The notes below the pieces were generated by a model that worked only from the letters and a program-made list of their open reading frames with translations, was not told where the DNA came from and did not search any database. A stretch of DNA of 64,000 nucleotides from assembly GCA_035402645.1 (NCBI GenBank), contig DAONDQ010000004.1, positions 293 through 64,292 on the forward strand, given 5' to 3'. Position 1 is the first letter of the stretch. Every line of letters starts with the position of its first letter. Below are positions 1 to 64,000 of this stretch, piece after piece. The position numbers were made by a program, and so were the translations under genes. Source of the stretch: Candidatus Cloacimonadota bacterium. GTDB taxonomy: Bacteria > Cloacimonadota > Cloacimonadia > Cloacimonadales > DAONDQ01.

Positions 1-470
1 AAAGCTATCTCACCTGTTCCCCAAGTATCACCAGTGGTAACGCGCTGAATCTTAACCATCAGTATTGAGGAATATACTTCGCTAGATGGAGCAGCCATAT
101 CAGCAATCAGAGTATCCAACTTCATCTTGTACTGATCGGTAGTAGCAAGTGTTATGGTCTTACTTCCACTGTTGGGAAGTGTAGCCGGTATTACATCACC
201 GTGATTGAACCATCCCCAAGTGAAGTCAAACACAATATTTCCATTTGCCGAAGCTATTGGAACATAGTGTATATGTACGCTATCACATGGAGTCTGAAGT
301 TTCTTTCGGTGTGTCATTTGGAAAATCATACTAAAAATATCGTTCCTTGCAATATGAGGGATAACTACACCCGTAGTACGAAGTTCCCTAAGAGTCCACT
401 GAGTAGTGCCGGATAGGGCAGTTCCTAGTATTCCCTGTACATCATCATGATATAAATGTCCGGATTTCAT
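1..470 (-). CDS. hypothetical protein of the tail-fibre operon (partial; C-terminus lies beyond the window edge)
   Basis: The minus-strand frame is open from the ATG at 470-468 (MKSGHLYHDDVQGILGTALSG...) to position 1. It starts 1 nt after the stop of the upstream fibre gene. No motif recognised. Confidence 0.5.
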   Translation of the reverse strand, partial: MKSGHLYHDDVQGILGTALSGTTQWTLRELRTTGVVIPHIARNDIFSMIFQMTHRKKLQTPCDSVHIHYVPIASANGNIVFDFTWGWFNHGDVIPATLPNSGSKTITLATTDQYKMKLDTLIADMAAPSSEVYSSILMVKIQRVTTGDTWGTGEIA

Positions 471-471
471 T

Positions 472-2829
472 TTATGCCTCTATCGTTTGTTTCATTACCC
501 ACGCACTAGACTCTCTGCGTTCGATAACGAAGTTATTACCACTGCGTCCGAATCTCCAACTTCCGTCTGTGGTAGGTTCGCCCCAGTAGTGGTACGAAGT
601 AGACGGAGTGATTAATGAATCAGCATTTATTTTCAGAGTCTGATCTGAAACTGCCGAACCCATTATACCGTAAAGTAATGCTTTAGCCTGTTCACCGGCA
701 GTGTCGGTTCTATCGATGCAATCAAATATTAAACGATTAGAACCAAGTTCATATTTACCGGCACAGTTACCTATGAAGGTATTATATGATTGAGTTGTTA
801 ATGCAAGTCCTGCATACTTACCAAGCACTATATTATAACTACCAGTAGTCAGAAGTCCAAGTGATTGATCGCCTATTACCACGTTTTCAGAACCAGTAGT
901 CAGTGCTCTCAAAGACATATAACCTATTGCTACATTTAAAGAGCCGGATGTAACACTTTGATACCCTAATGTTCCGTGTCCTATACCAATATTACCTACA
1001 CCTGTATTATTAGCAGGAGTGTTTGATCCGTCAATCGAGGATACACCTATACCAATATTGGAACTGCCTCTCATCTGATTCAAAGCATACTGACCTATGG
1101 CAATACAGTTTGTTGCAGTAGTAAGCATACCCGCGCATCCCATACCGATAGCTACATTAGCATATCCCGTACTTAGTGATTGTAAGCAGTTAGCGCCGAC
1201 CGCCACGTTATTGTATCCAGTGTATATAGTTTGAAGTGCAAGAGTTCCTATTGCTATGTTGTTTGATCCAACATTTCCAATATTAGGGTAAGCACCTTCC
1301 ATAGCTTGCTGACCGATTGCTACGTTATTTGATCCGTTCATCAATCTCATAGCCCAATATCCGATTGCAACGGAGTAATTAGAATCAGTAGTATCTACAC
1401 CGGTATTATAACCGATGAAGGTATTATTGAGACCAGTAGTTAATCCGTATCCTGCAGACCGACCTAAAGCTATGTTGTATGATGCCGTTGAACTGAAACT
1501 CATAGCTTGGTAACCGGCTACCACATTAAATGAACCAGTATTATTTGCAGGAGTTGCCGAACCAAACAGTGCTGCTGAACCGATTGCTATATTAGCATCG
1601 CCCTTCATATAATACATGGTACTGGGACCGACCGCTACGTTATGCGAATTAGTATCCATAGCTCTAGCTGCTGAATAACCAATCACAACATTGATCCCGC
1701 CGGTTGTCAAAGCACTACCTGTTGCAGCACCAACAAGAATATTACCTTGTGAAGTGGAAACGTTTGAACCGGCTTGATGCCCGATGGCTATGTTATATGT
1801 TCCGGTAGACATATAGAACAATGATTCATTACCTATGGCTATATTTCCGCCACCAGTATTCTGTTCGTAAGTAGCTGAACCGTATAACGCACAGTAACCG
1901 AAAGCTAAATTCTGACTACCTTTAACACCATACATAGCGCATGAACCGATCGCGGTGTTCGTGTATGCATCGACCATGTATAGACCGGCATAGTGACCGA
2001 GTAAAACATTGTCATGACCAGTAGTGATATTATATCCGGATTGATTCGCCAATGCAAGATTGCGAGTACCGCTTGTAAGTAATCCCAAAGTAGAGTAACC
2101 TATGCCGACGTTTCCACTTCCATCAATAATTGATGCTAAAGTAGCTACACCTATGGCTATATTACCACTGGGATTATTGTTTGTTCCGCCCTGTAAAGCG
2201 TTCGGTCCTACGGCTATATTGTTACTGCCGTTTAGATACTGTCCGGCTTGTGAGCCTATGAGAGTATTCGAGTTTCCAGTAGATAGACCATATCCTGCGT
2301 TTTGACCTAAGCAAACATTACTAGAGCCAGTTGTCAAAGCACGTAAACAGTTCATACCCATACCGGTATTGTACATACCGCTAGTGATATTATACATGCA
2401 ATCATTACCCATAGCAATATTGCCCGAACCAGTAACCGGATCAACATAACCGCTCATTGCCCTGTATCCGACGGCTACATTTGACCAACCAGTAGCTTTA
2501 TACAATGCCCAAGCACCAATGGCAGTGTTGTACCAAGCATCAACGGCACTACCTAATGCACTGTAACCGACCGCTACATTATCCGAGTTCTCAACTATTT
2601 TGTTACCGGCATATGAACCAATCAAAACATTACGATAACCAATAGTGAGGGCGTTACCAGTTCCCCTACCAATCAAAATGTTATCAATTCCAGTTGTCAA
2701 AGCAGAACCGCAAGATGCGCCCGCTTTTATATTAAACAATGTTTCGTCGTAGTAAGCGAAGATTGCTTTTGCATCAGCAACTTGCGCTCCCGTCGTAATA
2801 TTTACTAAGCCTTTTAATTCATTAGCCAT
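472..2829 (-). CDS. tail fibre / adhesin built from YadA-head (Hep_Hag-like) 14-residue repeats
   Basis: 785 aa. It carries dozens of G-x-x-N-[IV]-A-[IV]-G-x-x-[AS]-[LM] units, for example GSNNVAIGQQAMEG, GSNNIAIGTLALQT and GYNNVAVGANCLQS. The C-terminal domain is non-repetitive. The N-terminus, MANELKGLVNITTG, is shared with ORF 3833-4252. Confidence 0.7.
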   Translation of the reverse strand: MANELKGLVNITTGAQVADAKAIFAYYDETLFNIKAGASCGSALTTGIDNILIGRGTGNALTIGYRNVLIGSYAGNKIVENSDNVAVGYSALGSAVDAWYNTAIGAWALYKATGWSNVAVGYRAMSGYVDPVTGSGNIAMGNDCMYNITSGMYNTGMGMNCLRALTTGSSNVCLGQNAGYGLSTGNSNTLIGSQAGQYLNGSNNIAVGPNALQGGTNNNPSGNIAIGVATLASIIDGSGNVGIGYSTLGLLTSGTRNLALANQSGYNITTGHDNVLLGHYAGLYMVDAYTNTAIGSCAMYGVKGSQNLAFGYCALYGSATYEQNTGGGNIAIGNESLFYMSTGTYNIAIGHQAGSNVSTSQGNILVGAATGSALTTGGINVVIGYSAARAMDTNSHNVAVGPSTMYYMKGDANIAIGSAALFGSATPANNTGSFNVVAGYQAMSFSSTASYNIALGRSAGYGLTTGLNNTFIGYNTGVDTTDSNYSVAIGYWAMRLMNGSNNVAIGQQAMEGAYPNIGNVGSNNIAIGTLALQTIYTGYNNVAVGANCLQSLSTGYANVAIGMGCAGMLTTATNCIAIGQYALNQMRGSSNIGIGVSSIDGSNTPANNTGVGNIGIGHGTLGYQSVTSGSLNVAIGYMSLRALTTGSENVVIGDQSLGLLTTGSYNIVLGKYAGLALTTQSYNTFIGNCAGKYELGSNRLIFDCIDRTDTAGEQAKALLYGIMGSAVSDQTLKINADSLITPSTSYHYWGEPTTDGSWRFGRSGNNFVIERRESSAWVMKQTIEA

Positions 2830-2837
2830 AACGCACC

Positions 2838-3836
2838 TTATGATAATATTTTAGGGTTAGAATAAGTTGATGGATTAAGTATAGCTGCGAAATTAACTTT
2901 GTTATTTACATCGTTAATTAAAGTTGATTCCGGAATCAGAAGACTATTATTCATCCAATCCAATTCTATCCACTGATCCGGTTCCGTTGTAGAAGCCGAA
3001 ACATAAGCTAATCCATATGTAAGAAACATACATGGATTTGCTCCATTGGGTATTATAAACATTTGGTCTAAAGACATACTTGTTTTCTCAAGAGGAACAG
3101 GAATCTGTAATTTAGATACATCACCTATATAAGAACCAACTATTAGTTCTGCTGAAGGTTCTGTATCTTCACACATAACAAATCCGTAATAGCGAACTCC
3201 GGCAGCATTTACCATTGTACCAGTGCTGATTGATATACCATCCGAAGTAAAACCACTTATGCCGGTTGTTAAATCAGCAGTAGCTGCAAGAAAATAGCTA
3301 GAGTAATAATCAGCATGATTAGATGTCCTAAATATCGCAGGATGTGCACCCGCTCCTTTAATAACAACCACTACTTTTGATTTAGTGGTTAAATCTATTC
3401 CCAATCCAGTTAATGTCCTTGCTAAGCCATTACCATCATAATAAAATGATTGATAACGCATATTAGTGAGAGTTCTTCCATTATGTGCTGAAAGTCCCCA
3501 AAATTTATAATCTACTCCATTGGTATTAACTGATGCATGAGTTCCCAATCTCATTTCATTTCCATTATATGTTGCACCAAATCCACCAAGTATGTTGGCT
3601 ACGGCTGAACCTTTGCATCCGCCTAATATAGTTCCCATTACACCCTGCACGGCAGTATCGGCTTTAGTAACTATGAAATGTGGATCTTGTCCTGTTTGAA
3701 GAATTGAACCGGCTGAATCGCCAACATATGTTCCAAGGAAAAGACTTGCTTTTCCCCAAATGCACTGATTAGCGACCTTAGCGCCATGTCCTAAGATACT
3801 AAAATTTAAAGTACTATTTGAATCATTTTTAATCAT
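2838..3836 (-). CDS. hypothetical tail-fibre-module protein
   Basis: 332-aa ORF with a 4-nt overlap to the upstream ORF, sitting between two fibre genes. No motif recognised. Confidence 0.45.
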   Translation of the reverse strand: MIKNDSNSTLNFSILGHGAKVANQCIWGKASLFLGTYVGDSAGSILQTGQDPHFIVTKADTAVQGVMGTILGGCKGSAVANILGGFGATYNGNEMRLGTHASVNTNGVDYKFWGLSAHNGRTLTNMRYQSFYYDGNGLARTLTGLGIDLTTKSKVVVVIKGAGAHPAIFRTSNHADYYSSYFLAATADLTTGISGFTSDGISISTGTMVNAAGVRYYGFVMCEDTEPSAELIVGSYIGDVSKLQIPVPLEKTSMSLDQMFIIPNGANPCMFLTYGLAYVSASTTEPDQWIELDWMNNSLLIPESTLINDVNNKVNFAAILNPSTYSNPKILS

Positions 3837-4252
3837 TGTATCACCGATATGTTACCAGTTGAATTTATTACTAAAAATGTAGTATCTGCCACAACACAAA
3901 GCAAATCCACAGTATCGCGTTTATATGTAGCCTGTATTGCTCCATTCGTTCCAACAGTGGTTGGATAATCTCCCATAATTATCTGTTGTCCTGCAAACTG
4001 CTGAATACCCCATAATCCTTCTCCCATACCCACTACCTTAAATATAGTTCCTTTAACACATGTTTGGGGAAGTTTAAGACCTTGATAAGTTGCTTTTAAA
4101 ACTAAATGTATAGTATTAGGTGTTAAAATAACAACAGGTACACTATTTACATCTATCATTGATCTGTATCCCACTATACTTTGAAGATAGCGAGCATCCG
4201 GATCAACTTCTTGTCCGGTAGTTACATCCACTAATCCTTTGATGTTGCTCAT
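3833..4252 (-). CDS. small fibre-associated protein with a shared N-terminal docking motif
   Basis: 139 aa. The N-terminus MSNIKGLVDVTTGQEV parallels MANELKGLVNITTGAQV of the 785-aa fibre. Confidence 0.45.
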   Translation of the reverse strand: MSNIKGLVDVTTGQEVDPDARYLQSIVGYRSMIDVNSVPVVILTPNTIHLVLKATYQGLKLPQTCVKGTIFKVVGMGEGLWGIQQFAGQQIIMGDYPTTVGTNGAIQATYKRDTVDLLCVVADTTFLVINSTGNISVIQ

Positions 4253-4261
4253 ATTAGTTCC

Positions 4262-7147
4262 TTACCAAGTTGTTTCCACTACGTGACGGATAACAACATT
4301 GTCTGCTACCCAAATATAATTATAGCCACCATAGTAACCGCGTTCACCGTCTTTACCTGTCGATGTCGGTGTAGGTGCTGCACTAAGTGTCCTACGTGAT
4401 GCAATAGGCTGATTCTCGCTGTTACGGTAGAGCGTATAAGCTGCACCGTTAAATGCGTGTGAATCAAGTCCGGCATCGTAAGCGTATGCATTACCGGCAG
4501 TGTTCTTTTTGATTGTGAAATCAAAGTCGCCCGCTCCGGTATTGAATACAGAGTTCACTCCGCGTGTTTCAAATCCGATAGTAGGTCTAGTTGCAGTGTT
4601 GAAGAGTCCAACACCGAAGCAACTATTATAGATACAAGTTACCGCGCGGTCATTTGTAGCAAAGTACATCGGTTTGTTGGCATCGTTCGTGTTACCAAGA
4701 ACTACTGCTTCTGATTCTGCAATCGCGTTACCTGCAAGATCCTTAATAAAGGACGAACCCGCATAGGTCGCTCCGCACATTCTTATAAATGTACCTCTTG
4801 AAGTACCTCTGTTTGATGAAACAATCAATTCTGCAAGTCCTGCAGATGCACTGCCCAGTACCGACAACTGATTAGCAAAGCCATTAGTGATTTCAACAAA
4901 ATGTCCACTAATAGTAAGTTTGCTAGTGATTGACCAAGTACCGCCAAGTGTCATGCGAGCGACATCCATATTACCACTGACTATATCTGTTGTCGCGTGA
5001 GTATGACCGGTAAGAGAGAAGCTACTGAACGAGTAGCCACTGTCTTTAAGTATAGAACCTGTTGCGCCATTAAATGATGCGAAGTTTCCGTCTACTGCGC
5101 TTGTAGGACCGCTAACTATGCTATCAACATTGCGCTGAACAAGATTCCATTTGCTTCCAACAGTAGCTTGATCGCCGGATGCAGTTCCGTCGGTGTTACA
5201 AATCATCATATCACCAACTTCAACTATTGTACCGGATGATCCACCAATCTTTCCTGCTACTGAAACAACATACAGATGACCACAATCTGCTGCAGGATAA
5301 TTAGGAGAAGCTGCACAATCAATTACACCTTTGTACACTAGAGCATTTGCAGCTGCGATTAGACCATCAACATACAACTTATTTACAAGCTGATAGTCAG
5401 TAGTGGGAGATGCAGTAGGTCCGATTGGGAATGTTCCGAATGTATGAACATCTGTTCCCGCGTCGTAATTATATGCGATTCCAGAGGTTTTCTTATAGAT
5501 AAGGAAGTCCATATCTTGGGCATCCTTATTGAAGTAGTTAGCAAAAGCACCGGCAGTGTTACCATCGAATGATGCAATAACTTTACCGTTAGCTTCCAAC
5601 TGAATGAAACCACGTTGGAACTTCAATCTAGTATTAGTATCCGGAGTTCCTGCCATATAGTGACGTATGCTATCCGCTACCTGTATATCGCCATATATGA
5701 ATCTGACCACTGCACCGGAGATATCGAGAGTGGAATTGAGTGCCCAATCACCACTGAGAGGCATACGAGCGATATCAAGATTTCCACTTATTAAATCACT
5801 TGTTGCATGGCTATGACCGACCACCGATACAACATTTCCGGCAACAGTAACTTGTCCATCATTTCTGACTCTAAACAGGTCAGTATCAGACGAATTTGTT
5901 ACATGGAAAGCATCAACTTGATCATCACTTGTACGACCTTTAACTTTCAATCTGTCTTGAGATGTCCCGAGTGTACCTATTCCAAAACCGCCACTTGAGC
6001 CATTATAGAAGGAAGTGCTACTTCCACCGTTCATAACTATTCCTTGAGTGGAAGAGTTACCGCGATAGATATTGATTATACCACCAAGATTATCTGCACC
6101 AAATATGATACCAATATGATTAAATGTGGCTGCGGTATCTTCGAGCGTTAGGAATGTGAAAGTGGAATTATCTTTCGGTCCAATCATTCTGTGAGATGAC
6201 GTAACGGTCGACCATGTTCCGCCAACTGGCATAGCCAACGGATCGATTGTATCACCAGTATTATGTGCGCTAAGAACGGTCGTCGCGCGATCCCAAAGAT
6301 TTTCGGGAACTATTGCATCATCAACATACTTCTTATTAGCAAACTGATAATCCGTTGTTGGTGCTGCTGAAGGTCCGACAGGGAACGTGCTGAAAGTGTG
6401 CAAATCAAGTCCTGCATCATACTTATAAGCGTTGATTCCTGCGGTAGCTGCGCTTATGTTGAAGTCCAAATCTTGATGCCCGAAGTTGAAATCAATTACT
6501 CCGGACCCGAAAAGAAGACCATTGTAACTTATTCCGGAACTTATCTGTATGAGATTCAATCCACCTATTCTGCGAATAGTGGCAACACCACTTGCGCCTA
6601 AATAGAACTCAACACCGGTTGCAACTGTATTAACCATCTGAAACGCGAGAGCCTGTGCAGTTACATTGGTACTATTAAGTTTTACAGTTGTTGCTGATGC
6701 TAATGCGTTCTCGATTGTCAAATCACCAGTTACGTTCCAAGTTCCGCTAACTGGCATACGTGCGACATTGAGATTACCGCTTGAAAGGTCACCGGCTGAT
6801 CTCGTAGCAATGTCTGCGATGGACGACGTTGTCTTATCAATCATCGCCCAAGTATAATCATTGGCTGCAGGATAAACGTTACCCATTCTAGGTGCGCCCA
6901 TAGGTCCGAAGGATAGTACGCCCGATTGCATACTCGTATCAAGCCATGTGGCAGTTCCGGTATCCCATACCCACATAGTATCGGTAGAGCCAACGATTGC
7001 GAACCAACCCGCCTGTCCAGGTGTAGGCAAAGCTGCAGGATTTACATAGTATCCCTTGAAGTTCGCCAGTGATGCAAACTCTGCATGGTCATGACATACA
7101 AGACTTATGCCAAGTTTCTTTAAGAAAATGTCTACAACTGGAGTCAT
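4262..7147 (-). CDS. long tail fibre with a three-fold internal module repeat
   Basis: 961 aa. Three copies of SGN[LM][ND][VI]ARM[PT][VL][SG]G[TD]W are present. Three copies of ...YxYDAG[LT]DxH[TA]F... are also present. The first two of those are followed by PTTDYQxxNKxYVD, a common fibre-shaft motif. Confidence 0.7.
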   Translation of the reverse strand: MTPVVDIFLKKLGISLVCHDHAEFASLANFKGYYVNPAALPTPGQAGWFAIVGSTDTMWVWDTGTATWLDTSMQSGVLSFGPMGAPRMGNVYPAANDYTWAMIDKTTSSIADIATRSAGDLSSGNLNVARMPVSGTWNVTGDLTIENALASATTVKLNSTNVTAQALAFQMVNTVATGVEFYLGASGVATIRRIGGLNLIQISSGISYNGLLFGSGVIDFNFGHQDLDFNISAATAGINAYKYDAGLDLHTFSTFPVGPSAAPTTDYQFANKKYVDDAIVPENLWDRATTVLSAHNTGDTIDPLAMPVGGTWSTVTSSHRMIGPKDNSTFTFLTLEDTAATFNHIGIIFGADNLGGIINIYRGNSSTQGIVMNGGSSTSFYNGSSGGFGIGTLGTSQDRLKVKGRTSDDQVDAFHVTNSSDTDLFRVRNDGQVTVAGNVVSVVGHSHATSDLISGNLDIARMPLSGDWALNSTLDISGAVVRFIYGDIQVADSIRHYMAGTPDTNTRLKFQRGFIQLEANGKVIASFDGNTAGAFANYFNKDAQDMDFLIYKKTSGIAYNYDAGTDVHTFGTFPIGPTASPTTDYQLVNKLYVDGLIAAANALVYKGVIDCAASPNYPAADCGHLYVVSVAGKIGGSSGTIVEVGDMMICNTDGTASGDQATVGSKWNLVQRNVDSIVSGPTSAVDGNFASFNGATGSILKDSGYSFSSFSLTGHTHATTDIVSGNMDVARMTLGGTWSITSKLTISGHFVEITNGFANQLSVLGSASAGLAELIVSSNRGTSRGTFIRMCGATYAGSSFIKDLAGNAIAESEAVVLGNTNDANKPMYFATNDRAVTCIYNSCFGVGLFNTATRPTIGFETRGVNSVFNTGAGDFDFTIKKNTAGNAYAYDAGLDSHAFNGAAYTLYRNSENQPIASRRTLSAAPTPTSTGKDGERGYYGGYNYIWVADNVVIRHVVETTW

Positions 7148-7158
7148 GTTAGTTCTCC

Positions 7159-7473
7159 TTATTTATATGTTAGGAGAGCACGATTTGCAGCGATATTGTC
7201 AAATTTACCATCGCCGTCTGCCCATTCCGTTGTGATTACTGAACCAACAGTTGTTGACCGTTGTATCTGCCATACCGCTGCATTGACATTAGAACCACAA
7301 GCAGCCCGACAAGTATAAATGCAAAGAGGATCGGTAGTGTCCGTTATCTCTTTAAGAACGTCTGGCTCAATGATAACGATTTCACGCTTATCACCAGTTT
7401 CGTTCCTCTGCATGTTTCCTTCATCATACGGTCTCGGTAGACCATCGTACACGGGTTTGAATACCTTCTTCAT
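7159..7473 (-). CDS. small virion protein (portal-adjacent) carrying the N-terminal FKPVYD motif
   Basis: 104 aa, MKKVFKPVYDGLPRPYDEG..., with a 4-nt overlap with the portal gene stop. Confidence 0.5.
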   Translation of the reverse strand: MKKVFKPVYDGLPRPYDEGNMQRNETGDKREIVIIEPDVLKEITDTTDPLCIYTCRAACGSNVNAAVWQIQRSTTVGSVITTEWADGDGKFDNIAANRALLTYK

Positions 7474-9230
7474 GACGCACCTCTTGTCTTATTTTTATTA
7501 TTAATTGGATTCATATTTCCATCTTGGGAAATCTTTTTCATATCTTTAGCCATTGTCCCGTCAGCCATCTGCATCATGGCTTTCTTTCCACCTTGCGAAT
7601 TAGGATCGCCTTGAGCAGCTTGTATACGAGCAAGTCTTTCTGCGTGGTCTTGCGAGGCTTTCGCTGCTTCGCCTTTTGGGAAACCAATAGTTTCCGACGC
7701 CGTAGCATTGGAAACAAGTCCTGCTTCTGCAGCCTTCATAATGAATTCCGGATCGGTATTCATAACCTCAGCTGAATCAATTTCCTCGAATATCTCGTCC
7801 ATAGTGGTAGGAGATGCTTTATGCCCGAGAGTAAGTTGAGCAATATCCTTAGCTATGGCTTTCTGATATATCTTACTTGGAACAGTAATCATAACTTTAG
7901 CTTTCTTCATGGCTTCATCAGAACGTTCAGCTTCTGTCTGTAATGTGAACTGGCGAGGATAAGCTACTGTTACGTCATTAGGCTTATTCTCGTACATATG
8001 CCACAGTTCAGCTATGCGACGTTCAGTTGATTCAAGCATCACACCGAGATAAGCCAATCCGCTAACGAGACCTTCGTTGTCTAATTCCTTACTTTCAGCT
8101 GATGCCATACGAGGTCTGATATTATTGAGATTCAGAGAGATGAGTTCGCGTATTTCTTTCTTCATAGCATCCTGTTTCTCCATCGAAACCTTTAGAGGTT
8201 CGGGAGAAGGATGTATGAATCCCGGACGTTCTGAACCGACAGGATATTTACGCCCTTGTGCTGCACCAGTTACGATTTCTTTTGCCTTAGCTTGATCAGC
8301 TTCTTGAGTTGTTCCTTCTACTGGAGCAGTATTCCCACCTAATCCGCCAGTGCTAACCGCTGCAGTTGATGCGGTCTGTGCCTTACGGATGTACTCCATC
8401 ATATCACTTTTTGGATCATACTGTTCAGTATAGAACGGGAAATTTGATTTCGTTATGTAATTGATGTCGGAAGAAGCAATATTAAGAAGAGCAATCTGAT
8501 AATTGGCTATATCTGCCATCAATGCTTGCTTTGTTTCCAGTATGATAAATGGTATTTCTTTGATTTTCAAATCAAAACCGCTTATCTCGTTTCCTGCTTC
8601 ATCATACTCGGTAATGGAGACGCCCGCCGGTGTCCTAACTAAGTATCGGTAGGTTATCTCTATTTCGTCCGGAAGTCCCCACTGTTCATCAACGTCATTA
8701 CCATGACAACGAAGAAGCAGAACCGATAATTTGTTATCTTCGCCATACTGCCAAGAGAGAATATCCTCAGTAGGGAATGTGTATATGTATGGGTGCTTAT
8801 CTCCGAGGGTAGCCATCGTAGGTCCGATGTTCTTGTGCATATCCACGTATATGCCTACGCGAGCCATAGGAAGAAGTTCAGTTAATACGTTCTCGCCAAT
8901 GTAACCATTCATGCTTGAACCGTGTTCATCTACTCCACCAATCAATCCGGCTATGGCTTTCTGATATGATTCAGAACCATTTGTACGACGAATGTCGTTG
9001 GCTCGACTGAATATGGCTTTCCTAACGTCCTCGATAGCAGTTTTTGCGAAAGCCGGAACATAGGTAATAGCCTTCCTAACAAGGAAATCGTTATTCGTTT
9101 CCCTTGTGGAATAGTATTTAAGATACTGATCTATGAAATCGTCGCCACCGGCATATGTGTAACGCCACTTCTTCCACTTGTCATACATGGCTTTATATTC
9201 GGGATGACGAATATCAATCAGCTTACCCAT
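7470..9230 (-). CDS. portal protein
   Basis: 586 aa, starting 1 nt inside the TerL stop. Size, position and the flexible Gly/Lys/Asp-rich C-terminus fit a portal. The call rests on synteny rather than a motif. Confidence 0.7.
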   Translation of the reverse strand: MGKLIDIRHPEYKAMYDKWKKWRYTYAGGDDFIDQYLKYYSTRETNNDFLVRKAITYVPAFAKTAIEDVRKAIFSRANDIRRTNGSESYQKAIAGLIGGVDEHGSSMNGYIGENVLTELLPMARVGIYVDMHKNIGPTMATLGDKHPYIYTFPTEDILSWQYGEDNKLSVLLLRCHGNDVDEQWGLPDEIEITYRYLVRTPAGVSITEYDEAGNEISGFDLKIKEIPFIILETKQALMADIANYQIALLNIASSDINYITKSNFPFYTEQYDPKSDMMEYIRKAQTASTAAVSTGGLGGNTAPVEGTTQEADQAKAKEIVTGAAQGRKYPVGSERPGFIHPSPEPLKVSMEKQDAMKKEIRELISLNLNNIRPRMASAESKELDNEGLVSGLAYLGVMLESTERRIAELWHMYENKPNDVTVAYPRQFTLQTEAERSDEAMKKAKVMITVPSKIYQKAIAKDIAQLTLGHKASPTTMDEIFEEIDSAEVMNTDPEFIMKAAEAGLVSNATASETIGFPKGEAAKASQDHAERLARIQAAQGDPNSQGGKKAMMQMADGTMAKDMKKISQDGNMNPINNKNKTRGAS

Positions 9231-10909
9231 TAGAAAATTCCTCCTATGTCTTTATATCCCGCGGTCTTCGCTGCGAGATTGAAAGCAATCTCCGAGTAAG
9301 TGCGAGAATGAGCAAAATGGTCAGGTCCGACATTCATGAACTTCGCGACAGGATTGCCATTATCATCTTTCTCGTACACTTTAACAACTGCTTTCATATG
9401 TTCTTTGTATTCCATTTCTGCATCCATAGGAATCTTGATGCGTTTGGCACTAAAACGGCTGATTGCCAAATCCATCCACGATGTCCTGTCTACTGTAACC
9501 GTCGGTAGTTCGCTACCAAGTATGGTATCCCTACTCTTTTGGTCGCGTCCATAGAAGCAAGCATAGGCGATGCCAGGAAATCTTGCACAGAACTTGAGAG
9601 ATTCGCGACGTTCGGGATTTGCATCAATAACTACGCAGTTAGTTGCGTACTTCATTACAAACTTGTCCAGTTCATTGAAGTCCACAACTTTACCTTCGAA
9701 AAGTATACGAGGTATGAAGTTCATGTGCATATCTGAATCAGAACTAACCGGTGCGGGTATCCATTCGCATACTTCCACGTTCAGCCACTTGCCAACATCA
9801 ACGCCCATAGTTACAATATGTGAACGAGAAGAGTCTGCCCCGTTCTTGTATGCGGAAGAACAATCTTTGATTTCGGAATCATTAACTCTCGCTCCCTCTA
9901 CAATATGAGGCAGACCTAATTTCGAGTTATAGAACTCCTGTTCATCAGCAGGATTGATCATCGCCTTGAAGTATTGGCTAACGATTTCCGCGGGGCTAAC
10001 TGTGCCCGAGTAAAGTTGATTGATATAGAAACCGCGGGATGTCGCTTGGCTATTCTGCGAAACCCACTCGCCTTTGGCTAGCCAATCGGTCTTCGTTGCA
10101 TGGTCTAATTTGCCCTTGCAGCTCGTACAAATCAGATACGACTCTTTGACGGAAGGGTCGAAGGCATCTTTGCCGCGAATCTCTACGGATTCGGGGAAGG
10201 TGAGTTCCGTTTGTTTCGAGCAGCAAGGGCATGGGAAGAAGAAATGTTCCATCGTGCTCTGCTTATATGGAACATCAATGCCGAAATCCGGCACGGTCGG
10301 AGTGGATACCATCCACATCTGCTTATCCAACTGACCGCTCATACGTTCCCATACAAGCGGTATATGTTCGACGACCATCTTGTCTAACTCGTCAATGGCG
10401 CATCGACCGACAGGTACGGAAACCAAATTAACTTTAGACCGCGAGCCTCTTATGTAGAGATTCGCCGATCCTGCACGTTTGTGCTTCGTGTTCTTCACAT
10501 CCGAGAACATAGTATCTAAATGGGGACTTAATTCGAGGGCTGCATCGAATCGGGATGAACTGAATATCCCTGCGTTATCATCGTTAGGTAGGACATACAA
10601 TACTGATTCACCACGTATGTCGATATTGAAGAACGTCCAGTTAAGGAGTAACTCGGTGTAACCCATCTGCGCTGCTTTACGACCGACGTTGAGTTCAGCT
10701 TTTGAATCATGCATACCGCGAAGCCAAGGATGATGCTTGAAGTTCCATAACCCCGGATATGGCTTGCCCATTACGCGATATTGTTCTGCCCAATTTGAGC
10801 AAGTCGTTAGCGCCGATCTCTTTAGACCGGTTTCAATCTTGTTGAAAAACAACGCGCCGAGATTCTGCTCGGGTTGCTCAACAAGTGCTAAATTTCCCAG
10901 TGTCATCAT
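9230..10909 (-). CDS. terL: terminase large subunit (GpA-like)
   Basis: 559 aa. It has the GpA-type Walker A variant GRKAAQMGYTE, Walker B CAIDELD, and the C-terminal nuclease signatures MGVDVGKW and VVIDANPERRE. Confidence 0.85.
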   Translation of the reverse strand: MMTLGNLALVEQPEQNLGALFFNKIETGLKRSALTTCSNWAEQYRVMGKPYPGLWNFKHHPWLRGMHDSKAELNVGRKAAQMGYTELLLNWTFFNIDIRGESVLYVLPNDDNAGIFSSSRFDAALELSPHLDTMFSDVKNTKHKRAGSANLYIRGSRSKVNLVSVPVGRCAIDELDKMVVEHIPLVWERMSGQLDKQMWMVSTPTVPDFGIDVPYKQSTMEHFFFPCPCCSKQTELTFPESVEIRGKDAFDPSVKESYLICTSCKGKLDHATKTDWLAKGEWVSQNSQATSRGFYINQLYSGTVSPAEIVSQYFKAMINPADEQEFYNSKLGLPHIVEGARVNDSEIKDCSSAYKNGADSSRSHIVTMGVDVGKWLNVEVCEWIPAPVSSDSDMHMNFIPRILFEGKVVDFNELDKFVMKYATNCVVIDANPERRESLKFCARFPGIAYACFYGRDQKSRDTILGSELPTVTVDRTSWMDLAISRFSAKRIKIPMDAEMEYKEHMKAVVKVYEKDDNGNPVAKFMNVGPDHFAHSRTYSEIAFNLAAKTAGYKDIGGIF

Positions 10910-10979
10910 CTTTCGCGTCTACCCTCTTTATGATTCTCTCTATGAATACGTTTAACGCGCCTAGGTTTCATATGCTTCT

Positions 10980-11522
10980 TCATGATTCTTTCCTCTCCGT
11001 TAAAGCGACCTGCATTTCGCGCACAATATTCTCAATCGTTTCTTTATCTGTAACGTATTTGTTTATGATTCCGACAATCTGCTCTGCCATCCTTATAACC
11101 GTGGTCTTCTCAATAGTGACGCCCATGTCCTTCTCCAATTTATGGCAACTCGTCACCAGTTTCTCGATCTTCAGTATGAGTTCGCTAATCGCGCCGGATT
11201 GAAGAATCATCTCGCTTGCATTTTCGAAGGCGTTCATCTTCTCTTCGAGAGTCATACGAAGTATAGCAATCTCATCGCGCAAGTCCTTAATGCCACTTGA
11301 TTCCCGCATCTCCGCTGCGCGAGTATGGAACTTCGTCAATCGGTAGTTGCGGAGGTTCTTCTCCTTCGCCTCGGTAGTAGCAGTATCACCGCCGTGTGCC
11401 AAACAATACTTCGAACCCACTTCGGCAACGTTGAGACACTGCCCATGAGCCTGTGAACCGGCTTGACACCGATTAGGATCGCGTTCATCCGTTACCCGTT
11501 TGATTCGTTCTTTATCAATCAT
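10980..11522 (-). CDS. putative terminase small subunit (zinc-ribbon plus coiled coil)
   Basis: 180 aa directly upstream of terL. The N-terminus carries RCQAGSQAHGQCLNVAEVGSKYCLAHGG, a C..C..C.H cluster, followed by a helical domain. The call is by position only. Confidence 0.45.
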   Translation of the reverse strand: MIDKERIKRVTDERDPNRCQAGSQAHGQCLNVAEVGSKYCLAHGGDTATTEAKEKNLRNYRLTKFHTRAAEMRESSGIKDLRDEIAILRMTLEEKMNAFENASEMILQSGAISELILKIEKLVTSCHKLEKDMGVTIEKTTVIRMAEQIVGIINKYVTDKETIENIVREMQVALTERKES

Positions 11523-11559
11523 AAAACGATTACTCCATCAGCTTACACACTTTACTGCC

Positions 11560-11575
11560 ATGATTATGCAATCAT
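11560..11575 (-). promoter_or_regulatory. 5'-UTR hairpin of the TGATT-N4-AATCA family
   Basis: ATGATT-ATGC-AATCAT, lying between the predicted -10 element (11588-11593) and the terS start. Confidence 0.4.
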
Positions 11576-11587
11576 ACATTTTCACTT

Positions 11588-11616
11588 ACTATACTACAAA
11601 ACACAAATAATAACAA
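11588..11616 (-). promoter_or_regulatory. sigma70-type promoter, copy 1 of 3 (drives the terS-terL-portal-fibre operon)
   Basis: The minus strand reads TTGTTA-17 nt-TATAGT. The same architecture and flanks (GTAGTATAGTA) occur at 33785-33813 and 33933-33961. Confidence 0.55.
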
Positions 11617-11790
11617 GTAGTGCCTTCCCGCGAAAATATAAAAATCATAAATGCCGATTCACTTTTAACATTTGCCAACGACTCGTGTAACAATTACCCA
11701 CTGGCTCTCGGATTGTGCAATCCGTATGAAGTATTAAATACACCATATATGTGAGTTTCGATGGAGGGTTCGGCGGACTTGGAAAATTTC

Positions 11791-11860
11791 ACAACTTACT
11801 ACAACAATTATAACCCACCGCCTGTTGTAAATGGTTGTTGAATCACAACGCGATACAACA
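11791..11860. repeat. cluster of ACAAC/GTTGT pentamer repeats
   Basis: cACAACttactACAACaatt...ccTGTTGTaaatgGTTGTtgaatcACAACgcgatACAACaaaac. The order is two direct, two inverted and two direct copies, upstream of terS. Confidence 0.5.
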
Positions 11861-11934
11861 AAACTATTTTTAAAATATTTTATTTATTTTGCTTGTATAG
11901 TTTGTTTATTTACGAATGACAATTATATTATTAT

Positions 11935-12058
11935 AGGATAATAATATATCCTATGTTCATTGATAATATAATAGTTTGAAGTTTGTAAAAACTGGCACGA
12001 ACGTGCAAAGCTACAAATTAAAACAAAGGTAAATAATAACAAGATAAAAACTTGTTAT
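11935..12058 (+). promoter_or_regulatory. repeated regulatory module, copy A
   Basis: It opens with the near-palindrome AGGATAATAATATATCCT. A 24-nt block ATATATCCTATGTTCATTGATAAT (11944-11967) follows and is identical to 13236-13259. Next comes a nested hairpin at 11982-12017. The module ends with the hairpin ATAACAAG-ATAAAAA-CTTGTTAT (12036-12058). Confidence 0.55.
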
Positions 12059-12065
12059 CCTAATT

Positions 12066-12451
12066 GAAAAATTATTCTATTGTAATCTGTTGTATCGAAA
12101 ATAAAAAGGTGATACAATGAAAATTTTTAATTATCATTTCGTAATTTTTGGTACTAACGAAAAACGCAATTTAATTATTGACGCCTCTTGCGAATCTGAG
12201 GCAATACAAAAATTCAATTGCAAAACAGAATTACAAAATATTAGAATTGAAAAAATATCTTATGCAAATATTCCGAATAGGAAAAACGCTTATGGTGAAT
12301 TCGTTGTTCAAATTTATGTAAATGGGAAAAGACAAAAAGACAACGAATATTTCGCGACGAATTTCGATGACGCTTTAGCGACCGCGCAAAGTATGATAAC
12401 GAATTACTAAAACAAACAAGATACAACAGATTCACAATAGAATAATTTTTC
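12066..12451 (+). repeat. inverted-repeat pair 1, bracketing ORF 12117-12410
   Basis: The left arm 12066-12096 is GAAAAATTATTCTATTGTAATCTGTTGTATC. Its reverse complement matches 12420-12451 at all 31 positions, with one extra C in the right arm. Confidence 0.9.
12117..12410 (+). CDS. hypothetical early protein (97 aa)
   Basis: ORF preceded by the AAAAGGTGATACAATG leader. No motif recognised. Confidence 0.55.
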   Translation: MKIFNYHFVIFGTNEKRNLIIDASCESEAIQKFNCKTELQNIRIEKISYANIPNRKNAYGEFVVQIYVNGKRQKDNEYFATNFDDALATAQSMITNY

Positions 12452-12465
12452 AAACAAAATAAAAA

Positions 12466-12862
12466 TACTGTTGTATATTGTATAGCTTGCCTTTTGAAAA
12501 GGTGATAAAATGGAAATTAAAATTTTAAAGATAGATGGTTTTACTTGCCTTAATTATTTATCCAGTATGGAAACAATACAAGATAGATATTTAATTCAAG
12601 CGGTTATGTCATACGTTATACAACACAAGGAAACAAAAGTAATTGACCATGCATACTGGAAAGCGGAATATCATTTAATAATTGAAAATGCTTTTGAGAT
12701 ATTTTTTATTAAAGAGCAAACAAAGAAAACGGAAATATATTTAAAACTTATTCCGCTTGAAGAAAATTTATTTTTGAATTACGAATATCAAAATAAAATT
12801 CTATTACTTGGAATTGTCAATTAACAAAAGGCAAAAGGCAAGATATACAATATACAACAGTA
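12466..12862 (+). repeat. inverted-repeat pair 2, bracketing ORF 12510-12824
   Basis: The left arm 12466-12495 is TACTGTTGTATATTGTATAGCTTGCCTTTT. Its reverse complement matches 12833-12862 at 29 of 30 positions. Confidence 0.9.
12510..12824 (+). CDS. hypothetical early protein (104 aa)
   Basis: ORF preceded by the AAAAGGTGATAAAATG leader. No motif recognised. Confidence 0.55.
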   Translation: MEIKILKIDGFTCLNYLSSMETIQDRYLIQAVMSYVIQHKETKVIDHAYWKAEYHLIIENAFEIFFIKEQTKKTEIYLKLIPLEENLFLNYEYQNKILLLGIVN

Positions 12863-12864
12863 TA

Positions 12865-13112
12865 GAAAATATTTTTTAGTGCCTCTTGAATAGCCAAAAG
12901 GTGATAACATGAAAAGCGGAATAATGGAATTAATAAACAAACTGGAAAGAGTAAATAGGAAACTAAAAAGGCTTGAAAGCTATTTAAACAAAAGAGGAAA
13001 TGATATTTTACAGGAAAGACATTTTAGACTTTACAAGGAAAAAAGGCTTTTATTAAAGCATATTTCAATTGAACTAAATTAAAAATTTCAAGAGGCACTA
13101 AAAAATATTTTC
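12865..13112 (+). repeat. inverted-repeat pair 3, bracketing ORF 12909-13082
   Basis: The left arm 12865-12890 is GAAAATATTTTTTAGTGCCTCTTGAA. Its reverse complement is identical to 13087-13112 (26/26). Confidence 0.9.
12909..13082 (+). CDS. hypothetical coiled-coil miniprotein (57 aa, below the ORF-track cutoff)
   Basis: The ATG follows an AAAAGGTGATAACATG leader. The product is MKSGIMELINKLERVNRKLKRLESYLNKRGNDILQERHFRLYKEKRLLLKHISIELN. Confidence 0.45.
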   Translation: MKSGIMELINKLERVNRKLKRLESYLNKRGNDILQERHFRLYKEKRLLLKHISIELN

Positions 13113-13130
13113 AATTTATTTTGTAAAGGC

Positions 13131-13177
13131 TTGAAAATAATTTTTAGTATGCTGTAAATTCAGAAAATTATTTTCAA
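13131..13177 (+). terminator. AT-rich hairpin with a T-tract (weak intrinsic terminator, or an 'empty' fourth repeat unit)
   Basis: TTGAAAATAATTTT (13131-13144) and AAAATTATTTTCAA (13164-13177) pair 14/14 around a 19-nt loop. The downstream sequence is TTATTTTTTACTTTT. Confidence 0.45.
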
Positions 13178-13209
13178 TTATTTTTTACTTTTGTTTGAAC
13201 TATTAAATT

Positions 13210-13353
13210 AAGGATATACTATATATAAGGATATTATATATCCTATGTTCATTGATAATTAAATAGTGTTTTGTTTTTCAAAAACGGGATTTTGAAAATC
13301 CAAGCTGAAAACAAAATACAACAGGGAAATTAAAAAAGATAAAAACTTTTTTA
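13210..13353 (+). promoter_or_regulatory. repeated regulatory module, copy B
   Basis: AGGATAT..ATATCCT near-palindromes are followed by the 24-nt block 13236-13259, identical to copy A. A nested hairpin lies at 13268-13319. The module ends with the hairpin TAAAAAAG-ATAAAAA-CTTTTTTA (13331-13353), which has the same loop as copy A on a compensatorily changed stem. Confidence 0.55.
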
Positions 13354-13392
13354 CTGGATTACGATTTCAAATAATCTTAATCAAATTTCATT

Positions 13393-14490
13393 AAATGATT
13401 GAATATTGCTTTTCCGCTTTCCTCAAAAATGAGGTGCGTAAATGATTAATCTTAAAGGTCTTAAAATTCAGGAAATAGCAAAAGACAAGTGCTTTCCTAA
13501 CGTCAAAAATCCGAGAATTGAACTTATCACCTTTGATATAGATGATACGCTCAAAGATGAAAAGACTACAACAGGAATTAAAAAGCCTTGCGTTGTCTTT
13601 GATGATGGTTCGGGAAAATTTGAAATAGGGCAAGGTCACCGCCGTTGGGCAAGTGCCATGAAATTCGAACATATCAAAACTATTCCGTGTATTGTTATTC
13701 CGAAAAGCGGATTAACGGAATTGGATATGTTGGAAATTCTTATGGACCATAATGAGGAAACACCGCTTTCAAAAGCGGAATGTTTCAAGGCAATAAAGGA
13801 ATTTTTCCTTTTGTCTTTCGGTGATTCGGCAATAATAAAGCGTTGTAAAATGCTTCTGAATTCCTCTTTCGGTAGTCCATCGCCGGAAAAGATAAAAGAT
13901 GCTCGAAAAGAGGCGGTCGAAATGCATGAAGATGCCGACCGCGCCGAAGAAAAAGTAATTTTCGAAAAGCACCACGGCACTATTCAGAATTTCCGCCGTC
14001 TTGCCCTTTTGCCTGTTTCCGTTCAAGAGGAATATATAAAGGCATGGCAAGGTCGGAATTCCGACCTAACTCAGAAAGATATTAAAATACTTTCTGAATT
14101 TTGGAACGAACTTGTAAAGGCTAATCCGGAAACAAAGGTTTCCGAACCTCCAAAAGCGTTCGAAGATAAGGTCGAGGAACTAAAGGAAATAAACCGCCAA
14201 CCGGATGATAAGAAAAAATCCGTAAAGCGGTCAAAGTCCGACATAGAAAATATGTCAAAAGGCACTGAAAATGCTATCGTGCGGAAAACTCTTTCATGGG
14301 TTTTAGGTGAAATTACTGATTCCGAGTTGAAAGATTACGTCAAGGCAAAAAGCAACTAACTAACATGGGACGGGAAATCCCATGAATGAGATTTCGTTTT
14401 TATTGATTTTTATTGTAATAGCCTTTATATACTGGCTATGTTTTGAGAAATAAATAAAATCGGAAAGCGGAAAGCAATATTCAATTATTT
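13393..14490 (+). repeat. inverted-repeat pair bracketing the ParB-like gene
   Basis: The left arm 13393-13422 is AAATGATTGAATATTGCTTTTCCGCTTTCC. Its reverse complement matches 14462-14490 (GGAAAGCGGAAAGCAATATTCAATTATTT) with one indel and one mismatch. Confidence 0.85.
13442..14359 (+). CDS. ParB/Srx-fold N-terminal domain protein (paralogue 1)
   Basis: 305 aa. The ParB box-II-like sequence is EIGQGHRRWASAMKFEHIKTIPCIV. The C-terminal LSWVLGEITD matches LAWTIGEISD of ORF 28311-29213. Confidence 0.65.
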   Translation: MINLKGLKIQEIAKDKCFPNVKNPRIELITFDIDDTLKDEKTTTGIKKPCVVFDDGSGKFEIGQGHRRWASAMKFEHIKTIPCIVIPKSGLTELDMLEILMDHNEETPLSKAECFKAIKEFFLLSFGDSAIIKRCKMLLNSSFGSPSPEKIKDARKEAVEMHEDADRAEEKVIFEKHHGTIQNFRRLALLPVSVQEEYIKAWQGRNSDLTQKDIKILSEFWNELVKANPETKVSEPPKAFEDKVEELKEINRQPDDKKKSVKRSKSDIENMSKGTENAIVRKTLSWVLGEITDSELKDYVKAKSN

Positions 14491-14500
14491 AAGGAACAAA

Positions 14501-14737
14501 ATGGATGATATTTATAAAATTGTTTATTCCGATAAATTCGTTAATATGACGAATTTTGATTTGGCAAATTATTGCCGTCAAAACTTCGGCATTTTCTCGG
14601 ATTATTCGGAAAAGCTATTTGCGAATGATTCATACATCAAGTATCTATCTTGCGCGTTTACAGAATTGAAGAAAAATGACTCTGTAAAGGCGCAATATGT
14701 TCGCGAGGAAATTTTAAAACGATTGATGAATCAGTAA
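14501..14737 (+). CDS. hypothetical protein (78 aa)
   Basis: ORF with an AAGGAACAAAATG leader immediately after the right arm of the ParB-gene repeat. Confidence 0.45.
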   Translation: MDDIYKIVYSDKFVNMTNFDLANYCRQNFGIFSDYSEKLFANDSYIKYLSCAFTELKKNDSVKAQYVREEILKRLMNQ

Positions 14738-14751
14738 CAAAGGGGAAAATT

Positions 14752-14934
14752 ATGATGAAAAGTACAACAGAAACTCTTTTGGAATACTTCTTTGATTCGC
14801 TTATTATGCATGACTATGACAACGCCGACGACATCATCGAAGATTTCCGAAATTTTCCCGATTTTTACAAAGAATTGAATCGTATGTATACCGAAGCAAC
14901 AAAGGAAAGGAATCCGGTACAATGGAAAAGCTAA
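14752..14934 (+). CDS. hypothetical protein (60 aa)
   Basis: ORF preceded by GGGGAAAATTATG, in an operon with its neighbours. Confidence 0.4.
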   Translation: MMKSTTETLLEYFFDSLIMHDYDNADDIIEDFRNFPDFYKELNRMYTEATKERNPVQWKS

Positions 14935-15098
14935 TTGAATTGCACACGATGTATTGCTTGGATGCCATCGTCGACGGAGATTTCAAAAGTTACAAGAAAA
15001 GCTATCTGTATCTTGCGGAATTGAGCAGGAAATTCACTAAACTGCACAAATTCATCGTCATGATTCTCGAATCATTAGAAGAAAGGAGGATGGCATGA
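14922..15098 (+). CDS. hypothetical protein (58 aa, below the ORF-track cutoff)
   Basis: The ATG at 14922 overlaps the end of the previous ORF. The product begins MEKLIELHTMYCLDAIVDGDFKSYKK and the stop is at 15096-15098. The terminator follows 35 nt later. Confidence 0.4.
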   Translation: MEKLIELHTMYCLDAIVDGDFKSYKKSYLYLAELSRKFTKLHKFIVMILESLEERRMA

Positions 15099-15133
15099 AG
15101 TAAACAAGTAAAATTAGTCCTTTTTGATCATGA

Positions 15134-15170
15134 ATGGCGCATAATTTACCCCGATTATGCGCCATTTTTC
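15134..15170 (+). terminator. rho-independent terminator ending the plus-strand early block
   Basis: A perfect 12-bp stem, ATGGCGCATAAT / ATTATGCGCCAT, closes an 8-nt loop and is followed by TTTTC. Confidence 0.8.
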
Positions 15171-15460
15171 GTGCCTGTAAACCGATGACGGCAGAATCAC
15201 CACATAAGGCGCTGATTCTCCGCCCTGCATCCATTTCCGCCTGTAAAAGCGCTAAAAAGCATTAATCATGATTTGCTGATCTTAGCGAATCATAAAATAC
15301 AATGTATCGCGAAAACTGGCTTCGTGGTAAATTCCGGATTGATTCTTCGGTACTCCGAAGATTACATGATTTAGTGCCAAGATTAACAATGTTAGTTTTA
15401 CGAGTTTGGATTTGGTCAGTAAAGGGAAGTCGGATTCAGAATCATTTTGAGGCTGGATTC

Positions 15461-15502
15461 TAACTTACTTACTAATATACTTACTAACTAACTAACTAAC
15501 TT
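15461..15502. repeat. TAACTTAC / CTAA short tandem repeats
   Basis: TAACTTACTTACTAATATACTTACTAACTAACTAACTAACTT. TAACTTAC is the reverse complement of the GTAAGTTA iterons at 33901-33924. Confidence 0.8.
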
Positions 15503-15642
15503 CGTCAAATATGATAAGCATACTCCCCTATATATGTACATATACTGGTCTCCTGTCAGTAACTCCGTAAAGCAAGCCTAAGTTTTCAGCCAGTACGGAC
15601 ACGTAAAAGCCTGTAAAATCGAAATTTAAGCGGTTACTACGC

Positions 15643-15694
15643 AATTAAAGGGCATTTCCCGAAGGTTTTGTAAAACCGACTCCGAGAAATGCCC
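15643..15694 (-). terminator. terminator-like hairpin ending the minus-strand replication block
   Basis: On the minus strand, GGGCATTTC ... GAAATGCCC forms a 9-bp stem. It contains an inner GGTTTT/AAAACC stem and is followed by TTTAATT. It lies 38 nt after the nuclease gene stop. Confidence 0.55.
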
Positions 15695-15731
15695 ATTGGT
15701 AACTTTTGTCAATGAAATGTGTAAACTGAAT

Positions 15732-16901
15732 CTATCGCGCTCGCGTCATGGTATCTAACCATTTATCATTGTCCGATGGCGCAATCATGCAACTGTTAAT
15801 TAACATTTCGCACTGGTTCACCGAAGCTAATTCGGGGTTCACTTCGAACTCGCTGAGCGTATGCTTGAAAAACATCTTCTTGAGCCTTTCGTCGTCGAGA
15901 GCCAGTATACTCCACAAGTATATATACTTCTCCATCAGAGATTTTTGGAAGTCCTTACCGACACCCATACGGAAACTGGCGATTCGTATCTCCGGCATAA
16001 GGGATTGTGCAATCACGAGTTCCTCATACTCCGAAGCCGACATCATTCCCCTATCCCTTAATTGCTTACAACAGAGTTGATCAATACCGCAGTATATCTC
16101 GTCACCCACTTCCGCGCCGAGTGCCCAAGCATAGGTCACGACCTGTCCTGCCCATTCTTCGCTGACCGTTTCGAGGTTCAACATACCATTGACATTGATA
16201 CCGCACACGTTGTGATGCATATAATCTTTGTGTGCTTTATTGTGGTTCTTGGAATGTGCGCCAATCGTTTCATCCCAACCATCACGTAACACACTATACC
16301 CTTTCTTTGGACTTGTTGTCGATGCGCTCATGAAGCCATTGACTTTCCAATCGAGGATGAACGTCGCGATTTTGTTGCCATCGGACGCGCAAGCGGTTTG
16401 GAAACAAAGATCGGGCTTACCTAACAATGGTACGCCGTGCATAGTTCGCGTGACCGTTTTCTCCATTTTAATTGATCCCTCAATCGCCTTGCCCATATCC
16501 ATAGCTAACGATGCCAAAGCACCGGATTGCATATAGCAACGGAAGGCGTATCGACCGGCATTAACAAGGAACTCTCTGTTCCTTACACTATGACTCGCTT
16601 CGACCTGCGTAGTAAGCATAGTTTCGAGGTCGTATTCCGTGCCCGCGGATTTCCCAATCAGTTTCTCGTAAAGCCACGACTTCGCGAACGCATCGAACGA
16701 CGATCCCACGCCCATAGGAACGGTCTGCGGAATCTTCTCCGGCGGATTAGCACAAATCCTTTGGAGGAAGAACTCGTCGGGATACTTGTAGAACTGATTG
16801 ACCGACGTAGGGGATAGGAATTTAGGTCGACGAAGCGGTGGCACTTCCCCGTAAATCGGCTTGAATATTAAAGTCTTTCCATCATGTGTTCGGTAATTCA
16901 T
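15732..16901 (-). CDS. PD-(D/E)XK (RecB/Cas4-like) nuclease
   Basis: 389 aa. Motifs are GKPDLCF, FILDWKVNG (D...D-x-K) and QVVTYAW (QxxxY). The N-terminus contains LIFKPIYGE. Confidence 0.55.
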   Translation of the reverse strand: MNYRTHDGKTLIFKPIYGEVPPLRRPKFLSPTSVNQFYKYPDEFFLQRICANPPEKIPQTVPMGVGSSFDAFAKSWLYEKLIGKSAGTEYDLETMLTTQVEASHSVRNREFLVNAGRYAFRCYMQSGALASLAMDMGKAIEGSIKMEKTVTRTMHGVPLLGKPDLCFQTACASDGNKIATFILDWKVNGFMSASTTSPKKGYSVLRDGWDETIGAHSKNHNKAHKDYMHHNVCGINVNGMLNLETVSEEWAGQVVTYAWALGAEVGDEIYCGIDQLCCKQLRDRGMMSASEYEELVIAQSLMPEIRIASFRMGVGKDFQKSLMEKYIYLWSILALDDERLKKMFFKHTLSEFEVNPELASVNQCEMLINSCMIAPSDNDKWLDTMTRAR

Positions 16902-17106
16902 TTCTCTCCTTTAATTGTTTCTCTATATCGATTAAACACGCTTCCATGCTTTCCATTTGGTAAGCCATGACACCCTCACCCACTCCGATATTAACATACA
17001 TGGTGTAGGTGATTCGTTTATCACCATACATACATTTGTCGACGGAGAAGAAATCATGCTTACCTGCCAATTTCCTCAGCTTCGCTAATGCTTGTTTCTG
17101 TGTCAT
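16882..17106 (-). CDS. hypothetical protein (74 aa)
   Basis: In-operon ORF overlapping both neighbours. Confidence 0.4.
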   Translation of the reverse strand: MTQKQALAKLRKLAGKHDFFSVDKCMYGDKRITYTMYVNIGVGEGVMAYQMESMEACLIDIEKQLKERNELPNT

Positions 17107-17330
17107 TTACCGCTTTCCTCATTTAATGATAATACAATGCGATGTCCTTCCTCATTGTATATCTGTTTAACTTGTACTGGCGGAACAATCATTATTCCGT
17201 CGATGGTATAAGCGCGACCTTTGAACTCCACCAAGATAGGAATCTTGATGTCATCGAGGTTGCGCTTCGATTCACGAATCCTTCTAATCTCTTCAACTAA
17301 TTCACGATCATTCATTTCTTTCTCTCCCAT
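17103..17330 (-). CDS. hypothetical protein (75 aa)
   Basis: In-operon ORF with a 4-nt overlap downstream. Confidence 0.4.
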   Translation of the reverse strand: MGEKEMNDRELVEEIRRIRESKRNLDDIKIPILVEFKGRAYTIDGIMIVPPVQVKQIYNEEGHRIVLSLNEESGK

Positions 17331-17500
17331 ATTTTATCTTGACAACTCTGACATATTCCGCTAATCTTGAACTCCTTAACGGATAACTCATCTTCGAAAT
17401 CCTTGGCTTCGACCTTGTTGTGGCACAGTGGACAGTTTCCCATCTCAATCTGTTCCAGTTCCTTCACGAAGCCAACCTTCTTCATGATTTCTTTATTCAC
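17312..17500 (-). CDS. zinc-ribbon miniprotein (62 aa)
   Basis: CPLCHNK ... CQSCQDK. It has a GTG start preceded by AAGGAG. Confidence 0.45.
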   Translation of the reverse strand: MNKEIMKKVGFVKELEQIEMGNCPLCHNKVEAKDFEDELSVKEFKISGICQSCQDKIWERKK

Positions 17501-17651
17501 GTGTACCCATCTCCTTGTTTATTTTGACACATTCATCCTGTACTACCCAATGCCATATTCCTTTAATCGGATCGAAAGGAATATAGTTATCTCGCGCCCA
17601 CTGACGATATTCTTTTTCTTCTTCGATTGTCAAATCTTTATATAGTTTCAT
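17493..17651 (-). CDS. hypothetical protein (52 aa, below the ORF-track cutoff)
   Basis: The ATG at 17651 forms an ATGA overlap with the upstream stop. The product is MKLYKDLTIEEEKEYRQWARDNYIPFDPIKGIWHWVVQDECVKINKEMGTRE, and it fills an otherwise empty 150-nt gap. Confidence 0.45.
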   Translation of the reverse strand: MKLYKDLTIEEEKEYRQWARDNYIPFDPIKGIWHWVVQDECVKINKEMGTRE

Positions 17652-17845
17652 TTGATTTCCTTTACCTCATAGAGTTTGCCATCGTAAATGATAGCACGAA
17701 TCATGTTCTTGTTTTCCAACGCTTTGATTCGACGATCATGCTTCACTAAGGTAGCAATAAGTAGTACAATAAAGAACGATACCACTATAGCTATCAGAAT
17801 GAAAAACAAATCAACTTTGTGTATTGTGATCATTTCATCACCCAT
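17648..17845 (-). CDS. small membrane protein (65 aa, one TM helix)
   Basis: Hydrophobic segment FFILIAIVVSFFIVLLIATLV. Confidence 0.45.
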   Translation of the reverse strand: MGDEMITIHKVDLFFILIAIVVSFFIVLLIATLVKHDRRIKALENKNMIRAIIYDGKLYEVKEIK

Positions 17846-17996
17846 TCTATTTGTTTGTTTTCAATCATTTGTGTATATTCGCCAATGCTATGAAATATTA
17901 TTCCAATAGCAATATACTTATAACCGATCTGAACCATATGTCTACTTTTAAAATAAAAGAATTTGCATGGTGGTTTTGAAATATCAATAAAAAATG

Positions 17997-19019
17997 TCAT
18001 TCTTCCTCCATGTAAGGTCTATGATACCTTGCTTCCTTTGGAACGCCATCAACTGTCAGTTCACGATACCGGAAAGTAATCTTCTTTCCTAACGGGAAAT
18101 GAGGACTAATACCCACACATTTATATCCGGGAATCATATCCTCATTTGGATGAAAGGTTCTTTCCGCATCGGTCATGCCACTCAACTCGAAGCTCTTGCC
18201 ATGCCAACCTATGACTAATGCACCAATCATACCTAACATCTTGCCTGTCTTGCCTTCCTTACCGGCGATGTATCCGGTAACGTATCCTTCATCATCTTTC
18301 CAAGGTTTGATTTTAAGTATGGTATTGCATCGTTTCGCCATCCATACATCGTAACTTGCCCTAAGCATTAGACCTTCACCGCCTTTATCGCAAACCTCTT
18401 TCAATGCTTGATTGATGTTGGTAGTGCTGAGGTTCGTGTAGTCCACCAAGCAGATGTTACCATTCCAATTAATTCCGCTTAGTCTCTCATAGGTCGCTCC
18501 GAATGTACTACTTTGGCATAGTTCCTTGATTCCCAAATCACGCCAATAGGATTCAGCTTGGACAGGAATTATCACATCCGTCTTGCTGATGACTCTCGGC
18601 TCAAGGAAGTAACGAACCATAGGCGCACCGAACACCATCAAGTTGATTCGTTCCCAATTCTTGATGTCCTGTTCGGTGTAGTCGAGCCTCTTGGTTATGC
18701 TCATACATTCTTGGAACTGTCCTCGACCGAGGTACAACTCACCTTCGAGAAGATAAGGATGTTGCATCAGTTGCTCGATGATGAAAGGCGGAGCAGTTAT
18801 AACCTTCCCCAAGGAAGACCATAGTCCAGTGCTAATCATCTCGCGCTTATCCTTCTTAGTATTCGCCCATGTTACATTCTTCGCGGGCATACCCACAGTG
18901 ACGCCACCATCCCAAATGAAGTACCTACCATCTAGCTTTTCGCTGATGTACCAATCACTCGGATTGATAATGTGCTTCTTTGGATCGTAGACGTGTGCTT
19001 TATGTATGAACTCAGCCAT
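17997..19019 (-). CDS. ATP-dependent DNA ligase
   Basis: Motif I is SEKLDGRY (KxDG), motif III LEGELY, motif IV GGEGLMLR and motif V ILKIKP. The start is moved to the ATG at 19019 (MAEFIHK), which is preceded by AGGAGGA. The track start at 19097 lies inside the upstream gene. Confidence 0.85.
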   Translation of the reverse strand: MAEFIHKAHVYDPKKHIINPSDWYISEKLDGRYFIWDGGVTVGMPAKNVTWANTKKDKREMISTGLWSSLGKVITAPPFIIEQLMQHPYLLEGELYLGRGQFQECMSITKRLDYTEQDIKNWERINLMVFGAPMVRYFLEPRVISKTDVIIPVQAESYWRDLGIKELCQSSTFGATYERLSGINWNGNICLVDYTNLSTTNINQALKEVCDKGGEGLMLRASYDVWMAKRCNTILKIKPWKDDEGYVTGYIAGKEGKTGKMLGMIGALVIGWHGKSFELSGMTDAERTFHPNEDMIPGYKCVGISPHFPLGKKITFRYRELTVDGVPKEARYHRPYMEEE

Positions 19020-19317
19020 TTGAATCGTCCTCCTGTATTGGTAAATTCTCTTGTTCAAGTTGATCGAGTATATCACCCTCGTCTCGTATACGCACACTCA
19101 TGTAATCGTGTTCGCACCCGCACTCACAACAAACCTGTATTTCATCAACTTCATCTTGTGCATATATAGGAGTAACTGATTCGTCATCGATGTCCACATT
19201 CTTAGGCAGACAACCAATACAATACACGTCGCCATTCCAAGTTACCGCATCGAATTCGAATAGCATCATGGTTTCAGACTCCCAATTAATGCTTGCTTCT
19301 TCATGCATGGTTCGCAC
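19012..19317 (-). CDS. hypothetical Cys-rich protein (101 aa)
   Basis: CIGC ... CCECGC. In-operon. Confidence 0.4.
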
Positions 19318-19574
19318 TTGTAGATGTAGATGTCGCCCATTTCACCTTTTCTTACATAGAGTTTCATCTTCTCTCCACAAGTCTTACAGATTTGGCAATC
19401 ACTCGAAACCATCCTGCATTTCTTGTACTTCTTGCCCGAACCACATGGACACAATGAGTTACGACCTATGTTTGCTTCGTTGAATACCATAGGCTGACCA
19501 TCGTTGTGCCAGTGTCTTACCATTCTACCCTTCTTTGACATCTGTTTTGATCCTTTCATCTTTGAAATCGTCAC
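19266..19574 (-). CDS. SEC-C motif zinc-binding protein
   Basis: The canonical SEC-C metal-binding motif [12 protein letters not shown] is followed by a second CxxC pair. Confidence 0.5.
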
Positions 19575-19767
19575 ATATTATTTCGGCATGGCACAGACTT
19601 AACTGTACTCTGCCCGTATTGGGTGATTCATGTGGCTCTAAGAATAGAGGACACCAATCACCACAACATCCGCCATCCTTATCATAAGGACAGGCTTGCT
19701 TTTTAAATGTTCCGGCTCTCTTAATGAATAGAAAGCCATCACTACTGATTTTGCAATCCATCTTCAT
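19525..19767 (-). CDS. hypothetical Cys-rich protein (80 aa)
   Basis: In-operon ORF containing [15 protein letters not shown]. Confidence 0.4.
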
Positions 19768-20147
19768 CGATTAGTTTGCTCCCTCATGGCATCTCTTGCC
19801 TGTTTGTGAATAATATCGTTATCCTCAATGTTTACAGGAGGATTATGATATTCGTTATTATCATTTGCCTTTGCCATCTTGTACTTGCATACCGGACACT
19901 GAAACAAATCACCGCGATATGTAGTGAATCGGTCTACGAATACATTCATGCCTGTCTTGATGCACTGCAACTCATGTCCACATTCTGCACATATTAGCAT
20001 ATTCATTTTCTCCTTATGTTTTTCAATCCATTCTCGCAATTCCGTATACGCTTCCCATCTGCCCATAGCAGTTCGGGACATCTTACACGTCTTGCGCTCT
20101 ATTTCGATGTAGTTATCGAGATGTTGTATTAATGTCGTCACATCCAC
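19764..20147 (-). CDS. zinc-ribbon protein (127 aa)
   Basis: CAECGHELQC ... CPVCKYK. Confidence 0.45.
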   Translation of the reverse strand: MDVTTLIQHLDNYIEIERKTCKMSRTAMGRWEAYTELREWIEKHKEKMNMLICAECGHELQCIKTGMNVFVDRFTTYRGDLFQCPVCKYKMAKANDNNEYHNPPVNIEDNDIIHKQARDAMREQTNR

Positions 20148-20452
20148 CTAACTATATCTATTACATCAGCGATTGTCAAATCAGTGTCCTTGTTCTCGTC
20201 CTTCTCGGCATCGTAACCCACAAAGAGTCCATTACCGGCGAATGGCTGAGGACAACCCACTATCATGAAGGTACTCTCCACCTTCTTGCAATAGCCTTCT
20301 TCATCAACCCATAGTGTGCTTTCGGAGATAGTAGTAGCGACCTCAATCAAACTACATCCGATGTGCTTGTAGCAATCCTCCAAGAAGTTCTTATCACTTA
20401 CTTGGACTTCACGAATAGTTCTTTCTTTGGAATTGATTAGTATGGCTCTCAT
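20138..20452 (-). CDS. hypothetical protein, DUF3846-like by recollection
   Basis: 104 aa, MRAILINSKERTIREVQVSD...LWVDEEGY. The pattern resembles a phage/plasmid family, but this was not checked. Confidence 0.35.
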   Translation of the reverse strand: MRAILINSKERTIREVQVSDKNFLEDCYKHIGCSLIEVATTISESTLWVDEEGYCKKVESTFMIVGCPQPFAGNGLFVGYDAEKDENKDTDLTIADVIDIVRWM

Positions 20453-20646
20453 GTTATTCCCCTCCTTTTAATGAATACATCAATCACTTCGATCTGCTTC
20501 TCAAGGTTTGTCATACAAACTGTATCAGCGATTTCCCTGTTGGTCATCTCTTTCAGTTCGTCGACCTTGTCCTGCTTCTTCTTGCGAAGATCCTTTAATG
20601 CCTTCGCTGGCATTACCATCATCTGATTGTCCATTCCTTCACTCAT
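20449..20646 (-). CDS. hypothetical protein (65 aa)
   Basis: The start is moved to the ATG at 20646 (MSEGMDNQ), which is preceded by AAGGGAG. Confidence 0.4.
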   Translation of the reverse strand: MSEGMDNQMMVMPAKALKDLRKKKQDKVDELKEMTNREIADTVCMTNLEKQIEVIDVFIKRRGIT

Positions 20647-20816
20647 AACACACTCCCTTTTATATAAATTTGACCGTTCTTTAAGAACTCCATATCTTTT
20701 CCGTCCCGTATTCTTCGAGCGTGAGTCCAACTTATCTTGATGAACTCATCACCATTCTGCGTTATATCGAAGAACCGCCTATTGATTGGTAAATCCTTGA
20801 AGGGTACTTTCCTCAT
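20643..20816 (-). CDS. hypothetical protein (57 aa, below the ORF-track cutoff)
   Basis: ATGA overlaps occur at both ends, with the sigma gene stop and with the next start. The product begins MRKVPFKDLPINRRFFDITQNGDEFIKISWTHARRIRDG. Confidence 0.45.
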   Translation of the reverse strand: MRKVPFKDLPINRRFFDITQNGDEFIKISWTHARRIRDGKDMEFLKNGQIYIKGSVL

Positions 20817-21475
20817 GATTCGATATCCCTCAATATTCGCCTAAGTTTCTCCATCAACTCTGTCTTGACTTGATGAATGTACTGTTGGCTGACTTTTATT
20901 TCTGCTCCGATTTCCGAATCAGTGAAGCCACATACCTTACCATGTAATACGTGCAACTCCACCTTATTCAGCTTCGATTCGATAATCTCAGCTATGTCGG
21001 AATACATATACTCCGTGACCAACTCCGGACTCTCATTGAAGTTCTGATAATCAATGAACTTGTATTTCAATTCCTCTTCGCGATTGAGTTTCTTGAGCAT
21101 CCTATACCACCACTGTGGAACAGGTACTACACTTAGATTGGCGCGGTGTGTCTGAACTCGTCCCCTTATACATTTCGCTATATACTGGATATAGTTTCGA
21201 TGAGGAAGTTCCTCTAACTTATTCACGCACTCCACAAGACACTCCACTGCCACTGAATATTCATCTTTGGTTTTCCTACCAATCTTCTTAGCTAATGGTA
21301 GGAGGTCTAATATAATTTGTTCATGCTTTCCCATGATTAGCAAATCATATATTCCGTTATTATCCAAAGATCCTCCATCCGATGTAGGAGATGAAGCTGA
21401 TGAGCCACACTGCCCAGATACAGAAGGCGACTCTGCCAACTGTTCTGCCGATTGAACGACGCTTGTACTTTCCAT
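20813..21475 (-). CDS. phage-encoded sigma-70 family factor
   Basis: 220 aa. The C-terminal region-4-like HTH is ELHVLHGKVCGFTDSEIGAEIKVSQQYIHQVKTELMEKLRRIL. An upstream helical region resembles region 2. Confidence 0.6.
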   Translation of the reverse strand: MESTSVVQSAEQLAESPSVSGQCGSSASSPTSDGGSLDNNGIYDLLIMGKHEQIILDLLPLAKKIGRKTKDEYSVAVECLVECVNKLEELPHRNYIQYIAKCIRGRVQTHRANLSVVPVPQWWYRMLKKLNREEELKYKFIDYQNFNESPELVTEYMYSDIAEIIESKLNKVELHVLHGKVCGFTDSEIGAEIKVSQQYIHQVKTELMEKLRRILRDIES

Positions 21476-21498
21476 AATTCACTACGCACCCCTTTTTA

Positions 21499-21873
21499 TT
21501 AAAAATTTGGACTTACTATTACTTCCGCTCCACATTTACAACGATAACTGTAATTCGCATCAGCTTCCACGCGCTTCTTAATCTTGCACAGTGGACACAT
21601 GACCGTTTGTATTCCCGATTCCACAATCTCTTCTAAGGAATCGCAAGCCACGGCATTAACTGTTGAATAGTTATTAATTATGCTTGGCTTACCTTGTATG
21701 ATTCGCTTCGAACCTACTGTCCAATCGCCATGTGAGGTCATACAATCTTCGCACATGTTTGCCCAAGTGGATCGACCACTCATACGGGCATCATATATTC
21801 CCGGCTTCTTACCGCATATATCGCAGTTGGGAATTGATTCAACATAAATGTCTTTAATCATTTTACACCCCAA
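21499..21873 (-). CDS. double zinc-ribbon protein (124 aa)
   Basis: CDICGKK...CEDC and CPLCKIK...CKCG. Confidence 0.45.
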   Translation of the reverse strand: MGCKMIKDIYVESIPNCDICGKKPGIYDARMSGRSTWANMCEDCMTSHGDWTVGSKRIIQGKPSIINNYSTVNAVACDSLEEIVESGIQTVMCPLCKIKKRVEADANYSYRCKCGAEVIVSPNF

Positions 21874-22043
21874 AATGTTTTAAAGTGCATAGATTGCCTT
21901 ACGTATTTAGCTTGCTTGTTACTCTTTATTGTGAAATACGGAGCATTATTATTTGAGCAAGTTATGCATCGACCATCATGTCCATAGTGGCTCTTATGCT
22001 TACGGAGATGACTTATTAGTTGTAGATGCTTGGAAGTAATCAT
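21858..22043 (-). CDS. hypothetical protein (61 aa)
   Basis: In-operon ORF with a 4-nt overlap upstream. Confidence 0.35.
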   Translation of the reverse strand: MITSKHLQLISHLRKHKSHYGHDGRCITCSNNNAPYFTIKSNKQAKYVRQSMHFKTFWGVK

Positions 22044-22306
22044 TGAATACTCCTTATTCCTAATGACTTTAGGAAGTTGAAGACCTCTTCGCTAATCTCT
22101 TTGCCTTCCGTGAATACGAAGATGTCATCTTGGCTTACTAAATCACGGTCATTCTGAACACCAAGAGTTGGATCAGCATCAAGACTCTCATGAAACCATG
22201 CTTGAAATGGTGTAGTGTGTTTGGATTTAACAATCCAAGTGAGAGTTCTATTGTGTCCGATTGATTCAAACACTAAATAATATTTCATTTGAACTGCTCC
22301 GGACAC
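22040..22306 (-). CDS. hypothetical protein (88 aa)
   Basis: In-operon ORF. Confidence 0.4.
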   Translation of the reverse strand: MSGAVQMKYYLVFESIGHNRTLTWIVKSKHTTPFQAWFHESLDADPTLGVQNDRDLVSQDDIFVFTEGKEISEEVFNFLKSLGIRSIQ

Positions 22307-22479
22307 CCTTCATAGGGATTCCGTTCATGTCTTATTGCACCATCTACATCACTGCCATCATACCCATCAATGAATTCAATCACGATAGGGCGGTCACCAT
22401 TCTTGATGGCTTCCATCATGCACTGCCGAGCGTTAGCAAGCCCTTGGGCATTACTAACCTTGATAACTTCCTTGTTCAT
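22285..22479 (-). CDS. hypothetical protein (64 aa)
   Basis: The start is moved to the ATG at 22479 (MNKEVIKV), which is preceded by AGAGGTG. Confidence 0.4.
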   Translation of the reverse strand: MNKEVIKVSNAQGLANARQCMMEAIKNGDRPIVIEFIDGYDGSDVDGAIRHERNPYEGCPEQFK

Positions 22480-22534
22480 TACGCACCTCTCTTCTATTTT
22501 TGGTTTCTTTGACTTGCCTATATTCCAAGGCATT

Positions 22535-22963
22535 TTAGATAGTTTTAAAGACCTTCCCATAAGTTATGAACTCCTCTTTTGTAATCTCCTTAACGCCCGT
22601 AATCTCAAGTATCGCCTCACCAACATCGACTTTGGGTAGGCTACCAAGACTTTCGAGTTCAGTGTAGTCGTGTACTGATTCTCTCCAGTTTTCAATGGCG
22701 TCTCCGCAATCCATAGCTTTGGTAATATAGAACACGTCGTGTGAACTGTTTTCGTTTTCATTTGGTGTATTCTGTTCGGTGATTAAATAGAACTTCTTAG
22801 GAGGCACTGCGATTACTGAATCGAGCTTCCAAGTTTCCTCATATATCTTTTCGCACTTGGTACACTTCAACTGACGAGTCATGGAGTCCTCTTCGTAATG
22901 ATCATACTCGGATAGGACTTCCAGTTCATCGTTGCCACATTCGCATTTTTCTAATCTTTTCAT
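22535..22963 (-). CDS. zinc-ribbon protein
   Basis: The start is moved to the ATG at 22963 (MKRLEKCECGN), which is preceded by GGAGGA and forms a TAATG overlap. Motif CECG...CTKC. Confidence 0.45.
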   Translation of the reverse strand: MKRLEKCECGNDELEVLSEYDHYEEDSMTRQLKCTKCEKIYEETWKLDSVIAVPPKKFYLITEQNTPNENENSSHDVFYITKAMDCGDAIENWRESVHDYTELESLGSLPKVDVGEAILEITGVKEITKEEFITYGKVFKTI

Positions 22964-23292
22964 TATTCCTCCAACAGTTCGATGAAGTTGCAATCATAGA
23001 GGCTTTCGTACATCTCCGGTGTGATGTCCATCACGTGCATGAGAAGTACCACAGTTAAATCATCTTCGTAGTTGCCTGTTGGCTTTCCTTCGGAATCCAT
23101 TATGGGAGATAGGTGTTGGTTGTATGCGTTCCATAATCCACGCCAATCATCCTTCTTACAAATCATGTGTTCGGTGACCTCAAGCGGAACTAAATCAGCG
23201 TTCTCCTGTGCTGAGTTTGTCGGCTTGACCATGTGATTCTTGAATCGGTTCTTGATTGTCAATAGCTTAGCCATTTGAATCATCCCTTTCAT
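22963..23292 (-). CDS. hypothetical protein (first gene after the operator region)
   Basis: 109-aa ORF. The alternative start MAKLL at 23274 has the better SD spacing. Confidence 0.45.
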   Translation of the reverse strand: MKGMIQMAKLLTIKNRFKNHMVKPTNSAQENADLVPLEVTEHMICKKDDWRGLWNAYNQHLSPIMDSEGKPTGNYEDDLTVVLLMHVMDITPEMYESLYDCNFIELLEE

Positions 23293-23357
23293 TTTGATTT
23301 TGATTTACGATAATCATAATCTTGTTTCCGACCTTCCATTAGTATAACGAAAATTCG

Positions 23358-23371
23358 TTACAAAATTGTAA
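23358..23371. promoter_or_regulatory. operator O1, TTACAAAATTGTAA
   Basis: Inverted half-sites TTACAA and TTGTAA are separated by AA. It abuts a second palindrome of the same design, AACGAAAATTCGTT, at 23346-23359. Confidence 0.6.
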
Positions 23372-23468
23372 TTAACCTTTATAATTTTTCCATATTTCGA
23401 CATAATATAATATAAAGCTATATTCAATATATACAAGCGGAAAACAAAAATAATTGAAAAATAATTAG

Positions 23469-23482
23469 TTACAAAATTGTAA
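23469..23482. promoter_or_regulatory. operator O2, (AG)TTACAAAATTGTAA(CT)
   Basis: Identical 14-mer. Here the symmetry extends to 18 bp. Confidence 0.6.
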
Positions 23483-23499
23483 CTACATTTTACAACGAA

Positions 23500-23513
23500 T
23501 TACAAAATTGTAA
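23500..23513. promoter_or_regulatory. operator O3, TTACAAAATTGTAA
   Basis: Identical 14-mer, 31 bp centre-to-centre from O2. Confidence 0.6.
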
Positions 23514-23537
23514 GATTCAAGAATCCAATAATCATAA

Positions 23538-24044
23538 TCAATGTTCGTGCATCCCATTGATGTGTAAATCAAACAACTCCAAAGATGTTTGGCATTTACT
23601 ACCAAAGATATAGAAAATATCAAAATCATTATACAAGTAATCGATTGCCAAATCCGTATATATTTTCCCCATTGGATCATATATGGATTTGCTTCGCCAA
23701 TCCCAAGCGATAGCATGATGACCATTCGTTAGTACAATGTCATGATGCTCAAAGTACATCTTCACACTATAGAATGGCTTGAATGATTTAATATCTTTCA
23801 TGTCATGGCTTATATCCAAACTCTTAGGCAACTCCATCACAGTAAAACCCCTTGAGTTTGCTAACCAAATCAATTCAGCAGAATGGAAGCCACGATAGCA
23901 CCGAGGAACTTCTAGGTTGGTAAAAGCTATCTCAGTGCCATCGTGACCTAAAATCTTAAACACGTGTTCTACATCTACGCCCATGCACATAGCAAAGGCA
24001 GTAGCAAGACAACTGGCTCGATTAGGTTGTTTAATCAGATTCAT
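23538..24044 (-). CDS. papain-fold cysteine peptidase (C39-like)
   Basis: QPNRASCLATAFAMCMG has Gln six residues before the candidate catalytic Cys. GHHAIAWD and IYDP are candidate His and Asp residues. The start is moved to 24044 (ATGA overlap with the upstream stop). Confidence 0.45.
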   Translation of the reverse strand: MNLIKQPNRASCLATAFAMCMGVDVEHVFKILGHDGTEIAFTNLEVPRCYRGFHSAELIWLANSRGFTVMELPKSLDISHDMKDIKSFKPFYSVKMYFEHHDIVLTNGHHAIAWDWRSKSIYDPMGKIYTDLAIDYLYNDFDIFYIFGSKCQTSLELFDLHINGMHEH

Positions 24045-24394
24045 GGTTTCATTATGCTCAAGTAACAATGCCAATTAGGTGCGCCAAACAGTTTCCTATA
24101 CTCGTCATCCGTACCCGCAGTAAGTATCCAAATACCCACTCCGGCAGCTGAGAATTTAGGGAAGTCAATCAACTGTTGGCTTGTGAATCTACTGCCTTTC
24201 ATGTTTGGTAATTTGACCTCTATCCATCGTATACCATACTTTTGATGGGCAGTAAACAGATCGGGGAATCCGGCTTGATACATATTGCCGTGAGTAGGCT
24301 TGACAAACCAATCACGGCACTTCATGTAATCAGAGATGGCTTTCTGAACTTTAGCCTCCGGACTATTTTCGCCGTATTCTTTAGCTTTAAACAT
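24041..24394 (-). CDS. VRR-NUC domain nuclease
   Basis: GFPDLF ... IRWIEVKLPNMKGSRFTSQQ, a PD...E-x-K core followed by a conserved Q. Confidence 0.65.
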   Translation of the reverse strand: MFKAKEYGENSPEAKVQKAISDYMKCRDWFVKPTHGNMYQAGFPDLFTAHQKYGIRWIEVKLPNMKGSRFTSQQLIDFPKFSAAGVGIWILTAGTDDEYRKLFGAPNWHCYLSIMKP

Positions 24395-24653
24395 CTTTAT
24401 CCATCCATGACTTTGTTATGGCTGACATCTTGATTATATCATCGAGATGTTTAGACATACCAGTAGAGTCCTTTTGAATTCGCTCGATATTAACGAGGTT
24501 GGCTATCTCGATTATCCTATGGGTATAGAACTCAAGACTTCCCATCTCGCTTATCAGTTTCATGTCCATGTCCTTCTTCGGATTGAACCGGCACTTCGAT
24601 AGCGTCCTGCTTATGTCCTTTGCAGAGATCATTTTCGCATTTACCTTTGGCAT
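24387..24653 (-). CDS. hypothetical protein (88 aa)
   Basis: Strong SD: AGGAGATAAAGATG. Confidence 0.45.
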   Translation of the reverse strand: MPKVNAKMISAKDISRTLSKCRFNPKKDMDMKLISEMGSLEFYTHRIIEIANLVNIERIQKDSTGMSKHLDDIIKMSAITKSWMDKDV

Positions 24654-24891
24654 CTTTATCTCCTATTACAGATTTCTCAATCAGTTTCAACACATAAGCA
24701 TACTTGCTGAAAAGAATTTGCAAACAACAAGCCTTAACATCTTCGACATCTATATCCTTTGCAAATATCTCCGGCAATAGTACGCCGTTAAGAGTTGCCC
24801 TATGAGATAAATCTTCCTGCTCGTAGATACACAAATCTGTGTAGGGCAAATTGAATCTGTGTACTTTCGTTCCCGGCTTAATTTGATCCAT
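24532..24891 (-). CDS. hypothetical protein (119 aa; the last ~40 codons overlap the next gene out of frame)
   Basis: In-operon ORF with an unusual 122-nt overlap. Confidence 0.4.
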   Translation of the reverse strand: MDQIKPGTKVHRFNLPYTDLCIYEQEDLSHRATLNGVLLPEIFAKDIDVEDVKACCLQILFSKYAYVLKLIEKSVIGDKDAKGKCENDLCKGHKQDAIEVPVQSEEGHGHETDKRDGKS

Positions 24892-25234
24892 ACGTCCTCC
24901 TTATGCAAGTAGGACGACTTGTCCACTTGGTTTTCAATTTCGATTTAGCTTCTTTGAGAAGTTTCATTTCGGGTAGGTCAGTGAGTTTGTAGACCTTATA
25001 GTGCTTCCATCTGTCCGGAGGACACAAGGCATACACTTCATTGAATTCACGAACCTCCATTAAGATGAAGGAATCAAGCCACTCGATGGCGTCGACAAGT
25101 TTCTCTTTACGGGCAACTGTTGATGGACGCACCTCGAAATCTCCAATCTCCGCATCAATTAATGATGGCTTCACTCGATCTTGAAATGATTTGAGAATCA
25201 TCTCTGCCAATTCTTGCTTGGTCTTATCATGCAT
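24878..25234 (-). CDS. hypothetical protein (118 aa)
   Basis: In-operon ORF. Confidence 0.4.
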   Translation of the reverse strand: MHDKTKQELAEMILKSFQDRVKPSLIDAEIGDFEVRPSTVARKEKLVDAIEWLDSFILMEVREFNEVYALCPPDRWKHYKVYKLTDLPEMKLLKEAKSKLKTKWTSRPTCIRRTYGSN

Positions 25235-25586
25235 TAGACCTTCTCCTTTTTATGATTGTTATCAACGTTCCTTTGTTCATAATAAGGTAGTTAGGAATCT
25301 TTAGAGATGAGGCTTCCTTTCGTAAGGTTTCCACATTCCAAAGATCGAGTGGCAGTAACTTCTTATTATGTTCAAGCCAATTTTTTAATTCCTCAATCTT
25401 GCCTTCCATTATCCATTTGAAAATCTTATCCTTGTCTTTGTACTCCTCGAAGATTAATTCGAATTCCTTGTTAGCAATATAGTTTTCTACATTACGGAAG
25501 TTCTTCACTTTATCGTGAAGGTCTTCCCGAATATGCCCCAGTAGGGACTTTACTTCTCCGCCCATGATTTTAATCCTACCTTCCAT
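25227..25586 (-). CDS. hypothetical protein (119 aa)
   Basis: In-operon ORF overlapping the polymerase stop. The alternative start is at 25565. Confidence 0.4.
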   Translation of the reverse strand: MEGRIKIMGGEVKSLLGHIREDLHDKVKNFRNVENYIANKEFELIFEEYKDKDKIFKWIMEGKIEELKNWLEHNKKLLPLDLWNVETLRKEASSLKIPNYLIMNKGTLITIIKRRRSNA

Positions 25587-27814
25587 TCCATTTTGATTAG
25601 TGGAACTCTAGGTCTAAAAGATTCCACAGTTTGATTGACTATATCTTTAACACCCATAACCTTATCGTTTCTGACCGGTGTTAATATTTCATCATGAATG
25701 TTCAGAGGTGCGACGATCCAATCGCCGATACCTGCAGGTTGCATGTCCCATATGCGTCGCTGTACCCTTTTAGTGATTTGTGCGCCACTCGACTGTATCC
25801 TATGATTACAAGCTGCTCGCATAGCCCCTGCTTGAATTGCAAACGCAGCTCCGAACAAAGCACTTCGAACCGCGCCCGAAACTGATTGTTCTCTGTCGCG
25901 ACGAGTAACTGTAATCTTGAGACGCGTCCACTCTTTAGGTGGTGTTTCAGCAAGGTCAAAAAGCGCTTTACAGATTTTGTTTTCGAGTGTGAAGTAACGC
26001 CTAAAACCAAAGAGAGATTCGATATAGTCTGCAGGTTCATGCCATTCGACTTTTGTTCCAAGACCATTTGGCTGACGCATGGAACAAAACATATCGAACA
26101 CTTTGCGCCTCGCTTTACCAACCTCAGTGTACACCGACGTAAATCGCCTATACGCTTCATTAGCAACCTCCAAATCGACACCAAGTCGATCCTTTAATGT
26201 TTCAGCTTCACCACCATATAGGAGGGCGAATACTGCTTGTTTACATTTAGTATAAATAGCTTTGTCTGCACGTATTTCATCATATGATTTATCGAGAAAC
26301 ACGTACTGACCGAATAGTGCATGAATAGATTTACCAATCAGTAGGTCTTTGTGTAGGTTCGGATCGTTGTACTCTGCATCTGCCAGTACGACCTCAAATG
26401 AATCAAAGTCCCCACCACATAGAGTATAGTGTCGCGGATCGAAATTCAATGGGAAGCACTCCCTAACATATTTGTCATGCTTTATGCCTTGGGGGTTAAG
26501 ACCGTCAGCACCACTCATACGAGTAGAAAGTGTCCCAATAACTTTAAAGCTAGGACAGAATCGTCCTGCTTGAAGTAGCTTATCATACAACTCGACTTCC
26601 TTCATAGCTTGCCTACAAATGAGAACTTCTTCTGCTCTCAATGCGGATGGATGACGAATCATAACTGGCTCAAATGAGTTTGGATCGTTCTTCTCCCATT
26701 TGGCTATATCTTCCAGTATGGTCTTCTTAGTTGAATCAATGAAGGCTTTCTCAGTTTCATCCATAGGTTCAGTGACGTACATCAGAACTTTCTTAGGAGC
26801 ATTTACGAAAGGCAGTGATTCAGCAATCGCCTGTACCTTAGCTTTCAACTCGGTCATCTTCTCAATATCAACCTTGAAGCCATGCCAACGTACTGAACCA
26901 ACCATGCAAGCTAGTACTGAATCATCGTCATCCATGTGCATATCGCCTTGCTTCATGAAGTGCTCATACAATTTCCTAGTGTATACTACATCTGTTTTAG
27001 CATACTCTCTTGCTTGCTGATTATATCCCCAATGAGTTATATGTACATTAACTTTGTCTACCCAAGTATTAAGCCAGTGACCGCGGTAAGTCTGTTGCCA
27101 TACACCACGATCATTCCATACACCTGCTAAAGCATAAGGCGCGTAACCGTATTCCACAGGTCTGTGTCTTGATTCGACCTCCACATCTTGATATACAGTA
27201 ACATCGTTCTTATTCACGAGTCCAATGTCCACTGCCAAAGCCTTTAACGCACTGCTCGGAGCGAATTTCAATGTTACAGTTTTGAAGTCTACATCATCCT
27301 CTATATCCAGTACGTGCCATTGTACTCCGTTCTTGCTTCGCATGAAATAAATGGGATTCAATGGTATTAATTCATTTAACTTCTCAGCTAAAGAGTAGGC
27401 AAGCATGGTAGGTACTCTATTGATGTTTATATCTTCCCTATCCATTGTTGATTGATATTCACCTTTCCTTGCGTGTAGCATAAGGTCAAGACAGTGTTTA
27501 GGTTTCAAACAAGCACCATCCATAGCTTTAGGTTCAAGCATAGCAAGGTCTTCAATTATGTCGATTGGATAATCATCGTAGTTATGCCATAGTGATAGCA
27601 TATTATAAATCTTGCATAGATGGAAATGATCGAAAGCCAAATTGAATCCTACAAGACCGCCTTCATGATCCATCATCATTTCGATTAAGGATAAGGTTTC
27701 TTGTATAGGTGTAGTCCATACGGAATGAAGTTTGATAGGTTCATCATCCACTTGGTATTGGATTAGAACCACCACACCATGTAAGCCACAAGTTTCTGTA
27801 TCATACCATATCAT
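25550..27814 (-). CDS. family A DNA polymerase with 3'-5' exonuclease domain
   Basis: Exo I is WYDTETCGL and Exo II is FNLAFDHFHL. Polymerase motif A is GGDFDSFEVVL, motif B KQAVFALLYGG and motif C NIHDEILTP. Confidence 0.9.
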   Translation of the reverse strand: MIWYDTETCGLHGVVVLIQYQVDDEPIKLHSVWTTPIQETLSLIEMMMDHEGGLVGFNLAFDHFHLCKIYNMLSLWHNYDDYPIDIIEDLAMLEPKAMDGACLKPKHCLDLMLHARKGEYQSTMDREDININRVPTMLAYSLAEKLNELIPLNPIYFMRSKNGVQWHVLDIEDDVDFKTVTLKFAPSSALKALAVDIGLVNKNDVTVYQDVEVESRHRPVEYGYAPYALAGVWNDRGVWQQTYRGHWLNTWVDKVNVHITHWGYNQQAREYAKTDVVYTRKLYEHFMKQGDMHMDDDDSVLACMVGSVRWHGFKVDIEKMTELKAKVQAIAESLPFVNAPKKVLMYVTEPMDETEKAFIDSTKKTILEDIAKWEKNDPNSFEPVMIRHPSALRAEEVLICRQAMKEVELYDKLLQAGRFCPSFKVIGTLSTRMSGADGLNPQGIKHDKYVRECFPLNFDPRHYTLCGGDFDSFEVVLADAEYNDPNLHKDLLIGKSIHALFGQYVFLDKSYDEIRADKAIYTKCKQAVFALLYGGEAETLKDRLGVDLEVANEAYRRFTSVYTEVGKARRKVFDMFCSMRQPNGLGTKVEWHEPADYIESLFGFRRYFTLENKICKALFDLAETPPKEWTRLKITVTRRDREQSVSGAVRSALFGAAFAIQAGAMRAACNHRIQSSGAQITKRVQRRIWDMQPAGIGDWIVAPLNIHDEILTPVRNDKVMGVKDIVNQTVESFRPRVPLIKMEWKVGLKSWAEK

Positions 27815-28203
27815 TAGAAAGGCATATCCTTTTCATGGTGAATTAAAGATTGAACGTCATAGTAGACTCGTTTATTAAGTTCGATTGCTAAATCTCGCTC
27901 AGTAATACAGTTAGGACTTCCTTCCCAACCAAACAAACATAAGGCAACATTACTCCGACGTAAATCATCTAAGCTAATCTGCCTTAACATATTAACGTCC
28001 ACTGGATATTCCGTACTTAAAAGATAATTGAAATCTAAGAAATGATGAGAAACATTAAAACCTTGACTTATTAAGTAGGCTTCCATATTGATGCCCTTCT
28101 TAATATTGTCAATGAATCTCATTGGCTCATTTGCCGTTATTCTTCCTATGATGAAGACTTTTTTCATATGAAAAATACTTCCTCTCTTTGTTATGCTCAT
28201 CAC
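27814..28203 (-). CDS. hypothetical protein, possibly nucleoside 2-deoxyribosyltransferase-like (DUF4406-like)
   Basis: MKKVFIIGRITANEP...FGWEGSPNCITERDLAIELNKRVYY resembles that fold's pattern. The call is weak and the start is uncertain. Confidence 0.3.
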   Translation of the reverse strand: MMSITKRGSIFHMKKVFIIGRITANEPMRFIDNIKKGINMEAYLISQGFNVSHHFLDFNYLLSTEYPVDVNMLRQISLDDLRRSNVALCLFGWEGSPNCITERDLAIELNKRVYYDVQSLIHHEKDMPF

Positions 28204-28310
28204 TCTTATTGAAATCTTTACCTAAATCAACTAAGTCTATCACGTATTGTATCTCATCTATATGCCCGTGATAGACTTTAGTCTTGCGATGACATTTGAT
28301 ACTGGTGTCA

Positions 28311-29213
28311 TTACTGTTCTGAATCACTGTTATCACCCACCAGTTGAGATGTCGTGCTTATACACTGTGATTCCGGCATTACGAACTTGATGTTATTCTC
28401 CTTCGCGACGTGTTCGACAGTGAGAAGCATATCGTAATCACTTATCTCACCTATTGTCCATGCAAGGGCACGAGTAGCAAGTCCGTTACCAAATGTTTCA
28501 CGAATCAAAGTCTGAAGTTCCAGTACCTCGGACACGTGCCTCTGCCTCTTGGCATCTTTCTTTGCTACTCTAATGGTCATCTTCTTTCCATTAGCAGTGC
28601 CTTTAGTTCCCTTGTATTTGTGAACCAACTGAACCATGTCATCGATTGATCCGCCGTTCTTTCTAATAGTATACAGGTCACGAATCATGGTCTGATTGAT
28701 ATTACCAAGTCTTGCTTCTTCTTGGAACTCTTTAGGTAATTGGAGAAGCATACACCGAACCTGTACCCAACCACGAGTTGAGGACAACTTGTCTGCTATC
28801 TCCTGTTGAGTCATTCCTAAGTCGATGAACTTGCCTAATGCATTAGTTTCATCCATGATGTTTAAATCTGCTCTCTTGATGTTCTCCGCGAGATTTATGA
28901 ATCGCGCTTCCACATCACTAAGGTCATCACGTATGAAGCAAGGTATGGTCTCGGCTTCATTTACTTGATGCGCTTTGAATCGACGATGACCTGCAACGAT
29001 TATATACTTCTTACCATCTTTAGGCTCTTTCAATGTCCTAACGATGATTGGTGCGTGTAGACCGTTCTTTTTTATATCGTCAGCTATATCCACCACACTC
29101 AAAGCACTGAAACTACCACGACAGTTGAAATCCGGATCAGCGAATATTTCCTTCACCGGAATCTGATGTACTTGATAGCGTTCCTTCATGTTTTCCAACG
29201 ATAAATCTGCCAT
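28311..29213 (-). CDS. ParB/Srx-fold N-terminal domain protein (paralogue 2)
   Basis: YIIVAGHRRFKAHQVNEAETIPCFI is like ParB box II (GxRRxxA), followed by an HTH-like MTQQEIADKLSSTRGWV. Confidence 0.7.
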   Translation of the reverse strand: MADLSLENMKERYQVHQIPVKEIFADPDFNCRGSFSALSVVDIADDIKKNGLHAPIIVRTLKEPKDGKKYIIVAGHRRFKAHQVNEAETIPCFIRDDLSDVEARFINLAENIKRADLNIMDETNALGKFIDLGMTQQEIADKLSSTRGWVQVRCMLLQLPKEFQEEARLGNINQTMIRDLYTIRKNGGSIDDMVQLVHKYKGTKGTANGKKMTIRVAKKDAKRQRHVSEVLELQTLIRETFGNGLATRALAWTIGEISDYDMLLTVEHVAKENNIKFVMPESQCISTTSQLVGDNSDSEQ

Positions 29214-29231
29214 AAATCCTCCACTATGTTA

Positions 29232-29441
29232 TTAATCTTTCCACCATTCATCGCCAACACCGACACCAATTTCTCCCCACAAATCTAAATAATCTCCGTA
29301 GCATGAATCACCACGAAACTTATCATATTTTTTCCCACGTTTGATTTGTTTCTCGAAGAAATTATCGGACTTCTTATCGTAGATAGAACCCTTCAACGCC
29401 TTATTGACGATGGAGTTCATCACGTTGCCATGTAATTTCAT
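29232..29441 (-). CDS. hypothetical protein (69 aa)
   Basis: 4-nt overlap with the SNF2 gene stop. Confidence 0.4.
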   Translation of the reverse strand: MKLHGNVMNSIVNKALKGSIYDKKSDNFFEKQIKRGKKYDKFRGDSCYGDYLDLWGEIGVGVGDEWWKD

Positions 29442-31318
29442 TTCATATACTCCCTTAGTTCTTCCATACTCATGGCTTGAAGTTCACGCTTCTTCTTCAA
29501 GTTCTCAAGAATCAATTCATCACTTTTGAGATTAACTATATCTATTATGGTTGCGCCTCTTTGGGCATCCATTCCAGGTCTATGTATCCTGTCCTCTGCC
29601 TGTATTCTATTCTCCGCTTTGAAATCATTAGAGAAGAATATGACTACGGGTGATGCCGTTAAGGTTAGTCCCATACCGCCCGACTCCGGATGCGCTATGA
29701 AGGCTATCTTGGGGTGATTCTCGAATCCGTTTTGGAACTCGTTAAGGACATCATCTTCTTTAATGCCCATATCATTAACCCAACCACGACCATCAACACG
29801 AATACAATTCCAAGTAAGACTTCTAGCAATATCCATACAACGATCGATGGAAGCCGTAAAACCAGCATATATAACAACACGTCCAATATCTTCGAACTCG
29901 TCAAGTAAATCACGTAGAACATCATCTTTAGGAGATTTGACAGTTTGAGTAGTCCTAATGATACGAGGAACAAGACCAGTACCGGCACACTTGTAACATT
30001 CCACAAGAACAGGCTTAATCTGCTCCGTCGGGACTGTGTTAGGATCAACGATTGGGAAATCTTCACACTTTTGAGTACCATTGCAAACAGGACATTTGGT
30101 CTTATCATTTGATTCCTCTTCTTTATACTGGAAGCCATCACTTAATTCCCTTAACAAAGTCAAGCCGGTGATAGCACGACCTGACGTATTCTTAATGTGT
30201 TCTGCAACTCTCAGTAGAGATGCATCCGGCTCGCACTTAATAAGCCTATAAATCTTATCGGGAATATCTAAACAATCTTTCTTTAACTGTGTTATAACTA
30301 ATCCTTTAAGTCTTTCACCGAGATACTGGACTTCATTCTTACATGGAATGAAATCATGATAATTTCCATTAGGGAAATTACTTATAGGATCGAACTGTTT
30401 ATGATTTATATCATCTTTATTCTTTCCACATTTGTTGCATAAATCATCACTGTTCTTCCAAGTTACTAGATGAGGGTACACACCGCCACTTAATGATTCA
30501 CGTTCTTCGATGATAGCAAGTCTGTTTCTGAACTTCTGAATATTGCCTTCCTTTAAATATCCCGGACAGGCTATCTCACAGAGATGCCACCAATCACATG
30601 GATTGTGAGGAGCGGGTGTACCACTCATCAAGTAAATGTGTCCTCTATCGCCGTACTTGCTTCTAACTATTTCAGCCAAGTACAAAGCTGCTTGACTTCT
30701 TTTGGCAACTGGAGTCTTAACTCGTGAACACTCATCAAAGACCACACCTTGAGGTATGTATTCATTATTCTTTACAAACTTCTCAAGTGATGAATACGTT
30801 ACGAACTCCGGTGTGATTGAACAGTTCCACTTACGGAACTCCAACTTCACTGCATTTATAGAACTATGCGTACCAACCCATAGCCAGTTGATTGCGCCAT
30901 CAATACGAGAAGCCCACTCCATAGCTTCGATAGCTGCTAAAGTCTTACCAACTCCCATTTCGCCAGCAAGAATGGCTTGTTTGCGAGTGATAAGATGCTT
31001 CGTTGCAAATATCTGATGCTTATAGAGTGGTCGAAGTGTAGCGTAATCGAAGTATGGCATATCGTAGCGCATATAAGGGTTCTTCCCTTCGAGGAACTCT
31101 AATTGAAAGATATTCCTGTTACTTGCTTTGATTGACCATATCTTCCGCGGATTCTCTTTATCATATCCATGATAACGTGCGCCATCAAATGATTTGATCT
31201 CGTCCAGTAGGGCGCGATTGAAGGGGAATGAACAGAAGATACGATCCCCTTCGTATTCCAATTTTACTGGAACTTTCCTGCCATTAGCATTGAAGTATGT
31301 TTGTTCCGTTGTTCCCAT
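29438..31318 (-). CDS. SNF2-family helicase with an inserted DnaJ-type zinc finger
   Basis: Motif I is LAGEMGVGKT, motif II VVFDECSR, motif III LMSGTPAPH and motif VI AEDRIHRPG. The insert between the two RecA lobes reads CPVCNGTQKC...CYKCAGTG. Confidence 0.85.
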   Translation of the reverse strand: MGTTEQTYFNANGRKVPVKLEYEGDRIFCSFPFNRALLDEIKSFDGARYHGYDKENPRKIWSIKASNRNIFQLEFLEGKNPYMRYDMPYFDYATLRPLYKHQIFATKHLITRKQAILAGEMGVGKTLAAIEAMEWASRIDGAINWLWVGTHSSINAVKLEFRKWNCSITPEFVTYSSLEKFVKNNEYIPQGVVFDECSRVKTPVAKRSQAALYLAEIVRSKYGDRGHIYLMSGTPAPHNPCDWWHLCEIACPGYLKEGNIQKFRNRLAIIEERESLSGGVYPHLVTWKNSDDLCNKCGKNKDDINHKQFDPISNFPNGNYHDFIPCKNEVQYLGERLKGLVITQLKKDCLDIPDKIYRLIKCEPDASLLRVAEHIKNTSGRAITGLTLLRELSDGFQYKEEESNDKTKCPVCNGTQKCEDFPIVDPNTVPTEQIKPVLVECYKCAGTGLVPRIIRTTQTVKSPKDDVLRDLLDEFEDIGRVVIYAGFTASIDRCMDIARSLTWNCIRVDGRGWVNDMGIKEDDVLNEFQNGFENHPKIAFIAHPESGGMGLTLTASPVVIFFSNDFKAENRIQAEDRIHRPGMDAQRGATIIDIVNLKSDELILENLKKKRELQAMSMEELREYMK

Positions 31319-31731
31319 TAAAACATATCCTTATCTATGTTCTTGAGCATTTTCTTGTACTCTATGCATCTCTCCGATATTGATTCGTCAATCCGGCACA
31401 GTAGGAAATAGTCTACGAAGTCCCGCCACTGCACAAGGTTACCTGTTAAACAAACGAATCCCTTATTGTACCGAACAATTAAGAAGTTATTGATTAGCAA
31501 GATGTTCTTCATGGGAGTCTGATTCACTTCGAATACATCAGTACAGTAGATTAATTCTCGTGCATCAGTTCCTGGAAATGCCTCGTTGCATATCTTTATG
31601 AAGGAAGTATAATCGAGAGGATTATTGAGTTCATCCGTATGTTTACGAATGATTGACGAATCCATCGACTTGATGGAAACGAGAAATGGCTTCCAATTTA
31701 TGGATGATCCAAGTATCATATTAATAACCAA
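31318..31731 (-). CDS. hypothetical protein
   Basis: The stop overlaps the SNF2 start by 1 nt. The track start is TTG. The first ATG is at 31719. Confidence 0.4.
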   Translation of the reverse strand: MVINMILGSSINWKPFLVSIKSMDSSIIRKHTDELNNPLDYTSFIKICNEAFPGTDARELIYCTDVFEVNQTPMKNILLINNFLIVRYNKGFVCLTGNLVQWRDFVDYFLLCRIDESISERCIEYKKMLKNIDKDMF

Positions 31732-31734
31732 CCT

Positions 31735-31772
31735 TATTAAAAAGCGAGCAACCTTTTTTAGAGAGGTTGCTC
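31735..31772 (-). terminator. rho-independent terminator
   Basis: The minus strand reads GAGCAACCT-CTCTAAAAA-AGGTTGCTC followed by GCTTTTTAATAA. Confidence 0.65.
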
Positions 31773-31928
31773 AATCATGCTCTTGCGAGGTGCGTATGCT
31801 CACAATAGGGAGATTGAGTTATCCCAATCCGCCTATGGTGAGCATGGGGTGTTTCCACCTACCTTGCCCAACCATCCGATTATAGTGTCGGAACTTCCAT
31901 AGGACGAGTGAATCGAACCCACAAGGAG

Positions 31929-32573
31929 TTATCTCGCCCTATCGTTCTTTTCAGCTTCCGCAGCCATCTCGGACATCTTGTCGTCGGGCTTTTGGAAGGT
32001 GGCTATCTCTGCTTCAATCGTTTCCTTTGAAGGCAGATCTTCGTCAAGAGGCACTGAGCAAGTCGTCACCTTCGGGGCATGCCAACTGTACTTCTTACCT
32101 TCGATGAAGATAACCTTTATTGTTGCAGATTTGCCAATCAACGCTCTGAGGGGTTTCGCCTCATACAGTGCTGATTTGTTGTTCAGATAATAAGGAACGA
32201 ATCCATGGTCGGGAAGCCACAGAAGGAACTCCACTCCGCACATACAACCGGAGTCTTGGACTCCTGCTTCTGCTTGGATTTTGGCGAACGCTTCTGACTT
32301 CGGATCGTGGATTATTTCCATGTTATCGCCGGTACGAATCGCTTTGGGACGCCATGCAATGACTAAGCAATCAAATGACTGTCCCAAGTCAAGGGTATCC
32401 TGTCCATCAACAAGAGCAAAATGCCCCATTGGGAACTTGCCCGATTTAACAAGATTGCTTGATGCCCCATAGAGTTGAATCCTCTTGAAGCCTGTTGATC
32501 CGGCAATCGAATTAAATACGGAGTCATCATAGACGGCAACCGCATTTTCCTGTTTCACTATTTCATTTTCCAT
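31929..32573 (-). CDS. hypothetical protein (214 aa; possible ssDNA-binding or annealing role by position only)
   Basis: The ORF has a good SD and a charged C-terminal tail. It sits between a ParB-like gene and the helicase. No diagnostic motif. Confidence 0.4.
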   Translation of the reverse strand: MENEIVKQENAVAVYDDSVFNSIAGSTGFKRIQLYGASSNLVKSGKFPMGHFALVDGQDTLDLGQSFDCLVIAWRPKAIRTGDNMEIIHDPKSEAFAKIQAEAGVQDSGCMCGVEFLLWLPDHGFVPYYLNNKSALYEAKPLRALIGKSATIKVIFIEGKKYSWHAPKVTTCSVPLDEDLPSKETIEAEIATFQKPDDKMSEMAAEAEKNDRAR

Positions 32574-32663
32574 GTTCTTGTTTCCTGTTTCTTTTGGCAG
32601 ATTAGCCGAAGTAACGTTAAGTACACTAAGTGGATAACGTTACTTCGGCATCACCTGAACTTG

Positions 32664-33665
32664 TTATGCGATCTTGATTCCGACGGAAGCGGCATCCTTC
32701 TTAGCCTGCTCTGCTTCCTTCTGAAGTTTGGCAATCTTTGCCTCGGCGTTCTCGTACTTCTTCTGAACGGTTTCCTTGATACGCCTTTCCTTCGCTTCGG
32801 CGAGAGCCTTCTTACGGGCTTCGTACTTGGCGAGAGATTCGGCAATCGCGGCTTTGTCCATTTTCAGAACCCAGCGAATCGCAAGTGCGAATCCATCGGC
32901 AGGAGTACCGGCGTTTTCCTCTTTGCAGAGTTTCGCGCCAATAGCCGGTGATTCATATTCACCCTTGATTTCGGCAGGTTTCCTCATGACAGGAATTGCC
33001 ACGAATTCTTCCGGCTGACCGTCCTTGCCTTCGCGACGTGCCTTGTCGAGTTCCTTCTTCCTTGATTCAACAAGGGGAACGAATTCAACGGGAGGAAGAG
33101 TCATGGCTCTGTCAAGGAAAGCTGCGATTTCGCCTTCGGGTAGCTTGCTGAGTGCATACGCATTACCGAGTTTGATTTCACCGCTATCAACGGAGTCCTG
33201 TACTTCCTTGGGAAGAGTAAGGAGACCAAAGCGTTCTGAAATCCATGCCGTTGATTTGCAAATCTTCTGAGCGAGATCGGCAACGGTCATGAGAGGGTAG
33301 ACGGAAAGCATACGCTTGAGACCTTTGGCGTACTCAACGGGCTTTGTGTCGACCTTCTGAATATTCGCAACAATCTGAGTTTCAAGAGCTTCTGCCTCTG
33401 AAACATCGAGGATCTGAACAGGTATCTCAATCAAACCTGCCCTCTTTGCGCCTGTATAGCGATGGAGACCATCAACGATACAGAATTTCCCCGCATTTTC
33501 GCCGTCGCGGAGTTCACGGACGCTAATGGGATTTACGATTCCCTTAGCCTTAATCGATTCTGCAATCTCCTGGAACTGTTCTGATTCCTCATTTACTGAG
33601 CGCAGAGCGACGGGAGATTCGACGATCTGATCCAGTTTGAGTGTCGCAAGTTTTGACATTTGCAA
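32664..33665 (-). CDS. ParB/Srx-fold N-terminal domain protein (paralogue 3) with a Lys/Ala/Glu-rich C-terminal tail
   Basis: CIVDGLHRYTGAKRAGLIEIPVQIL (ParB box II-like) is followed by an HTH-like MTVADLAQKICKSTAWISERF. This is the first gene of the minus-strand block. Confidence 0.65.
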   Translation of the reverse strand: MQMSKLATLKLDQIVESPVALRSVNEESEQFQEIAESIKAKGIVNPISVRELRDGENAGKFCIVDGLHRYTGAKRAGLIEIPVQILDVSEAEALETQIVANIQKVDTKPVEYAKGLKRMLSVYPLMTVADLAQKICKSTAWISERFGLLTLPKEVQDSVDSGEIKLGNAYALSKLPEGEIAAFLDRAMTLPPVEFVPLVESRKKELDKARREGKDGQPEEFVAIPVMRKPAEIKGEYESPAIGAKLCKEENAGTPADGFALAIRWVLKMDKAAIAESLAKYEARKKALAEAKERRIKETVQKKYENAEAKIAKLQKEAEQAKKDAASVGIKIA

Positions 33666-33784
33666 CTCCTTTCTCGTGATTGTTCAATCATTGCACTTTT
33701 AAGGAAACAATAATCATAATCATCAAAACAGAATTCCGGCAATCTTCTGATTGTGATTATCAATATAGTTCCTTCCGTCAATGT

Positions 33785-33813
33785 ACTATACTACAATATA
33801 TAAGAAAAAACAA
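33785..33813 (-). promoter_or_regulatory. sigma70-type promoter, copy 2 of 3 (drives the minus-strand replication block)
   Basis: The minus strand reads TTGTTT-17 nt-TATAGT, inside the left arm of the inverted repeat. Confidence 0.55.
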
Positions 33814-33900
33814 GTAAGGTTACAAACTTACTAAAAAACAGTTTGAAATACGTTTATATATATGGTATATATTACAATATTTAGCAATCTATAAATATTT

Positions 33901-33924
33901 GTAAGTTAGTAAGTTAGTAAGTTA
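33901..33924 (+). repeat. three tandem GTAAGTTA iterons
   Basis: GTAAGTTAGTAAGTTAGTAAGTTA. A fourth, inverted copy (AACTTAC) lies near 33825. Confidence 0.85.
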
Positions 33925-33932
33925 AATAATAC

Positions 33933-33961
33933 TTGTTTTTTACCTTATATTGTAGTATAGT
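33933..33961 (+). promoter_or_regulatory. sigma70-type promoter, copy 3 of 3 (drives the primase-methylase block)
   Basis: TTGTTT-17 nt-TATAGT, inside the right arm of the inverted repeat. Confidence 0.55.
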
Positions 33962-34047
33962 ACATTGTAAGGAATTTACCCGTTGCAGAATCACAATCAT
34001 AAGCATTTCAAAATTGATTGTGATTATTTAAAAAGATTGGCTAATCA

Positions 34048-36687
34048 ATGCGTAGTGATGTCGTTAAAAAATTTCTAACTGCCCAAACTCATTCTGACCT
34101 CGCGATGATTTACGAATCATTCATGCAGTGTCATGTACTTGTTTCATCAGATGGCTCAACTAATAGGGATGGAGCAACCTTTACAAATGGAATTGAAACA
34201 TGGTATCCATTTGTTATATCTGACAATGAGTCTGATTCAAAAATCATTAACTTCAATTTTGATGCCCACGTAGAAGGTATAGGCTTAACTGGTTGGGATT
34301 GGAAGAACAAGTTATCCCGATGGGTAGCCTTCGACTTCGATTCTATTGTTGGGCATAAGAAAGGACTTACCGATGGAGAAATCAAAGAGATCAGTGGTTC
34401 TATTGCAGAAATCGATTACGTCACCATTCGTAAGTCTACTGGGGGAAAAGGACTTCACATCTATGTTACACTCAATCCTCCGATCCCAACTACTAATCGC
34501 TCGGAACATGCAGCCCTTGCGAGAGCCATCTTACATAAAATATCAGCCCAAAGTGGAGTTCCACTTAAAGACAAAGTAGATATTTGTGGCGGTAATATGT
34601 TTGTTTGGCATCGTAAGATGACCAAAGAGAATCAAGGCTTACTTCTCATTAAACAAGGTAAGCCACTTGATGATGTTCCCAACTGGAAAGATCAGATTGA
34701 TTTCGTAATCGGAGGCAAACCTAGAGTAAAAGACTTTGATGGTGTTGCCACTGCTAAGATTGATATTGCCATTGATGAAGAACATAAGAAGTTAATCAAC
34801 TTTTTACAGGAAAGGCGAGCGATGTGGTATTGGGATGGCGACAAACATATGCTTGTTTGTCATACAGCCGATCTTGCTGATGCCCACAAAGAGATGAATC
34901 TTCGTGGCATCTTCCGAACGGTTGCAACGGGTAAAAACCGTCCCGATATTAATTGTTTCGCCTTTCCTCTTCGTCAAGGTGGTTGGGTTGTAAGACGATT
35001 TGGAGCAGGTACGGCAGAAGATACAAATTGGGATTTAGATGATAAGAATTGGAGAAAATGTTATTTCAATGTCGATGCCGATATTAAAACTGCATCTCAA
35101 ACATTCGGAGGAATAGAACATACTTCCGGTGCTTATGTATTTAAAACCGCTGATGAAGCAGGATTAGCTGCATCTGCTTTAGGTGTTCACTTAGCACTAC
35201 CCGACATAGCTAATTATTGTACTGCTTCAATCAAAGAACATAAAGATGGTAGACTCATAGTATCTATTGAGGATAAAGAGCATAAGATTCCACAATCAGA
35301 GATGCAAGGTTGGATCAAAGAGAAAGCTACTTGGAAAAGATTATATATCAAACCTAGAACAGTTAAAGCTAAAGAAGATAATTCATCTTATGATGATTTC
35401 ATTAGACATTTAGTATCTCCAAGTGGAGAAGATTATGGTTGGGCATTAAGAACAGAAGAAGGTTGGAACTTCGAAGCACTGGCACACGTTCGATTGGTTC
35501 TTGAATCAATGGGACTACCTACTCAAGAGGTACGTGATGCATTAGGTAATAGTGTTATGAAATGTTGGAAGATAGTTAATATACCATTTAAAGATGAATA
35601 TCCGGGCGGTAGACAATGGAACAGGAACTCCGCTCAAATACGATTCCAACCATCACTTGATGTTACTTTAGACTTAGCAAAGAAGTGTCCAAGTTGGTGG
35701 AGAATACTTAGTCATTGTGGAGCAGGTCTTGATGATATTGTCAAGATGAATGATTGGGCTAAAAGCAACAACATTCACTCCGGTGCTGAGTATCTAATCA
35801 CTTGGATAGCGTCGATGTTCCAAGAACCAACTGAACCTCTCCCATACTTGTTCTTCTACGGACCTCAGAATAGTGGTAAGAGTATATTCCATGAGGCATT
35901 ATCTCTATTGGTTACTAATGGAATAGTTAAAGCAGATAACGCTTTGATTAATAAATCGGGATTCAATGCAGAGATGGAGTCCGCGGTACTATGCGTTGTT
36001 GAGGAAATCAATTTGGCTAAGAGTAGAGAAGCAGCTAACCGAATAAAGGATTGGGTTACTGCTAGGGATATAATGATTCATAGGAAAGGCAAGACACCTT
36101 ATATGATGCCTAATGTATCACATTGGGTACAAATGAGTAATGATCATGATGCCTGTCCTATATTTCCCGGCGATACTCGAATAGTAGTTCTATTCGTTGA
36201 TAAATTGAATATCATCATACCTAAGAAGAAGTTGATTGATTCACTAATCGAAGAAGCAAGGGACTTCATGGCTTACATAATTAATTATAATCTTCCGGAG
36301 TCCTTCGACCGCTTGAATGTACCAGTGATTGCAACATCCGACAAGATGAATATTGAACAATCTAATAAGAGTATGTTAGAGATGTTCATAGATGATGAAT
36401 GTTTCCGTTGTGATGGTGAAATGATTAAGTTCAGTGAGTTCTGTGATAAATTTATGGAATGGCTTGGACCTACAACAGAGTTTTGGTCTAAGCAGAAGAT
36501 TGGGAAAGAACTCCCTCCTATGTTCCCTAAAGGTAGGTTACCTCAGAGTGGTCAGTTCTATGTAGGTAATATTACTTTCGATGCGGAAATCAAATCGACA
36601 GGTAAGTGTGTTGTATTGGGTGATAAGTTAATTAAACAAGAAACAGTAATATCAGAGGCGGTAGTTCATGAATCAAAACTTATTTGA
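34048..36687 (+). CDS. bifunctional AEP primase-polymerase / SF3 (D5-like) helicase
   Basis: 879 aa. The AEP motifs are VAFDFDS (DxD) and GGKGLHIYV (sxH). The SF3 Walker A is FFYGPQNSGKS and the Walker B is LCVVEE. Confidence 0.85.
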   Translation: MRSDVVKKFLTAQTHSDLAMIYESFMQCHVLVSSDGSTNRDGATFTNGIETWYPFVISDNESDSKIINFNFDAHVEGIGLTGWDWKNKLSRWVAFDFDSIVGHKKGLTDGEIKEISGSIAEIDYVTIRKSTGGKGLHIYVTLNPPIPTTNRSEHAALARAILHKISAQSGVPLKDKVDICGGNMFVWHRKMTKENQGLLLIKQGKPLDDVPNWKDQIDFVIGGKPRVKDFDGVATAKIDIAIDEEHKKLINFLQERRAMWYWDGDKHMLVCHTADLADAHKEMNLRGIFRTVATGKNRPDINCFAFPLRQGGWVVRRFGAGTAEDTNWDLDDKNWRKCYFNVDADIKTASQTFGGIEHTSGAYVFKTADEAGLAASALGVHLALPDIANYCTASIKEHKDGRLIVSIEDKEHKIPQSEMQGWIKEKATWKRLYIKPRTVKAKEDNSSYDDFIRHLVSPSGEDYGWALRTEEGWNFEALAHVRLVLESMGLPTQEVRDALGNSVMKCWKIVNIPFKDEYPGGRQWNRNSAQIRFQPSLDVTLDLAKKCPSWWRILSHCGAGLDDIVKMNDWAKSNNIHSGAEYLITWIASMFQEPTEPLPYLFFYGPQNSGKSIFHEALSLLVTNGIVKADNALINKSGFNAEMESAVLCVVEEINLAKSREAANRIKDWVTARDIMIHRKGKTPYMMPNVSHWVQMSNDHDACPIFPGDTRIVVLFVDKLNIIIPKKKLIDSLIEEARDFMAYIINYNLPESFDRLNVPVIATSDKMNIEQSNKSMLEMFIDDECFRCDGEMIKFSEFCDKFMEWLGPTTEFWSKQKIGKELPPMFPKGRLPQSGQFYVGNITFDAEIKSTGKCVVLGDKLIKQETVISEAVVHESKLI

Positions 36688-37555
36688 TATGTTTGAAAGA
36701 TTAGAAGGACACGATACTAAAGTAACCACTAGAGAAGTAGCGGTTAAAGCACCATTTGGATATCCAGGTGGTAAGAGTCGTAGTGTGGAGCATATACTTC
36801 CGCATTTACCATATAACGGCAAATACGTCGAGATATTTGGTGGAAGCGGAATTATACTACTCAATCGTAGACCGGATAAGATGGAAGTATATAACGATAA
36901 ATATGGTGGAGTAGTGAACTTCTATCGATGCATTAAAGATCCAATAAAACTAAAGGCTCTGATTGATTACTTAGAACTCACTTTGAAATCTAGAGAAATG
37001 TTCCTTGATTCTCAAGATTTGATTGTTACCAGTAAAGATGATGTAGAACGTGCAGCTAACTGGTATTACATGATTATGCACTCATTCTCAAAACTGGGAC
37101 GTAATTTCGGTCGTGATTTAAATAAAACATCACACGGCATTGACAGTCATTTTCCTATATTTAAACAAACACACAATAGATTGAAAAATGTTTTAATTGA
37201 GAATCTAGATTGGACAACTTGTATAAAGGACTTCGACAGTTATGATACGGTCTTCTACTGCGATCCACCATACATGAATACTACTACAAGCGGTAATCTG
37301 TATGAGCATGGTATGTCAATTAAAGACCACACTAATTTGTGTGAGATGATTTTCCAATCAAAGGGATTCTTTGCATTAAGTGGATATGAAAATGAAATGT
37401 ATTCGACATTCCCTTGGGATGATATTCAAGTGTGGGATGTAAATGTTTCTATGACCGCTCAAGCATTTTCAGATACAAACAATTTCGCAGATAAGAAGGA
37501 TCAAATCACACGTGGAAAACGAACAGAAAGACTCTACATCAAATATGCAAGATGA
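36668..37555 (+). CDS. N6-adenine DNA methyltransferase (Dam/D12 class)
   Basis: The SAM-binding motif is EIFGGSGIILLN (FxGxG) and the catalytic motif is FYCDPPYMNT (DPPY). Confidence 0.85.
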   Translation: MNQNLFDMFERLEGHDTKVTTREVAVKAPFGYPGGKSRSVEHILPHLPYNGKYVEIFGGSGIILLNRRPDKMEVYNDKYGGVVNFYRCIKDPIKLKALIDYLELTLKSREMFLDSQDLIVTSKDDVERAANWYYMIMHSFSKLGRNFGRDLNKTSHGIDSHFPIFKQTHNRLKNVLIENLDWTTCIKDFDSYDTVFYCDPPYMNTTTSGNLYEHGMSIKDHTNLCEMIFQSKGFFALSGYENEMYSTFPWDDIQVWDVNVSMTAQAFSDTNNFADKKDQITRGKRTERLYIKYAR

Positions 37556-37688
37556 TGAGTGTGATGCTCCCATCTGTTGTATATGCGGTAATCCAGTAGA
37601 TAAGTCGGATGTAAAACCCGGCTCTACTGTATGTTATTATTGTTGGAGGGATTATAAAAATGATCAAAACGATTTTGAATGAAGAACC
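37545..37688 (+). CDS. possible zinc-ribbon miniprotein (47 aa, below the ORF-track cutoff)
   Basis: MQDDECDAPICCICGNPVDKSDVKPGSTVCYYCWRDYKNDQNDFE. It overlaps both neighbours and has no clear SD. Confidence 0.3.
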
Positions 37689-38157
37689 AGTAGAGATGGA
37701 AACATCAACCACTGTGATGCGTCCTATTACTTTGCATGGGTTAAATTACGATAATAGTGAATTTAAAGCTAAATGCCATACTGTATGGCATAAAAATTCA
37801 AATGAACACTATATTACAATTCATCAAGATAAGAACCTCATGATTTGGGGAGGCACTAAGAACTTCGATAATTTGATTGAAATGGTGATGATAATACTGA
37901 ACGCTAACACATTCATAGCTAAGGCAAATAGTCTAATAGCTTTCGTCGTCCACACATCAGAACCAGTAAATGGATTAACTGGTGTTACATTCTCTAATAA
38001 TGATTTTAAAATATTTATAAATGTTAGAGTTATGCCGGATGGTATAATCATTTATTTTAATGATTATATAATCGGAGTAAATGGTAAATCATTGGATCTT
38101 AATAAAATAGTGGAATTCATAGTAATTGGAAAATACTTATATGAAACATCTAAATGA
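37660..38157 (+). CDS. hypothetical protein (165 aa)
   Basis: ORF preceded by GGAGGGATTATAAAAATG. Confidence 0.45.
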   Translation: MIKTILNEEPVEMETSTTVMRPITLHGLNYDNSEFKAKCHTVWHKNSNEHYITIHQDKNLMIWGGTKNFDNLIEMVMIILNANTFIAKANSLIAFVVHTSEPVNGLTGVTFSNNDFKIFINVRVMPDGIIIYFNDYIIGVNGKSLDLNKIVEFIVIGKYLYETSK

Positions 38158-38740
38158 TAATTTACTATGTGTAGTTACGACCTTCTTAACAGGTCCGGAT
38201 CATCAGCGCGATGATATACTGCAAATATGTATTACTCCTTTAGATCGATTCCTTAAGGTTGATGGTTCAATCGCACCATTTATAGCTACTATGAATCCAC
38301 GTCGAGGCAACTGTGATAAAGATTGGTTAGGCAATGACTTCAGCAAGATGGAACAACTAATACGTAACGGCATCGATCCGGATTTCGTACAAGACCAATT
38401 AGAGAAATGGTTTGTTAAGTACCGCATAAGAGAAACGAAACTCATTATGCCGTTAGCTTATAATTGGGCATTATCTCGTTCATTCCTAATTGATTGGTTG
38501 AGCATTGATTCATTCAATGGTTACTTCGACTATCGTTATAGAGATATAATGACCGCTTCGATATACTGCAATGATAGAGCCTACTGGCATGAAGAAGATT
38601 ATCCTTATCCTAAACACAATTTGACTTATATATGTAATCAATGTGGCGTTGATTACAAGAAGTCTAACGATATAATGCAACAAAGTATGGCGATAGCTGC
38701 TTGTTATCGTCAAATGATGGGAGTGTTTATAGGAGTATGA
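38126..38740 (+). CDS. degenerate DnaQ-like exonuclease paralogue (catalytic residues replaced)
   Basis: It aligns with ORF 40203-40787. LLCVVTTFLTGPD pairs with TVCAIDTETSGLD. PLAYNWALSRSFL pairs with PLGHNISFDLMFL. KSNDIMQQS pairs with HSAESDARTS. The DEDDh positions are T, F, S, K and non-Asp. Confidence 0.5.
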   Translation: MENTYMKHLNDNLLCVVTTFLTGPDHQRDDILQICITPLDRFLKVDGSIAPFIATMNPRRGNCDKDWLGNDFSKMEQLIRNGIDPDFVQDQLEKWFVKYRIRETKLIMPLAYNWALSRSFLIDWLSIDSFNGYFDYRYRDIMTASIYCNDRAYWHEEDYPYPKHNLTYICNQCGVDYKKSNDIMQQSMAIAACYRQMMGVFIGV

Positions 38741-39012
38741 ATTTCTTTTTACAACTTAAACGGTTTCTACTTAGACTTAGGCTATTTGATGATTCTCCCG
38801 AACAGTGGAGATACTTTTATTTCGATACCGAAATAAGTTTTGGTTGGCTAAGGAATATTAGAATAGCTTACTGTCTAGACGAGAGAGCCAAAAGGCGTGA
38901 TTGGTTAATCGAGTATTTAAGTTGGCGATTGGAATTATATTATTTTAAAGAATATGATGGTGAAAATGTTTCACTACAAAGGAAATACAAATGGACAAGA
39001 TACAAAATGTAA
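38737..39012 (+). CDS. hypothetical protein (91 aa)
   Basis: The start is moved to the ATG at 38737 (ATGA overlap with the upstream stop). Confidence 0.4.
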   Translation: MNFFLQLKRFLLRLRLFDDSPEQWRYFYFDTEISFGWLRNIRIAYCLDERAKRRDWLIEYLSWRLELYYFKEYDGENVSLQRKYKWTRYKM

Positions 39013-39281
39013 ACACATACTATGCTAGTTATAATCTGTGTTTTATTTGTTTAAAGAATAATATACCATTCACGCATTGTAGTGGCAATTTTAAATTTGA
39101 AAATAATACTTTAATCAGTTATGGTGAGGTTATAGGTATACCTCAAATCGATGGAACATATCAAATCATTGGAGAACCATTTAGTCCAGTACAAGGTAAA
39201 CACTACGCAGTAATACGTAGATATAACGATTATGTGAAAGGAAAGGTGGAACGTGAGAATTTGTCTAATTGTGAAGGATGA
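38991..39281 (+). CDS. hypothetical protein (96 aa)
   Basis: In-operon ORF. Confidence 0.4.
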   Translation: MDKIQNVNTYYASYNLCFICLKNNIPFTHCSGNFKFENNTLISYGEVIGIPQIDGTYQIIGEPFSPVQGKHYAVIRRYNDYVKGKVERENLSNCEG

Positions 39282-39918
39282 GTATCCATGTTATTTAGAT
39301 GAATGGTTGAATCATCACGAGAAACTCGGAAAGATAACCATCTACAATAATGGTAGGGATATTGACGTGATTCCTCAATTTGGATTAGAAGTAATACCAT
39401 TTCCAGGAAATCAAGTCCAGTTGAACGCATACAATCATATGGCTAAAAGATACCCAAATGATTATATTCTCTTTATTGATTCAGATGAATTCTTCTTCAG
39501 CAACTATGATGTAGAGCAACTCGAAGCCGAATGTTGTATGCATGGTGCGTTAGCTTTCAACTGGCAAATGTATGGCAGTAGCGGATTGTTGAAGCACGAC
39601 AATGGCTCGCAACTTACCAAATTCACCAAGAAATTACCCGAATACCACGTTGTTAATCGTCAGTTCAAGACACTGGTGCAGGGAAAGAACGTGATGCATT
39701 TCAGCAATCCACATGAAGCTAAGTTGCGTACAGGCGCGTACAATCGTCCTACTAAGTTAGGTTGGACTCAAGATGTAGATATAACGTTAGGTTATATAAA
39801 TCATTATTTCCTTCGCAGTAGGGAGGAGTTTGAGCTAAAAATTAAGAAGGGTAGAGCCGATACAACAAGTAAGAGAACTATTGGAGAGTTCTTAGCAATA
39901 AATAGGGAGTGCGTATGA
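39253..39918 (+). CDS. glycosyltransferase (GT2-like, Glyco_tranf_2_4 / GT92-type pattern)
   Basis: VKDEYPCYLDEWLNHHEKLG, the DxD-type motif FIDSDEFF, NWQMYGSSG and INHYFLRSREEF. It has a GTG start after AAAGGTGG. Confidence 0.6.
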   Translation: MRICLIVKDEYPCYLDEWLNHHEKLGKITIYNNGRDIDVIPQFGLEVIPFPGNQVQLNAYNHMAKRYPNDYILFIDSDEFFFSNYDVEQLEAECCMHGALAFNWQMYGSSGLLKHDNGSQLTKFTKKLPEYHVVNRQFKTLVQGKNVMHFSNPHEAKLRTGAYNRPTKLGWTQDVDITLGYINHYFLRSREEFELKIKKGRADTTSKRTIGEFLAINRECV

Positions 39919-40136
39919 AAATAGAAGCCGGAGATACTGTTTGCACCAAGATGGTGTATACTGCCAAATGTTATACTAGGACACCCATTAAAGATTTAAT
40001 AGGACATTTCTCATATCATCTTAGCAAAGAGTCATCAAGGCTTAATAATATAACACAAGATGACATTAATAAGATGATTAAGAAATGTAAAGGAAATCAC
40101 AAGAAAGCATATGAAAGATTAGTGGAGGGAAAATGA
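39909..40136 (+). CDS. hypothetical protein (75 aa)
   Basis: In-operon ORF. Confidence 0.4.
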   Translation: MRMKIEAGDTVCTKMVYTAKCYTRTPIKDLIGHFSYHLSKESSRLNNITQDDINKMIKKCKGNHKKAYERLVEGK

Positions 40137-40216
40137 TTTGGTTAGGGGTAGGAATAGGGTTCATACTGGTGATGACTATATATTTCACAATATTAAAAGG
40201 AGATGACGATGAATGA
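40133..40216 (+). CDS. possible 27-aa single-TM micropeptide
   Basis: ATGA overlap with the upstream stop. The product is MIWLGVGIGFILVMTIYFTILKGDDDE. Confidence 0.3.
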   Translation: MIWLGVGIGFILVMTIYFTILKGDDDE

Positions 40217-40787
40217 ATCAGATTACACAGTCTGTGCTATCGACACTGAAACGAGTGGACTTGATCCACGATTGCATGAGGTACTATCCTTATGCATCAT
40301 GCCTGTCAATGACAAGTTCGAAGATTTAGGACTCACTCTGAACTTGCGTATAAGGGCAAATAATCCTGTCGATGCCAAAGCCATAGCTATCAACAAACTT
40401 GATCCAACTGTCGGGATTGCGAAATCCGAAGCATGGAAGACCATACGTGAATGGCGAAGGAAGAATCTAATCACCAAGATAGTTCCTCTTGGACACAATA
40501 TCTCTTTTGATTTGATGTTCCTAAAGACGCTAATGCCCAACCCCACAGACTTCCAAGACATTTTCCACTATCGCTTTAAGGATAGTATGATTATGGCACA
40601 GATAATTAATGATGTGCATTTCGCAAGGAAGAGCGTTAAGTTCTTCAACGCAGTAGGCTTGGAAAAGGTGTCAGAACGATTGGGCATCCAAAATATGGTA
40701 GCACATTCCGCAGAGAGTGATGCTCGCACATCACTACTCTGCTATAAGAAAATGCTAGGTATGCTTGCTATTGTTGAGCCAACCTAA
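40203..40787 (+). CDS. DEDDh 3'-5' exonuclease (DnaQ-like)
   Basis: Exo I is AIDTETSGLD, Exo II GHNISFDLMFL and Exo III HSAESDARTS. The likely start is the ATG at 40209, after AAGGAG. Confidence 0.8.
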   Translation: MTMNESDYTVCAIDTETSGLDPRLHEVLSLCIMPVNDKFEDLGLTLNLRIRANNPVDAKAIAINKLDPTVGIAKSEAWKTIREWRRKNLITKIVPLGHNISFDLMFLKTLMPNPTDFQDIFHYRFKDSMIMAQIINDVHFARKSVKFFNAVGLEKVSERLGIQNMVAHSAESDARTSLLCYKKMLGMLAIVEPT

Positions 40788-42171
40788 ATTCGTGATCGAA
40801 TCCCGTCAGTATAGGTGTGAGCGTACGTTTCTGCTCCCCTATATTGGCGCGGAGTTTCTGTTCCTTAGTTCGTATGTCATAGTTAAGACTCTTCGCGTAC
40901 TCTATATTCCCATTGATGAAAGAATCACATCCATAGTAGATTATCTTCTTACATCCCCACAATTTAGCTATATGAGTAGCCATACATATTGATTGAGGAT
41001 GGAAATTATTAGGAATATTGAAGTCCTCCATATTATACGTGAACACGCTAGGGTGTCGCGTATACCATGCGCTAGTAATATAAGGCAGTAACATCGTTCC
41101 TCTCTTACTCCAACATATCTCTCCAAGTTGGCTATCCTGTTGAACACAATACATATCATTCTTGATGTTCAACGATTCAATTTTATGTATAGCTTGATTT
41201 AACCCAATGATTGGGCAATCCGGATCGAAATGCTTTTCTTTCAGATTATCCATACTTGGACCTTTACCAACTATGTAACAGACCTTGTCTTTGTATCTAT
41301 CCTTAGTATCACCTATTATCTTCCGTTTCTCAATAGGGTGCAGTACCCACGCTAAAGGCTCTACACGTTTGGCAAAGCGATCAAGAATCACTTCGATCTG
41401 CTTATTAGGCTTAGGTAGTATGAGTCTACCTAGTGGATCGCGTCTACAATTCTTAACTTCCTTTGGATACTCAATCGTTTCCGGACGTATATTCAGTAGA
41501 TCGAAATACACGTTTGCATCAGTACCGAGGAACTGTTTAAGGATTGAGTAATCCGGATCGTTAGCAAATGTACTGGTATGACCGGACCCGATGCCACCGC
41601 GACCGGGTAACCCTTTCATACCAATACATAACTTTTCTTGGCTATCATCAAGCCAGTGTCTACCTTGAGCCATCTTCCATAACTCTATGTCGATGAACTT
41701 CAAGTCCTTCTCACAGAGAGATTCAAGGTAGGGAAGATTGTTAGGACGTATGCCTGTCTGACACAGTGAAGCGTGTCGAGTGTTATTATGACAGTGCCAC
41801 CAACGATACTGTACATTATAGTAGATGGCATTAGGCTGACCTACTATATGATTCGTCTTCAACCAGTCATGCATCTTCTCAACGTATGTTGGCTTATAGT
41901 AATCATCGTCTTCCCAAAAGATAATCATATCGTTCTTTATTAAAGGAAGTGCAGTACGCAAGTTGAGTCCCAGAGTATGCGGAGGGTCGTCCGGTCGGGG
42001 AACTCTTCTCACGTACTGCACTTTTGAACAAGGTTGAGTAGGCGTTTTGCCGTCATCAATAACTATCCACTGATCCACTTTCATGGTCTGTCGTTCCATC
42101 CACTGTTCACAAATCTTAAATACTACATGACGGTCGCCCGTACACGTTATAGCTGTAATTTTCTCACTCAT
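40768..42171 (-). CDS. two-domain glycosyltransferase-like protein (N-terminal DxD GT-like, C-terminal Maf/DUF115-like)
   Basis: The N-terminus carries WIVIDDGKTP and FWEDDDYY. The C-terminus carries YIVGKGPSMDNL...IIGLNQA...YCVQQD...IIYYGCDS, which resembles the GxGPS motif of motility-accessory-factor type sugar transferases. Confidence 0.45.
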   Translation of the reverse strand: MSEKITAITCTGDRHVVFKICEQWMERQTMKVDQWIVIDDGKTPTQPCSKVQYVRRVPRPDDPPHTLGLNLRTALPLIKNDMIIFWEDDDYYKPTYVEKMHDWLKTNHIVGQPNAIYYNVQYRWWHCHNNTRHASLCQTGIRPNNLPYLESLCEKDLKFIDIELWKMAQGRHWLDDSQEKLCIGMKGLPGRGGIGSGHTSTFANDPDYSILKQFLGTDANVYFDLLNIRPETIEYPKEVKNCRRDPLGRLILPKPNKQIEVILDRFAKRVEPLAWVLHPIEKRKIIGDTKDRYKDKVCYIVGKGPSMDNLKEKHFDPDCPIIGLNQAIHKIESLNIKNDMYCVQQDSQLGEICWSKRGTMLLPYITSAWYTRHPSVFTYNMEDFNIPNNFHPQSICMATHIAKLWGCKKIIYYGCDSFINGNIEYAKSLNYDIRTKEQKLRANIGEQKRTLTPILTGFDHEFRLAQQ

Positions 42172-42518
42172 AAGAAACTCCCATCATCATTTCTGATTGT
42201 TTTGTTTGATTCATCTGTTGTGTTAAGTTGTTTGGATTCACCAATCACTGCACGAGTGCAAGTATCGCACTGTCGCCATGTTGTGACGAACTTGTCTAAC
42301 TCGCAGAAGTACGTGTAGCGTTTAATCCCACAAGGAGTGGGCGTATTAGTGAACGCTCTGAACTTGCATGGTTTGTAAATCTTGTGAAGTACCCACGGAT
42401 CTGTTTCATCAGCCATGTATCCTTCCGGCGGTGTGGGAGGTTGTCTACCCTTCTTAGGATAAATCAAATCCCCGTTCGTCATTAATCGACCTCGTTCACT
42501 CATTTTGACCCTCCACAT
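42168..42518 (-). CDS. hypothetical Cys-rich protein (116 aa)
   Basis: 4-nt overlap downstream. Confidence 0.4.
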   Translation of the reverse strand: MWRVKMSERGRLMTNGDLIYPKKGRQPPTPPEGYMADETDPWVLHKIYKPCKFRAFTNTPTPCGIKRYTYFCELDKFVTTWRQCDTCTRAVIGESKQLNTTDESNKTIRNDDGSFL

Positions 42519-42531
42519 ATCTATTTAATAA

Positions 42532-44820
42532 CTAAGGCTTCGCTTGGAACACAATATTAATATTACAGTAATTATAATTATTACTGCCCATTCCTCCACC
42601 AACGTAATCAACTCTGAAAGAAACACTTTTCTGTGTTGTGAATGTATTATCATCAAGAATTAGATTAAGATATGAATACACAAATGCACCACCATTATAA
42701 GGTTGATCATCACTTGCTTTATCAAAATGCCCAAATGTTCCTCCTGTCCATGTAGGTGTACCCATAGACCATTTTAATCGCCCCGCACTAGAACGGAAAA
42801 CAATCTGAACATTAGGTCTAGGATTAGCATAGTTCTGACTAATATTCCAGTTTAGTTCAACACCGTATGATGGATATACTGGAGGACAAGCATGAGATAT
42901 AGCCGACCAAGTTATTGCCATATATAAACGACAATCTAGATATGTCGATTTAGTATCAGATTTATCACCAGTATCAGCTATATAACATTGATATGTTTTG
43001 CTATTAGGTAAAGTATCTTGATTTAACACATCTAGTATTTCGTAATGTAAATTAAATGTAGGTGTATTGAACGCTGCTGCACCTAATGGCGTAACATTAA
43101 AGTTACCGCTTTTAGTTGTATAAACATTTATATTGGCAGTGCTTCCTGCATTATTATTAGTAACAGGCACAATCATGTCTTTTAGTTCATCAGCCGTGTA
43201 ACCTTGCCCATATACTCTACTTAGGCTTATGGCATTACATATTAAATAAGGTCTATTACAGAAAGGACATTTTGGATGATACATATCTTTATAGCCTAAT
43301 GCTATCTTAGATTTAAATGTGAATTCTCTAAAAGTCACCCAATCTGCCACAGTAAATGATCTAATAGAACTGTGTCCGGATACCGGAAGAACAGAAGGCA
43401 TAGGTCCAAATCTATCATCCTCTTTAGAACTTACCAACTTTATTAAATTACTGGTTGTTTCAACCCAACCATTAGTTAGTGATATATAACTGCCCTTTTT
43501 GGAATTGGGGAATCTTATAAATTCTCTATTTTCATAGTTATCTAAATATGTTGATATTTCACCACTGTCTGTCCACCATGCACCGTCGGTTAAAGCATGA
43601 TTTAAATTATTATTTTGTAGTGAAGTATAAGTATGATAACGAGAACCTACAATGCCCCAACAAGTATTGCCTAATGCATAATTAGTTGTAGAAGACCAAC
43701 CATATCCATGTGTATATTGATAGTCTAAACTGGTAAGAAATTCAGCATATGCATCATTAAGCCAAATATATAATATATTGTTCTGATATATATCGTAATA
43801 CGAACTTGTACGTATACTATTATGCCAAAGAGTGCTAGCTAAAGTATATTGACAATGACCTTGCCAACCCATCCATTCTACATTTAAATTAATATTTAGA
43901 ACATTTTGAAAGCGACTTTGATACATTCTATATCCTGCACCGTCGTCGTGAGTATAGTGAGATAATTGTTGCCAAGTTAGTTCAGCGGAATGATTGCAAC
44001 ATCTATTTGGATCAGCTGCACAGTAAGTAGAGTATCCAACACCATTTGCATCAGCGTCTAAATCTGTTTCAATTATTAGAGGATAATAACTGGAATATCC
44101 CGAATTAGCTGCAGGAGAAACTGTCTTTTTCAAGTAGTCAAGACACGCTTCGAGTTCTTGAAATACTATCTCTCCATTAGTCATTAGTATGGGTGGACCT
44201 ACTGGTTGTGTCTTGTATGACGTTGATTGACAAATCGTAAAGGTCTTACCCGACATGTATGGGGTATAGTATATTGTATTATCTGAATTACACTTACTCC
44301 ATTCACGCCTACCAGTTATAGGATCAATACCGCCTAAGTTAAGATGCTCCAACAACTTACAATAGGAGTAATTAGAAATATAACTTCCACCTTGAAAGAA
44401 CTTATACACTAAATTTTCCGGTAACACCCCATATTTTATATCAGTTCTAGGTGAGGCTTCATTTTTGATGAAACCATCAGAACCGTACCAATGATAAAGT
44501 GGATAAGTTAAATCGCTTTCCCTGTAAGCTAACATTGTGGTTATTATGTTTTGCCATAGTTCACGAATAACTGTTTCTCCACCTGCTGAATCATATACTC
44601 CACTAGCTACATATGAATCCTGCCACCATTGTCTAGTGGTTATATATGCAGCAGGATAAGAGCCATTAATAGCAGAGAAATCTCTTAATGTATGACAGAT
44701 GTGTCTATACCTCCAACCCCAAACACGTACCATCTCTTCCGATTCGAGATTACGTGCTTGAAATGGACTCTCCACAAAAGAGCCTAAATCATTTTTATCA
44801 AATACATTAAGGAGTCCCAT
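42532..44820 (-). CDS. tail tip / receptor-binding candidate (Tyr/Trp/Asn-rich)
   Basis: The start is moved to the ATG at 44820 (TAATG overlap with the upstream stop). It is the last large gene of the tail module. No motif recognised. Confidence 0.45.
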   Translation of the reverse strand: MGLLNVFDKNDLGSFVESPFQARNLESEEMVRVWGWRYRHICHTLRDFSAINGSYPAAYITTRQWWQDSYVASGVYDSAGGETVIRELWQNIITTMLAYRESDLTYPLYHWYGSDGFIKNEASPRTDIKYGVLPENLVYKFFQGGSYISNYSYCKLLEHLNLGGIDPITGRREWSKCNSDNTIYYTPYMSGKTFTICQSTSYKTQPVGPPILMTNGEIVFQELEACLDYLKKTVSPAANSGYSSYYPLIIETDLDADANGVGYSTYCAADPNRCCNHSAELTWQQLSHYTHDDGAGYRMYQSRFQNVLNINLNVEWMGWQGHCQYTLASTLWHNSIRTSSYYDIYQNNILYIWLNDAYAEFLTSLDYQYTHGYGWSSTTNYALGNTCWGIVGSRYHTYTSLQNNNLNHALTDGAWWTDSGEISTYLDNYENREFIRFPNSKKGSYISLTNGWVETTSNLIKLVSSKEDDRFGPMPSVLPVSGHSSIRSFTVADWVTFREFTFKSKIALGYKDMYHPKCPFCNRPYLICNAISLSRVYGQGYTADELKDMIVPVTNNNAGSTANINVYTTKSGNFNVTPLGAAAFNTPTFNLHYEILDVLNQDTLPNSKTYQCYIADTGDKSDTKSTYLDCRLYMAITWSAISHACPPVYPSYGVELNWNISQNYANPRPNVQIVFRSSAGRLKWSMGTPTWTGGTFGHFDKASDDQPYNGGAFVYSYLNLILDDNTFTTQKSVSFRVDYVGGGMGSNNYNYCNINIVFQAKP

Positions 44821-47708
44821 TAGCTTGTTACTTCCTCTTTCTTTGCCCATGCCCTATGACTTATTTCCAACCAGTATAATTTTCCCGGCTTAGGATGTGC
44901 CAATCCAAGACCATCGGGATAATATTTAGCCTGTACGGTAGTGAACGTGCCATCGCTTTTCCTATATGGTGGATTGACTACTTCCGTTTGGATATAATCA
45001 TTCCCGTCTAAATCCTTGCCGGATGCCCTACGAACGTCCTCTGCTTGCCGTTGATAATTCACCATTGGGAAATCGGGATTCTTACCATCAGCAAATGATT
45101 TGCCGTCCCAATCCATAACCCTAAGCGAACCGGAGTTACCATCTGAATACTTCGCTATCCAAAAGATTAAATCCTCATCATCCGGATCGGGAGGATTCTC
45201 AATCTTACCATTCTCTTTAATGTTATCGGGATTGGTCAGCATACACTTGAGAACGTTATCGTATACTTCCAATATCTTAAATGTGGCAGTAGTACCCAAA
45301 CTCTGACCTACATCAGCGTTGCTTTCTGATGTTCTAGGTGCGTCTTTCTTAACTGTCCTACCCGCTTTCCTAATTGATGCCGGTGCTCTTGCACGAGGAT
45401 TATCTACCGGTATCTTATAATCAGTAAGACTCAATCCTTCCGCGGGATTAGGTGGCTTAACATCAGCACTATCATCTAAATAGGCTAAGCCTTCGCCTTG
45501 TTTGATTGGTAACCAAACATTAAGAGTTATCTGATGCGTCGATGTATCAATATCGATTCCATCAACCACTCCGAAAATATCTGCACCACCATTAATATAA
45601 TCACAGTGAACAGTTATTACATCCCACATCTGAACTGCTAAGGAAGTTAAGAAAGTATTTATCTTCAACTTCACCCACGCGTTAGCCATGCGATAAGACC
45701 AAAATCTTGCGCTCTTCTCAACAAGCGATTGGATATTGTATATCGAGAAGGTACACTCGTAATCCTTCTTCGTATACAGTAACTTATTAGTTTCATAGAT
45801 GACTTTCTTCTTTTCTTCTTCCTCATACGTGTGATTCCACAATCCAGTGAACTTCGGATGTATGTCATCAGTGCTAGTCTTACTTATGTTCATGCTCTTG
45901 AACTGAATCTTCGATATGTTCGATGTGTATATTGATTCAGTTGGCTCTTTGGAAAGATAATGAGTATATGCTATACCGGCTTCCAAGTACATACCAACCC
46001 TAGCTTGCCAAGCGAAGTCCTTTATAGCTGCTAAAGCATCCACTTGGCTAAGTACGGCGAAATGACTTGGATACTTCTCAATCAAAGCAGATACTTCATC
46101 AAACGTAGTAGTGTCCGGTATTAAGCCGGTTATCCTATGAGCCAGTATCCATCTGATTGCATCATCAGTTGTATTGTCGCCAATAGAACTGGTTAGGCTG
46201 ACGTATATCCTACTGCCATCCCAATTCTCATTGGGTATGCTTGCTAAATCAGTTTTGAACTTCAATACAGTAAGATGTTCCACTACTCCAGTAGAGGGAT
46301 CGACAACGCAGGGATAATCTAAGAATATATCAAAGTAGGAACTAGGAACGGCTACCAGTTCACCTTTACGTTTAGCCATAACTTCATGTATAGCCAAACT
46401 AGGAACGCTATTAACCACTATAACACTACCGGCATTATATATCTTAACCTTAGCCCCAGGTGATATATTCCAGTATAGAGGTTCATTTTGATTAGGTAAC
46501 ATGCTCCACTCAAATTCCGTTTTACCTTTGATGCTCATCACAACAGATGGATATGTTGGATATTTCTCGTTGTGAGTAGTGCCAAGTAGTCTTTCCTTGT
46601 AAAATAAATCACGATAAGGTTGGGACATAAAGGCTTTAGTCCCGTCTTGATTACCAATGGTGCAAACAAACGTTTCAGTTGTTGTCTTAGTCTTAATGTC
46701 CGCATCACCCGACTTATCGGCATTAGGAACGGCTAGAGTATCGGGATTCACTTCGTGCATACCACCGTTATCGTCCTCTAGGTACTTATATACTCTATCG
46801 ACATGAATTAGAAGTGTCTTACCGCGGACGTCTTTATCCGTAGTTATCCATATGGCGTTAATATTTGTATAGTCGTAATCCGATTCGAGACGTCCTGCAA
46901 TCTGACAATTAATAGGATAGCCTGTATTGAAACTACCTATACCTACACAGTTACACGATGTCTTATCGTCTGTATCGAACTTGACTAAGTATAGTGATTT
47001 ATCAATCTCTAACAGTACGGTCTGACCTGCATAGTCCTCGAAGTGGCTAACGTGGAAATGTGTGCTTTTATATGTAGTCTTGCCAGTGTCCGGATCATTA
47101 GGTTCTCTATACCATGTCGTCCACGATGATATAGCAGTAAGCAATTCGCCAGTACAACCCAACTGAAGTTCAACTCCTGGAACTCGTAGAGGTGTACCAA
47201 AACATAGGGGAAGAACTTTACCAACATCTTCTTCGGCGGGAAAGTCTACACAACCTTCATGTATCTCCAGTAGTAAATCTTCGCTATCTATTTCAGCATT
47301 TATTTCAAAACTGAACTTGCGGTCACCTTCATTCCAAGTTATATTGGATACAACTTTGCCGTGAAGAATAGGAACTAAATCAGCTTCTCCCAATCCTTCA
47401 TAGTGATGATATATAGTTACGGGACGTTGCTCCACGACCGTATTGTCAAATAAATCTTTAAGAGAACCATCAATATCACTAAGAGTACAAGAAGCTGACT
47501 GAATCTGTCCATAGGATTTGTCATTTAGTTGCCCCGACACTGTTGAGAAATCATATATTTTACCTTCAATGTTTAATGCTCCTAAAGTGAACGACTTGTC
47601 TGCATAGTAGCGAGTACCAGTTGTCCACTCCACTTTAATTATGGCGATTGGTTCAGTACCTAATCGCCTATCAGCGAGTGCTTGAGTAGCCGGTGTTAGT
47701 TCTCTCAT
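44820..47708 (-). CDS. tail tip hub protein (lambda gpL/gpJ-region analogue)
   Basis: 962 aa, downstream of two gpM-like domains. The N-terminus LGTEPIAIIKVEWTTGTRYYADKS resembles the conserved tip-protein start seen in GTA/lambda-like tails. The call rests on synteny. Confidence 0.5.
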   Translation of the reverse strand: MRELTPATQALADRRLGTEPIAIIKVEWTTGTRYYADKSFTLGALNIEGKIYDFSTVSGQLNDKSYGQIQSASCTLSDIDGSLKDLFDNTVVEQRPVTIYHHYEGLGEADLVPILHGKVVSNITWNEGDRKFSFEINAEIDSEDLLLEIHEGCVDFPAEEDVGKVLPLCFGTPLRVPGVELQLGCTGELLTAISSWTTWYREPNDPDTGKTTYKSTHFHVSHFEDYAGQTVLLEIDKSLYLVKFDTDDKTSCNCVGIGSFNTGYPINCQIAGRLESDYDYTNINAIWITTDKDVRGKTLLIHVDRVYKYLEDDNGGMHEVNPDTLAVPNADKSGDADIKTKTTTETFVCTIGNQDGTKAFMSQPYRDLFYKERLLGTTHNEKYPTYPSVVMSIKGKTEFEWSMLPNQNEPLYWNISPGAKVKIYNAGSVIVVNSVPSLAIHEVMAKRKGELVAVPSSYFDIFLDYPCVVDPSTGVVEHLTVLKFKTDLASIPNENWDGSRIYVSLTSSIGDNTTDDAIRWILAHRITGLIPDTTTFDEVSALIEKYPSHFAVLSQVDALAAIKDFAWQARVGMYLEAGIAYTHYLSKEPTESIYTSNISKIQFKSMNISKTSTDDIHPKFTGLWNHTYEEEEKKKVIYETNKLLYTKKDYECTFSIYNIQSLVEKSARFWSYRMANAWVKLKINTFLTSLAVQMWDVITVHCDYINGGADIFGVVDGIDIDTSTHQITLNVWLPIKQGEGLAYLDDSADVKPPNPAEGLSLTDYKIPVDNPRARAPASIRKAGRTVKKDAPRTSESNADVGQSLGTTATFKILEVYDNVLKCMLTNPDNIKENGKIENPPDPDDEDLIFWIAKYSDGNSGSLRVMDWDGKSFADGKNPDFPMVNYQRQAEDVRRASGKDLDGNDYIQTEVVNPPYRKSDGTFTTVQAKYYPDGLGLAHPKPGKLYWLEISHRAWAKKEEVTS

Positions 47709-48067
47709 ATTTTCTCCAGTGTGATTGTGAAATCATAAGCATACATATTATTATATCCGCGTCCAATACATGTGAACTCTATTGGATCAGATATTACTCT
47801 TACATTATGTTCAGTTCCGAATTCATCTGTGTAGACTAATATTTGTCCTGCTGATGCTTTTAAGAATTCGATTACTTCATCTTTCTTACTACCCATCACA
47901 CCTTTGATTGGTAACTCAAACTTGTCAGCCGGTGGAGTATACCGGAAGGAATATATCTTGCCATCCATAGCATGATCAAACATTGTTTTGACATTAACAA
48001 TCTTTGCTTCACCATACTGCGGATTAGGCAGTATCAAATTGTATGTATCGTATGAGAACAGTATCAT
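47705..48067 (-). CDS. minor tail protein (lambda gpM-like)
   Basis: 120 aa. EVIEFLKASAGQILVYTDEFGTEHNVRVISDPIEFTCIGRGY...FTITLEKI matches the pattern of the C-terminus of the upstream 898-aa protein. Confidence 0.45.
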   Translation of the reverse strand: MILFSYDTYNLILPNPQYGEAKIVNVKTMFDHAMDGKIYSFRYTPPADKFELPIKGVMGSKKDEVIEFLKASAGQILVYTDEFGTEHNVRVISDPIEFTCIGRGYNNMYAYDFTITLEKI

Positions 48068-50760
48068 ATTAATACTCCTTCAAACTTGAAAGCTAAATTA
48101 TAGAATAAGCCATTATCACACTGACCACCTCGTCCATACGTTTCACTCCTACACTCCGGATCAAGTATTACACCAAGCCATTCTCGACCACAGTAATCAG
48201 TAAGAGTTATCTCGTCACCGGCACTTAACTTATAGAACGTGAAGAATTCTTCTCTCTTAGTTAATGTTAAGTGTTGGAACTTATAATTTAATGTTTCGAA
48301 TGTAGGATACGAGTTCTTGAAATGTTGTAACTCTTTCCCACGAGTATAATCATTTATTATATTAAGTTGTAAGCCTTGACTATCTTCGTAGGGATTACGC
48401 AAGTCCATATCCATAGCCCCAAAGTAACCATTATATGACAGGCTGATATGGTCGGCTACACACGTATTCTCCGGACACACTCCGGTAACTGGATCATCTG
48501 AATCCCCTACACGTGGATTCCAATTAACACCATCTTCACTATAAGCATCACTGCCACCTGTTCCCGCACCCACTCGGAATACTACTGTACGCACACGCGA
48601 GCGTAGTCTTAGATTCGACAATCCGAAGCGTCCATATATTGATTGAGCAGGACTTACTGATTGTCCAATCAACATATTATTAAATCCCGGTCTTACGAGT
48701 TCTACTACTACGGATTGCCCGAATCCCGAAGTAGGATCGGCATACTCAATCTTAAATAATTCTTGTTCAAGATTAAGTATATTATCGGGTTCTTTAAGAT
48801 ATGCCCTATGTGCTTCACCATTAAGTATCATGGTGTTAGCTGCACCCCTACTATTCACTGCACTAACTATTTGATTAAAACCATTGCCGTGTACTATGGT
48901 GTTACTATTGATTTTATATTTAGATACAACTTGGTGCATACCGGCAGACTTAACAGGATTAGGAACGTTCTTCTGTACAAACGCTTCTGCTGAATCATCA
49001 AACGCACTATAATTATCCGTCAGTTCTCCAAGTACACCTTTGTTCTGCTGTACGAGAGTCAAATTATGTGTTACATCTCTAGTGTGTTCAGTGTAATTAG
49101 TTATCTCTTGACCGAATCCACTATTATTACCACTCCCCTTGCTAGTATTATTATCGTTGGAATGGTCGAACTCCATATCATTACTTACTGATTCTTCAAT
49201 CGGAACAACCAATGTAAAAGTAGGTCCAGGATCAACGCCATATGTAGCATAGTAGCCACTAAGTAGGGGATAAGCCGTTGTACCGCCAGAGGCATAATAT
49301 AGTGAGGAATCATATCCATTCATATCAGTACCGATAAGCCAATTTATACCATAATCAGTATACATATATAGATATAAGGCTTTATCAGAATTATAATAGT
49401 AAGGAACACCAAAAGAATTGATACCGGCATATGCAAATACACCATCAGCACTACCACTATCTGAACCTGCTCCAATATAATTACGTCCTGTTTCGGGTAA
49501 AGGTTGCTCTGTCAAGGTAACATATGCTTCTCCACCACCCCAGTTCCAATATGTGCCAGTAGCATCTCCACCGTACTTTTGGAAAGGTCCGTCATACGAT
49601 AGTGTTGAACTCATCGTCCAGTATTCATCAGACCATTCCGTTATATAATAAAATATGTAACGTTCTGAACCATCGAGCTTATACCAAGGCTGACCATTTA
49701 TAAGACCTTCTTGCTTATAATATTCACCTAAATATGACGCGTCTCCGTAAAGCATAGATACGAATACTCTAGGAGCAAGATTCTCGTGGGGCTTCTGATG
49801 ATTGCCCAATCCCTGCGTTACTGAACGAGAGAACTCTACTCCACCGCCATCTAATTCAGTACAGACTAAATCAGTCAGTGTCCAACCATTGTAACCTGTC
49901 CAAGACGAGTATATAGAAGGCTTTTCTGATATTGGTATATAGTAGCATCCGGTGGTTGGATTGAGGTTATTTGTTTTAAGAGTTATACACCATCTTAACA
50001 CACTAGCCAATGTGTATGCGAAGATGTGATACAGTTCATTTGCATAGTAAGGATAACCATTAAATGTACCAACGTAATTGTAAGCACCAGTTACATCGTG
50101 ATTCAAACTCGTTCCAGTAATTATGAAACGTGTACCAGTATTGCTTATTTCCGACATCATAGTAGTTGGTTCGGGTGCAGTACCACCATTAACTACCCAA
50201 CCAGTTGCCGGAGGGAAATATTCAGATGCTCCTAAAGTAGAATAGTATCGTGCTGAACCATTCTGATATAATCTCCAGTAGGTAGAATAGAATCTCAAAT
50301 CCCAAGTTGGATCATCACGTTTCTTATATTGTGGCTTATTGTTATAGTAACCTGTTAATGTGTATAAGCCATTAGCAGCAGTTGAACCCGCTCCTATTAC
50401 TCTACATGATTTAACTGCATTGTTACGTTGTATAACCGTAGTGGGTTGTGGTGCTACTCCACCCCAAACTCCCCAATTCTTATACTGTACATCGATTGAC
50501 GTATTAGGATTAACGTGTTCACGATAGTAAGCAGTGCTAGTTCCAGTACCTAATACCCAGTATTGATAATTCGAATAACCATATCTAAGCCAGTACGTTA
50601 CACCGCCAGTAATTTTCTCGTAAGCGGGTGCGCCTTGATAATCAGCTACGCGAGTATATATTCCATCATATACTGGATCACCGCAACCACCGACGTAGAC
50701 AGTATCTAGAAATGCATCTAGTTTTAGACTATGGCTAACACTTTGGGTATATATGGACAT
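48064..50760 (-). CDS. large distal tail protein with five or more aromatic repeat modules and a C-terminal gpM-like domain
   Basis: The repeat units fit G-x-Y-x(3-5)-G-x-x-N-x-x-P-x-Y...Y/W...W, for example GIYTRVADYQGAPAYEK, GLYTLTGYYNNKPQYKK, GAYNYVGTFNGYPYYAN, GEYYKQEGLINGQPWYK and GVFAYAGINSFGVPYYY. Confidence 0.5.
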   Translation of the reverse strand: MSIYTQSVSHSLKLDAFLDTVYVGGCGDPVYDGIYTRVADYQGAPAYEKITGGVTYWLRYGYSNYQYWVLGTGTSTAYYREHVNPNTSIDVQYKNWGVWGGVAPQPTTVIQRNNAVKSCRVIGAGSTAANGLYTLTGYYNNKPQYKKRDDPTWDLRFYSTYWRLYQNGSARYYSTLGASEYFPPATGWVVNGGTAPEPTTMMSEISNTGTRFIITGTSLNHDVTGAYNYVGTFNGYPYYANELYHIFAYTLASVLRWCITLKTNNLNPTTGCYYIPISEKPSIYSSWTGYNGWTLTDLVCTELDGGGVEFSRSVTQGLGNHQKPHENLAPRVFVSMLYGDASYLGEYYKQEGLINGQPWYKLDGSERYIFYYITEWSDEYWTMSSTLSYDGPFQKYGGDATGTYWNWGGGEAYVTLTEQPLPETGRNYIGAGSDSGSADGVFAYAGINSFGVPYYYNSDKALYLYMYTDYGINWLIGTDMNGYDSSLYYASGGTTAYPLLSGYYATYGVDPGPTFTLVVPIEESVSNDMEFDHSNDNNTSKGSGNNSGFGQEITNYTEHTRDVTHNLTLVQQNKGVLGELTDNYSAFDDSAEAFVQKNVPNPVKSAGMHQVVSKYKINSNTIVHGNGFNQIVSAVNSRGAANTMILNGEAHRAYLKEPDNILNLEQELFKIEYADPTSGFGQSVVVELVRPGFNNMLIGQSVSPAQSIYGRFGLSNLRLRSRVRTVVFRVGAGTGGSDAYSEDGVNWNPRVGDSDDPVTGVCPENTCVADHISLSYNGYFGAMDMDLRNPYEDSQGLQLNIINDYTRGKELQHFKNSYPTFETLNYKFQHLTLTKREEFFTFYKLSAGDEITLTDYCGREWLGVILDPECRSETYGRGGQCDNGLFYNLAFKFEGVLI

Positions 50761-50789
50761 CGAAATCTCCTTGATAGGTTAGGCGAGTC

Positions 50790-50809
50790 GAGTGATTCTG
50801 CAATCACTC
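50790..50809 (-). terminator. hairpin of the TGATT-N4-AATCA family after the 172-aa gene
   Basis: GAGTGATT-CTGC-AATCACTC, an 8-bp stem 19 nt after the stop. Confidence 0.45.
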
Positions 50810-50827
50810 AACTCTTGAACCCATCAC

Positions 50828-51346
50828 TTAGACTTCTGATGCATTGACAGTGTACGTTACTTTCAACTGGTCACCATTGACCACAGTAACGTTAGTTGCG
50901 AAAGCAGCAGTAGACCAAAGTGTTCCGGTCGTTCCGCCTTTATCGCTTGCACTGGTTACGAAGATACCTTTGATTACTCCACCAACATTGATGTTGAAGG
51001 TAATCGGAGTAGCGTTCGTGATGCTCTTCGAAGCTGCTGCACCTTCTGTCCATTCAACACGTGTTGAATCAGAATAGCCAGCCTTTGAGCCTGTGCCGTT
51101 TGATTCTGTCCATCCTGCGTGAGAGGACATCTGATCGGCTGCATTGAAAGCACTGAAGCCGTCGTTATCAACCAAACTGATGTACCATGTGGTAATCTGA
51201 GTAGCTGCATGGAACATGACATCGAGAATCTTATTAAGACCGACATCCACGATTCCATTAGGCATTTCATACTTACCAATCACTTCTCCGGCACGGACGT
51301 GTTCCACATGGAAACGCCCCTTCATCTTCATTTTACTCTCGTTCAT
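50828..51346 (-). CDS. virion structural protein (172 aa) directly after the tape measure
   Basis: The composition is beta-rich. It lies between the TMP and the distal tail genes and is followed by a hairpin. Confidence 0.45.
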   Translation of the reverse strand: MNESKMKMKGRFHVEHVRAGEVIGKYEMPNGIVDVGLNKILDVMFHAATQITTWYISLVDNDGFSAFNAADQMSSHAGWTESNGTGSKAGYSDSTRVEWTEGAAASKSITNATPITFNINVGGVIKGIFVTSASDKGGTTGTLWSTAAFATNVTVVNGDQLKVTYTVNASEV

Positions 51347-51375
51347 TTTGTTCTCCTTGCCCTGTGGGCGTTATT

Positions 51376-54300
51376 TTATCTTGCGTAAGGTCTACTTCCT
51401 GTATTCAAGTTTCTCACATTATAGTAGGGTTGGTCGCGTGTTGCACCATTTATGCCTTGACCATTAACTGACACGTTATTCTGTCCTCTACTTGCACCCT
51501 TCTCAATCACTTGAGCTGTTTTAACTGCTAGTGTTTCACCTCCCATTGTAACTGTTACATCAAAGACATTAGGTGCATTATTCTTCTGATTCTCCTTACT
51601 GATGCCACCCTGCCAATTCTGTATACCTCTGTTGGCTTCCCAATCAGTGCGATATGCTTGCGAGTTCATCTGCTTGATGCTTGCTTCTCTCAACTTAGCA
51701 TAAGTATCTCCAACTGCTGACATATCACCAAAGGTATCACCACCCATATCAGCTAGTCCACCCATGCCCTGCATACCCTTAGTCCCAAACATATTATATT
51801 TCCAATTTCCCGGCTTTACACCTTTGAAAGACGTTAAATCTTCTGCAGCCTGTCTAGGAGGATTAGCCAATTTATCCAAGTCTTTATTAGTCTGATCAGT
51901 TTTAGCATTAGCTATCATAATCTGATTAACTATCTCATTCAACGGAGTAGCTATCCAATCCGCAGGATTAGCTAGTGGATCTTGAACATTGTCCAGTACG
52001 GTCTTAACTGCTTCCGGTGATTTAGCAATCGGAGTAACAGTTGTAGGAACTGGTGCATACTTCTTAATCTGATCCTCCATTCCTGCTTTAGCTGCGTAAG
52101 CTGCTGATTTCCTAGTATCAATCTCTACTATCTTAGCTTTCTTTTCTTCCGGTGTTAATGTTGTAGATTTATTTATATCTATTCTCTGCTTGATTAATTC
52201 AAAGATTCTACCATTCAATGCATTTATAGCATCTGTGAATTCCTTGTATCTCTCTGTATCTAGTTTTGTTTCAGCAGTAGTTTTAGCAACCGGCTTTGAT
52301 TCTACAATCTTCTTAGCCTGTTCCGGAGTTGGAGCATTAACAGTTGGAGGAACAACTGGTGCGTTCTTAGATAAGGCTTCATCAAACAACTTAGAGAAAT
52401 CAAGTCCAGGAACATTATTTTGGAATGTCTTATTAACAGTATTCTCGAACGTCGTAGTCCTAGTTTTCATCTCGGTGAGTTTAACAGGATTCTTTAACGT
52501 TTCATTAAATCCTTTCATGCCTTCAGTTACGTTCTTCAATTCTACATTTAACTTATTAAAACTTTCAGTTGCCTTTTCTGATTCTTCACGGCTCTTCATA
52601 GTCGTAACTAGAACACGTTTCATCTCAAATAGATTATTTTGAAGTTCAGTAGGTAGACCGCCCTTATCTGTTTTAGTTCCTGCCGTTACAATATCAACTT
52701 GTTTTATTGCTGCTCTGATTTGTTCAGCACTGATCTTGTTAATATCCTCATTCATTGTTTCAAACAATTTAGGGAAACCATTAAAAGCCTCGGCAATAGG
52801 CTTAGCTAAATCCTCTGTCCATAAAGCATTAGTTTTCTCAGTAGCTACTCTCTTGGCTTCTGCTTCCGGTAAAGTAGTTTTAAGAACATTGAACAGTTCA
52901 TCAAACATAGCTTGCCTAGAAAGATTGAAACTCTCGCCCATAACTTTAGGCAACAGTTTAAATAACTGACTTGATGCATCTACGCCTTTCTGCTGAGGAA
53001 CAAGCATCTTGGATGCTTCTTTGTCTGCTTTAGATTGCAGTGCTTTTTCCTGCTCTTTAAGCACATCACGTTGTGCCTCTATGAATTTAATCATATCCTG
53101 CTTCTCTTGCAGTTTCTGCATACTCTTTAACTGATTCATAATAACCGCATTCAATTTATCCATTTCATTGATTTGGCTATCAGAAACAGAGTTCATAGTT
53201 TCAATCAATTTCTTATTCTCTTGAACTCCACTGAAAGATTTACCAAACTCAGTTTTCAGCTGAAGTGTAAGTTCCGGTGATAATCCGGCTTCACCTATTA
53301 CTTTCTGAGCGTCTTTATACAGTTTGGCAAGTTCTTCCGTAGCCTTAGGCATATTCTTAGCAGAAGTAGAAATATTACCCATCTTGGTCTTAATTTCTTC
53401 TAAGTCATCTTTAGCCTTCTGATTGCGTTGACGTTCTTCTTCAAGCATATCTAACTGTTTCTTCTTTTCCGCCAGTACAATCTGCTCCTTCTTCACACGT
53501 TCGTCAATCAAGCGACCGTGGTCACGTATAACTTCTCCGGTACTCTTACCTATTGTTTCGTATTTATCGCTAAGTGCAATCAACTCATCCCAATACTTAG
53601 CGAATTCTGTCATGTCCCTACGATCAAATGCTGATAATGCGCCTTTCTTAACTGCTGCATACATCGTGTCGAGAGCGTTCTTTCTCTCGTTAATTTGAGC
53701 AAGTTCATAACTTGTTATCTCATTCTGTGTGTCCTTTGAGAATTTCTTCTGCTTAGTGAAAGCATCACCATTTACATCAACACCTTTAACTGCCGAACCA
53801 GTAGCAGTAGTAGTCTTACGCTTGAATAAGTCACCCTGTCCAAGTACACGCAAGTCTTGGGTGTTAGCAAACTTTGCACCGGCTTTGACTAAATCAAGAT
53901 AACGTTGATATGTCCTATTGAGTTTGATTTGGGCATCATTTGTTACACCTATCTTATCCACCAAGCCAGTGTAATAGGATAATGTCGAAGAACCGGATTG
54001 CATACCGGCTATACTAGCAGTAAGACTCTTAATAGTGTTACTTGTTTCAGTGATTCTTGAATCAAGGAAATTAATTAACTTAGCTATGGAGTTGATTGAA
54101 CCACTAACATAGTCCGTTATCAATTTAACATTATTAGATATAGTCGCATTAAGTGCATCAACTTCACTATTCAATCCGGCTATCTTAACGGCAACGCCTT
54201 GTTCCATCACTTGTCTTGATGCTTCTGCTTCTTTCTTAAAAGCATTAACACGTTCTTCTATCTGTGCAATAGTTTTAGCGTGTCGTTCAGCTAACTGTTT

Positions 54301-56685
54301 TTCATATACCTTATCCAGTGAAAGCAATCCTTCATACTCTGCATTCACCTTTATAACCCATTTCCATGCTTCCATGTAAGCGTACACTAATGCGGTCGCG
54401 CCAACAAATATAGCACCACCAATCAAAGGATTGAACTTAGCCATAGCTGCGGTATTAGCTTCGGTAGCTACTGCATTTTTAGTCTTGGCAATAGTATTAG
54501 CTTCCAATGCAAGAGTCTGTTGAGCCAATTCATAATTTACAATATTGACTCTAACTCGCCAACCAATATACAATGCAGAAAGGAACTCTAAGACTCGTCC
54601 GGCTGCTTCAATAGCACCAACGAAATCATTAACAGGCTTAATGCCTAATGTCTTAGAAATCTCGAGTCCTTTTAATCCATCATCTACATCACTGATGAAT
54701 CCCTTAATAATATTCAATGCGCCTTCACCTAAAGTCTGAACAAAGTAATTATGAACTTTGTTCATCTCCATTTGAAGTAACTTACCAGTTGATTCAATAG
54801 AGATGTGAGTAGCTTTAAAATACTGTGATTGCTTAGTGTTATACTGTTCAAGTATACTATCGAACTTTGCCATCTGATCGCCAGTAAGAGATATGATACC
54901 TTGTATGGGACGTATATCTCCAAACAATCTAGCAAGCCAAGGAGTACCTTTACCGGCTTTAGATGCTTCTTCATTTATCTGTCTAATAAGATTGGGCAAT
55001 CCCATAGCGGATATTGCAGCTTCGCCCGAATCATAACCAAGTTGCTTGAAATACTTACCGAGTTCCTCAGTTGGTTTCAGCATCTTCATCATGATATTTC
55101 TAATCTGTGTCATAGCAACATCGACCTTCTTACCTTGCAAGGTCATGATTGCCATCATAGCACCTAACTCGTCCTCTTTCACTCCGAGTTCTGCAGCAGT
55201 TACGGCTACGTTACCATAACTGTTAGCAATATCACTTGCTCTCAATCGACCAATTTCAATAGTCTTGAATAGTGATGCAGCCGAATCATTAGTTTGATCT
55301 GATGTCTTACCAAAAGCATTAAGTGAAGAAGATAAAAGATTAACGGCATCGGCAGTTGATGAAACAGTAGTACGTGCGAAGACCATACTGTCTGCCATAA
55401 ATCTAGTGGCATTAGCCCCGAAAGCTACTTGGTTTGAAATAGTCTGATAAATACCTTCGGCAACATCTGTCATGCTCATGCCATACACATCAGATAATCT
55501 TCTTATCTCAGCTTCCCAAGTTCCAAAAGGCAGTGGTGCTTCTTGTCCAATAGTACGTATTTCTGAAATCTTAACTTGCAGTGTAGCCATCTCTTTGAGT
55601 CCTGTTCGGGTGGCATTGATTATATCATACACTGCTTTATGAATTGATTGCGTAAGTAAGAAACGTCCCCAATATGCCCACTGTGCTCGCGCTCTAGCAA
55701 CGCCCTCTGTATGTGTAGCAAGTCCTGCATCTACTCGTTTCAAAGTGGTTGCTGAATCAACCATAGCCATCTGTGCGCCCTTAATCGCATCACGTTCTCT
55801 GTTAGTGGCAATAGTTTGTGCCGACAGTTTTGCGTTCTTAGCAGTAAAACCCCTACCAACAGTATCAGTAGCGACCTTCATCTCCATATACTGTTTGTTT
55901 AAGCCACCGACCGCAACTGCTTCACCCGCCCACTGACCTGCACCCGTTGATACTAAATTGTACTTAGTAGGTGTTGGCTTACCCATTACAGGTACAGTAC
56001 CCATAGTTACATTTCTAGCAGCCATATCAGCAGATAACTTGGCTTGGTAATCAAGTTGCATCTGAGCAAATTTAGCTTGACGAGCTATTTCTGCTGCTTC
56101 TGCTGCTTTCTGTTTCTCTGCCTTTATAGCTAAGAAGGAATTAAGTATAGCTAAATTACGACTCTGAAATGATTCTTCTTCTGAAAGTAACTGATTGTGC
56201 AATCGCTTAGCGTTTTCAAATCTATTTAACGCGGCAATCTTTTCAGCGTTAATCATCTCTTGCTCATTCAATGTGAATAATTTATCATATGGAGTAGCAG
56301 TTTCAGTTCCCTTAGGTCTAACCGCAGGTCCGGGTGATGATATTCCTGCACCACCTTTGGCAAGTGCGTCAATACTAGCATTTAGTTTTGCTACTTCTCT
56401 ATCTACAACCTTATTAAGACTTACAAACTTACCACCTATTCCGCGGAATCGGGTATCTAGAATCTTTTCGCCGTTAGCCAGTGTGCGTTCAAATACTTCT
56501 GCTTTTATATTAAATAACTTCTCAAAATCATCTGCTGCATACTTAACTTTCTCGCCTACTTTAGCAGTAGCATTACCAAACGCATCAAGTTCAAGTGTAA
56601 CCTTTGCTATTTTAGCAGAGAATCCACCATCCTCGAAGTCTATTGCTCCGATTGTATCATCATATACTGGCTTAAAGATATTCAT
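51376..56685 (-). CDS. tape measure protein
   Basis: 1769 aa, largely alpha-helical and coiled-coil, with central hydrophobic segments (LIGGAIFVGATALVYAYMEAW). It lies downstream of the G/GT chaperone. The N-terminus is MNIFKPVYDD. Confidence 0.85.
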   Translation of the reverse strand: MNIFKPVYDDTIGAIDFEDGGFSAKIAKVTLELDAFGNATAKVGEKVKYAADDFEKLFNIKAEVFERTLANGEKILDTRFRGIGGKFVSLNKVVDREVAKLNASIDALAKGGAGISSPGPAVRPKGTETATPYDKLFTLNEQEMINAEKIAALNRFENAKRLHNQLLSEEESFQSRNLAILNSFLAIKAEKQKAAEAAEIARQAKFAQMQLDYQAKLSADMAARNVTMGTVPVMGKPTPTKYNLVSTGAGQWAGEAVAVGGLNKQYMEMKVATDTVGRGFTAKNAKLSAQTIATNRERDAIKGAQMAMVDSATTLKRVDAGLATHTEGVARARAQWAYWGRFLLTQSIHKAVYDIINATRTGLKEMATLQVKISEIRTIGQEAPLPFGTWEAEIRRLSDVYGMSMTDVAEGIYQTISNQVAFGANATRFMADSMVFARTTVSSTADAVNLLSSSLNAFGKTSDQTNDSAASLFKTIEIGRLRASDIANSYGNVAVTAAELGVKEDELGAMMAIMTLQGKKVDVAMTQIRNIMMKMLKPTEELGKYFKQLGYDSGEAAISAMGLPNLIRQINEEASKAGKGTPWLARLFGDIRPIQGIISLTGDQMAKFDSILEQYNTKQSQYFKATHISIESTGKLLQMEMNKVHNYFVQTLGEGALNIIKGFISDVDDGLKGLEISKTLGIKPVNDFVGAIEAAGRVLEFLSALYIGWRVRVNIVNYELAQQTLALEANTIAKTKNAVATEANTAAMAKFNPLIGGAIFVGATALVYAYMEAWKWVIKVNAEYEGLLSLDKVYEKQLAERHAKTIAQIEERVNAFKKEAEASRQVMEQGVAVKIAGLNSEVDALNATISNNVKLITDYVSGSINSIAKLINFLDSRITETSNTIKSLTASIAGMQSGSSTLSYYTGLVDKIGVTNDAQIKLNRTYQRYLDLVKAGAKFANTQDLRVLGQGDLFKRKTTTATGSAVKGVDVNGDAFTKQKKFSKDTQNEITSYELAQINERKNALDTMYAAVKKGALSAFDRRDMTEFAKYWDELIALSDKYETIGKSTGEVIRDHGRLIDERVKKEQIVLAEKKKQLDMLEEERQRNQKAKDDLEEIKTKMGNISTSAKNMPKATEELAKLYKDAQKVIGEAGLSPELTLQLKTEFGKSFSGVQENKKLIETMNSVSDSQINEMDKLNAVIMNQLKSMQKLQEKQDMIKFIEAQRDVLKEQEKALQSKADKEASKMLVPQQKGVDASSQLFKLLPKVMGESFNLSRQAMFDELFNVLKTTLPEAEAKRVATEKTNALWTEDLAKPIAEAFNGFPKLFETMNEDINKISAEQIRAAIKQVDIVTAGTKTDKGGLPTELQNNLFEMKRVLVTTMKSREESEKATESFNKLNVELKNVTEGMKGFNETLKNPVKLTEMKTRTTTFENTVNKTFQNNVPGLDFSKLFDEALSKNAPVVPPTVNAPTPEQAKKIVESKPVAKTTAETKLDTERYKEFTDAINALNGRIFELIKQRIDINKSTTLTPEEKKAKIVEIDTRKSAAYAAKAGMEDQIKKYAPVPTTVTPIAKSPEAVKTVLDNVQDPLANPADWIATPLNEIVNQIMIANAKTDQTNKDLDKLANPPRQAAEDLTSFKGVKPGNWKYNMFGTKGMQGMGGLADMGGDTFGDMSAVGDTYAKLREASIKQMNSQAYRTDWEANRGIQNWQGGISKENQKNNAPNVFDVTVTMGGETLAVKTAQVIEKGASRGQNNVSVNGQGINGATRDQPYYNVRNLNTGSRPYAR

Positions 56686-57267
56686 TTACGCACTCCTGTA
56701 TGACATCTTATAATATTTGTTTAGTTTAGGAATATACTTTTTCTTATTAGCTTGGATATAAGCACTGAACGCTTTACGCCCTATATCCATACTGCGCCAC
56801 TTATTTTCCCAATACAGATAATGTCTTACAGAGGGGAAAAATAGAAAACTTATTTTTGATCCAATAATCTGAAACATAAACAATCCTCTCTCTGCACCGG
56901 CTTCGGGAGTCCTAATGTATGTTCCCCTAATTCCTGGAAACATTGAACCTTTCCTCCAATACTTAGCCTTATCAGCATCTTTTCTAGTTCTCTGAATAGC
57001 ACCACTGACATTGATTGAAGCAGGAGAATCTTTTAATCCTAAATATTCGTTTGCATCAGAAACTCCACCTTCGAAAGTCTCGACTTTTCCTAGGAAAGTT
57101 GACCTAGCCATTCCAGTATCAACATGAACTCGGTTAGAAGCAGCTAGAGCAAACGCCCTAGCTGCTTTCTTTGTTAATTCCTTCAAGCCATTCATATAGT
57201 CAGATGTGAATTTTTCCTTATCGAAGGAAATTGTCTTAAATCTAACTTTGAACTTTACAGATGGCAT
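56686..57267 (-). CDS. HK97 gp10-like tail/neck component
   Basis: The start is moved to the ATG at 57267 (MPSVKFKV). The motif VHVDTGMARSTF resembles the vDTGnLrnS signature of the HK97 gp10 family. Its position between the chaperone and the TMP is atypical. Confidence 0.4.
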   Translation of the reverse strand: MPSVKFKVRFKTISFDKEKFTSDYMNGLKELTKKAARAFALAASNRVHVDTGMARSTFLGKVETFEGGVSDANEYLGLKDSPASINVSGAIQRTRKDADKAKYWRKGSMFPGIRGTYIRTPEAGAERGLFMFQIIGSKISFLFFPSVRHYLYWENKWRSMDIGRKAFSAYIQANKKKYIPKLNKYYKMSYRSA

Positions 57268-57886
57268 GATTCTTCGTATTCCCTTATGTTCTCGTAAGCA
57301 ATGTATTTTGCTTGAGACCAACAATCCAATTCATAGAAGTCCTTGGGTTGAATATGCCATCTTTCACAGATGCGCCAAATAACATATTCACCAGTTCGAC
57401 CACTTGGGTAAAGAGGACTTAGACCTTTACCTGTTGCGTAGCTAAAAAACGTTTCTTAGCCTCTTCAACTTTCTGATCGTCCAATCCGTTGGCTTCAAGT
57501 ACACCATTGATTAAACGTCCTATTTCGATATCGCTCAGCCCTGCGTTCTTCAATTCGGTTTCGTAGTTGAGCCAAGTCGATGAATCGTCAATCTTAACTG
57601 TTTCCCATTCTAGGTTCTCAGTGGCTGACAGTGATTGGATAATCATGTAAGCCGTTCTCTTACGGGTGAAATCTCCAAGTTTCGTAAGATACTTTTCATC
57701 ATTGAGAACTGCTACTGCATCTTCGCCGGGTTTCTGCATCATAGGTGGCTTAGGTACAGGACACAGTGCGTTAAAAGTTTCAAAATTAAGAACTGCTTTA
57801 GCTTTGAAATAGATATCACCGCTTGCGCGTATGACAGGAATCACTACTTCGCTCGGACCATCAATCTTCTTACCATTAACTTTCAT
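57255..57886 (-). CDS. tail assembly chaperone G-T fusion made by a programmed -1 frameshift
   Basis: The slippery heptamer T_TTT_TTA lies at 57449-57443 on the minus strand, 8 codons before the G stop. The -1 frame is open for 62 codons (SYATGKGLSPLYPSGRTGEYVIWRICERWHIQPKDFYELDCW...) through the apparent intergenic gap, to a TAA at 57257-57255. Confidence 0.65.
57419..57886 (-). CDS. tail assembly chaperone (gpG analogue)
   Basis: 155 aa between the tail tube and TMP genes. It carries the slippery site near its 3' end. Confidence 0.65.
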   Translation of the reverse strand: MKVNGKKIDGPSEVVIPVIRASGDIYFKAKAVLNFETFNALCPVPKPPMMQKPGEDAVAVLNDEKYLTKLGDFTRKRTAYMIIQSLSATENLEWETVKIDDSSTWLNYETELKNAGLSDIEIGRLINGVLEANGLDDQKVEEAKKRFLATQQVKV

Positions 57887-57919
57887 CTCGATACCCTCCG
57901 CAATTTATTGTTAGGAAAG

Positions 57920-57951
57920 GTGGCGGAATGATTTTGCAATCACTCCGCCAC
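57920..57951 (-). terminator. strong hairpin after the tail tube gene (attenuator/stabiliser)
   Basis: GTGGCGGAATGATT-TTGC-AATCACTCCGCCAC forms 13 of 14 base pairs. It has no clear U-tract and belongs to the same TGATT-N4-AATCA family. Confidence 0.5.
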
Positions 57952-57962
57952 TTGTTGCATTG

Positions 57963-58469
57963 TTACGTTGTTGATGTGACGCGAGTTATCGTCGCTTCCG
58001 TGATGTTGCACTTGCCGGTAACTGAAATCTGACCTGCTTTAAGGTCATAGTTCAGTTCCTCATAACGGAAGTCAGAAAGAAGAATAACTTCTTTCTTTGA
58101 GCCGTCAGCGCAATCCGGATCGATAACGATTTCCAAATCAAGCGAATAGGGTTCGCAAGGATCGGAAGAAGCCGTTACCCATGCCGAAGCATTACCACGT
58201 TTCTTGAGAACATCCACCGGTGTCGGAGGAAGCCCTGTGTCGGCTTTCAGCCACTCCCACAGGAAATCAAGAGTTACATCAACTGGAACCTGATCACCAT
58301 CGCGAACTGTGTCAAGGAGTCCCTTGTCCAGTTCGTAGGTCCTCGGTTTTGATTCCTTGAAGGTGATATTTCCGTCACCGATCTTCACAAGAAGAACGTT
58401 AGGTGTCGGAGTAGTACCATCCTTGAAGGCAATCGTTGATTTTTTAATATCAACTTTCATTTCAATCAC
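57963..58469 (-). CDS. major tail tube protein
   Basis: 168 aa, immediately upstream of the chaperone/TMP genes and followed by a strong hairpin. The pattern IGDGNITFKESKPRTYELDKGLLDTVRDGDQVPVDV is typical of siphovirus tube proteins. Confidence 0.55.
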   Translation of the reverse strand: MIEMKVDIKKSTIAFKDGTTPTPNVLLVKIGDGNITFKESKPRTYELDKGLLDTVRDGDQVPVDVTLDFLWEWLKADTGLPPTPVDVLKKRGNASAWVTASSDPCEPYSLDLEIVIDPDCADGSKKEVILLSDFRYEELNYDLKAGQISVTGKCNITEATITRVTSTT

Positions 58470-58933
58470 TCCTCGTTAATTGTGAGTTCCATTGAATAGC
58501 GACCTTGTACTTCGGAAGTATTCACATCTATTGAAGGTGCTTGCCGTCCAAACCTGTTGGTCTCGACAATTCCCTGCAAGGATATGCATCCCACTAATAC
58601 ATTACGATCGTCTCCAATTTCGTCACCGAATTTATAAATACGAATCGACGATTCAAACATCTTTGCCACAAGACCGCAAGTCTTAATTTCACGATATGCA
58701 TCTTTGTCATTATACAAAGATTGAACAAGTACGTTAATGACGATATCATAGCCGTAATAGTTTTTAGCGATGTCGCGTCTATCCGGACCATTCATTCGCA
58801 ATTCAAAATAGTCTTGCGACTTATTCGTATTGCGCTTCTGACCTTCAAGATACATCACAAGTGAACCTTTACGGTCACTGAAATGCTTGGCAACGGACGC
58901 CAAAATCCATTTAGGCATTGATTCCAACATCAT
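58466..58933 (-). CDS. neck / tail terminator candidate
   Basis: 155 aa with a 4-nt overlap with the tube gene. The call is by position only. Confidence 0.4.
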   Translation of the reverse strand: MMLESMPKWILASVAKHFSDRKGSLVMYLEGQKRNTNKSQDYFELRMNGPDRRDIAKNYYGYDIVINVLVQSLYNDKDAYREIKTCGLVAKMFESSIRIYKFGDEIGDDRNVLVGCISLQGIVETNRFGRQAPSIDVNTSEVQGRYSMELTINEE

Positions 58934-59393
58934 TAAGTCCTGCGTTTTGTGTTAAAGATTGAGAAATCACGTTATCAGCTTCTGTGCCTTTCACGTTTAC
59001 TATCGTAACAAGCCACAGAGTCGTATTCTCATAGTTCTCGCAGTTGGCGATAGTATACCGCTTTCCATTGATTACTACTCGATCATTTGCGTCGAATTCG
59101 CCACGCCAATCCTTAGGGAAGTTCTTCTGTTCAACCATCAGTAGTCGGGTATTGGTATCGTAGTATCCGCCATAGGCGAATTGACCATTAAATACCTTTA
59201 GTACCCTATCCATTTTGATTGGTAGGAGAACTGCCTTCTTGACCTTTGTGTCGGCATAGACGTTGGTCATCTTGCCAGTTTCGACATTGATTGTCTCACT
59301 GGCAAGATGAAGCCAATTTACTACTACTGCGTGGTTTTTACGCAGGTCGTAGTATGATTTACGAATCATGTGTTTGTTATAACAGGTAATCAT
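58911..59393 (-). CDS. head closure / head-tail joining protein candidate
   Basis: 160 aa directly after the capsid gene. The C-terminal DRVVINGKRYTIANCENYENTTLWLV resembles the head-tail joining family ending. Confidence 0.45.
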   Translation of the reverse strand: MITCYNKHMIRKSYYDLRKNHAVVVNWLHLASETINVETGKMTNVYADTKVKKAVLLPIKMDRVLKVFNGQFAYGGYYDTNTRLLMVEQKNFPKDWRGEFDANDRVVINGKRYTIANCENYENTTLWLVTIVNVKGTEADNVISQSLTQNAGLNDVGINA

Positions 59394-59395
59394 GA

Positions 59396-60793
59396 TTAAG
59401 CAAGCAGTACTGCTCCCTGTGCTGCATCGAGAACCGCGACACCCATCAGCATGTCGACCGTTACAAGATGTCCCTGTTTCACGCCATCATAAGTGATGGT
59501 AACGCGCAGTGAAAGTCCGTTATCTTCCTGTACGGAAGCAACCGCGAGGTTACCCATAGGAAGAGCGAGAGGACGATTCACGAGAGCGAGTGCATCACGT
59601 GTGAACGCGAAGTTGTAAGAACCGCCAGGTCCGACTCCGAGGATTGCGTCATCAGCGAGCGCACCTGCAAGAGGACGGTTGAGCAGAACATCAGCTTCAG
59701 TACCAGTGTTGTTAGATATTTCCATGATGGTGTATATCTCACCGGCTGCCGAGCGAAGTATCTGTCCGATCTGCGGAGAAGATGTGAATCCATCAATATG
59801 GATTTCCTTCACATATCCGTCTGCATAGCCTGCGCCAAGGTCAACGCGAACAGGTGTGTAGATGACAATGTCAGCATTGTCGACCACTGCATCACGAAGT
59901 CCGGAAACAAGCACGATCTGAGTCGGTGTTGCGCCACCAACAGTGCTCGATACAACGTAAGGATACATTGATCCTTCAATCGTAAGGAACGAACCTGCAA
60001 GTATTGCAGCACTGAAACCGTCGACCACAAGTGTGGTAGAACCGATTGCGTAACCGCTTGCGTTGTTGATTTCACCGCCGAGAACTCTCTGCGTCAGACC
60101 AGTCTGAACGTAAGGTGTGTTCTGTCCCATGAAGAAATCAAATCCCAGCTTGCGCCCGAGAGATGCTTCACGAAGAGCAGTACCTTGATCGCCAACCTTG
60201 TCAGCAGCAGTAAAGAGTTCGAGACCGAGAAGCGTGGCTTCCGTTGCGGTCGTGGTAAGGAAATTCCTTCCCATAAGAGGAACTTTGTTGTCGTTCATCT
60301 TCTTTCTGATTGAAAGAATGTTGGAAACGGAATTGTTACCAGTGAGTCCGTCAAGGTTACCGGCGTTGTTTGCTATGAACTGAGGGATAAATCCCGCAAT
60401 AGCCTTGTCTGCACCGGAAGCGATACTCTGAATCGCAGGGCGCAGGAAGTAAGCAACGAGGTCCTTGAAAGCCATCGTCATCTGAGAATCACGGATAAGG
60501 AACGTGGTGTGAAGGTGCTGATTCAGAGCGACAGGCTGAGTGGTCGCATTGGCGTTCTGAACAGTAACGTCATCATTTGTTCCCTTACGTTTCGCGGTGA
60601 AAGCTGCGGGCTTGTCAATATTCACTACCTGTCCGTAATCTGCGATTTCGTTCTTGTAGTTACGATTGACAAGGTTACCGAGCACCATATTTTCCTGCAG
60701 AAGAACAAGACCTTCGAGTGCCCACTTCTCGGGAATCAGAGCATCGACGGAGTTGTCATAAACAGGACGAAAAATCTTCAAAAACTTTTTCAT
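59396..60793 (-). CDS. major capsid protein
   Basis: 465 aa with a 4-nt overlap with the scaffold gene stop and a strong SD (AAGGAGAAAGG). It is followed by the neck and tail genes. The N-terminus is MKKFLKIFRPVYDN. Confidence 0.7.
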   Translation of the reverse strand: MKKFLKIFRPVYDNSVDALIPEKWALEGLVLLQENMVLGNLVNRNYKNEIADYGQVVNIDKPAAFTAKRKGTNDDVTVQNANATTQPVALNQHLHTTFLIRDSQMTMAFKDLVAYFLRPAIQSIASGADKAIAGFIPQFIANNAGNLDGLTGNNSVSNILSIRKKMNDNKVPLMGRNFLTTTATEATLLGLELFTAADKVGDQGTALREASLGRKLGFDFFMGQNTPYVQTGLTQRVLGGEINNASGYAIGSTTLVVDGFSAAILAGSFLTIEGSMYPYVVSSTVGGATPTQIVLVSGLRDAVVDNADIVIYTPVRVDLGAGYADGYVKEIHIDGFTSSPQIGQILRSAAGEIYTIMEISNNTGTEADVLLNRPLAGALADDAILGVGPGGSYNFAFTRDALALVNRPLALPMGNLAVASVQEDNGLSLRVTITYDGVKQGHLVTVDMLMGVAVLDAAQGAVLLA

Positions 60794-61587
60794 AATTCGC
60801 CTTTCTCCTTCATTTTCTTTCTATGTTCTTTGTATTCGGTCGGCGTCATCTTGGAGAAATCAACTGGCTTCCCGCCTTTTCCGTTATTTCCTCCCATACC
60901 TTCCGATACACCGTTTTTAAACAAATTTCCATAGACATTGGAAAGTTCCTTCATTCTCTTCACTACCTCGTTAGAGGGAAGTTCAAGCTGAATTGGCTTT
61001 CCACTCTTGGAATCGACGTCATTGAATTTGACGACTACATCGTAATTGCCGGATGGCTTTCCCGATTCGTCCATCATTTCAACAACACGCGCATTAGGAG
61101 ATAGTATAGCTACAACCTGTTGCGGGGCAAATGCCTCATTAGTCATGGCTGCATCCATGAGATTTCTAATGATTGTCGAATCTTCAAAACGCTTCTGCCA
61201 AGTCTTAGAAAGGCTAAGGGCGTCATCACGTTCCTTAGTCAATTTCTCTTCGAGCTTCTTGCGCTCTCTATTGGCAATTTCCTCTTTGGACATCGTTGCC
61301 TTGCGAAGTTCTTCCAACTGCTTCTCGTACTCTTCCTTCTCAGAAGCGGTCATCGTTACTTTCGTCTTGGCTTCTTCAAGCTGCTGAATCAATTTTGCTT
61401 TCGCATCTTTGTCAGCTGCTCTTTCTCTTGCTACGATGGCATTGAGTTCTTCCTGTGTAAACGTCTTACCTTTTGCTTTCTCGGCTGCATCGGCTGCTGC
61501 TTTGTCAGCTGCTGCTTTTGCTGCTGCATCGGCATTAGGATCGTCGTACACTGGTTTGAAAACCCGATTCCACAATCTCGTCTTCAT
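60790..61587 (-). CDS. scaffolding protein
   Basis: Ala/Lys/Glu-rich coiled coil immediately upstream of the capsid gene. The start is moved to the ATG at 61587 (MKTRLWNRVFKPVYDD), which is preceded by GAAGGAG. Confidence 0.6.
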   Translation of the reverse strand: MKTRLWNRVFKPVYDDPNADAAAKAAADKAAADAAEKAKGKTFTQEELNAIVARERAADKDAKAKLIQQLEEAKTKVTMTASEKEEYEKQLEELRKATMSKEEIANRERKKLEEKLTKERDDALSLSKTWQKRFEDSTIIRNLMDAAMTNEAFAPQQVVAILSPNARVVEMMDESGKPSGNYDVVVKFNDVDSKSGKPIQLELPSNEVVKRMKELSNVYGNLFKNGVSEGMGGNNGKGGKPVDFSKMTPTEYKEHRKKMKEKGEL

Positions 61588-61615
61588 AATACTCCTTCTA
61601 CGCACCCTTCGTCTA

Positions 61616-62062
61616 TTACGTTGCCCTAGTGATGTTCAGTTCGCGACTATCACGAAGGTACGGTGCAAGCAGATGCCAAGCCGTAGGGCTAGGAATTCCT
61701 GCTAACACATAGTCTTGAACTACGCGAGCATCATAGGTGTTTTGAATCGAAGATATGCCATTACTATTAATGCGCGTATTTTCGATTTCCATATCTGCAT
61801 CAACGTCGTCTAATAGTCGCAACGCCAATTCGCACGTTGCTTCCTTAATCGCCGTTGGTACATTCTCGTCATCTCCACGCGGAAACTGCAATTCTTGATC
61901 CGGATCTGCCTTATCACCAATGAAGTTGAGTTTATCGATGGCGCGTGTAGCCATGATAAGTGCTTTCAACTTATCGGTGTCAGATGCATCATCCCAAGCA
62001 TCTGTGTGCAATCGTTCTGAGAAGTATGCTTGAGCATCTACAACTGTTATATAAGGCGTCAT
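61616..62062 (-). CDS. head-tail connector/adaptor (gp6-like)
   Basis: YITVVDAQAYFSERLHTDAWDDASDTDKLKALIMATRAIDKLNFIG matches the usual N-terminal pattern of this adaptor family. Confidence 0.5.
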   Translation of the reverse strand: MTPYITVVDAQAYFSERLHTDAWDDASDTDKLKALIMATRAIDKLNFIGDKADPDQELQFPRGDDENVPTAIKEATCELALRLLDDVDADMEIENTRINSNGISSIQNTYDARVVQDYVLAGIPSPTAWHLLAPYLRDSRELNITRAT

Positions 62063-62064
62063 GA

Positions 62065-62235
62065 TTATCTATGCCTCCTACGTCCTGCTGCAGCCCATTT
62101 AGCCATACGTTTTGCTCCGTATTTCTTTCTGCCAATCCAAGCTGCAAGTGCTTTTGGATTCTTAACTCCTTTACGAGATAGTTTGCGCGTTAGCGCTTTG
62201 AACCTACCTCCCGATCCTAGTCTTGCTTTAGCCAT
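62065..62235 (-). CDS. highly basic 56-aa protein (below the ORF-track cutoff)
   Basis: MAKARLGSGGRFKALTRKLSRKGVKNPKALAAWIGRKKYGAKRMAKWAAAGRRRHR. The stop is 2 nt before the connector gene start. Confidence 0.5.
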   Translation of the reverse strand: MAKARLGSGGRFKALTRKLSRKGVKNPKALAAWIGRKKYGAKRMAKWAAAGRRRHR

Positions 62236-62291
62236 TTGTTACCTTTTGCGTTTGCCACGCCCTTTTGATTTGCAAGCCATTGCAGTTCTCC

Positions 62292-62705
62292 TTATTTAGT
62301 TACTACACCGGCAGGTGTTACACTAACCGGCTTACTACTTGTTGCTTCAATCACCTTAGCAAGAGCCTCTAGACCTTCCTTAGCCTTGTCCCAGTTAAAT
62401 CCTTCGGGTATAGTCAAATATACTTTCTTGCCAGTAGCAAAAATTGCTTTGATTGAACCAGTAGGGTTCTCTTGCGTGGGCGGTTCAGCCACCAATTCCA
62501 CGAATGTGCCATCAGTAGTAACCAAAACAAGTTTTTCTTTTAAATTCATGCTAATCATTCCTATGGCATCGCCCTTGAAATTCTGAATAACAACAGGCTT
62601 TCCATCTTTGTCAAATGTCGTTACAGACATAGAGCTGCAACCGCTAAGAGTAATGATAGCGCTAAGACACAGAACCAAAATAATTCCCATTTTTCCATTC
62701 ATCAT
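62292..62705 (-). CDS. lipoprotein
   Basis: The signal peptide with lipobox is MGIILVLCLSAIITLSGC|SS. Confidence 0.7.
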   Translation of the reverse strand: MMNGKMGIILVLCLSAIITLSGCSSMSVTTFDKDGKPVVIQNFKGDAIGMISMNLKEKLVLVTTDGTFVELVAEPPTQENPTGSIKAIFATGKKVYLTIPEGFNWDKAKEGLEALAKVIEATSSKPVSVTPAGVVTK

Positions 62706-63100
62706 TTACCTCCAAATCTGTTAATTAAGAATTCTATTATTACGGTTGTAATCGCAATTACTGCCGTCCATTTTAAAGTTTTTGATTCCTTAATCTCAAC
62801 CTCAACGCCTTCAATTTTCTTATCTTGATTGTCTATTTTGATAGTATGCTCAGCTATCAATCTAGAATTAGTATTTGATTTGTCAAAAAGCTGATCTCTA
62901 TTCTTTTTTATATCTTGGATGTTGTCATTTACAACCGCAAGTAACTTGTTAGTTTCCTGCATTTCCTTGACCATGTCTTTCTGATTGTTCTCAAATGAAT
63001 TCAATCTGTCAGCATGTAATTTGCACTGTTGTTCACGTGCCTTAAATGCCTTTTCAACTGACTCATCTACTATCTTATGTATAGTCTGAGTATCTGTCAT
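62702..63100 (-). CDS. coiled-coil protein with a C-terminal membrane anchor
   Basis: 132 aa. A heptad-rich body is followed by WTAVIAITTVIIEFLINRF at the C-terminus. It forms an ATGA overlap with the lipoprotein gene. Confidence 0.5.
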   Translation of the reverse strand: MTDTQTIHKIVDESVEKAFKAREQQCKLHADRLNSFENNQKDMVKEMQETNKLLAVVNDNIQDIKKNRDQLFDKSNTNSRLIAEHTIKIDNQDKKIEGVEVEIKESKTLKWTAVIAITTVIIEFLINRFGGK

Positions 63101-63603
63101 GGGAGTTCCTTTACTGCTACAAAAGTTCGATTCTTTTCAATATTTGATTTATTGTGTTTTAAATAAGCCGTCCACCCCCACGTTCCAACGGCTTCTTTAA
63201 AAGAGAATATATCAAACTTAGTCGCTTTACATTCCTTCATACCAATATATAAAACCTCATCGTTGATTGCGCGATCAAATATCTCTGCACCATATAGACC
63301 ATCGTGTCCAGTTGCAGGAGCAGCGTACCTGTCATCCATCGGAGGATATAGCCACCAAATGGCTTTAGGTGTGCTTGCCAAATCAAACTTGAAACCTTCC
63401 TTAATTGTTACTTCAATCTTCTTACCGTTACTGAACTCGATTACGAATTTGAACTCTTTTTCAAGATTGTAGATGGTCTTCCGGAAGATTAACCAGTAAC
63501 CCTCCGTGTGATCATTAGAAATATGAACACGTTTACCGTCGGCAAAGTGAACATGTTTCACATGAACGCCATCTACAATCTTGATTAGAGGTTCTCTTTT
63601 CAT
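63097..63603 (-). CDS. hypothetical protein, DUF1353-like by recollection
   Basis: FKFDLASTPKAIWWLYPP...PATGHDGLYG resembles the D-x-S-x-P ... HD-x-x-Y pattern. Not checked. Confidence 0.3.
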   Translation of the reverse strand: MKREPLIKIVDGVHVKHVHFADGKRVHISNDHTEGYWLIFRKTIYNLEKEFKFVIEFSNGKKIEVTIKEGFKFDLASTPKAIWWLYPPMDDRYAAPATGHDGLYGAEIFDRAINDEVLYIGMKECKATKFDIFSFKEAVGTWGWTAYLKHNKSNIEKNRTFVAVKELP

Positions 63604-63986
63604 TATTCCTCGATTATTGCTTCTATGCCTTCAAGCATATTTGGTGTCATTCCCTTGTCCGGTATCTCGCTCAACTTCATCTTGTGGAGTTCGACTTTGA
63701 TTTCTTCATCAAGGAACTTTTTGAATTCCTCGTTCTTCTTGTTCAGATACTCCACCAGTTTCGTTCTGTCTTTGATTGAGAACTCAGTATTGATTACTGC
63801 ATCTTTCTCGTCCTTCATTTCAAGCATAACAGGGTTTCCCTTGTCATCTTTTTCTGCAAGTTCCTTGCAAAGTTCGATGCGACCGTCCTCAATCTTCTTC
63901 TGAACATCCTGTATCGTCTCGATTTCGTCTTTGATCTTCTTGCGATTCTTGCTTATTGCGTAGGTCCACTTCATTGAACCTTCCAC
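63603..63986 (-). CDS. hypothetical coiled-coil protein (127 aa)
   Basis: In-operon ORF with a 1-nt overlap downstream. Confidence 0.4.
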   Translation of the reverse strand: MEGSMKWTYAISKNRKKIKDEIETIQDVQKKIEDGRIELCKELAEKDDKGNPVMLEMKDEKDAVINTEFSIKDRTKLVEYLNKKNEEFKKFLDEEIKVELHKMKLSEIPDKGMTPNMLEGIEAIIEE

Positions 63987-64000
63987 GTTACCGACCGCCA

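Follow-up and report, generated by a model that had tools for sequence, protein, structure and literature searches.

In the 64-kb window, which is the whole stretch of DNA analysed here, a selected regulatory element is duplicated and heads both halves of a plus-strand island of phage genes. We favour, with moderate confidence, the reading in which both copies act as 5' leaders of early transcripts, each carrying an antitermination signal of the rRNA-operon type. By analogy with ribosomal RNA operons, the module would probably equip RNA polymerase with the host Nus factors NusB/S10 twice, first where the array begins and then ahead of the ParB-like gene.

A duplicated module in the early region

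The repeat is centred on a 24-mer, ATATATCCTATGTTCATTGATAAT, found at 11944-11967 and 13236-13259, i.e. two exact occurrences in 64 kb against 0 expected; no further site appeared within the window with up to three mismatches allowed, and 100 shuffles gave 0 matches. A wider repeat of 60 nt with 78% identity extends over 11932-11991 and 13224-13283. Copy A is located 5' of three small genes (12117-13082) and copy B 5' of a gene assigned to ParB_N by Pfam (13442-14359). The duplication had been proposed in a sequence-only reading and is borne out, both copies folding as described there, and the gene coordinates agree with its further statement that copy A heads units 1-3 of the array and copy B the ParB-like unit. 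As for the 24-mer itself, it most likely represents boxA together with the 3' arm of the boxB-like RNA hairpin in front of it and not an operator with a core promoter, because the palindrome varies but always adjoins a conserved word of rrn boxA.

Table 1. Elements of the two module copies and of the adjoining gene-enclosing helices, with coordinates in the window
Element	Position	Strand	Description
A/T-rich block	11862-11895	+	5' of module A; possibly UP-element-like
Putative promoter P_A	11902-11929	+	TTGTTT, 16 nt, TATATT; -10 at 11924-11929
boxB-like hairpin A	11933-11954	+	ATAGGATA-ATAATA-TATCCTAT; 8 bp, 6-nt loop
boxA-like element A	11954-11967	+	TGTTCATTGATAAT; latter half of the repeated 24-mer
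Leader hairpin 1, copy A (nested)	11974-12024	+	in MFE and centroid structures
Leader hairpin 2, copy A	12036-12058	+	AUAACAAG [AUAAAAA] CUUGUUAU, 8 bp
5' arm, gene-1 helix	12063-12097	+	3' arm 12419-12454; dG -42.3, z -9.3, 33 pairs
Gene-3 helix 3' arm, A/T-rich 18-bp local hairpin, U-rich tracts	13087-13148	+	between the two halves
Putative promoter P_B	13195-13222	+	TTGAAC, 16 nt, TACTAT
boxB-like hairpin B	13228-13244	+	AGGATAT-TAT-ATATCCT; 7 bp, 3-nt loop
boxA-like element B	13246-13259	+	TGTTCATTGATAAT
Leader hairpin 1, copy B (nested)	13266-13319	+	from folding
Leader hairpin 2, copy B	13331-13353	+	UAAAAAAG [AUAAAAA] CUUUUUUA, 8 bp
5' arm, ParB-like gene helix	13387-13412	+	3' arm 14471-14496; 26 nt, 92% complementary

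Related phages

Five related phage lineages, each with an equivalent module, were found in metagenomes (their contigs are denoted by L numbers), and a protein of one relative bears the host name Candidatus Cloacimonadota, which is a MAG label. L009 and L014 resemble the window in having one module at the array head and a second 5' of the ParB-like gene. The sequences of L011 and L038 span a single position each, for L011 that of copy B before the ParB-like gene, and relatives of the L013 and L017 types have one module only, without a second set, which counts against the antitermination reading. The relatives keep the architecture and not the 24-mer. The sequence-only reading had suggested a search of related phages for this 24-mer; its 19-mer core TCCTATGTTCATTGATAAT gave in IMG/VR only one chance match, located within an ORF (733 aa) of an unrelated phage. 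There was likewise no match to 9000-17000 in INPHARED by megablast, none in IMG/VR to the ParB-like and putative terS proteins or to the ParB profile, and none when genome contigs were searched with the ParB profile for the host. The 16S FISH probe WWE1-408 (PMC3996565) matched genome contigs four times, none of them Cloacimonadota, and a metagenome scan with the 20-mer TCATTAAATGATTGAATATT, common to the window and L011, returned 10 chance matches in A/T-rich coding DNA. Four contigs of other metagenomes obtained by exact-protein look-up (L002-L005) are 100% identical over 11520-13450 and are therefore uninformative on variation. Microvariation in L009/L010 and L014/L015/L016 consists of a copy-number change in an upstream 22-nt repeat and three small differences outside the hairpins.

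A variable hairpin next to a conserved word

The palindrome folds as RNA in both copies of the window, with the stem ending 0 nt from boxA in copy A (dG -7.2, z -2.6) and 2 nt from it in copy B (dG -10.0, z -4.2), where an additional direct copy of AAGGATAT at 13210-13217 offers an alternative 5' arm. A hairpin ends 0-2 nt 5' of boxA in nine of nine phage instances, always in the order boxB then boxA and with the boxA element on the sense strand; the corresponding gap is 4 nt in E. coli and 1 and 3 nt in Hymenobacter. The sequence, loop and arm length (6-13 pairs) of these hairpins are all variable. The part of boxA recognised by NusB-NusE is 8 nt long, and the boxB stem has been suggested to sit in a contiguous dsRNA site (PMC3177189). 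Half-site spacing of the palindrome, read from alignments, ranges across phages from 11 to 24 nt, and the centre-to-centre distances in copies A and B are 12/11 nt in the window, 15/13 nt in L014 and 19/24 nt in L009, so that the fixed spacing expected of a dimeric-repressor operator is absent from all three. The palindrome sits 3' of the best -10 elements. With the putative starts it would span about +1 to +25, where operators are classically found, and this speaks against antitermination.

The conserved word and boxA of rrn operons

De novo search in nine leader regions from six phage lineages gave TGTTCTTTGA as the top common word, present with at most one mismatch in 8/9 regions, while the maximum reached in 150 shuffles was 6. 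Across lineages the word reads TGTTCTTTGA(M)A, and the window version TGTTCATTGATAAT is one base off TGTTCTTTGA. Hymenobacter, Phocaeicola and Priestia have the same TGTTCTTTGA as the boxA of their rrn operons; these genera represent Bacteroidota/Bacillota, their boxA may not be that of the host, and the identification rests on just 9-12 nt. These boxA elements were read directly from plasmid-borne rrn operons because a literature search with the strings GTTCTTTGA, GUUCUUUGA and TTCTTTGAAAA retrieved primers and siRNAs only. As criteria we used G2, C5, U6-U8 and purine 9 of the NusB-NusE consensus. The exact rrn boxA of all three genera, GTTCTTTGA, is present in four instances (L009A, L013, L014A and L014B). 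The window word GTTCATTGA has an A, i.e. a transversion, at the U6 position, which was called critical in the paper from which the numbering is taken (PMC3177189). L038 has C there, like Aquifex. In L011 the following position is G, and copy B of L009 is degenerate (GTTCATTTC); the deviations of the window, of L011 and of this copy count against the antitermination reading.

In rrn operons, too, a hairpin precedes the word. In Hymenobacter it occurs in the leader, 166 nt 5' of the 16S start (GTTCTTTGAATGT), and in the spacer (GTTCTTTGACGTA), with a hairpin in front of both, as is also the case in the Priestia spacer (TGTTCTTTGAAAAC). In the Priestia leader TATAAT is followed after 6 nt by the hairpin GTTGC..GCAAC and then by TGAACTTTGAAAAC; in that of Phocaeicola the promoter motif TAtcTTTG precedes the hairpin and GTTCTTTGAAAC, and E. 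coli rrnB P2 has TATTAT, the boxB hairpin and then ACT-GCTCTTTAACAA. The consensus of gamma-proteobacterial boxA is GYTCTTTAANA (PMC5725501).

Candidate promoters

Putative promoters were read from the sequence. The -10 element of P_A ends 3 nt 5' of the hairpin, which matches the promoter-hairpin layout of the relatives and of rrn P2; wherever assignable, candidate -10-like hexamers are separated from the hairpin by about 3-14 nt. P_B is in register with TTGACT-16-TAAGGT of L011, and at the equivalent place L009 and L014 have TTGCAT-16-TGaTATACT and TGaTATGGT, respectively, the putative promoters of L009B and L014B being near-consensus. In these relatives the elements are sigma-70-like and directly precede the hairpin. 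A Bacteroidota-type TAnnTTTG (TACTTTTG) is present at 13186-13193, and copy B could alternatively be an internal reload site without a promoter. Upstream of copy A, AACTATTTTTAAAATATTTTATTTATTTTGC from the A/T-rich block is similar to AACTATTTTCATTTATTTTTTATTTTGC of L009, and words of the ACTATTTTCA type are common to 6/9 leader regions. For copy A the consensus promoter scan offered a competing candidate, ATGACA-18-AATAAT (11916-11945), its best on the plus strand, which is without a counterpart in copy B. Two promoter readings of the conserved word were tried and rejected: its TTTG as part of a Bacteroidota -33/-7 promoter, for which no TAnnTTTG lies at the right downstream spacing, and TTGAYA as a -35 element, with no -10-like hexamer 16-18 nt downstream in 8/8 instances.

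Leader hairpins and gene-enclosing helices

Both leader hairpins downstream of boxA are selected structures. The fold of 11968-12060 in copy A (z -3.3) and that of the leader hairpin in copy B (z -3.5) were each equalled in stability by 0/200 shuffles, and in the L011 ortholog of hairpin 1 of copy B the outer stem GUGUUUUG/CAAAAUAC is kept, the interior being different. Hairpin 2 was compared in four sequences excised by eye (both window copies, L038 and L011), and all 32 of 32 cells pair, against 37-65% in slid registers; double changes affect 6/8 pairs, and the covariation score was reached by 0/500 shuffles. This covariation across four homologous copies upholds the earlier claim that selection acts on the structure of these hairpins and not on their sequence, and the three pairs said to be altered on both sides between copies A and B are indeed so altered. 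With 1-2 G-C pairs in their stems and without a U-tail, the terminal hairpins do not qualify as intrinsic terminators. The consensus scan of 11400-15800 predicted no plus-strand terminator, the interior of the array included, a point against the antitermination reading. Rfam, searched over the window region with E up to 1, gave no credible family match, the sole one being a below-threshold miRNA model at 15646-15698 (22.1 bits versus a gathering value of 104, E 0.38), and five related loci had no match at gathering thresholds.

Genes 1-3 are enclosed by long helices with energies of -42.3, -45.5 and -42.2 kcal/mol and z of -9.3, -9.6 and -7.8, respectively, calculated as RNA duplexes. The arm sequence of the ParB-like gene helix is conserved in L011, and relatives also have gene-enclosing helices, with different sequences. 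They resemble the leader-trailer helices of rRNA, which are cut by RNase III (PMC10250234), and by this analogy may themselves be RNase III substrates. The segment with the 3' arm of the gene-3 helix may act as a terminator, although the consensus scan for terminators gave no hit there. For the small early proteins Pfam gave no family, and the only PHROG match was to a family of unknown function.

Proposed mechanism and alternative explanations

If each copy is an antitermination leader, host RNA polymerase would start a few nucleotides 5' of the palindrome, which in the nascent RNA would form the boxB-like hairpin. The single-stranded U-GUUCAUUGAUAA right after it would act as boxA, which has the canonical form GUUCUUUGA(A/C)A in relatives. 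Host NusB-S10 (NusE) on this boxA, together with NusA and NusG, would then make the polymerase resistant to termination and able to read through the highly structured A/U-rich array. Tethering of the leader may also aid formation of the long 5'/3' helices around the small genes, and the signal before the ParB-like gene would correspond to the second boxB-boxA set of the 16S-23S spacer. More tentatively, one can suppose that the whole plus-strand island imitates an rRNA operon with protein-coding genes in place of rRNA, in an organisation conserved across the phage clade. Its parts would be the A/T-rich block with the promoter, boxB-boxA at the start and in mid-operon, and a leader-trailer helix per ORF; in that case the phage would rely on rrnTAC and RNase III of its host for the expression and excision of the first mRNAs.

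The sequence-only reading implied, instead, a DNA operator, a 24-mer with core-promoter function and binding of a phage sigma factor or ParB. In its developed form the palindrome is an operator overlapping the start site, the 24-mer is a half-site plus core promoter, and the regulator is a dimeric phage protein, for example one of three ParB-like proteins acting in the manner of KorB. Such a module would explain why the palindrome is phage-specific and common to both copies (AGGAT..ATCCT in the window, AGTAA..TTACT in L009 and L014), and it could account for the third, direct AAGGATAT in copy B and for the ParB_N gene 3' of that copy; a start-site palindrome is in the classical position for a repressor, and the ATGACA promoter would place it over the -10 element and start. 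We nevertheless regard this explanation as unlikely, since the distance between half-sites is unequal within one phage, the identity of the adjacent, conserved half to rrn boxA is left unexplained, words like TAGGATAT are not enriched in the window (76 versus 77 expected), and the ATGACA promoter is confined to copy A; a Pfam scan of 30 ORFs revealed no sigma factor. A point against the antitermination reading is that boxA of E. coli can also mediate repression, as at suhB (PMC5725501). It is very improbable that the conserved word is the -35 element (TTGACA, TTGAAA or TTGATA) of a promoter firing 3' of the palindrome: perfect TTGACA does occur within the word in copy A of L009 and in L013, but the invariant GTTC 5' of the hexamer would have no explanation.

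Two further explanations place the function in RNA. The hairpin might bind an N-like or other phage RNA-binding protein, with boxA as an auxiliary contact to the host, as in lambda nut. The stem-base sequences, the same within a phage and different between lineages, are reminiscent of lambdoid boxB/N specificity, and boxA of the window clade is weakened (A6, G7 or C6), as in lambda; a helper might be required where boxA is weak (PMC3177189). This appears rather improbable to us: the order hairpin then boxA is that of rrn, while lambda nut has boxA then boxB (PMC10250234), the loops of the two copies in one phage are unlike (AUAAUA versus UAU), and Pfam and PHROG searches with the early proteins gave no candidate. 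Alternatively, the leader could be purely structural, protecting the mRNA 5' end or marking processing sites, and its likeness to boxA coincidental. Strong folds and the covariation of hairpin 2 would fit, and chance short matches are easier in so A/U-rich a region, but the most conserved element is an unpaired word between hairpins that fits G2, C5, the U-tract and the purine of boxA, and stabilising hairpins have no need of a conserved single-stranded word, which makes this explanation quite improbable.

Comparison with known systems

boxA and Nus factors have been described in rRNA operons, in N-dependent nut sites of lambdoid phages and in a few chromosomal leaders. If the antitermination reading is true, a signal in rrn order occurs twice in one phage early region, apparently without N protein and together with rRNA-like gene helices. 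This would be a new viral route to the most processive transcription mode of the host and would bring the FCB-related candidate phylum Cloacimonadota into the range of boxA biology. The compact natural cassette of promoter, hairpin, boxA and insulating helices is a possible part for synthetic biology, and annotators should be aware that a palindrome with a conserved word heading phage operons is not necessarily an operator.

Lambdoid nut sites are likewise placed in phage early leader RNA, combine boxA with a stem-loop and occur twice per genome. NutL and nutR each head one early operon and act with N protein. Here, in contrast, the hairpin precedes boxA in every phage instance, the loop is not conserved, no N homologue was found among the early proteins, and boxA of the relatives is full-consensus, while lambdoid boxA is truncated. 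Outside rRNA, boxA is known in the suhB 5' UTR and in the S10 operon (PMC5725501). Such leaders are similar in that the host Nus complex is recruited and long, poorly translated or repeat-structured RNA is protected from Rho; they differ in being chromosomal, in having no adjacent conserved hairpin and in not being duplicated within one operon. Stringer et al. reportedly described in 2020 boxA in the leaders of CRISPR arrays. In the early polycistron of T7, RNase III cuts at inter-gene dsRNA elements, yielding stable monocistronic mRNAs. These are local hairpins between genes, without boxA, whereas each helix described here pairs the region 5' of a gene with the region 3' of it.

The antiterminators of rrn operons (boxB-boxA-boxC; rrnTAC with NusA/B/E/G, SuhB and S4) share with the phage module the order of promoter (a putative one in the phage), hairpin and, a few nucleotides further on, boxA. 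Of their boxB-boxA-boxC sets the first directly follows P2 and the second is found 5' of 23S (PMC10250234), and the phage also has its second set in mid-operon. The phage module, unlike that of rrn, is located in a phage and drives short protein-coding genes with Shine-Dalgarno sites, has no clear boxC and adds two conserved leader hairpins, with about 95 nt from boxA to the first helix arm; the boxA-boxC distance in enterobacteria is 18-19 nt (PMC10250234). Compared with rrn operons of Bacteroidota/Bacillota, boxA GUUCUUUGA is identical in the relatives and deviates by one base in the window, and downstream units are in both systems held in long helices of the leader-trailer type.

The early island and its duplicated leader

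The window represents an almost complete phage genome (an identical 64,564-bp contig is present in ENA ERZ27257423), and the sole clue to its host is 'Candidatus Cloacimonadota bacterium' MAG, the source name on the ParB-like protein. A plus-strand island (~11.9–15.5 kb) with G+C content of 0.295 versus ~0.42 elsewhere in the window is flanked by two minus-strand blocks and contains three small genes (genes 1–3), a gene for a 305-aa ParB_N (ParB-like) protein and additional small ORFs. DNA ligase, family-A polymerase, SNF2 helicase, DUF5906 primase-helicase, Dam methylase and two further ParB-HTH proteins are also encoded. All three ParB proteins have the ParB_N domain, marginally matched in the early one (27.1 bits at a cutoff of 26.3), while the HTH domain is present in both minus-strand proteins. 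The convergent junction at the right edge of the island carries a hairpin (18-nt arms, 83% complementary), which probably acts as a bidirectional terminator; in Rfam it matched only a spurious miRNA model.

Genes 1–3 and the ParB-like gene are preceded by copies A and B of one module, respectively. The 24-mer which the sequence-only reading had described as common to both was found exactly at 11944 and 13236; it is unique in the window even if 3 mismatches are allowed, and had no match in any shuffle. Beyond it the repeat covers 60 nt at 78% identity. RNA folding of 11968–12060 and 13260–13355 (z-scores −3.3 and −3.5) gave in each copy a long nested hairpin (hairpin 1) separated by 11 nt from an 8-bp hairpin whose loop is AUAAAAA (hairpin 2). 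The coordinates and stems proposed in that reading proved correct.

Coordinates of features in the window and in contigs of related phages
Feature	Position	Strand
gpA-type large terminase, portal, probable small terminase	up to 11522	−
A/T-rich motif AAAAYTATTTTYAAWWTATTTT	11862–11895, 13100–13122, 13163–13185	
Scanner promoter ATGACA-18-AATAAT	11916–11945	
Copy A, putative −10	11924–11929	
UAGGAUAA	11934–11941	
Module copy A	11935–12058	
UUAUCCUA	12055–12062	
Gene-enclosing inverted repeats	12063–12097/12419–12454, 12448–12497/12831–12891, 12838–12891/13086–13134, 13387–13412/14471–14496	
Genes 1, 2, 3	12117–12410, 12510–12824, 12909–13082	+
Core ATACAACAG / CTGTTGTAT	12414–12429, 12845–12860, 13309–13324; complements 12086–12094, 12468–12476	
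Bacteroidota-type TACTTTTG	13186–13193	
Copy B, putative −35 and −10	13195–13200, 13217–13222	+
Module copy B	13210–13353	
ParB-like gene	13442–14359	+
Hairpin at convergent junction	15647–15697	
Gene beyond junction	15732–16901	−
Other ParB_N proteins	28311–29213, 32664–33665	−
Tandem repeats, relatives	L009 6790–6850; L013 ~1040–1100, 1250–1320; L014 1–110	
ParB-like gene directly after last small gene	L013 2311–2410; L017 150–243	

Conservation in related phages

No close DNA or protein relatives were found in INPHARED or IMG/VR. Four contigs of other metagenomes (L002–L005) carry an identical ParB-like protein, and being 100% identical across 11520–13450 they are uninformative on conservation. 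Protein search with the ParB-like gene registered eight homologues (44–70% identity), whose contigs, together with one reached via gene 1, represent five further phage lineages (L009/L010, L011/L012, L013, L014–L016 and L038). They have a common layout: minus-strand terS, a long intergenic region, small plus-strand genes with inverted repeats on both sides of each, and then the ParB-like gene. L013 and L017 have no second module, so not all members of the clade share the duplication. Tandem direct repeats of 22–60 nt, whose copy number differs between L009 and L010 by one 22-nt unit, lie between terS and the first module of relatives and could serve the terminase (as cos/pac sites) or replication (as iterons). 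In window 11523–11900 no such tandem repeat was seen. L013 contains ATAGGCTAT or its complement at least 5 times across leader and array (1550–2330), which is lineage-specific.

Hairpin 2 occupies orthologous positions: window B and L011 have it flanked by ATACAACAG and ACTGGATTAYGATT, window A and L038 ahead of the first helix arm. The compensatory stem changes noticed in the two window copies were confirmed and extended to four: all 32 cells pair, 6 of the 8 pairs have double changes, and the single G-U pair favours an RNA structure over a DNA cruciform. None of 500 shuffles reached the observed score, and slid registers paired just 37–65% of cells. Hairpin 1 was found in all copies with different interiors. 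Neither leader hairpin is terminator-like or matches an Rfam family. The module is a genuine regulatory leader, under selection and conserved.

Directly 3' of copy A hairpin 2, UUAUCCUA could pair with UAGGAUAA, the 5' arm of the palindrome hairpin, which would close the whole leader over a long range in an alternative fold, but this may be chance because copy B has no counterpart.

Palindrome, conserved word and promoters

Scanning of the related loci revealed a lineage-specific palindrome immediately followed by a conserved word. In an unbiased word count the top word was TGTTCTTTGA, present with no more than one mismatch in 8 of 9 leader regions (shuffle maximum 6, n=150). When 42 nt upstream of the word were folded, a hairpin ended 0–2 nt 5' of it in all nine; stems have about 8–13 pairs, and loops and lengths vary.

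Leader elements of phage modules and rrn operons (promoters of phage modules are putative)
Copy or site	Promoter	Palindrome or hairpin	Word	Hairpin 2
Window A	TTGTTT-16-TATATT	ATAGGATAATAATATATCCTAT	GTTCATTGATAAT	AUAACAAG (AUAAAAA) CUUGUUAU
Window B	TTGAAC-16-TACTAT	AAGGATATTATATATCCTAT	GTTCATTGATAAT	UAAAAAAG (AUAAAAA) CUUUUUUA
L038		ATATAAGttatataggCTTATAT	GTTCCTTGATATT	AAAACGAA (AUAGAAA) UUCGUUUU
L011	TTGACT-16-TAAGGT, in register with window B	AAGATAATTATATCTTGT	GTTCTGTGATATT	UAUGGGAG (AUGCC) CUCCUAUA
L009 A		CAGTAAATAAtatttatTTATTTACTGT	GTTCTTTGACATC	
L009 B	TTGCAT-16-TGaTATACT	CAGTAAAGAGT..ACTCTATACTGGA	GTTCATTTCGGAG	
L013		TAGGGT..ACCCTAtaaatgcgat	GTTCTTTGACATA	
L014 A		AGTAAATAAtaaTTATTTACTGC	GTTCTTTGAAAAT	
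L014 B	TTGCAT-16-TGaTATGGT	ATAGTAA..TTACTATAT	GTTCTTTGAAAAG	
Hymenobacter volaticus (Bacteroidota) leader, 166 nt 5' of 16S			GTTCTTTGAATGT	
H. volaticus spacer, ~145 nt 3' of 16S			GTTCTTTGACGTA	
Priestia megaterium leader	TATAAT, then 6 nt	GTTGC..GCAAC	GC-TGAACTTTGAAAAC	
P. megaterium spacer			TGTTCTTTGAAAAC	
Phocaeicola massiliensis leader	−7 motif TAtcTTTG	CTTTCC..GGAAAG	GTTCTTTGAAAC	
E. coli rrnB P2 leader	TATTAT	boxB GCCGC..GCGGC	ACT-GCTCTTTAACAA, then TGTGTGGG	

The palindrome might alternatively serve as a DNA operator. Two results weaken this reading: the half-site spacing varies between the copies of one phage (12/11, 15/13 and 19/24 nt), and the half-site is not enriched elsewhere in the window. 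Putative −10 elements end ~3–14 nt 5' of the hairpin. In copy A the consensus scanner selected a promoter that lacks a counterpart in copy B and from which transcription would begin within the 3' arm. A Bacteroidota-type motif is also present in copy B. Under every promoter reading except the scanner's, hairpin and word are predicted to be transcribed. TTGAYA as a −35 element was rejected, as it has no −10 partner. The A/T-rich motif found 5' of both modules, and in similar form in L009 and L011, may be an UP-like promoter element, but in copy B it shares sequence with the 3' arm of the helix around gene 3.

Helices enclosing the genes

Long 5'/3' duplexes surround genes 1–3 (−42.3, −45.5 and −42.2 kcal/mol; z from −7.8 to −9.6), and 26-nt arms, 92% complementary, enclose the ParB-like gene. 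Every early-island gene lies inside such an inverted repeat of 26–41 pairs. The layout recurs in relatives, whose arm sequences are unrelated (for instance, AGTGTCCAGAATATAGCCTTCCG / CGGAAGGCTATATTCTGGACACT in L009; also L014), the sole core common to them and the window being CTGTTGTA / TACAACAG. Helices of this kind, 20–40 bp long, would be expected substrates of RNase III. The short core ATACAACAG / CTGTTGTAT, repeated in flanking arms and 3' of copy B hairpin 1 and present in L011, L014 and L038 too, may mark where the RNA is cleaved or recognized.

Similarity with rRNA operons

GTTCTTTGAAAA is the rRNA-operon boxA of Gram-positive bacteria. Text search of the literature for the string did not disclose this identity, and the word was therefore checked directly in plasmid-borne rRNA operons located via the E. 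coli 16S 5' region, though their boxA may not be that of the phage host. In folds of both Hymenobacter sites and of the Priestia spacer, a hairpin stands directly 5' of the word. The gamma-proteobacterial boxA consensus is GYTCTTTAANA (PMC5725501). NusB-NusE recognizes an 8-nt stretch of boxA in which G2, C5 and U6 are critical; position 9 tolerates a purine, and the boxB stem was proposed to sit in a contiguous dsRNA site (PMC3177189). In the window word U6 is replaced by A, L011 carries G at position 7, and the L009 B word is degenerate; the close clade of the window may bind Nus factors weakly or need a phage helper. Identification of boxA is carried by a 9–12-nt word and its context. The most likely reading of the module is that the phage reuses an rrn-type boxB-boxA signal for Nus loading.

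If so, host polymerase would initiate and the leader would fold into the boxB-like hairpin; boxA would be bound by NusB-S10 with assembly of the Nus complex, and the modified polymerase would resist Rho- and hairpin-induced termination across the mostly structured, short-ORF region. The leader held near the RNA exit may help trailer arms to pair, and RNase III would then free monocistronic mRNAs with paired ends. Beyond the first half the transcript would enter the gene-3 helix arm, an A/T-rich hairpin and U-tracts (13087–13148), and the ParB-like half would rely on a separate hairpin and boxA, set behind a second promoter or acting as an internal reload site.

rRNA operons have a boxB-boxA-boxC set directly downstream of P2 and a further one 5' of 23S, and each rRNA is flanked by leader-trailer helices cut by RNase III (PMC10250234). 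As follows from comparison with rrn operons and the literature, the phage module matches each element of the rrn leader, with a putative promoter, a hairpin and a boxA-like word in that order. The second copy, ahead of the next large unit, resembles the rrn spacer set, and the enclosing helices look like the leader-trailer ones, wrapped here around ORFs.

Follow-up and report, generated by a model that had tools for sequence, protein, structure and literature searches.

In the window, by which we mean the whole stretch of 64,000 nucleotides analysed here, four gene units of an uncultured phage are each enclosed by a long inverted repeat, with one arm just 5′ of the SD and the other just 3′ of the last stop codon. 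We propose that each cistron thereby has its own long-range stalk of the type known from rRNA, and that this stalk is probably cut by the host RNase III to yield monocistronic mRNAs whose ends remain paired, a reading to which we give a probability of about 0.55. The same layout is found in eight relatives.

Bracketed units in the window

A sequence-only reading of this DNA had reported three inverted repeats, each bracketing a small ORF (97, 104 and 57 aa) preceded by a nearly identical leader, and all of these elements were recovered from the window sequence at the positions it gave (Table 1). Pair 1 consists of 31 matches and a 1-nt bulge and can be extended to 33 bp with the same bulge (12064-12096 / 12420-12453; duplex ΔG of −42 kcal/mol), pair 2 is complementary at 31 of 32 positions (97%), with a single G.A mismatch (−45 kcal/mol), and pair 3 matches at 26 of 26. 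The leader AAAAGGTGATA..ATG is common to the three ORFs, with 13-20 nt between the end of the left arm and the ATG and 4-9 nt between the stop and the right arm. A further bracket, overlooked in that reading, is formed by 34 bp with one bulge (−45.5 kcal/mol) and holds both a ParB_N-like ORF and a hydrophobic micro-ORF of 23 aa.

Table 1. Positions of the bracketed units and of neighbouring elements in the window
Feature	Position	Strand	Remarks
Promoter-like repeat, copy 1	11932-11991	+	palindrome AGGATAATAATATATCCT, then TGTTCATTGA at 11954-11963; upstream of unit 1
Left arm, unit 1	12066-12096	+	pairs with 12420-12451
ORF of 97 aa, unit 1	12117-12410	+	SD AAAAGGTGATA upstream; weak hit to the functionally uncharacterised family phrog_7884
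Right arm, unit 1	12420-12451	+	begins 9 nt past the stop
Left arm, unit 2	12465-12496	+	complementary to 12832-12863
ORF of 104 aa (orf104), unit 2	12510-12824	+	ORFan
Right arm, unit 2	12832-12863	+	begins 7 nt past the stop
Left arm, unit 3 (L3)	12865-12890	+	complementary to 13087-13112
ORF of 57 aa, unit 3	12909-13082	+	conserved family; in relatives likewise the final unit ahead of the ParB promoter
Right arm, unit 3 (R3)	13087-13112	+	begins 4 nt past the stop; U-rich sequence follows
Terminator-like hairpin and U-rich tail	13131-13200	+	each half is a degenerate copy of an arm of unit 3 (L3, R3)
Promoter-like repeat, copy 2	13224-13283	+	same repeat family as copy 1; upstream of the ParB unit
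Left arm, unit 4 (ParB unit)	13387-13422	+	pairs with 14462-14496; kept in MFE and centroid folds
ParB_N-domain protein, 305 aa, unit 4	13442-14359	+	PF02195, E=4e-6; ParB-like PHROGs
Hydrophobic micro-ORF, 23 aa (MNEISFLLIFIVIAFIYWLCFEK), unit 4	14382-14453	+	within the ParB-unit bracket
Right arm, unit 4 (R4)	14462-14496	+	begins 8 nt past the micro-ORF stop

These repeats are far beyond chance expectation. The region contains three pairs that are 24 nt or longer and 92% or more identical, whereas 200 dinucleotide-preserving shuffles gave 0.005 such pairs on average, and the ORFs of units 1-3 rank as the top three among the 249 ORFs of the window in flank-to-flank duplex strength. Other window ORFs that score high by this measure were found on inspection to have ragged, imperfect pairings, and a 38-nt inverted repeat at 33779/33930 has no ORF between its arms and represents a different kind of feature.

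The claim that the pairs differ from one another in sequence holds in that the arms are largely unit-specific, but CTGTTGTAT / ATACAACAG is common to pairs 1 and 2, so that the arms are not wholly private. The sequence-only reading had also taken the short repeat at 13131-13144 / 13164-13177 for a fourth pair that could be an empty unit or a terminator. The hairpin exists, with 14 of 14 matches, but it is not independent of unit 3: 13131-13148 is a near copy of the left arm and could itself alternatively pair with R3, and 13164-13185 is a copy of the right arm. Given that it is a degenerate copy of the arms of pair 3 followed by a U-rich tail, the 13131-13177 hairpin is likely a terminator, and the idea of an empty unit is disfavoured.

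The sequence TGTTCWTTGA occurs on the plus strand only in the two promoter-like repeats, and the palindrome together with the TGTTCTTTGA motif is also present upstream of the corresponding modules of two relatives (L012 and L020). Judging from these sequence features, the repeats may act as promoters. A scan for sigma-70 and terminator consensus sequences gave nothing above shuffles, no terminator-like sites were found between the units, and an Rfam search returned no matches.

Conservation and compensatory evolution of the arms

In total, there are 28 stem-enclosed units in nine phages, four in the window and 24 in the eight relatives, where the ParB-like protein is 44-70% identical across the family and the terminase 54-69% identical in four of the eight. 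The stems have a median length of 27 bp (range 20-34 bp; at least 22 bp in 24 of 28), and 15 of them are uninterrupted helices of Watson-Crick and G.U pairs. Arms rich in AT are longer than those rich in GC, so that stem stability is held constant over the 28 stems. The register with the translation signals is also fixed, as most units have 1-23 nt between the end of the left arm and the start, with the SD outside the stem, and the right arm begins 3-16 nt past the last stop. A pyrimidine.pyrimidine mismatch recurs 12-15 nt into the left arm in stems that are otherwise unrelated.

The gene content of the units varies between relatives and the bracket is kept. A search for homologues of orf104 among 5.8 billion clusters matched nothing except orf104 itself, and the unit 3 ORF is 58% identical in amino acids to an ORF of L016 and 29% to orf65 of L020; in this orf57 family, the arms travel with their ORF. 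A hydrophobic ORF of 19-23 aa occupies the micro-ORF position in seven of the eight lineages examined (a set that does not include L022), with a GTG start in L016. Four independent metagenome assemblies of the phage, compared as assemblies rather than as raw reads, show 100% identity and share one orientation. The bracket architecture is missing from the more distant terminase relatives (L001-L003; 47-49%); a 30-nt repeat in L002 and L003 encloses iteron-like palindromes, is origin-like, and was not counted as a bracket.

Drift of the arms without compensation, the contrary outcome considered in the sequence-only reading, is not what the relatives display: arm sequences diverge between lineages and their complementarity is kept. 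Homologous units, which are not fully independent phylogenetically, contain 25 double compensated substitutions and 21 one-sided changes that still pair. At one arm position, three phages have G-C, A-U or C-G; an indel (T6/A6 versus T5/A5) is compensated between the arms; and the unit 3 arms show compensated changes in the L016 and L012 homologues. These changes were counted by script, a MAFFT alignment of arm constructs being out of register and not used, and the near-identical strains L004-L010 were left out because, at 100% identity, they are useless for covariation.

The arms also carry a strand bias. In strictly defined arm pairs, there are 702 Watson-Crick pairs and, on the sense strand, 24 G.U against 5 A.C (p=5e-4), or 21 against 5 once shared ancestry is removed as far as these not fully independent lineages allow. 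An earlier count, in which the arms were padded by 10 nt, gave 20 G.U against 9 A.C (p=0.06), with three of the nine A.C located in an AT-rich extension of pair 1 that is doubtful. In 18 of 25 units, the sense strand forms a more stable duplex than its antisense counterpart. The excess of sense-strand G.U points to selection on the transcript, and to an RNA duplex in the mRNA and not to a repeat acting at the DNA level.

If the repeats did act in DNA, each unit could be a mobile or invertible cassette, moved by inversion between its arms or by single-strand folding like that of integron attC sites; in one variant, a circular cassette with a palindrome would be recombined at its apex and would integrate between inverted repeats. 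The changing gene content within a constant bracket, the joint movement of arms and ORF in the orf57 family, and the ORFan status of orf104 would all fit such an element, and, since G.T is also the mismatch most tolerated in folded single-stranded DNA, the strand bias is not strictly incompatible with a fold of this type. Nevertheless, we consider DNA-level action very unlikely. Inversion systems such as invertons and shufflons are argued against by the single orientation in four independent, identical assemblies, by arms that are largely unit-specific and without a common core for one site-specific enzyme, and by the absence of any recombinase, integrase or transposase gene among about 38 ORFs scanned, which cover nearly the whole genome but few of the small ORFs; the same scan detected no phage gene for RNase III or RNA polymerase. 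An integron attC site would be a local imperfect palindrome with R/L boxes at the 3′ end of each ORF, served by an integrase, but the junctions in the window are not palindromic and the scan gave no integrase, and MITEs or other TIR elements fit poorly with arms that differ between units and with unit boundaries that, as read, have no target-site duplication. Furthermore, the arms are registered to the translation signals and not to one another, the mismatch bias follows the coding strand, and arms 200-1000 nt apart would need long-lived single-stranded DNA to fold. A strand-specific fold of single-stranded DNA would likewise be predicted to give such a G.U bias, which counts against the RNA reading.

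Predicted folds and intergenic junctions

Every long-range stem is retained in the MFE and centroid folds of the whole operons, and successive stems are separated by spacers of only 0-14 nt. The earlier proposal that each RBS and ORF would form the loop of a long RNA duplex is therefore supported by the folds, in addition to the compensation and the sense G.U excess. The window junctions at 12412-12500 and 12826-12895 fold to only about −12 kcal/mol (z of −1.9 and −2.5), and because they have no significant local hairpin, the contrast that had been drawn with the local hairpins of T7 stands for the window. The L020 relative combines the two arrangements: its junctions are local palindromes of −25 and −39 kcal/mol (z of −6 and −10), so that its arms can form both brackets and strong T7-like hairpins. 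Its units 1-3 share the core ATTGAATATGTCTATAGAG, and private extensions lengthen the brackets past this core.

The L020 layout, with its shared core and palindromic junctions, is exactly what one would expect if an ancestral palindrome, either a terminator or a T7-like RNase III hairpin, had been repeated between genes, as each gene would then automatically be flanked by its halves and the long-range pairing would be a by-product with no function of its own. The window even retains a remnant of such a junction palindrome (GATACAACAG at 12420-12429 versus CTGTTGTATA at 12468-12477). We find this explanation very improbable, given that the weakly folding junctions of the window stand against bracketing partners of 26-34 bp and that diverged arms stay complementary to their bracketing partner and not to their neighbour. 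Even in L020, where private extensions carry the brackets past the common core, folding at full length favours the brackets.

A proposed processing stalk for each cistron

The module at about 11.9-15.1 kb is probably a pair of early operons transcribed by the host RNA polymerase. In the polycistronic transcript, the 20-34 nt just 5′ of each SD would pair with the 20-34 nt just 3′ of the stop, so that each cistron would become the loop of its own long-range stem. As near-perfect double-stranded RNA of about two helical turns or more, these stems would most likely be cut by the host RNase III, and each cistron would be released as a separate mRNA whose leftover 5′ and 3′ half-arms stay base-paired. 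The paired ends may shield the 5′ end from 5′-end-dependent RNases and stop 3′ exonucleases, and the stems may insulate the folding and translation of a cistron from its neighbours, allowing rapidly exchanged accessory genes to be expressed predictably.

Several observations are those expected of a stalk: the flanks of the enclosed RNA pair at long range, the duplexes reach at least about 20-22 bp, and compensatory changes on the transcribed strand preserve the pairing. The MAG label Candidatus Cloacimonadota is the sole hint to the host, and we assume that this host possesses an RNase III of suitable specificity. It should also be considered that a 30-bp stem starting 3-9 nt past a stop codon would be partly melted by the terminating ribosome, and translation and stem formation may thus conflict. 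Bracketing does not seem to be obligatory for expression, as three ORFs at 14501-15098, downstream in the ParB operon, have no individual brackets. With regard to length, the idealised substrate of E. coli RNase III is 22 bp, and interruptions in a stem can direct single-strand cleavage (PMC3867540); the recurrent pyrimidine.pyrimidine mismatch described above is an interruption of this kind.

The stems might instead form and remain uncleaved, acting as structural clamps that place the stop beside the SD of the same cistron (a closed loop that would favour re-initiation), or as insulators, blocks to exonucleases or Rho, or switches. For instance, the pairing of R3 with L3 or with 13131-13148 could control the putative terminator at 13131-13177, and R4 could hide the SD of orf78, the next ORF, which starts at 14501, this SD (AAGGAA, 14491-14496) lying within the distal end of the arm. 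All of the RNA-level evidence applies equally to such clamps, and the very short and constant distances from arm to SD and from stop to arm, the alternative pairings around 13087-13185, and the location of the orf78 SD speak in their favour. However, stems that escape RNase III usually carry antideterminants or many interruptions, whereas 15 of the 28 here have no interruption, and we know of no closed-loop translation mechanism established in bacteria. Moreover, RNase III normally accepts uninterrupted double-stranded RNA of 19-33 bp as a substrate (PMC3867540). Thus, we regard uncleaved stems as unlikely, while taking them as the most serious competitor of the processing stalk.

Building on the processing stalk, one may speculate further that this phage clade packs its accessory genes as self-contained arm-SD-ORF-arm cassettes, the processed mRNAs having their ends held together in a manner that guards both ends from decay and recycles terminating ribosomes to the same start, and that the arms move with the gene when it is exchanged between phages. 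We offer this extension only tentatively. If true, such mRNAs would amount to a bacterial equivalent of the closed-loop mRNAs of eukaryotes.

Comparison with known systems

A close parallel is found in the 16S and 23S stalks of rrn operons, in which the flanks also pair over hundreds to thousands of nucleotides, the spacers between stalks are short, and the stem length suits RNase III (PMC4838370; PMC3867540). In the phages, by contrast, the enclosed RNA is a protein-coding cistron with its SD, of 200-1070 nt, each gene of an operon has one stalk, pairing in the stems is almost perfect, and cleavage is a proposal.

In T7, the early polycistronic mRNA is divided into monocistronic ones at intergenic double-stranded elements, where stem interruptions lead to single-strand cuts that leave stabilising structures (PMC3867540). 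Our module would likewise be a phage early polycistronic transcript with double-stranded elements at gene borders, presumably divided there. Nevertheless, each T7 signal is a local hairpin within one intergenic region, while here the duplex joins the two flanks of the same gene; stable local hairpins in the intergenic regions were found only in L020.

Pairing between the two ends of one mRNA is also known from single genes. In Staphylococcus aureus icaR, an anti-SD motif in the 3′-UTR pairs with the 5′-UTR, which makes an RNase III substrate, occludes the SD and represses, and in Bacillus subtilis hbs, a 14-nt pairing of the ends shields the mRNA against a ribonuclease (PMC3868564; PMC7821165). 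Those pairings are short, whereas here they reach 20-34 bp and recur at every cistron of an array, with the SD lying free between the left arm and the start; the only SD inside any arm is that of the ORF downstream of R4.

In the PeSL cassettes of T4-type phages, direct repeats of a promoter and a local terminator hairpin act through DNA recombination, and short regulatory elements also punctuate small, fast-evolving ORFs of unknown function in a plastic region (PMC2839356). The module studied here differs in having just two promoter-like copies for at least seven ORFs, no terminator-like sites between units, inverted repeats that are mostly unit-specific, and an RNA-level signature. The sequence-only reading knew of no phage gene organisation of this kind, and we too found no description in the literature of phage mRNAs in which each gene and its RBS are enclosed by an RNA stem of their own.

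Implications and distribution

Were the processing stalk to be confirmed, this would be the first case known to us of a virus that gives every cistron of an operon its own rRNA-style stalk, and the processing logic of stable RNAs would extend to messenger RNAs. It would also imply a rule that does not depend on sequence, in that any flank complementarity of 25-30 bp would insulate and stabilise a single gene within a polycistronic transcript. Synthetic biology currently uses ribozymes, Csy4 sites or engineered sites for RNase III to this end. Furthermore, the system makes it possible to ask experimentally whether pairing of its ends protects a bacterial mRNA and favours re-initiation.

Flank complementarity is a simple sequence signature with which similar modules might be recognised in other uncultured phages. 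A DNA search of 50,697 deposited phage genomes gave no match, no relatives were found in IMG/VR with orf97, orf104, the ParB protein or a ParB profile, nor in a scan of a genome collection, and a JGI metagenome scan returned two short loci only. The ParB-like protein family is small, with 11 clusters, and the closest relative of the ParB-like protein of the window is P0128, at 70% identity.

Bracketed genes in the window

The three inverted-repeat pairs that a sequence-only reading had placed around small ORFs of 97, 104 and 57 aa (units 1 to 3) were recovered when region 11700-13500 was read and passed through a repeat finder, and the ORFs and their common leader (AAAAGGTGATA..ATG) are as it described. 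Shuffling 11900-14600 with dinucleotide content preserved (200 shuffles) gave a mean of 0.005 pairs that were 24 nt or longer, at least 92% identical and 100-1200 nt apart, compared with the three observed. Among the 249 window ORFs of at least 50 aa, the same three gave the top three duplexes between upstream and downstream flanks, and those ranked below them were ragged, imperfect pairings. The pairs had also been called private to their units, which is true only in part: pairs 1 and 2 have CTGTTGTAT / ATACAACAG in common. A motif, (A)TACAACAG, and its complement CTGTTGTA are repeated at ORF-proximal arm ends in two different phages, and the motif is found beyond the arms too, in both leaders.

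A window-wide scan combined with a gapped search revealed an additional, previously overlooked bracket around a ParB_N-domain ORF and a micro-ORF (the ParB unit). Conversely, a fourth pair, formerly considered a possible empty unit, does not stand on its own, as its halves are copies of the unit 3 arms (GAAAATAaTTTTTAGT vs GAAAATAtTTTTTAGT for the left arm), and right arm 3 is an alternative pairing partner of its left half. The other option offered for it, a terminator, fares better: because a U-rich tract directly follows, this hairpin is best read as a terminator-like element descended from the unit 3 arms, possibly acting as a switch.

Coordinates of the bracketed module and associated features (window positions unless a related phage locus, L0xx, is named)
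Feature	Position	Strand	Remarks
Pair 1	12066-12096 / 12420-12451	+	31 matches, one bulged G; 33 bp by gapped search
Pair 2	12465-12496 / 12832-12863	+	31/32, one G.A mismatch
Pair 3	12865-12890 / 13087-13112	+	26/26
Fourth pair (terminal hairpin)	13131-13144 / 13164-13177		hairpin 13131-13177; halves (13131-13148, 13164-13185) are copies of left and right arm 3, respectively
ParB-unit bracket	13387-13422 / 14462-14496		34 bp, one bulge; dG = -45.5 kcal/mol
ParB_N-domain ORF	13442-14359	+	Pfam E=4e-6; within ParB-unit bracket
Hydrophobic micro-ORF, 23 aa	14382-14453	+	within ParB-unit bracket; right arm begins 8 nt past its stop
Other ParB_N-domain ORFs	28311-29213; 32664-33665	-
Promoter-like element	11932-11991, 13224-13283; L012 ~6640-6720, 5990-6050; L020 235-300, 1630-1720		window copies form a 60-nt direct repeat, ahead of unit 1 and of the ParB unit
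(A)TACAACAG/CTGTTGTA motif	11851-11860, 12421-12429, 12852-12860, 13315-13323; L020 696-703, 1322-1329		L020 sites in right arms
38-nt inverted repeat	33779-33816 / 33930-33967		89% complementary; encloses 113 nt
Iteron-like repeats	L012 4020-4200; L003 7230-7420		L012 in minus-strand reading

Conservation in related phages

We found no close relative among deposited phage genomes or in IMG/VR. Over 11700-15200, four contigs assembled from different metagenome samples show 100% identity, with no inversion, no unit loss and zero variation among them. With the terminase and the ParB-like protein serving as anchors, we found eight distinct phages, L011, L012, L015, L016, L018, L019, L020 and L022 (terminase identity to the window is 69% in L011, 61% in L012 and 54% in L022), all eight of which have the bracketed architecture. 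Including the window, the ParB-like gene is bracketed in 9/9 phages by stems of 25-34 bp, and the upstream small ORFs have their own pair each. Together, the nine phages have 28 units, whose stems have a median length of 27 bp (at least 22 bp in 24 of them) and a dG of -27 to -59 kcal/mol; because arms rich in AT are longer than those rich in GC, stem stability is roughly constant. In most units, the left arm ends 1-23 nt ahead of the start, with the SD in that gap; exceptions include two ParB units, whose leaders extend to 47 and 72 nt. On the other side, the right arm starts 3-16 nt past the last stop, and successive stems are 0-14 nt apart. The architecture is absent from the more distant terminase relatives L001-L003 (47-49%), and the feature is thus limited to one clade.

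A strongly hydrophobic micro-ORF of 19-23 aa follows the ParB-like gene, inside the bracket, in seven of the eight lineages examined (the window, L011, L012, L015, L016, L018, L019 and L020, that is, all but L022). Its products, for instance MNEISFLLIFIVIAFIYWLCFEK and MTMGAIGIMIIIIFVVVIVFND, are probably a conserved small membrane peptide overlooked by gene callers. The phage encodes three ParB_N-domain proteins, two of them canonical (ParB_N + HTH_ParB); the bracketed one is divergent, and its family is small, with just 11 clusters.

Evidence for selection on pairing at the RNA level

The sequence-only reading had named compensation between arms in relatives as the test of its structural interpretation, which came through it: the arms have diverged between lineages, and each remains complementary to its own partner. 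For instance, in the close pairs WIN (the window)/L016 and L011/L019, the distal half of the ParB arms is held in common, and the ORF-proximal halves are entirely different and still paired. When base pairs were mapped between homologous units, we counted 25 cases of double compensation and 21 in which only one side had changed and pairing was kept through G.U. In the family of the 57-aa ORF, three phages each have a different pair at one position (G-C, A-U and C-G), and a one-base difference in the length of a T-run is mirrored in the partner's A-run.

If DNA complementarity alone mattered, a transition in one arm would be expected to yield G.U and A.C equally often on the coding strand. In strictly defined, strand-neutral arm alignments, the coding-strand pairs comprise 702 Watson-Crick, 24 G.U, 5 A.C and 11 transversion mismatches (G.U vs A.C, binomial p = 5e-4; 21 vs 5 once three positions common to homologous arms are collapsed), and three of the five A.C lie in conserved interruptions. 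In 18 of 25 units, it is the sense strand that forms the more stable duplex, with an advantage over the antisense strand of up to 13 kcal/mol. Of the 11 transversion mismatches, nine set pyrimidine against pyrimidine, 12-15 nt into the left arm of unrelated stems, and in six ParB stems, which fall into three groups of unrelated sequence, the single interruption is 11-12 bp from the distal end. The imperfection bias, sense stability and mismatch placement indicate that the coding strand gives rise to a structured RNA; computationally, the case for selection on this RNA structure is strong. Action at the DNA level, through inversion, cassette recombination or single-stranded DNA folding, is disfavoured, given that this bias follows the coding strand, that the arms are in register with translation signals and have no shared core site, that the assemblies are identical and co-oriented, and that no recombinase was detected among the ~38 ORFs scanned.

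The recurring left-arm mismatch (C.U, U.C or C.C, or C.A) occurs in ParB and several small-ORF stems (L011, L015, L018, L019, L020 and L022), and could be a cleavage-site or recognition feature.

Folding and possible origin of the brackets

Folded as RNA, the complete first operon (12040-13200) and the ParB unit (13370-14520) retain the four long-range stems as well as the terminal hairpin, in MFE and centroid structures alike, in agreement with the proposal that each RBS and ORF form the loop of a long duplex. The contrast drawn with T7-type local hairpins is also borne out in the window, where the junctions (right arm n + left arm n+1) lack significant local structure (-12.4 and -12.8 kcal/mol; z -1.9 and -2.5). 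The possibility that the brackets are a passive by-product of repeated palindromes is disfavoured, as these junctions do not fold and the arms covary with their bracketing partner. In L020, units 1-3 have the core ATTGAATATGTCTATAGAG in common, which makes every junction a strong palindrome locally as well (-25 and -39 kcal/mol); beside each ORF, private extensions lengthen the brackets, and the full-length fold still favours them. This layout suggests that the brackets arose from a repeated T7-like intergenic hairpin. It also suggests convergence of the local-hairpin and bracket folding routes: either cut would leave an mRNA with complementary half-arms.

Proposed mechanism and known systems

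The most likely mechanism is a processing stalk for each cistron. The canonical substrate of bacterial RNase III is near-perfect dsRNA at least two helical turns long; where the target site has a bulge or mismatch, only one strand is cut, and a stabilising structure can be left behind (PMC3867540). Stem cleavage would free each cistron with its ends still paired, which would protect both mRNA ends and insulate the cassette from its neighbours; as the phage apparently has no such nuclease of its own, host RNase III would do the cutting. All of the RNA-level evidence also fits uncleaved stems acting as a clamp, closed loop or switch, a role that cannot be separated from cleavage here. The SD (AAGGAA, 14491-14496) of the next, unbracketed ORF (14501-14737) sits in the distal end of the ParB-unit right arm, so that it would stay hidden for as long as the stem is neither opened nor cut.

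The likeness proposed to rRNA processing stalks is apt in geometry (PMC4838370), although the RNAs enclosed here are mRNAs, while T7 early mRNA processing has the same biological setting but relies on local hairpins. Pairing between 5′ and 3′ UTRs is known in single bacterial mRNAs: that of icaR is an RNase III substrate and occludes the SD, and that of hbs spans 14 nt and is protective (PMC3868564; PMC7821165). Unlike the phage brackets, these pairings are short and one-off. PeSL cassettes are likewise interspersed in comparable arrays of small ORFs in phages, but as direct repeats that act via DNA recombination (PMC2839356). We would place the brackets with the known long-range RNase III-type stalks or 5′-3′ end pairing. 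Rfam gave no match for the module, and, in line with the sequence-only reading, which knew of no such phage organisation, our full-text literature search found no description of phage genes individually bracketed by long inverted repeats.

Genomic setting

The window is nearly the whole phage genome (source contig, 64,564 nt). We identified a gpA-type large terminase, a P22-like coat protein, a tape-measure protein, DNA polymerase A, DNA ligase, a SNF2 helicase, a primase/helicase-like protein, Dam methylase and the two canonical ParB proteins; no RNase III, RNA polymerase, recombinase or transposase was detected among the ~38 ORFs scanned, a set with few of the small ORFs. One source's MAG label on window proteins is only a hint that the host is Candidatus Cloacimonadota. 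The module is a + strand island between two minus-strand blocks, adjoining the terminase genes, with a GC of 0.295 (12001-14000) vs ~0.42 typical of the genome (range 0.35-0.46). Its GC and AT skews are opposite to those of most of the genome.

Both copies of the 60-nt repeat contain a palindrome followed by TGTTCATTGA, a decamer whose only two + strand sites in 64 kb lie in these repeats, from which we infer two promoters. The element before both operons, in L012 and L020 as in the window, consists of a 16-20 nt AT-rich palindrome, then (A)TGTTC(A/T)TTGA; it is unlike a standard sigma-70 promoter, and a sigma-70 consensus scan was uninformative.

In the window's other divergent intergenic region, the 38-nt inverted repeat encloses TTAGTAAG tandem repeats and may mark an origin or regulatory region. 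Similar CTTACTAA/TTAGTAAG runs are found at 15460-15500 and in both module flanks in L012. Just downstream of the module in relatives, there are iteron-like tandem repeats, namely GTCAAATAAGCACCACAATAGC in L012 (about six copies) and GTGTAGGATTTCCCTACA in L003 (four copies, within a 30-nt inverted repeat).

Follow-up and report, generated by a model that had tools for sequence, protein, structure and literature searches.

Closest described systems

Long-range stems flanking an RNA are the textbook bacterial route to the excision of rRNA. Local stem-loops or direct repeats of conserved sequence, acting in DNA recombination, mark the promoter-stem-loop (PeSL) cassettes of T4-type phages and the attC sites of integrons. 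Double-stranded RNA between phage genes is represented by the intergenic RNase III sites in the early mRNA of T7 and T3 (R0.3-R1.3) and in SP82 of Bacillus, for which the references are reportedly Dunn and Studier in 1983 and Saito and Richardson in 1981. The 16S and 23S rRNAs of Aquifex are flanked by stems of ~33 and ~44 bp, respectively, which are cleaved by RNase III (PMC3074117). In the icaR mRNA of Staphylococcus aureus, the 3′ UTR pairs with that molecule's own 5′ UTR to form an RNase III substrate, and translation is repressed by a short UCCCCUG motif that covers the SD (PMC3868564). The full-length hok mRNA is closed by a long-distance 5′-3′ UTR interaction (PMC9841398).

The stretch of DNA analysed here, referred to as the window, comprises 64,000 nucleotides and belongs to an uncultivated tailed phage whose host is known only through the Cloacimonadota label of the MAG. 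Several + strand genes in it, including one for a 305-aa ParB-like protein, are bracketed by complementary segments. These brackets resemble the RNase III stems of rRNA operons in their long-range pairing around the mature RNA, their length (20-45 bp), their serial arrangement and their covariation. They differ in that the phage units enclose translated cistrons, with the SD and the stop codon set against the helix, span 0.2-1 kb as opposed to 1.5-3 kb in rRNA, and have neighbouring arms that abut with 0-3 nt between them; cleavage is here only predicted. With the T7, T3 and SP82 sites the brackets share double-stranded RNA between phage cistrons, presumably serving to produce discrete stable mRNAs through a host enzyme, but the T7 sites are local hairpins with internal loops, whereas the two strands of a phage bracket lie on opposite sides of a gene and would leave the ends of the product paired. 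The icaR mRNA is comparable as a case of pairing between the 3′ and 5′ UTRs of a bacterial mRNA, but the phage helices are 19-45 bp long, do not mask the SD, come in series and are found in all relatives. The literature on gene-flanking or long-range RNase III stems, on 5′-3′ pairings in phage mRNAs and on hok yielded no prior description of such a design.

A 33-bp helix encloses the ParB-like gene

The bracketed unit around the ParB-like gene, hereafter unit D, consists of the following features:

13387..13422, + strand: left (5′) arm of helix D, ending 19 nt upstream of the ParB-like ATG (13442)
13442..14359, + strand: ParB_N-like ORF of 305 aa, first cistron in bracket D (Pfam, PHROG and homologues)
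14364..14384, + strand: local hairpin CATGGGA/TCCCATG, 5 nt past the ParB-like stop
14382..14453, + strand: hydrophobic mini-ORF of 23 aa, MNEISFLLIFIVIAFIYWLCFEK, second cistron in bracket D
14462..14496, + strand: right (3′) arm of helix D, starting 8 nt past the mini-ORF stop

A sequence-only reading of this region had reported that positions 13393-13422 (AAATGATTGAATATTGCTTTTCCGCTTTCC) are complementary to 14462-14490. The complementarity was verified, with one extra T forming a bulge and one G/A difference that is a G·U pair in the + strand RNA. Both arms reach 6 nt further outward than first noted, and the full pairing comprises 33 bp, encloses 1,039 nt and has a duplex energy of -43.5 kcal/mol. 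The reported spacings were borne out as well: 19 nt lie between the left arm and the ATG, the right arm lies 102 nt past the ParB-like stop (about 100 nt had been claimed) and just ahead of the next ORF, which starts at 14501, and the two strands of the hairpin are found at 14364-14370 and 14378-14384. The SD of the ParB-like ORF (GAGGTG, 13431-13436) lies outside the helix and is unsequestered, and the outer end of the right arm (AAGGAA, 14491-14496) is itself an SD-like sequence for the ORF at 14501.

The strength of the match was measured by local alignment of the 150 nt upstream of the unit against the reverse complement of the 350 nt downstream. The score of 55 compares with 21.4±3.0 in dinucleotide shuffles (maximum 36 in 2,000; z = 11.4) and with at most 29 at 600 evenly spaced control positions in the rest of the window. 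Helix D is also recovered in both the minimum-free-energy and the centroid folds of the entire 1,131-nt stretch. The complementarity is real and far above chance.

The enclosed 305-aa protein matches Pfam PF02195 (27.1 bits, where the cut-off is 26.3; E = 4.4e-6) and PHROG ParB-like families at 1e-9, so that its ParB_N domain places it in the ParB/Srx superfamily. It has eight homologues with 44-70% identity, and it lacks the HTH_ParB domain that is present in the two other ParB genes of the phage. The region past its stop codon had been described as holding a local hairpin; the hairpin stands, and the region also contains a conserved hydrophobic mini-ORF of 19-23 aa, presumably for a membrane peptide, which sits past the ParB-like stop and ahead of the right arm in 9/9 relatives examined. 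With the mini-ORF recognised, the right arm starts only 8 nt past the last stop codon, as it does in the small units described below. The SD and the start codon of the mini-ORF are held within the hairpin, the start codon in its 3′ arm, and the hairpin covaries among relatives (CGGGGA/TCCCCG, TGGGAG/CTCCCA, TAGGAG/CTCCTA and TTGGG/CCCAA). It appears to couple translation of the mini-ORF to that of the ParB-like gene.

A conserved gene for a hydrophobic peptide inside a bracket, whose start codon is part of a covarying hairpin and which, like hok with mok, seems to be translationally coupled to an upstream ORF, raises the possibility that unit D is a fold-back lock, in which the mRNA of a toxic peptide would be kept inert and stable until 3′ processing, as by tac/fbi in hok/Sok. 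The likeness to hok/Sok (PMC9841398) extends to the long-distance 5′-3′ closure, the small hydrophobic peptide and the coupling to an upstream frame. We nevertheless consider a lock of this type improbable. The phage brackets are not specific to the peptide unit, at least 14 other bracketed units being without a hydrophobic peptide; the SD of the enclosed genes is not covered by the helix, as a lock of this kind would have it; and the main enclosed product is a 305-aa ParB-like protein. Neither did Rfam (E-value mode, positions 11000-16000) return a family, the only hit being a chance miRNA match at E = 0.43, although this test is weak for a long-range helix, as covariance models cannot span a 1-kb insert.

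Small upstream units share the geometry

The sequence-only reading had described unit D as another instance of an architecture seen around small ORFs. Three upstream units, lying back to back, indeed have helices of 25-33 bp around their ORFs, and the design thus reaches beyond tiny ORFs to a gene of 305 codons. The arms of these units are:

12064..12096, + strand: unit A left arm, 33 bp with 12420-12453, around ORF 12117-12410
12420..12453, + strand: unit A right arm
12465..12496, + strand: unit B left arm, 31 bp with 12832-12863, around ORF 12510-12824
12832..12863, + strand: unit B right arm, 0 nt from the unit C left arm
12862..12890, + strand: unit C left arm, 25-28 bp with 13087-13115, around ORF 12909-13082
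13087..13115, + strand: unit C right arm

Around each small ORF, 8-20 nt separate the left arm from the ATG, and 2-11 nt separate the stop codon from the right arm. Across the window and its relatives, 22 helices of 19-45 bp were collected, 21 of them at least 21 bp long whatever their GC content (21-54%), and all brackets were recovered by thermodynamic folds of full transcripts. Neighbouring helices are 0-3 nt apart at four junctions (B/C in the window, s1/C in the related locus L004, and s1/s2 and s2/D in L006); helices A and B of the window are separated by 11 nt. About 10 of the 22 helices carry a central mismatch or bulge 9-16 bp from a helix end, which might be an RNase III feature, and four are perfect, a count that is confounded by shared ancestry. 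Homologues of unit C are bracketed in four other lineages too. The window showed no large inverted repeat surrounding the whole + strand block, of the kind present in L004. No brackets surround the tightly packed - strand genes or the three ORFs downstream of helix D; therefore, the design is not general for this phage.

The junctions between units do not behave as hairpins of the T7 type. Taken alone, those of the window fold weakly (-12.4 and -12.8 kcal/mol), and those of L004 and L006 range from -3.5 to -16 kcal/mol. Strong local folds occur only in L007 (-25 and -39 kcal/mol), where two junctions can fold instead as local intergenic hairpins of 18-25 bp, in a T7-type arrangement. These alternatives in L007 suggest that double-stranded RNA at cistron boundaries is what is needed.

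Pairing is conserved while arm sequences diverge

Loss of complementarity in relatives had been named as evidence that would count against the bracket, and covariation had been proposed as a check. Pairing turned out to be conserved, and compensatory change was found among the relatives. A bracket of 25-35 bp is present at the equivalent place in 8/8 distinct relatives with both flanks available, and the arm sequences are largely different. When the unit D flanks of these eight relatives were compared in all combinations, each upstream region found its best partner in the downstream region of the same relative, and the cognate sum, 378, is the single maximum of 40,320 permutations; the non-cognate arms score 12-23, close kin excepted. 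For the homologous unit C, represented in five lineages, the cognate pairing is again the unique maximum, of 120 permutations. The permutation tests for units C and D are free of circularity because the flanks were unselected.

An alignment of the arms was also analysed with RNAalifold. It was built from trimmed arm constructs, as MAFFT alignment with the natural flanks misregistered the right arms. It contains 23 consensus pairs, 22 of which have changes on both sides, and 87.4% of its cells are paired, compared with 59.9±2.5% in shuffles (0/500 reach it) and 37-47% in slid controls, a figure that is partly circular since the arms had been picked as the best-pairing segments. Covariation from eight lineages is as strong as that for many accepted RNA families. 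That the bracket is a selected feature, and not a product of chance, is supported.

The base pairs themselves indicate which strand folds. The 22 helices contain 606 pairs of the Watson-Crick type, and G·U pairs number 19 on the + strand against only 3 that would exist on the - strand (p = 4e-4); the + strand duplex is the more stable in 13 units and the less stable in 3. This asymmetry points to a helix in the sense (+) transcript.

The same data bear on whether the repeats act in DNA, as terminal inverted repeats of mobile cassettes, as ends of invertible segments, or as attC-like single-stranded or cruciform sites. The array of small variable accessory genes resembles a cassette array, and in being punctuated by structured repeats it is like PeSL and attC arrays; the arms move along with the genes, and an 8-mer, TACAACAG, recurs at helix ends. 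Unlike PeSL and attC elements, however, the phage arms are specific to their unit and fold as sense-strand RNA. With non-cognate complementarity at background and only complementarity being conserved, the unit-specific arms offer no terminal sequence for a protein to recognise; one specific strand folds, which is the coding strand; arm boundaries follow SD and stop codons; a 1-kb loop is implausible for a cruciform; no integrase, invertase or transposase appears among the 25 Pfam families listed, out of 26, for the 78 ORFs; and no unit is inverted in the related loci or in three near-identical contigs. Under such circumstances, a function in DNA is highly improbable.

Distribution of the design

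A blastn comparison of 4 kb against 50,697 phage records found no match. Relatives of the ParB-like protein were found neither in IMG/VR, by single sequence and by profile, nor in GTDB genomes; therefore, this family is known only from metagenome contigs. A terminase search for more distant phages retrieved L015 and L016 (47% identity), which have nested palindromes and iterons in a non-coding region and no gene brackets; L014 has none. The absence of brackets in these three indicates that the design is limited to a subclade. Within the population, the near-identical contigs L017-L019 show zero differences across 11441-15800 and hence no population-level covariation.

Predicted transcripts

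The signals that may delimit the transcript of unit D are, in order:

13131..13195, + strand: AU-rich hairpin resembling a terminator (13131-13144 / 13164-13177), with a U-rich tract after it, located past unit C and before P2
13228..13259, + strand: P2, promoter/operator-like module, palindrome AGGATATTATATATCCT and 21-mer TATCCTATGTTCATTGATAAT
13266..13319, + strand: leader stem GUGUUUUG/CAAAAUAC around an inner hairpin, kept in L001
14501-14737, 14752-14934 and 14922-15098, + strand: three unbracketed distal ORFs downstream of helix D
15133..15166, + strand: terminator-like hairpin AATGGCGCATAAT/ATTATGCGCCATT, then TTTT

The 21-mer, at 13239 in P2, is duplicated exactly at 11947-11967 in a module designated P1, with no third copy in the window, and P1 has a leader structure analogous to that of P2. 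Judging from these motifs, the leader stem would be the 5′-proximal structure of a P2 transcript and the hairpin at 15133-15166 its end. A scan with sigma-70 and terminator consensus models gave background level only, and is thus uninformative for this host. Since a terminator-like hairpin and a second promoter-like module intervene, unit D is probably on a different primary transcript than units A-C. The ParB-like gene had been regarded as one more unit of an early array; it is a bracketed unit, but a transcript shared with units A-C is not what these signals favour. The label "early" itself would derive solely from the AT-rich, small-ORF character of the block.

Processing stems or uncut clamps

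We think it somewhat probable that the helices are RNase III-type processing and stability stems, which would punctuate phage mRNAs in the style of rRNA operons. The arms of unit D are best read as the strands of a 33-bp long-range helix in the + transcript, closing a two-cistron loop of 1,039 nt. They exemplify a clade-wide design of the AT-rich + strand block, in which each cistron or small group of cistrons has its own helix of 19-45 bp, with the left arm ending just before the SD and the right arm beginning a few nucleotides past the last stop codon. The complementarity, its maintenance by compensatory change, its strand polarity and its constant placement around the translation signals are demonstrated by the analysis; the role of the helices is predicted. 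Cleavage would fall in both strands of each helix and be carried out by the RNase III of the host. At helix D, the P2 transcript would be split into a leader, an mRNA for the ParB-like protein and the mini-ORF, and a distal mRNA with three ORFs. The 5′ and 3′ ends of the middle product would stay paired and might thereby be shielded from 5′-end-dependent and from 3′ exonucleolytic decay, and the cut would release the SD of the first distal ORF, located in the outer end of the helix. Two hallmarks of processing stems are present, namely flanking complementary segments of at least ~20 bp (33 bp in unit D; 19-45 bp in the 22 units) and pairing kept by compensatory change among relatives. The abutting of neighbouring helices, and the length of nearly all of them regardless of GC content, fit RNase III as well. 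No RNase III, RNA polymerase, RNA ligase or recombinase was found among the 25 Pfam families listed, out of 26, for the 78 ORFs; therefore, a host enzyme must be assumed. The gene for it, rnc, is near-universal in bacteria.

The length and stability of the helices fit an uncleaved structural clamp equally well. It is possible, though not what we would expect, that the helices form in the mRNA and stay uncut, as clamps or insulators of a non-covalent closed-loop mRNA. Each cistron would be closed into a nuclease-shielded loop with its SD in a constant single-stranded context beside the helix, and the stop codon may come close to the start for re-use of ribosomes. All the structural evidence is shared between this reading and that of processing stems. 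The SD and ATG lie free and invariably just within the helix, and the stop codon is 2-11 nt from the right arm, an arrangement compatible with translation; in either case, a helix that closes a translated 1-kb loop must form after or between rounds of translation. The accessory ORFs vary among relatives, ORF B of the window being an ORFan that matches only itself, and each has private arms, like a self-contained cassette. Genes inserted after the ParB unit are flanked too: in L011 by a clear 21-bp helix (score 37), and in L006 by 15 nt of weaker complementarity whose score of 25 is close to background. Against an uncut clamp, the helices (21-45 bp, -24 to -62 kcal/mol) greatly exceed the length that end protection calls for, and keeping them uncut would be difficult in a bacterium that has RNase III; the local intergenic hairpins at two junctions of L007 would close no loops, and unit D encloses only the first two of five cistrons.

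Tentatively, each accessory gene might instead be viewed as a self-contained RNA cassette that carries along a private 20-45 bp helix, with cutting by RNase III being optional or regulatory. The mRNA would then be a non-covalent loop that can be translated, withstands nucleases and is kept independent of its sequence context. If true, such a design would give bacterial viruses a counterpart of closed-loop mRNA and would be a naturally occurring equivalent of the synthetic RNA insulator.

Implications

To our knowledge, long-range flanking stems have not been recognised as an organiser of protein-coding operons, and the known 5′-3′ UTR pairings of mRNAs, in icaR and hok, are isolated instances that repress. 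In this phage, an entire block of cistrons is arranged as consecutive loops, each closed by a helix. Should the helices be processing sites, they would represent a second, independent use of the rRNA-type solution, this time for mRNAs, with products protected at both ends. If they are uncut clamps, they would constitute a natural closed-loop or insulator design that is directly usable in synthetic operons. In either case, serial inverted repeats that are private to each unit and set tight against SD and stop codons provide a search signature, which could reveal such blocks, as well as unannotated mini-ORFs comparable to that of the 23-aa peptide, in other uncultivated phages.

A long helix encloses the ParB-like gene

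The 305-aa ParB-like ORF (13442-14359, + strand) was thought, from the sequence-only reading, to lie between reverse-complementary arms at 13393-13422 and 14462-14490. This was confirmed in the sequence, save for an additional T and a single G/A difference, and the complementarity reaches 6 nt beyond that span. The full arms (13387-13422 and 14462-14496) form helix D, which has 33 bp and carries a single G·U pair, a bulged U and an A·G mismatch; its duplex energy is -43.5 kcal/mol and the loop it closes measures 1,039 nt. When the 150 nt 5' of the ATG were aligned with the reverse complement of the 350 nt 3' of the stop, the score was 55, against 21.4±3.0 (maximum 36) in 2,000 dinucleotide shuffles and a top score of 29 among 600 controls placed at even intervals through the rest of the window. 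When the entire 1,131-nt stretch is folded as RNA, the minimum-free-energy and centroid structures each contain helix D. At the outer end of its right arm, AAGGAA is the Shine-Dalgarno (SD)-like sequence of ORF 14501.

The same bracket architecture encloses small ORFs, as had been proposed, and three such units lie back to back upstream.

Small bracketed units upstream of the ParB-like gene (+ strand)
Unit A: left arm 12064-12096, right arm 12420-12453, ORF 12117-12410
Unit B: left arm 12465-12496, right arm 12832-12863, ORF 12510-12824
Unit C: left arm 12862-12890, right arm 13087-13115, ORF 12909-13082

Arm sequences are not the same from unit to unit, and the right arm of unit B adjoins the left arm of unit C with zero spacer. 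In small units of the window and of relatives, 8-20 nt separate the left arm from the ATG, a gap that holds only a strong SD (AAGGTGATA in the window), and the right arm follows the stop at a distance of 2-11 nt. No bracket was found around the three ORFs past the ParB-like unit, unit D (14501-15098), or around the tightly packed - strand genes of the window.

Copies of the octamer TACAACAG or its complement number 11, an enrichment over the 2.2±1.5 expected, and 8 of them fall within 11822-14770. The octamer is located at the inner end of helix A, the outer end of helix B, the leader of the promoter-like module near 13239, and the inner ends of the helices of small units s1 and s3 in the relative contig L007, where it occurs at 396, 695, 1035 and 1322. 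It permits alternative pairing of neighbouring units (12421-12429 with 12467-12475), and might serve as a recognition element or be a vestige of arm duplication.

Conservation and covariation of the arms

The ParB-like protein has eight cluster-level homologues (44-70% identity), and their contigs were compared together with two more from a metagenome scan. Complementarity is conserved: each distinct relative with both flanks (L001, L003, L004, L006, L007, L011, L013) carries a bracket of 25-35 bp in the same position. The arm sequences have largely diverged, left-arm identity across lineages being 33-69%. In an alignment-free comparison with no arms picked by eye, the 120 nt 5' of each gene were scored against the 200 nt 3' of all genes. 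Each upstream region found its best partner in its own downstream region; the cognate sum (378) was the single top value of 40,320 permutations, and non-cognate scores were 12-23, close kin excepted. RNAalifold on eight arm pairs returned 23 base pairs, 22 of which have changed on both sides. In this structure 87.4% of cells are paired, compared with 59.9±2.5 in shuffles, and none of 500 shuffles matched any of five observed measures. Sliding the 3' partner by 1-3 columns reduced the paired cells to 37-47%.

Homologous unit C is bracketed in the window, L001, L004, L007 and L013, its cognate pairing being the sole maximum of 120 permutations. The remaining accessory ORFs vary among relatives yet keep private brackets. 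ORF B had no homologue anywhere searched, and the near-identical contigs L017-L019 showed no population variation across positions 11441-15800.

The helices probably fold in the sense strand

Across 22 helices with 606 Watson-Crick positions, 19 transitions are G·U in + strand RNA and 3 are G·U on the - strand only (binomial p = 4e-4; 17 vs. 3 without two differences common by descent); the remainder are 17 transversion mismatches and 6 gaps. Of the 22 duplexes, 13 are stabler as + strand than as - strand RNA, 3 are less stable and 6 show no difference. The G·U asymmetry, the duplex stability and the fixed position relative to SD and stop codons point to folding in the sense transcript, and speak against a signal in double-stranded DNA or a terminal repeat recognised by a protein. 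Repeats acting at the DNA level are the least credible explanation, since such models account for neither the unit-specific arms nor the G·U asymmetry, and no recombinase is among the 25 Pfam families listed (78 ORFs). RNase III, RNA polymerase and RNA ligase are likewise absent from those families.

A conserved mini-ORF within the bracket

The right arm, placed earlier about 100 nt past the ParB-like stop, is indeed 102 nt from it, but the gap is not untranslated. An unannotated mini-ORF (MNEISFLLIFIVIAFIYWLCFEK, 14382-14453) lies directly 3' of the gene, and a hydrophobic, single-helix mini-ORF of 19-23 aa is found between stop and right arm in 9/9 relatives examined.

Mini-ORF positions in relative contigs
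L001: 1492-1560
L003: 966-1034
L004: 6904-6972
L006: 3328-3387
L007: 2936-2998
L010: 897-959
L011: 1158-1217

The product could be a membrane-active peptide. The local hairpin CATGGGA...TCCCATG (14364-14384) exists as described, starting 5 nt past the ParB-like stop; it contains a GGGA/GGAG SD-like element, has the mini-ORF start codon in its 3' arm, and covaries across lineages (CATGGGA/TCCCATG, CGGGGA/TCCCCG, TGGGAG/CTCCCA, TAGGAG/CTCCTA, TTGGG/CCCAA). Ribosomes ending ParB-like translation would open this hairpin, coupling translation of both cistrons. The mini-ORF stop is 8 nt from the right arm in the window, and -2 to 9 nt in 6/7 lineages with a mapped right arm (outlier L011, 22 nt). 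With its last stop so near the right arm, unit D therefore follows the small-unit geometry.

A hydrophobic peptide encoded in unit D would suit a fold-back lock like that of hok, whose tac/fbi pairing (PMC9841398) is one of the closest known systems. This reading is nonetheless improbable, because it leaves unexplained the many brackets around other genes and the free SD.

Transcription context

The exact 21-mer TATCCTATGTTCATTGATAAT has just two copies in the window, at 11947 and 13239. An operator-like palindrome, AGGATA(N5-6)TATCCT, precedes and overlaps both, and each copy is followed by a -10-like hexamer and then a leader stem with an inner hairpin.

Candidate transcription signals
11935-11967: regulatory module P1, ahead of a bracketed gene set
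13131-13195: between unit C and P2, a terminator-like hairpin (AU-rich) with a U tract after it
13228-13259: regulatory module P2, ahead of a bracketed gene set
15133-15166: terminator-like GC-containing hairpin followed by T's, past ORF 14922-15098

The P2 leader is kept in L001; L004 has an analogous duplicated box, GATATAyTGwTATCAGTAAA. Palindrome and 21-mer probably constitute a shared promoter plus operator, the promoter and terminator labels being inferred from sequence. Because the promoter-like module is duplicated and a hairpin and U tract separate unit C from P2, unit D probably opens a second transcript, with the probable order leader, helix D around ParB and the mini-ORF, three distal ORFs, and terminator. 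The ParB-like gene shares the bracket design of the array to which it had been assigned, but it probably belongs to a second transcript, and "early" is a putative label.

At 13097-13195, the right arm of unit C has two possible partners for its outer half: the unit C left arm and a near-copy of it (13131-13148). The near-copy also pairs with 13164-13177, just before the U tract. These mutually exclusive helices could be a termination/read-through switch between the two transcription units.

The phage genome and its other repeats

The window is nearly the entire 64.5-kb contig, which is a tailed phage despite its Cloacimonadota MAG label. It encodes a GpA-type terminase, P22-type coat protein, tape-measure protein, DNA polymerase A, ligase, SNF2 helicase, Dam methylase and three ParB_N proteins, and searches of the phage DNA collection, IMG/VR and GTDB gave no match. 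The + strand block that holds the bracketed genes has 29.5% GC, and the - strand modules on either side of it have ~41%.

ParB_N-domain proteins
13442-14359 (+): bracketed, without HTH_ParB
28311-29213 (-): with HTH_ParB
32664-33665 (-): with HTH_ParB

No integrase is among the 25 Pfam families listed, so the phage may have a plasmid-like lifestyle, or there may be a non-partition role (nuclease or CTPase).

Arms at 33779-33816/33930-33967 (38 nt, 89% complementary) make up the window's longest inverted repeat. Between them, in a divergent intergenic region, are 113 nt that are AT-rich, lack ORFs and contain TAAGTTAGTAAGT repeats. This inverted repeat does not bracket a gene and could be an origin or divergent-promoter element; the TAAGTTAGTAAGT motif recurs at 15460-15500 and, in L004, close to 4600 and 7885. 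In L004, a ~350 bp inverted repeat (4340-4710 vs. 7800-8130) flanks the whole + strand block, as do iteron-like tandem repeats (7480-7680 and 4790-4850, with units like GCGTCAAATAAGCACCACAAT); in the window, no flanking repeat of that size was found. In L016, a more distant phage (47% terminase identity), a non-coding region (3879-4434) contains nested inverted repeats and four copies of an 18-nt palindrome, TGTAGGGAAATCCTACAC; these are iteron- or operator-like, unlike the gene brackets.

Possible function and origin of the brackets

Helix D is a conserved, strand-specific, long-range element placed against translation signals. Helix length is at least 21 bp in 21/22 cases, independent of GC content, and the helices are placed exactly at cistron boundaries. 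Two L007 junctions can alternatively fold as local intergenic hairpins (18-25 bp, -25 and -39 kcal/mol), as in the T7-type layout; no comparably strong local fold is possible at the window, L004 and L006 junctions. From the helix lengths, the boundary positions and the L007 alternative, we somewhat favor processing and stability stems presumably cut by RNase III, by analogy with those flanking 16S and 23S rRNA, which in Aquifex are ~33 and ~44 bp and are cut by RNase III (PMC3074117). Cleavage in helix D would yield a ParB and mini-ORF mRNA with its two ends paired together, and would free the SD of the distal message. The main competing explanation, tentative but deserving consideration, is that the helices stay uncut and act as clamps or insulators, each holding its cistron in a loop that is both protected and translatable, and moving with the shuffled accessory genes.

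Among the other closest known systems, the rRNA stems are alike in topology but enclose rRNA rather than protein-coding cistrons. The T7 early RNase III sites share the setting but are local hairpins, and the icaR 5'-3' UTR pairing (PMC3868564) shares the idea but is a single repressive case masking an SD. Rfam gave no match, and no description of such gene brackets was found in the literature searched. The design is absent from phages at 47% terminase identity, and thus appears restricted to a subclade. In L007 (690-765 and 978-1050), the arms of successive units share sequence, so that the junctions are palindromic and foldable as local hairpins rather than long-range brackets. These junctions may represent an evolutionary bridge from T7-type intergenic hairpins to gene brackets.
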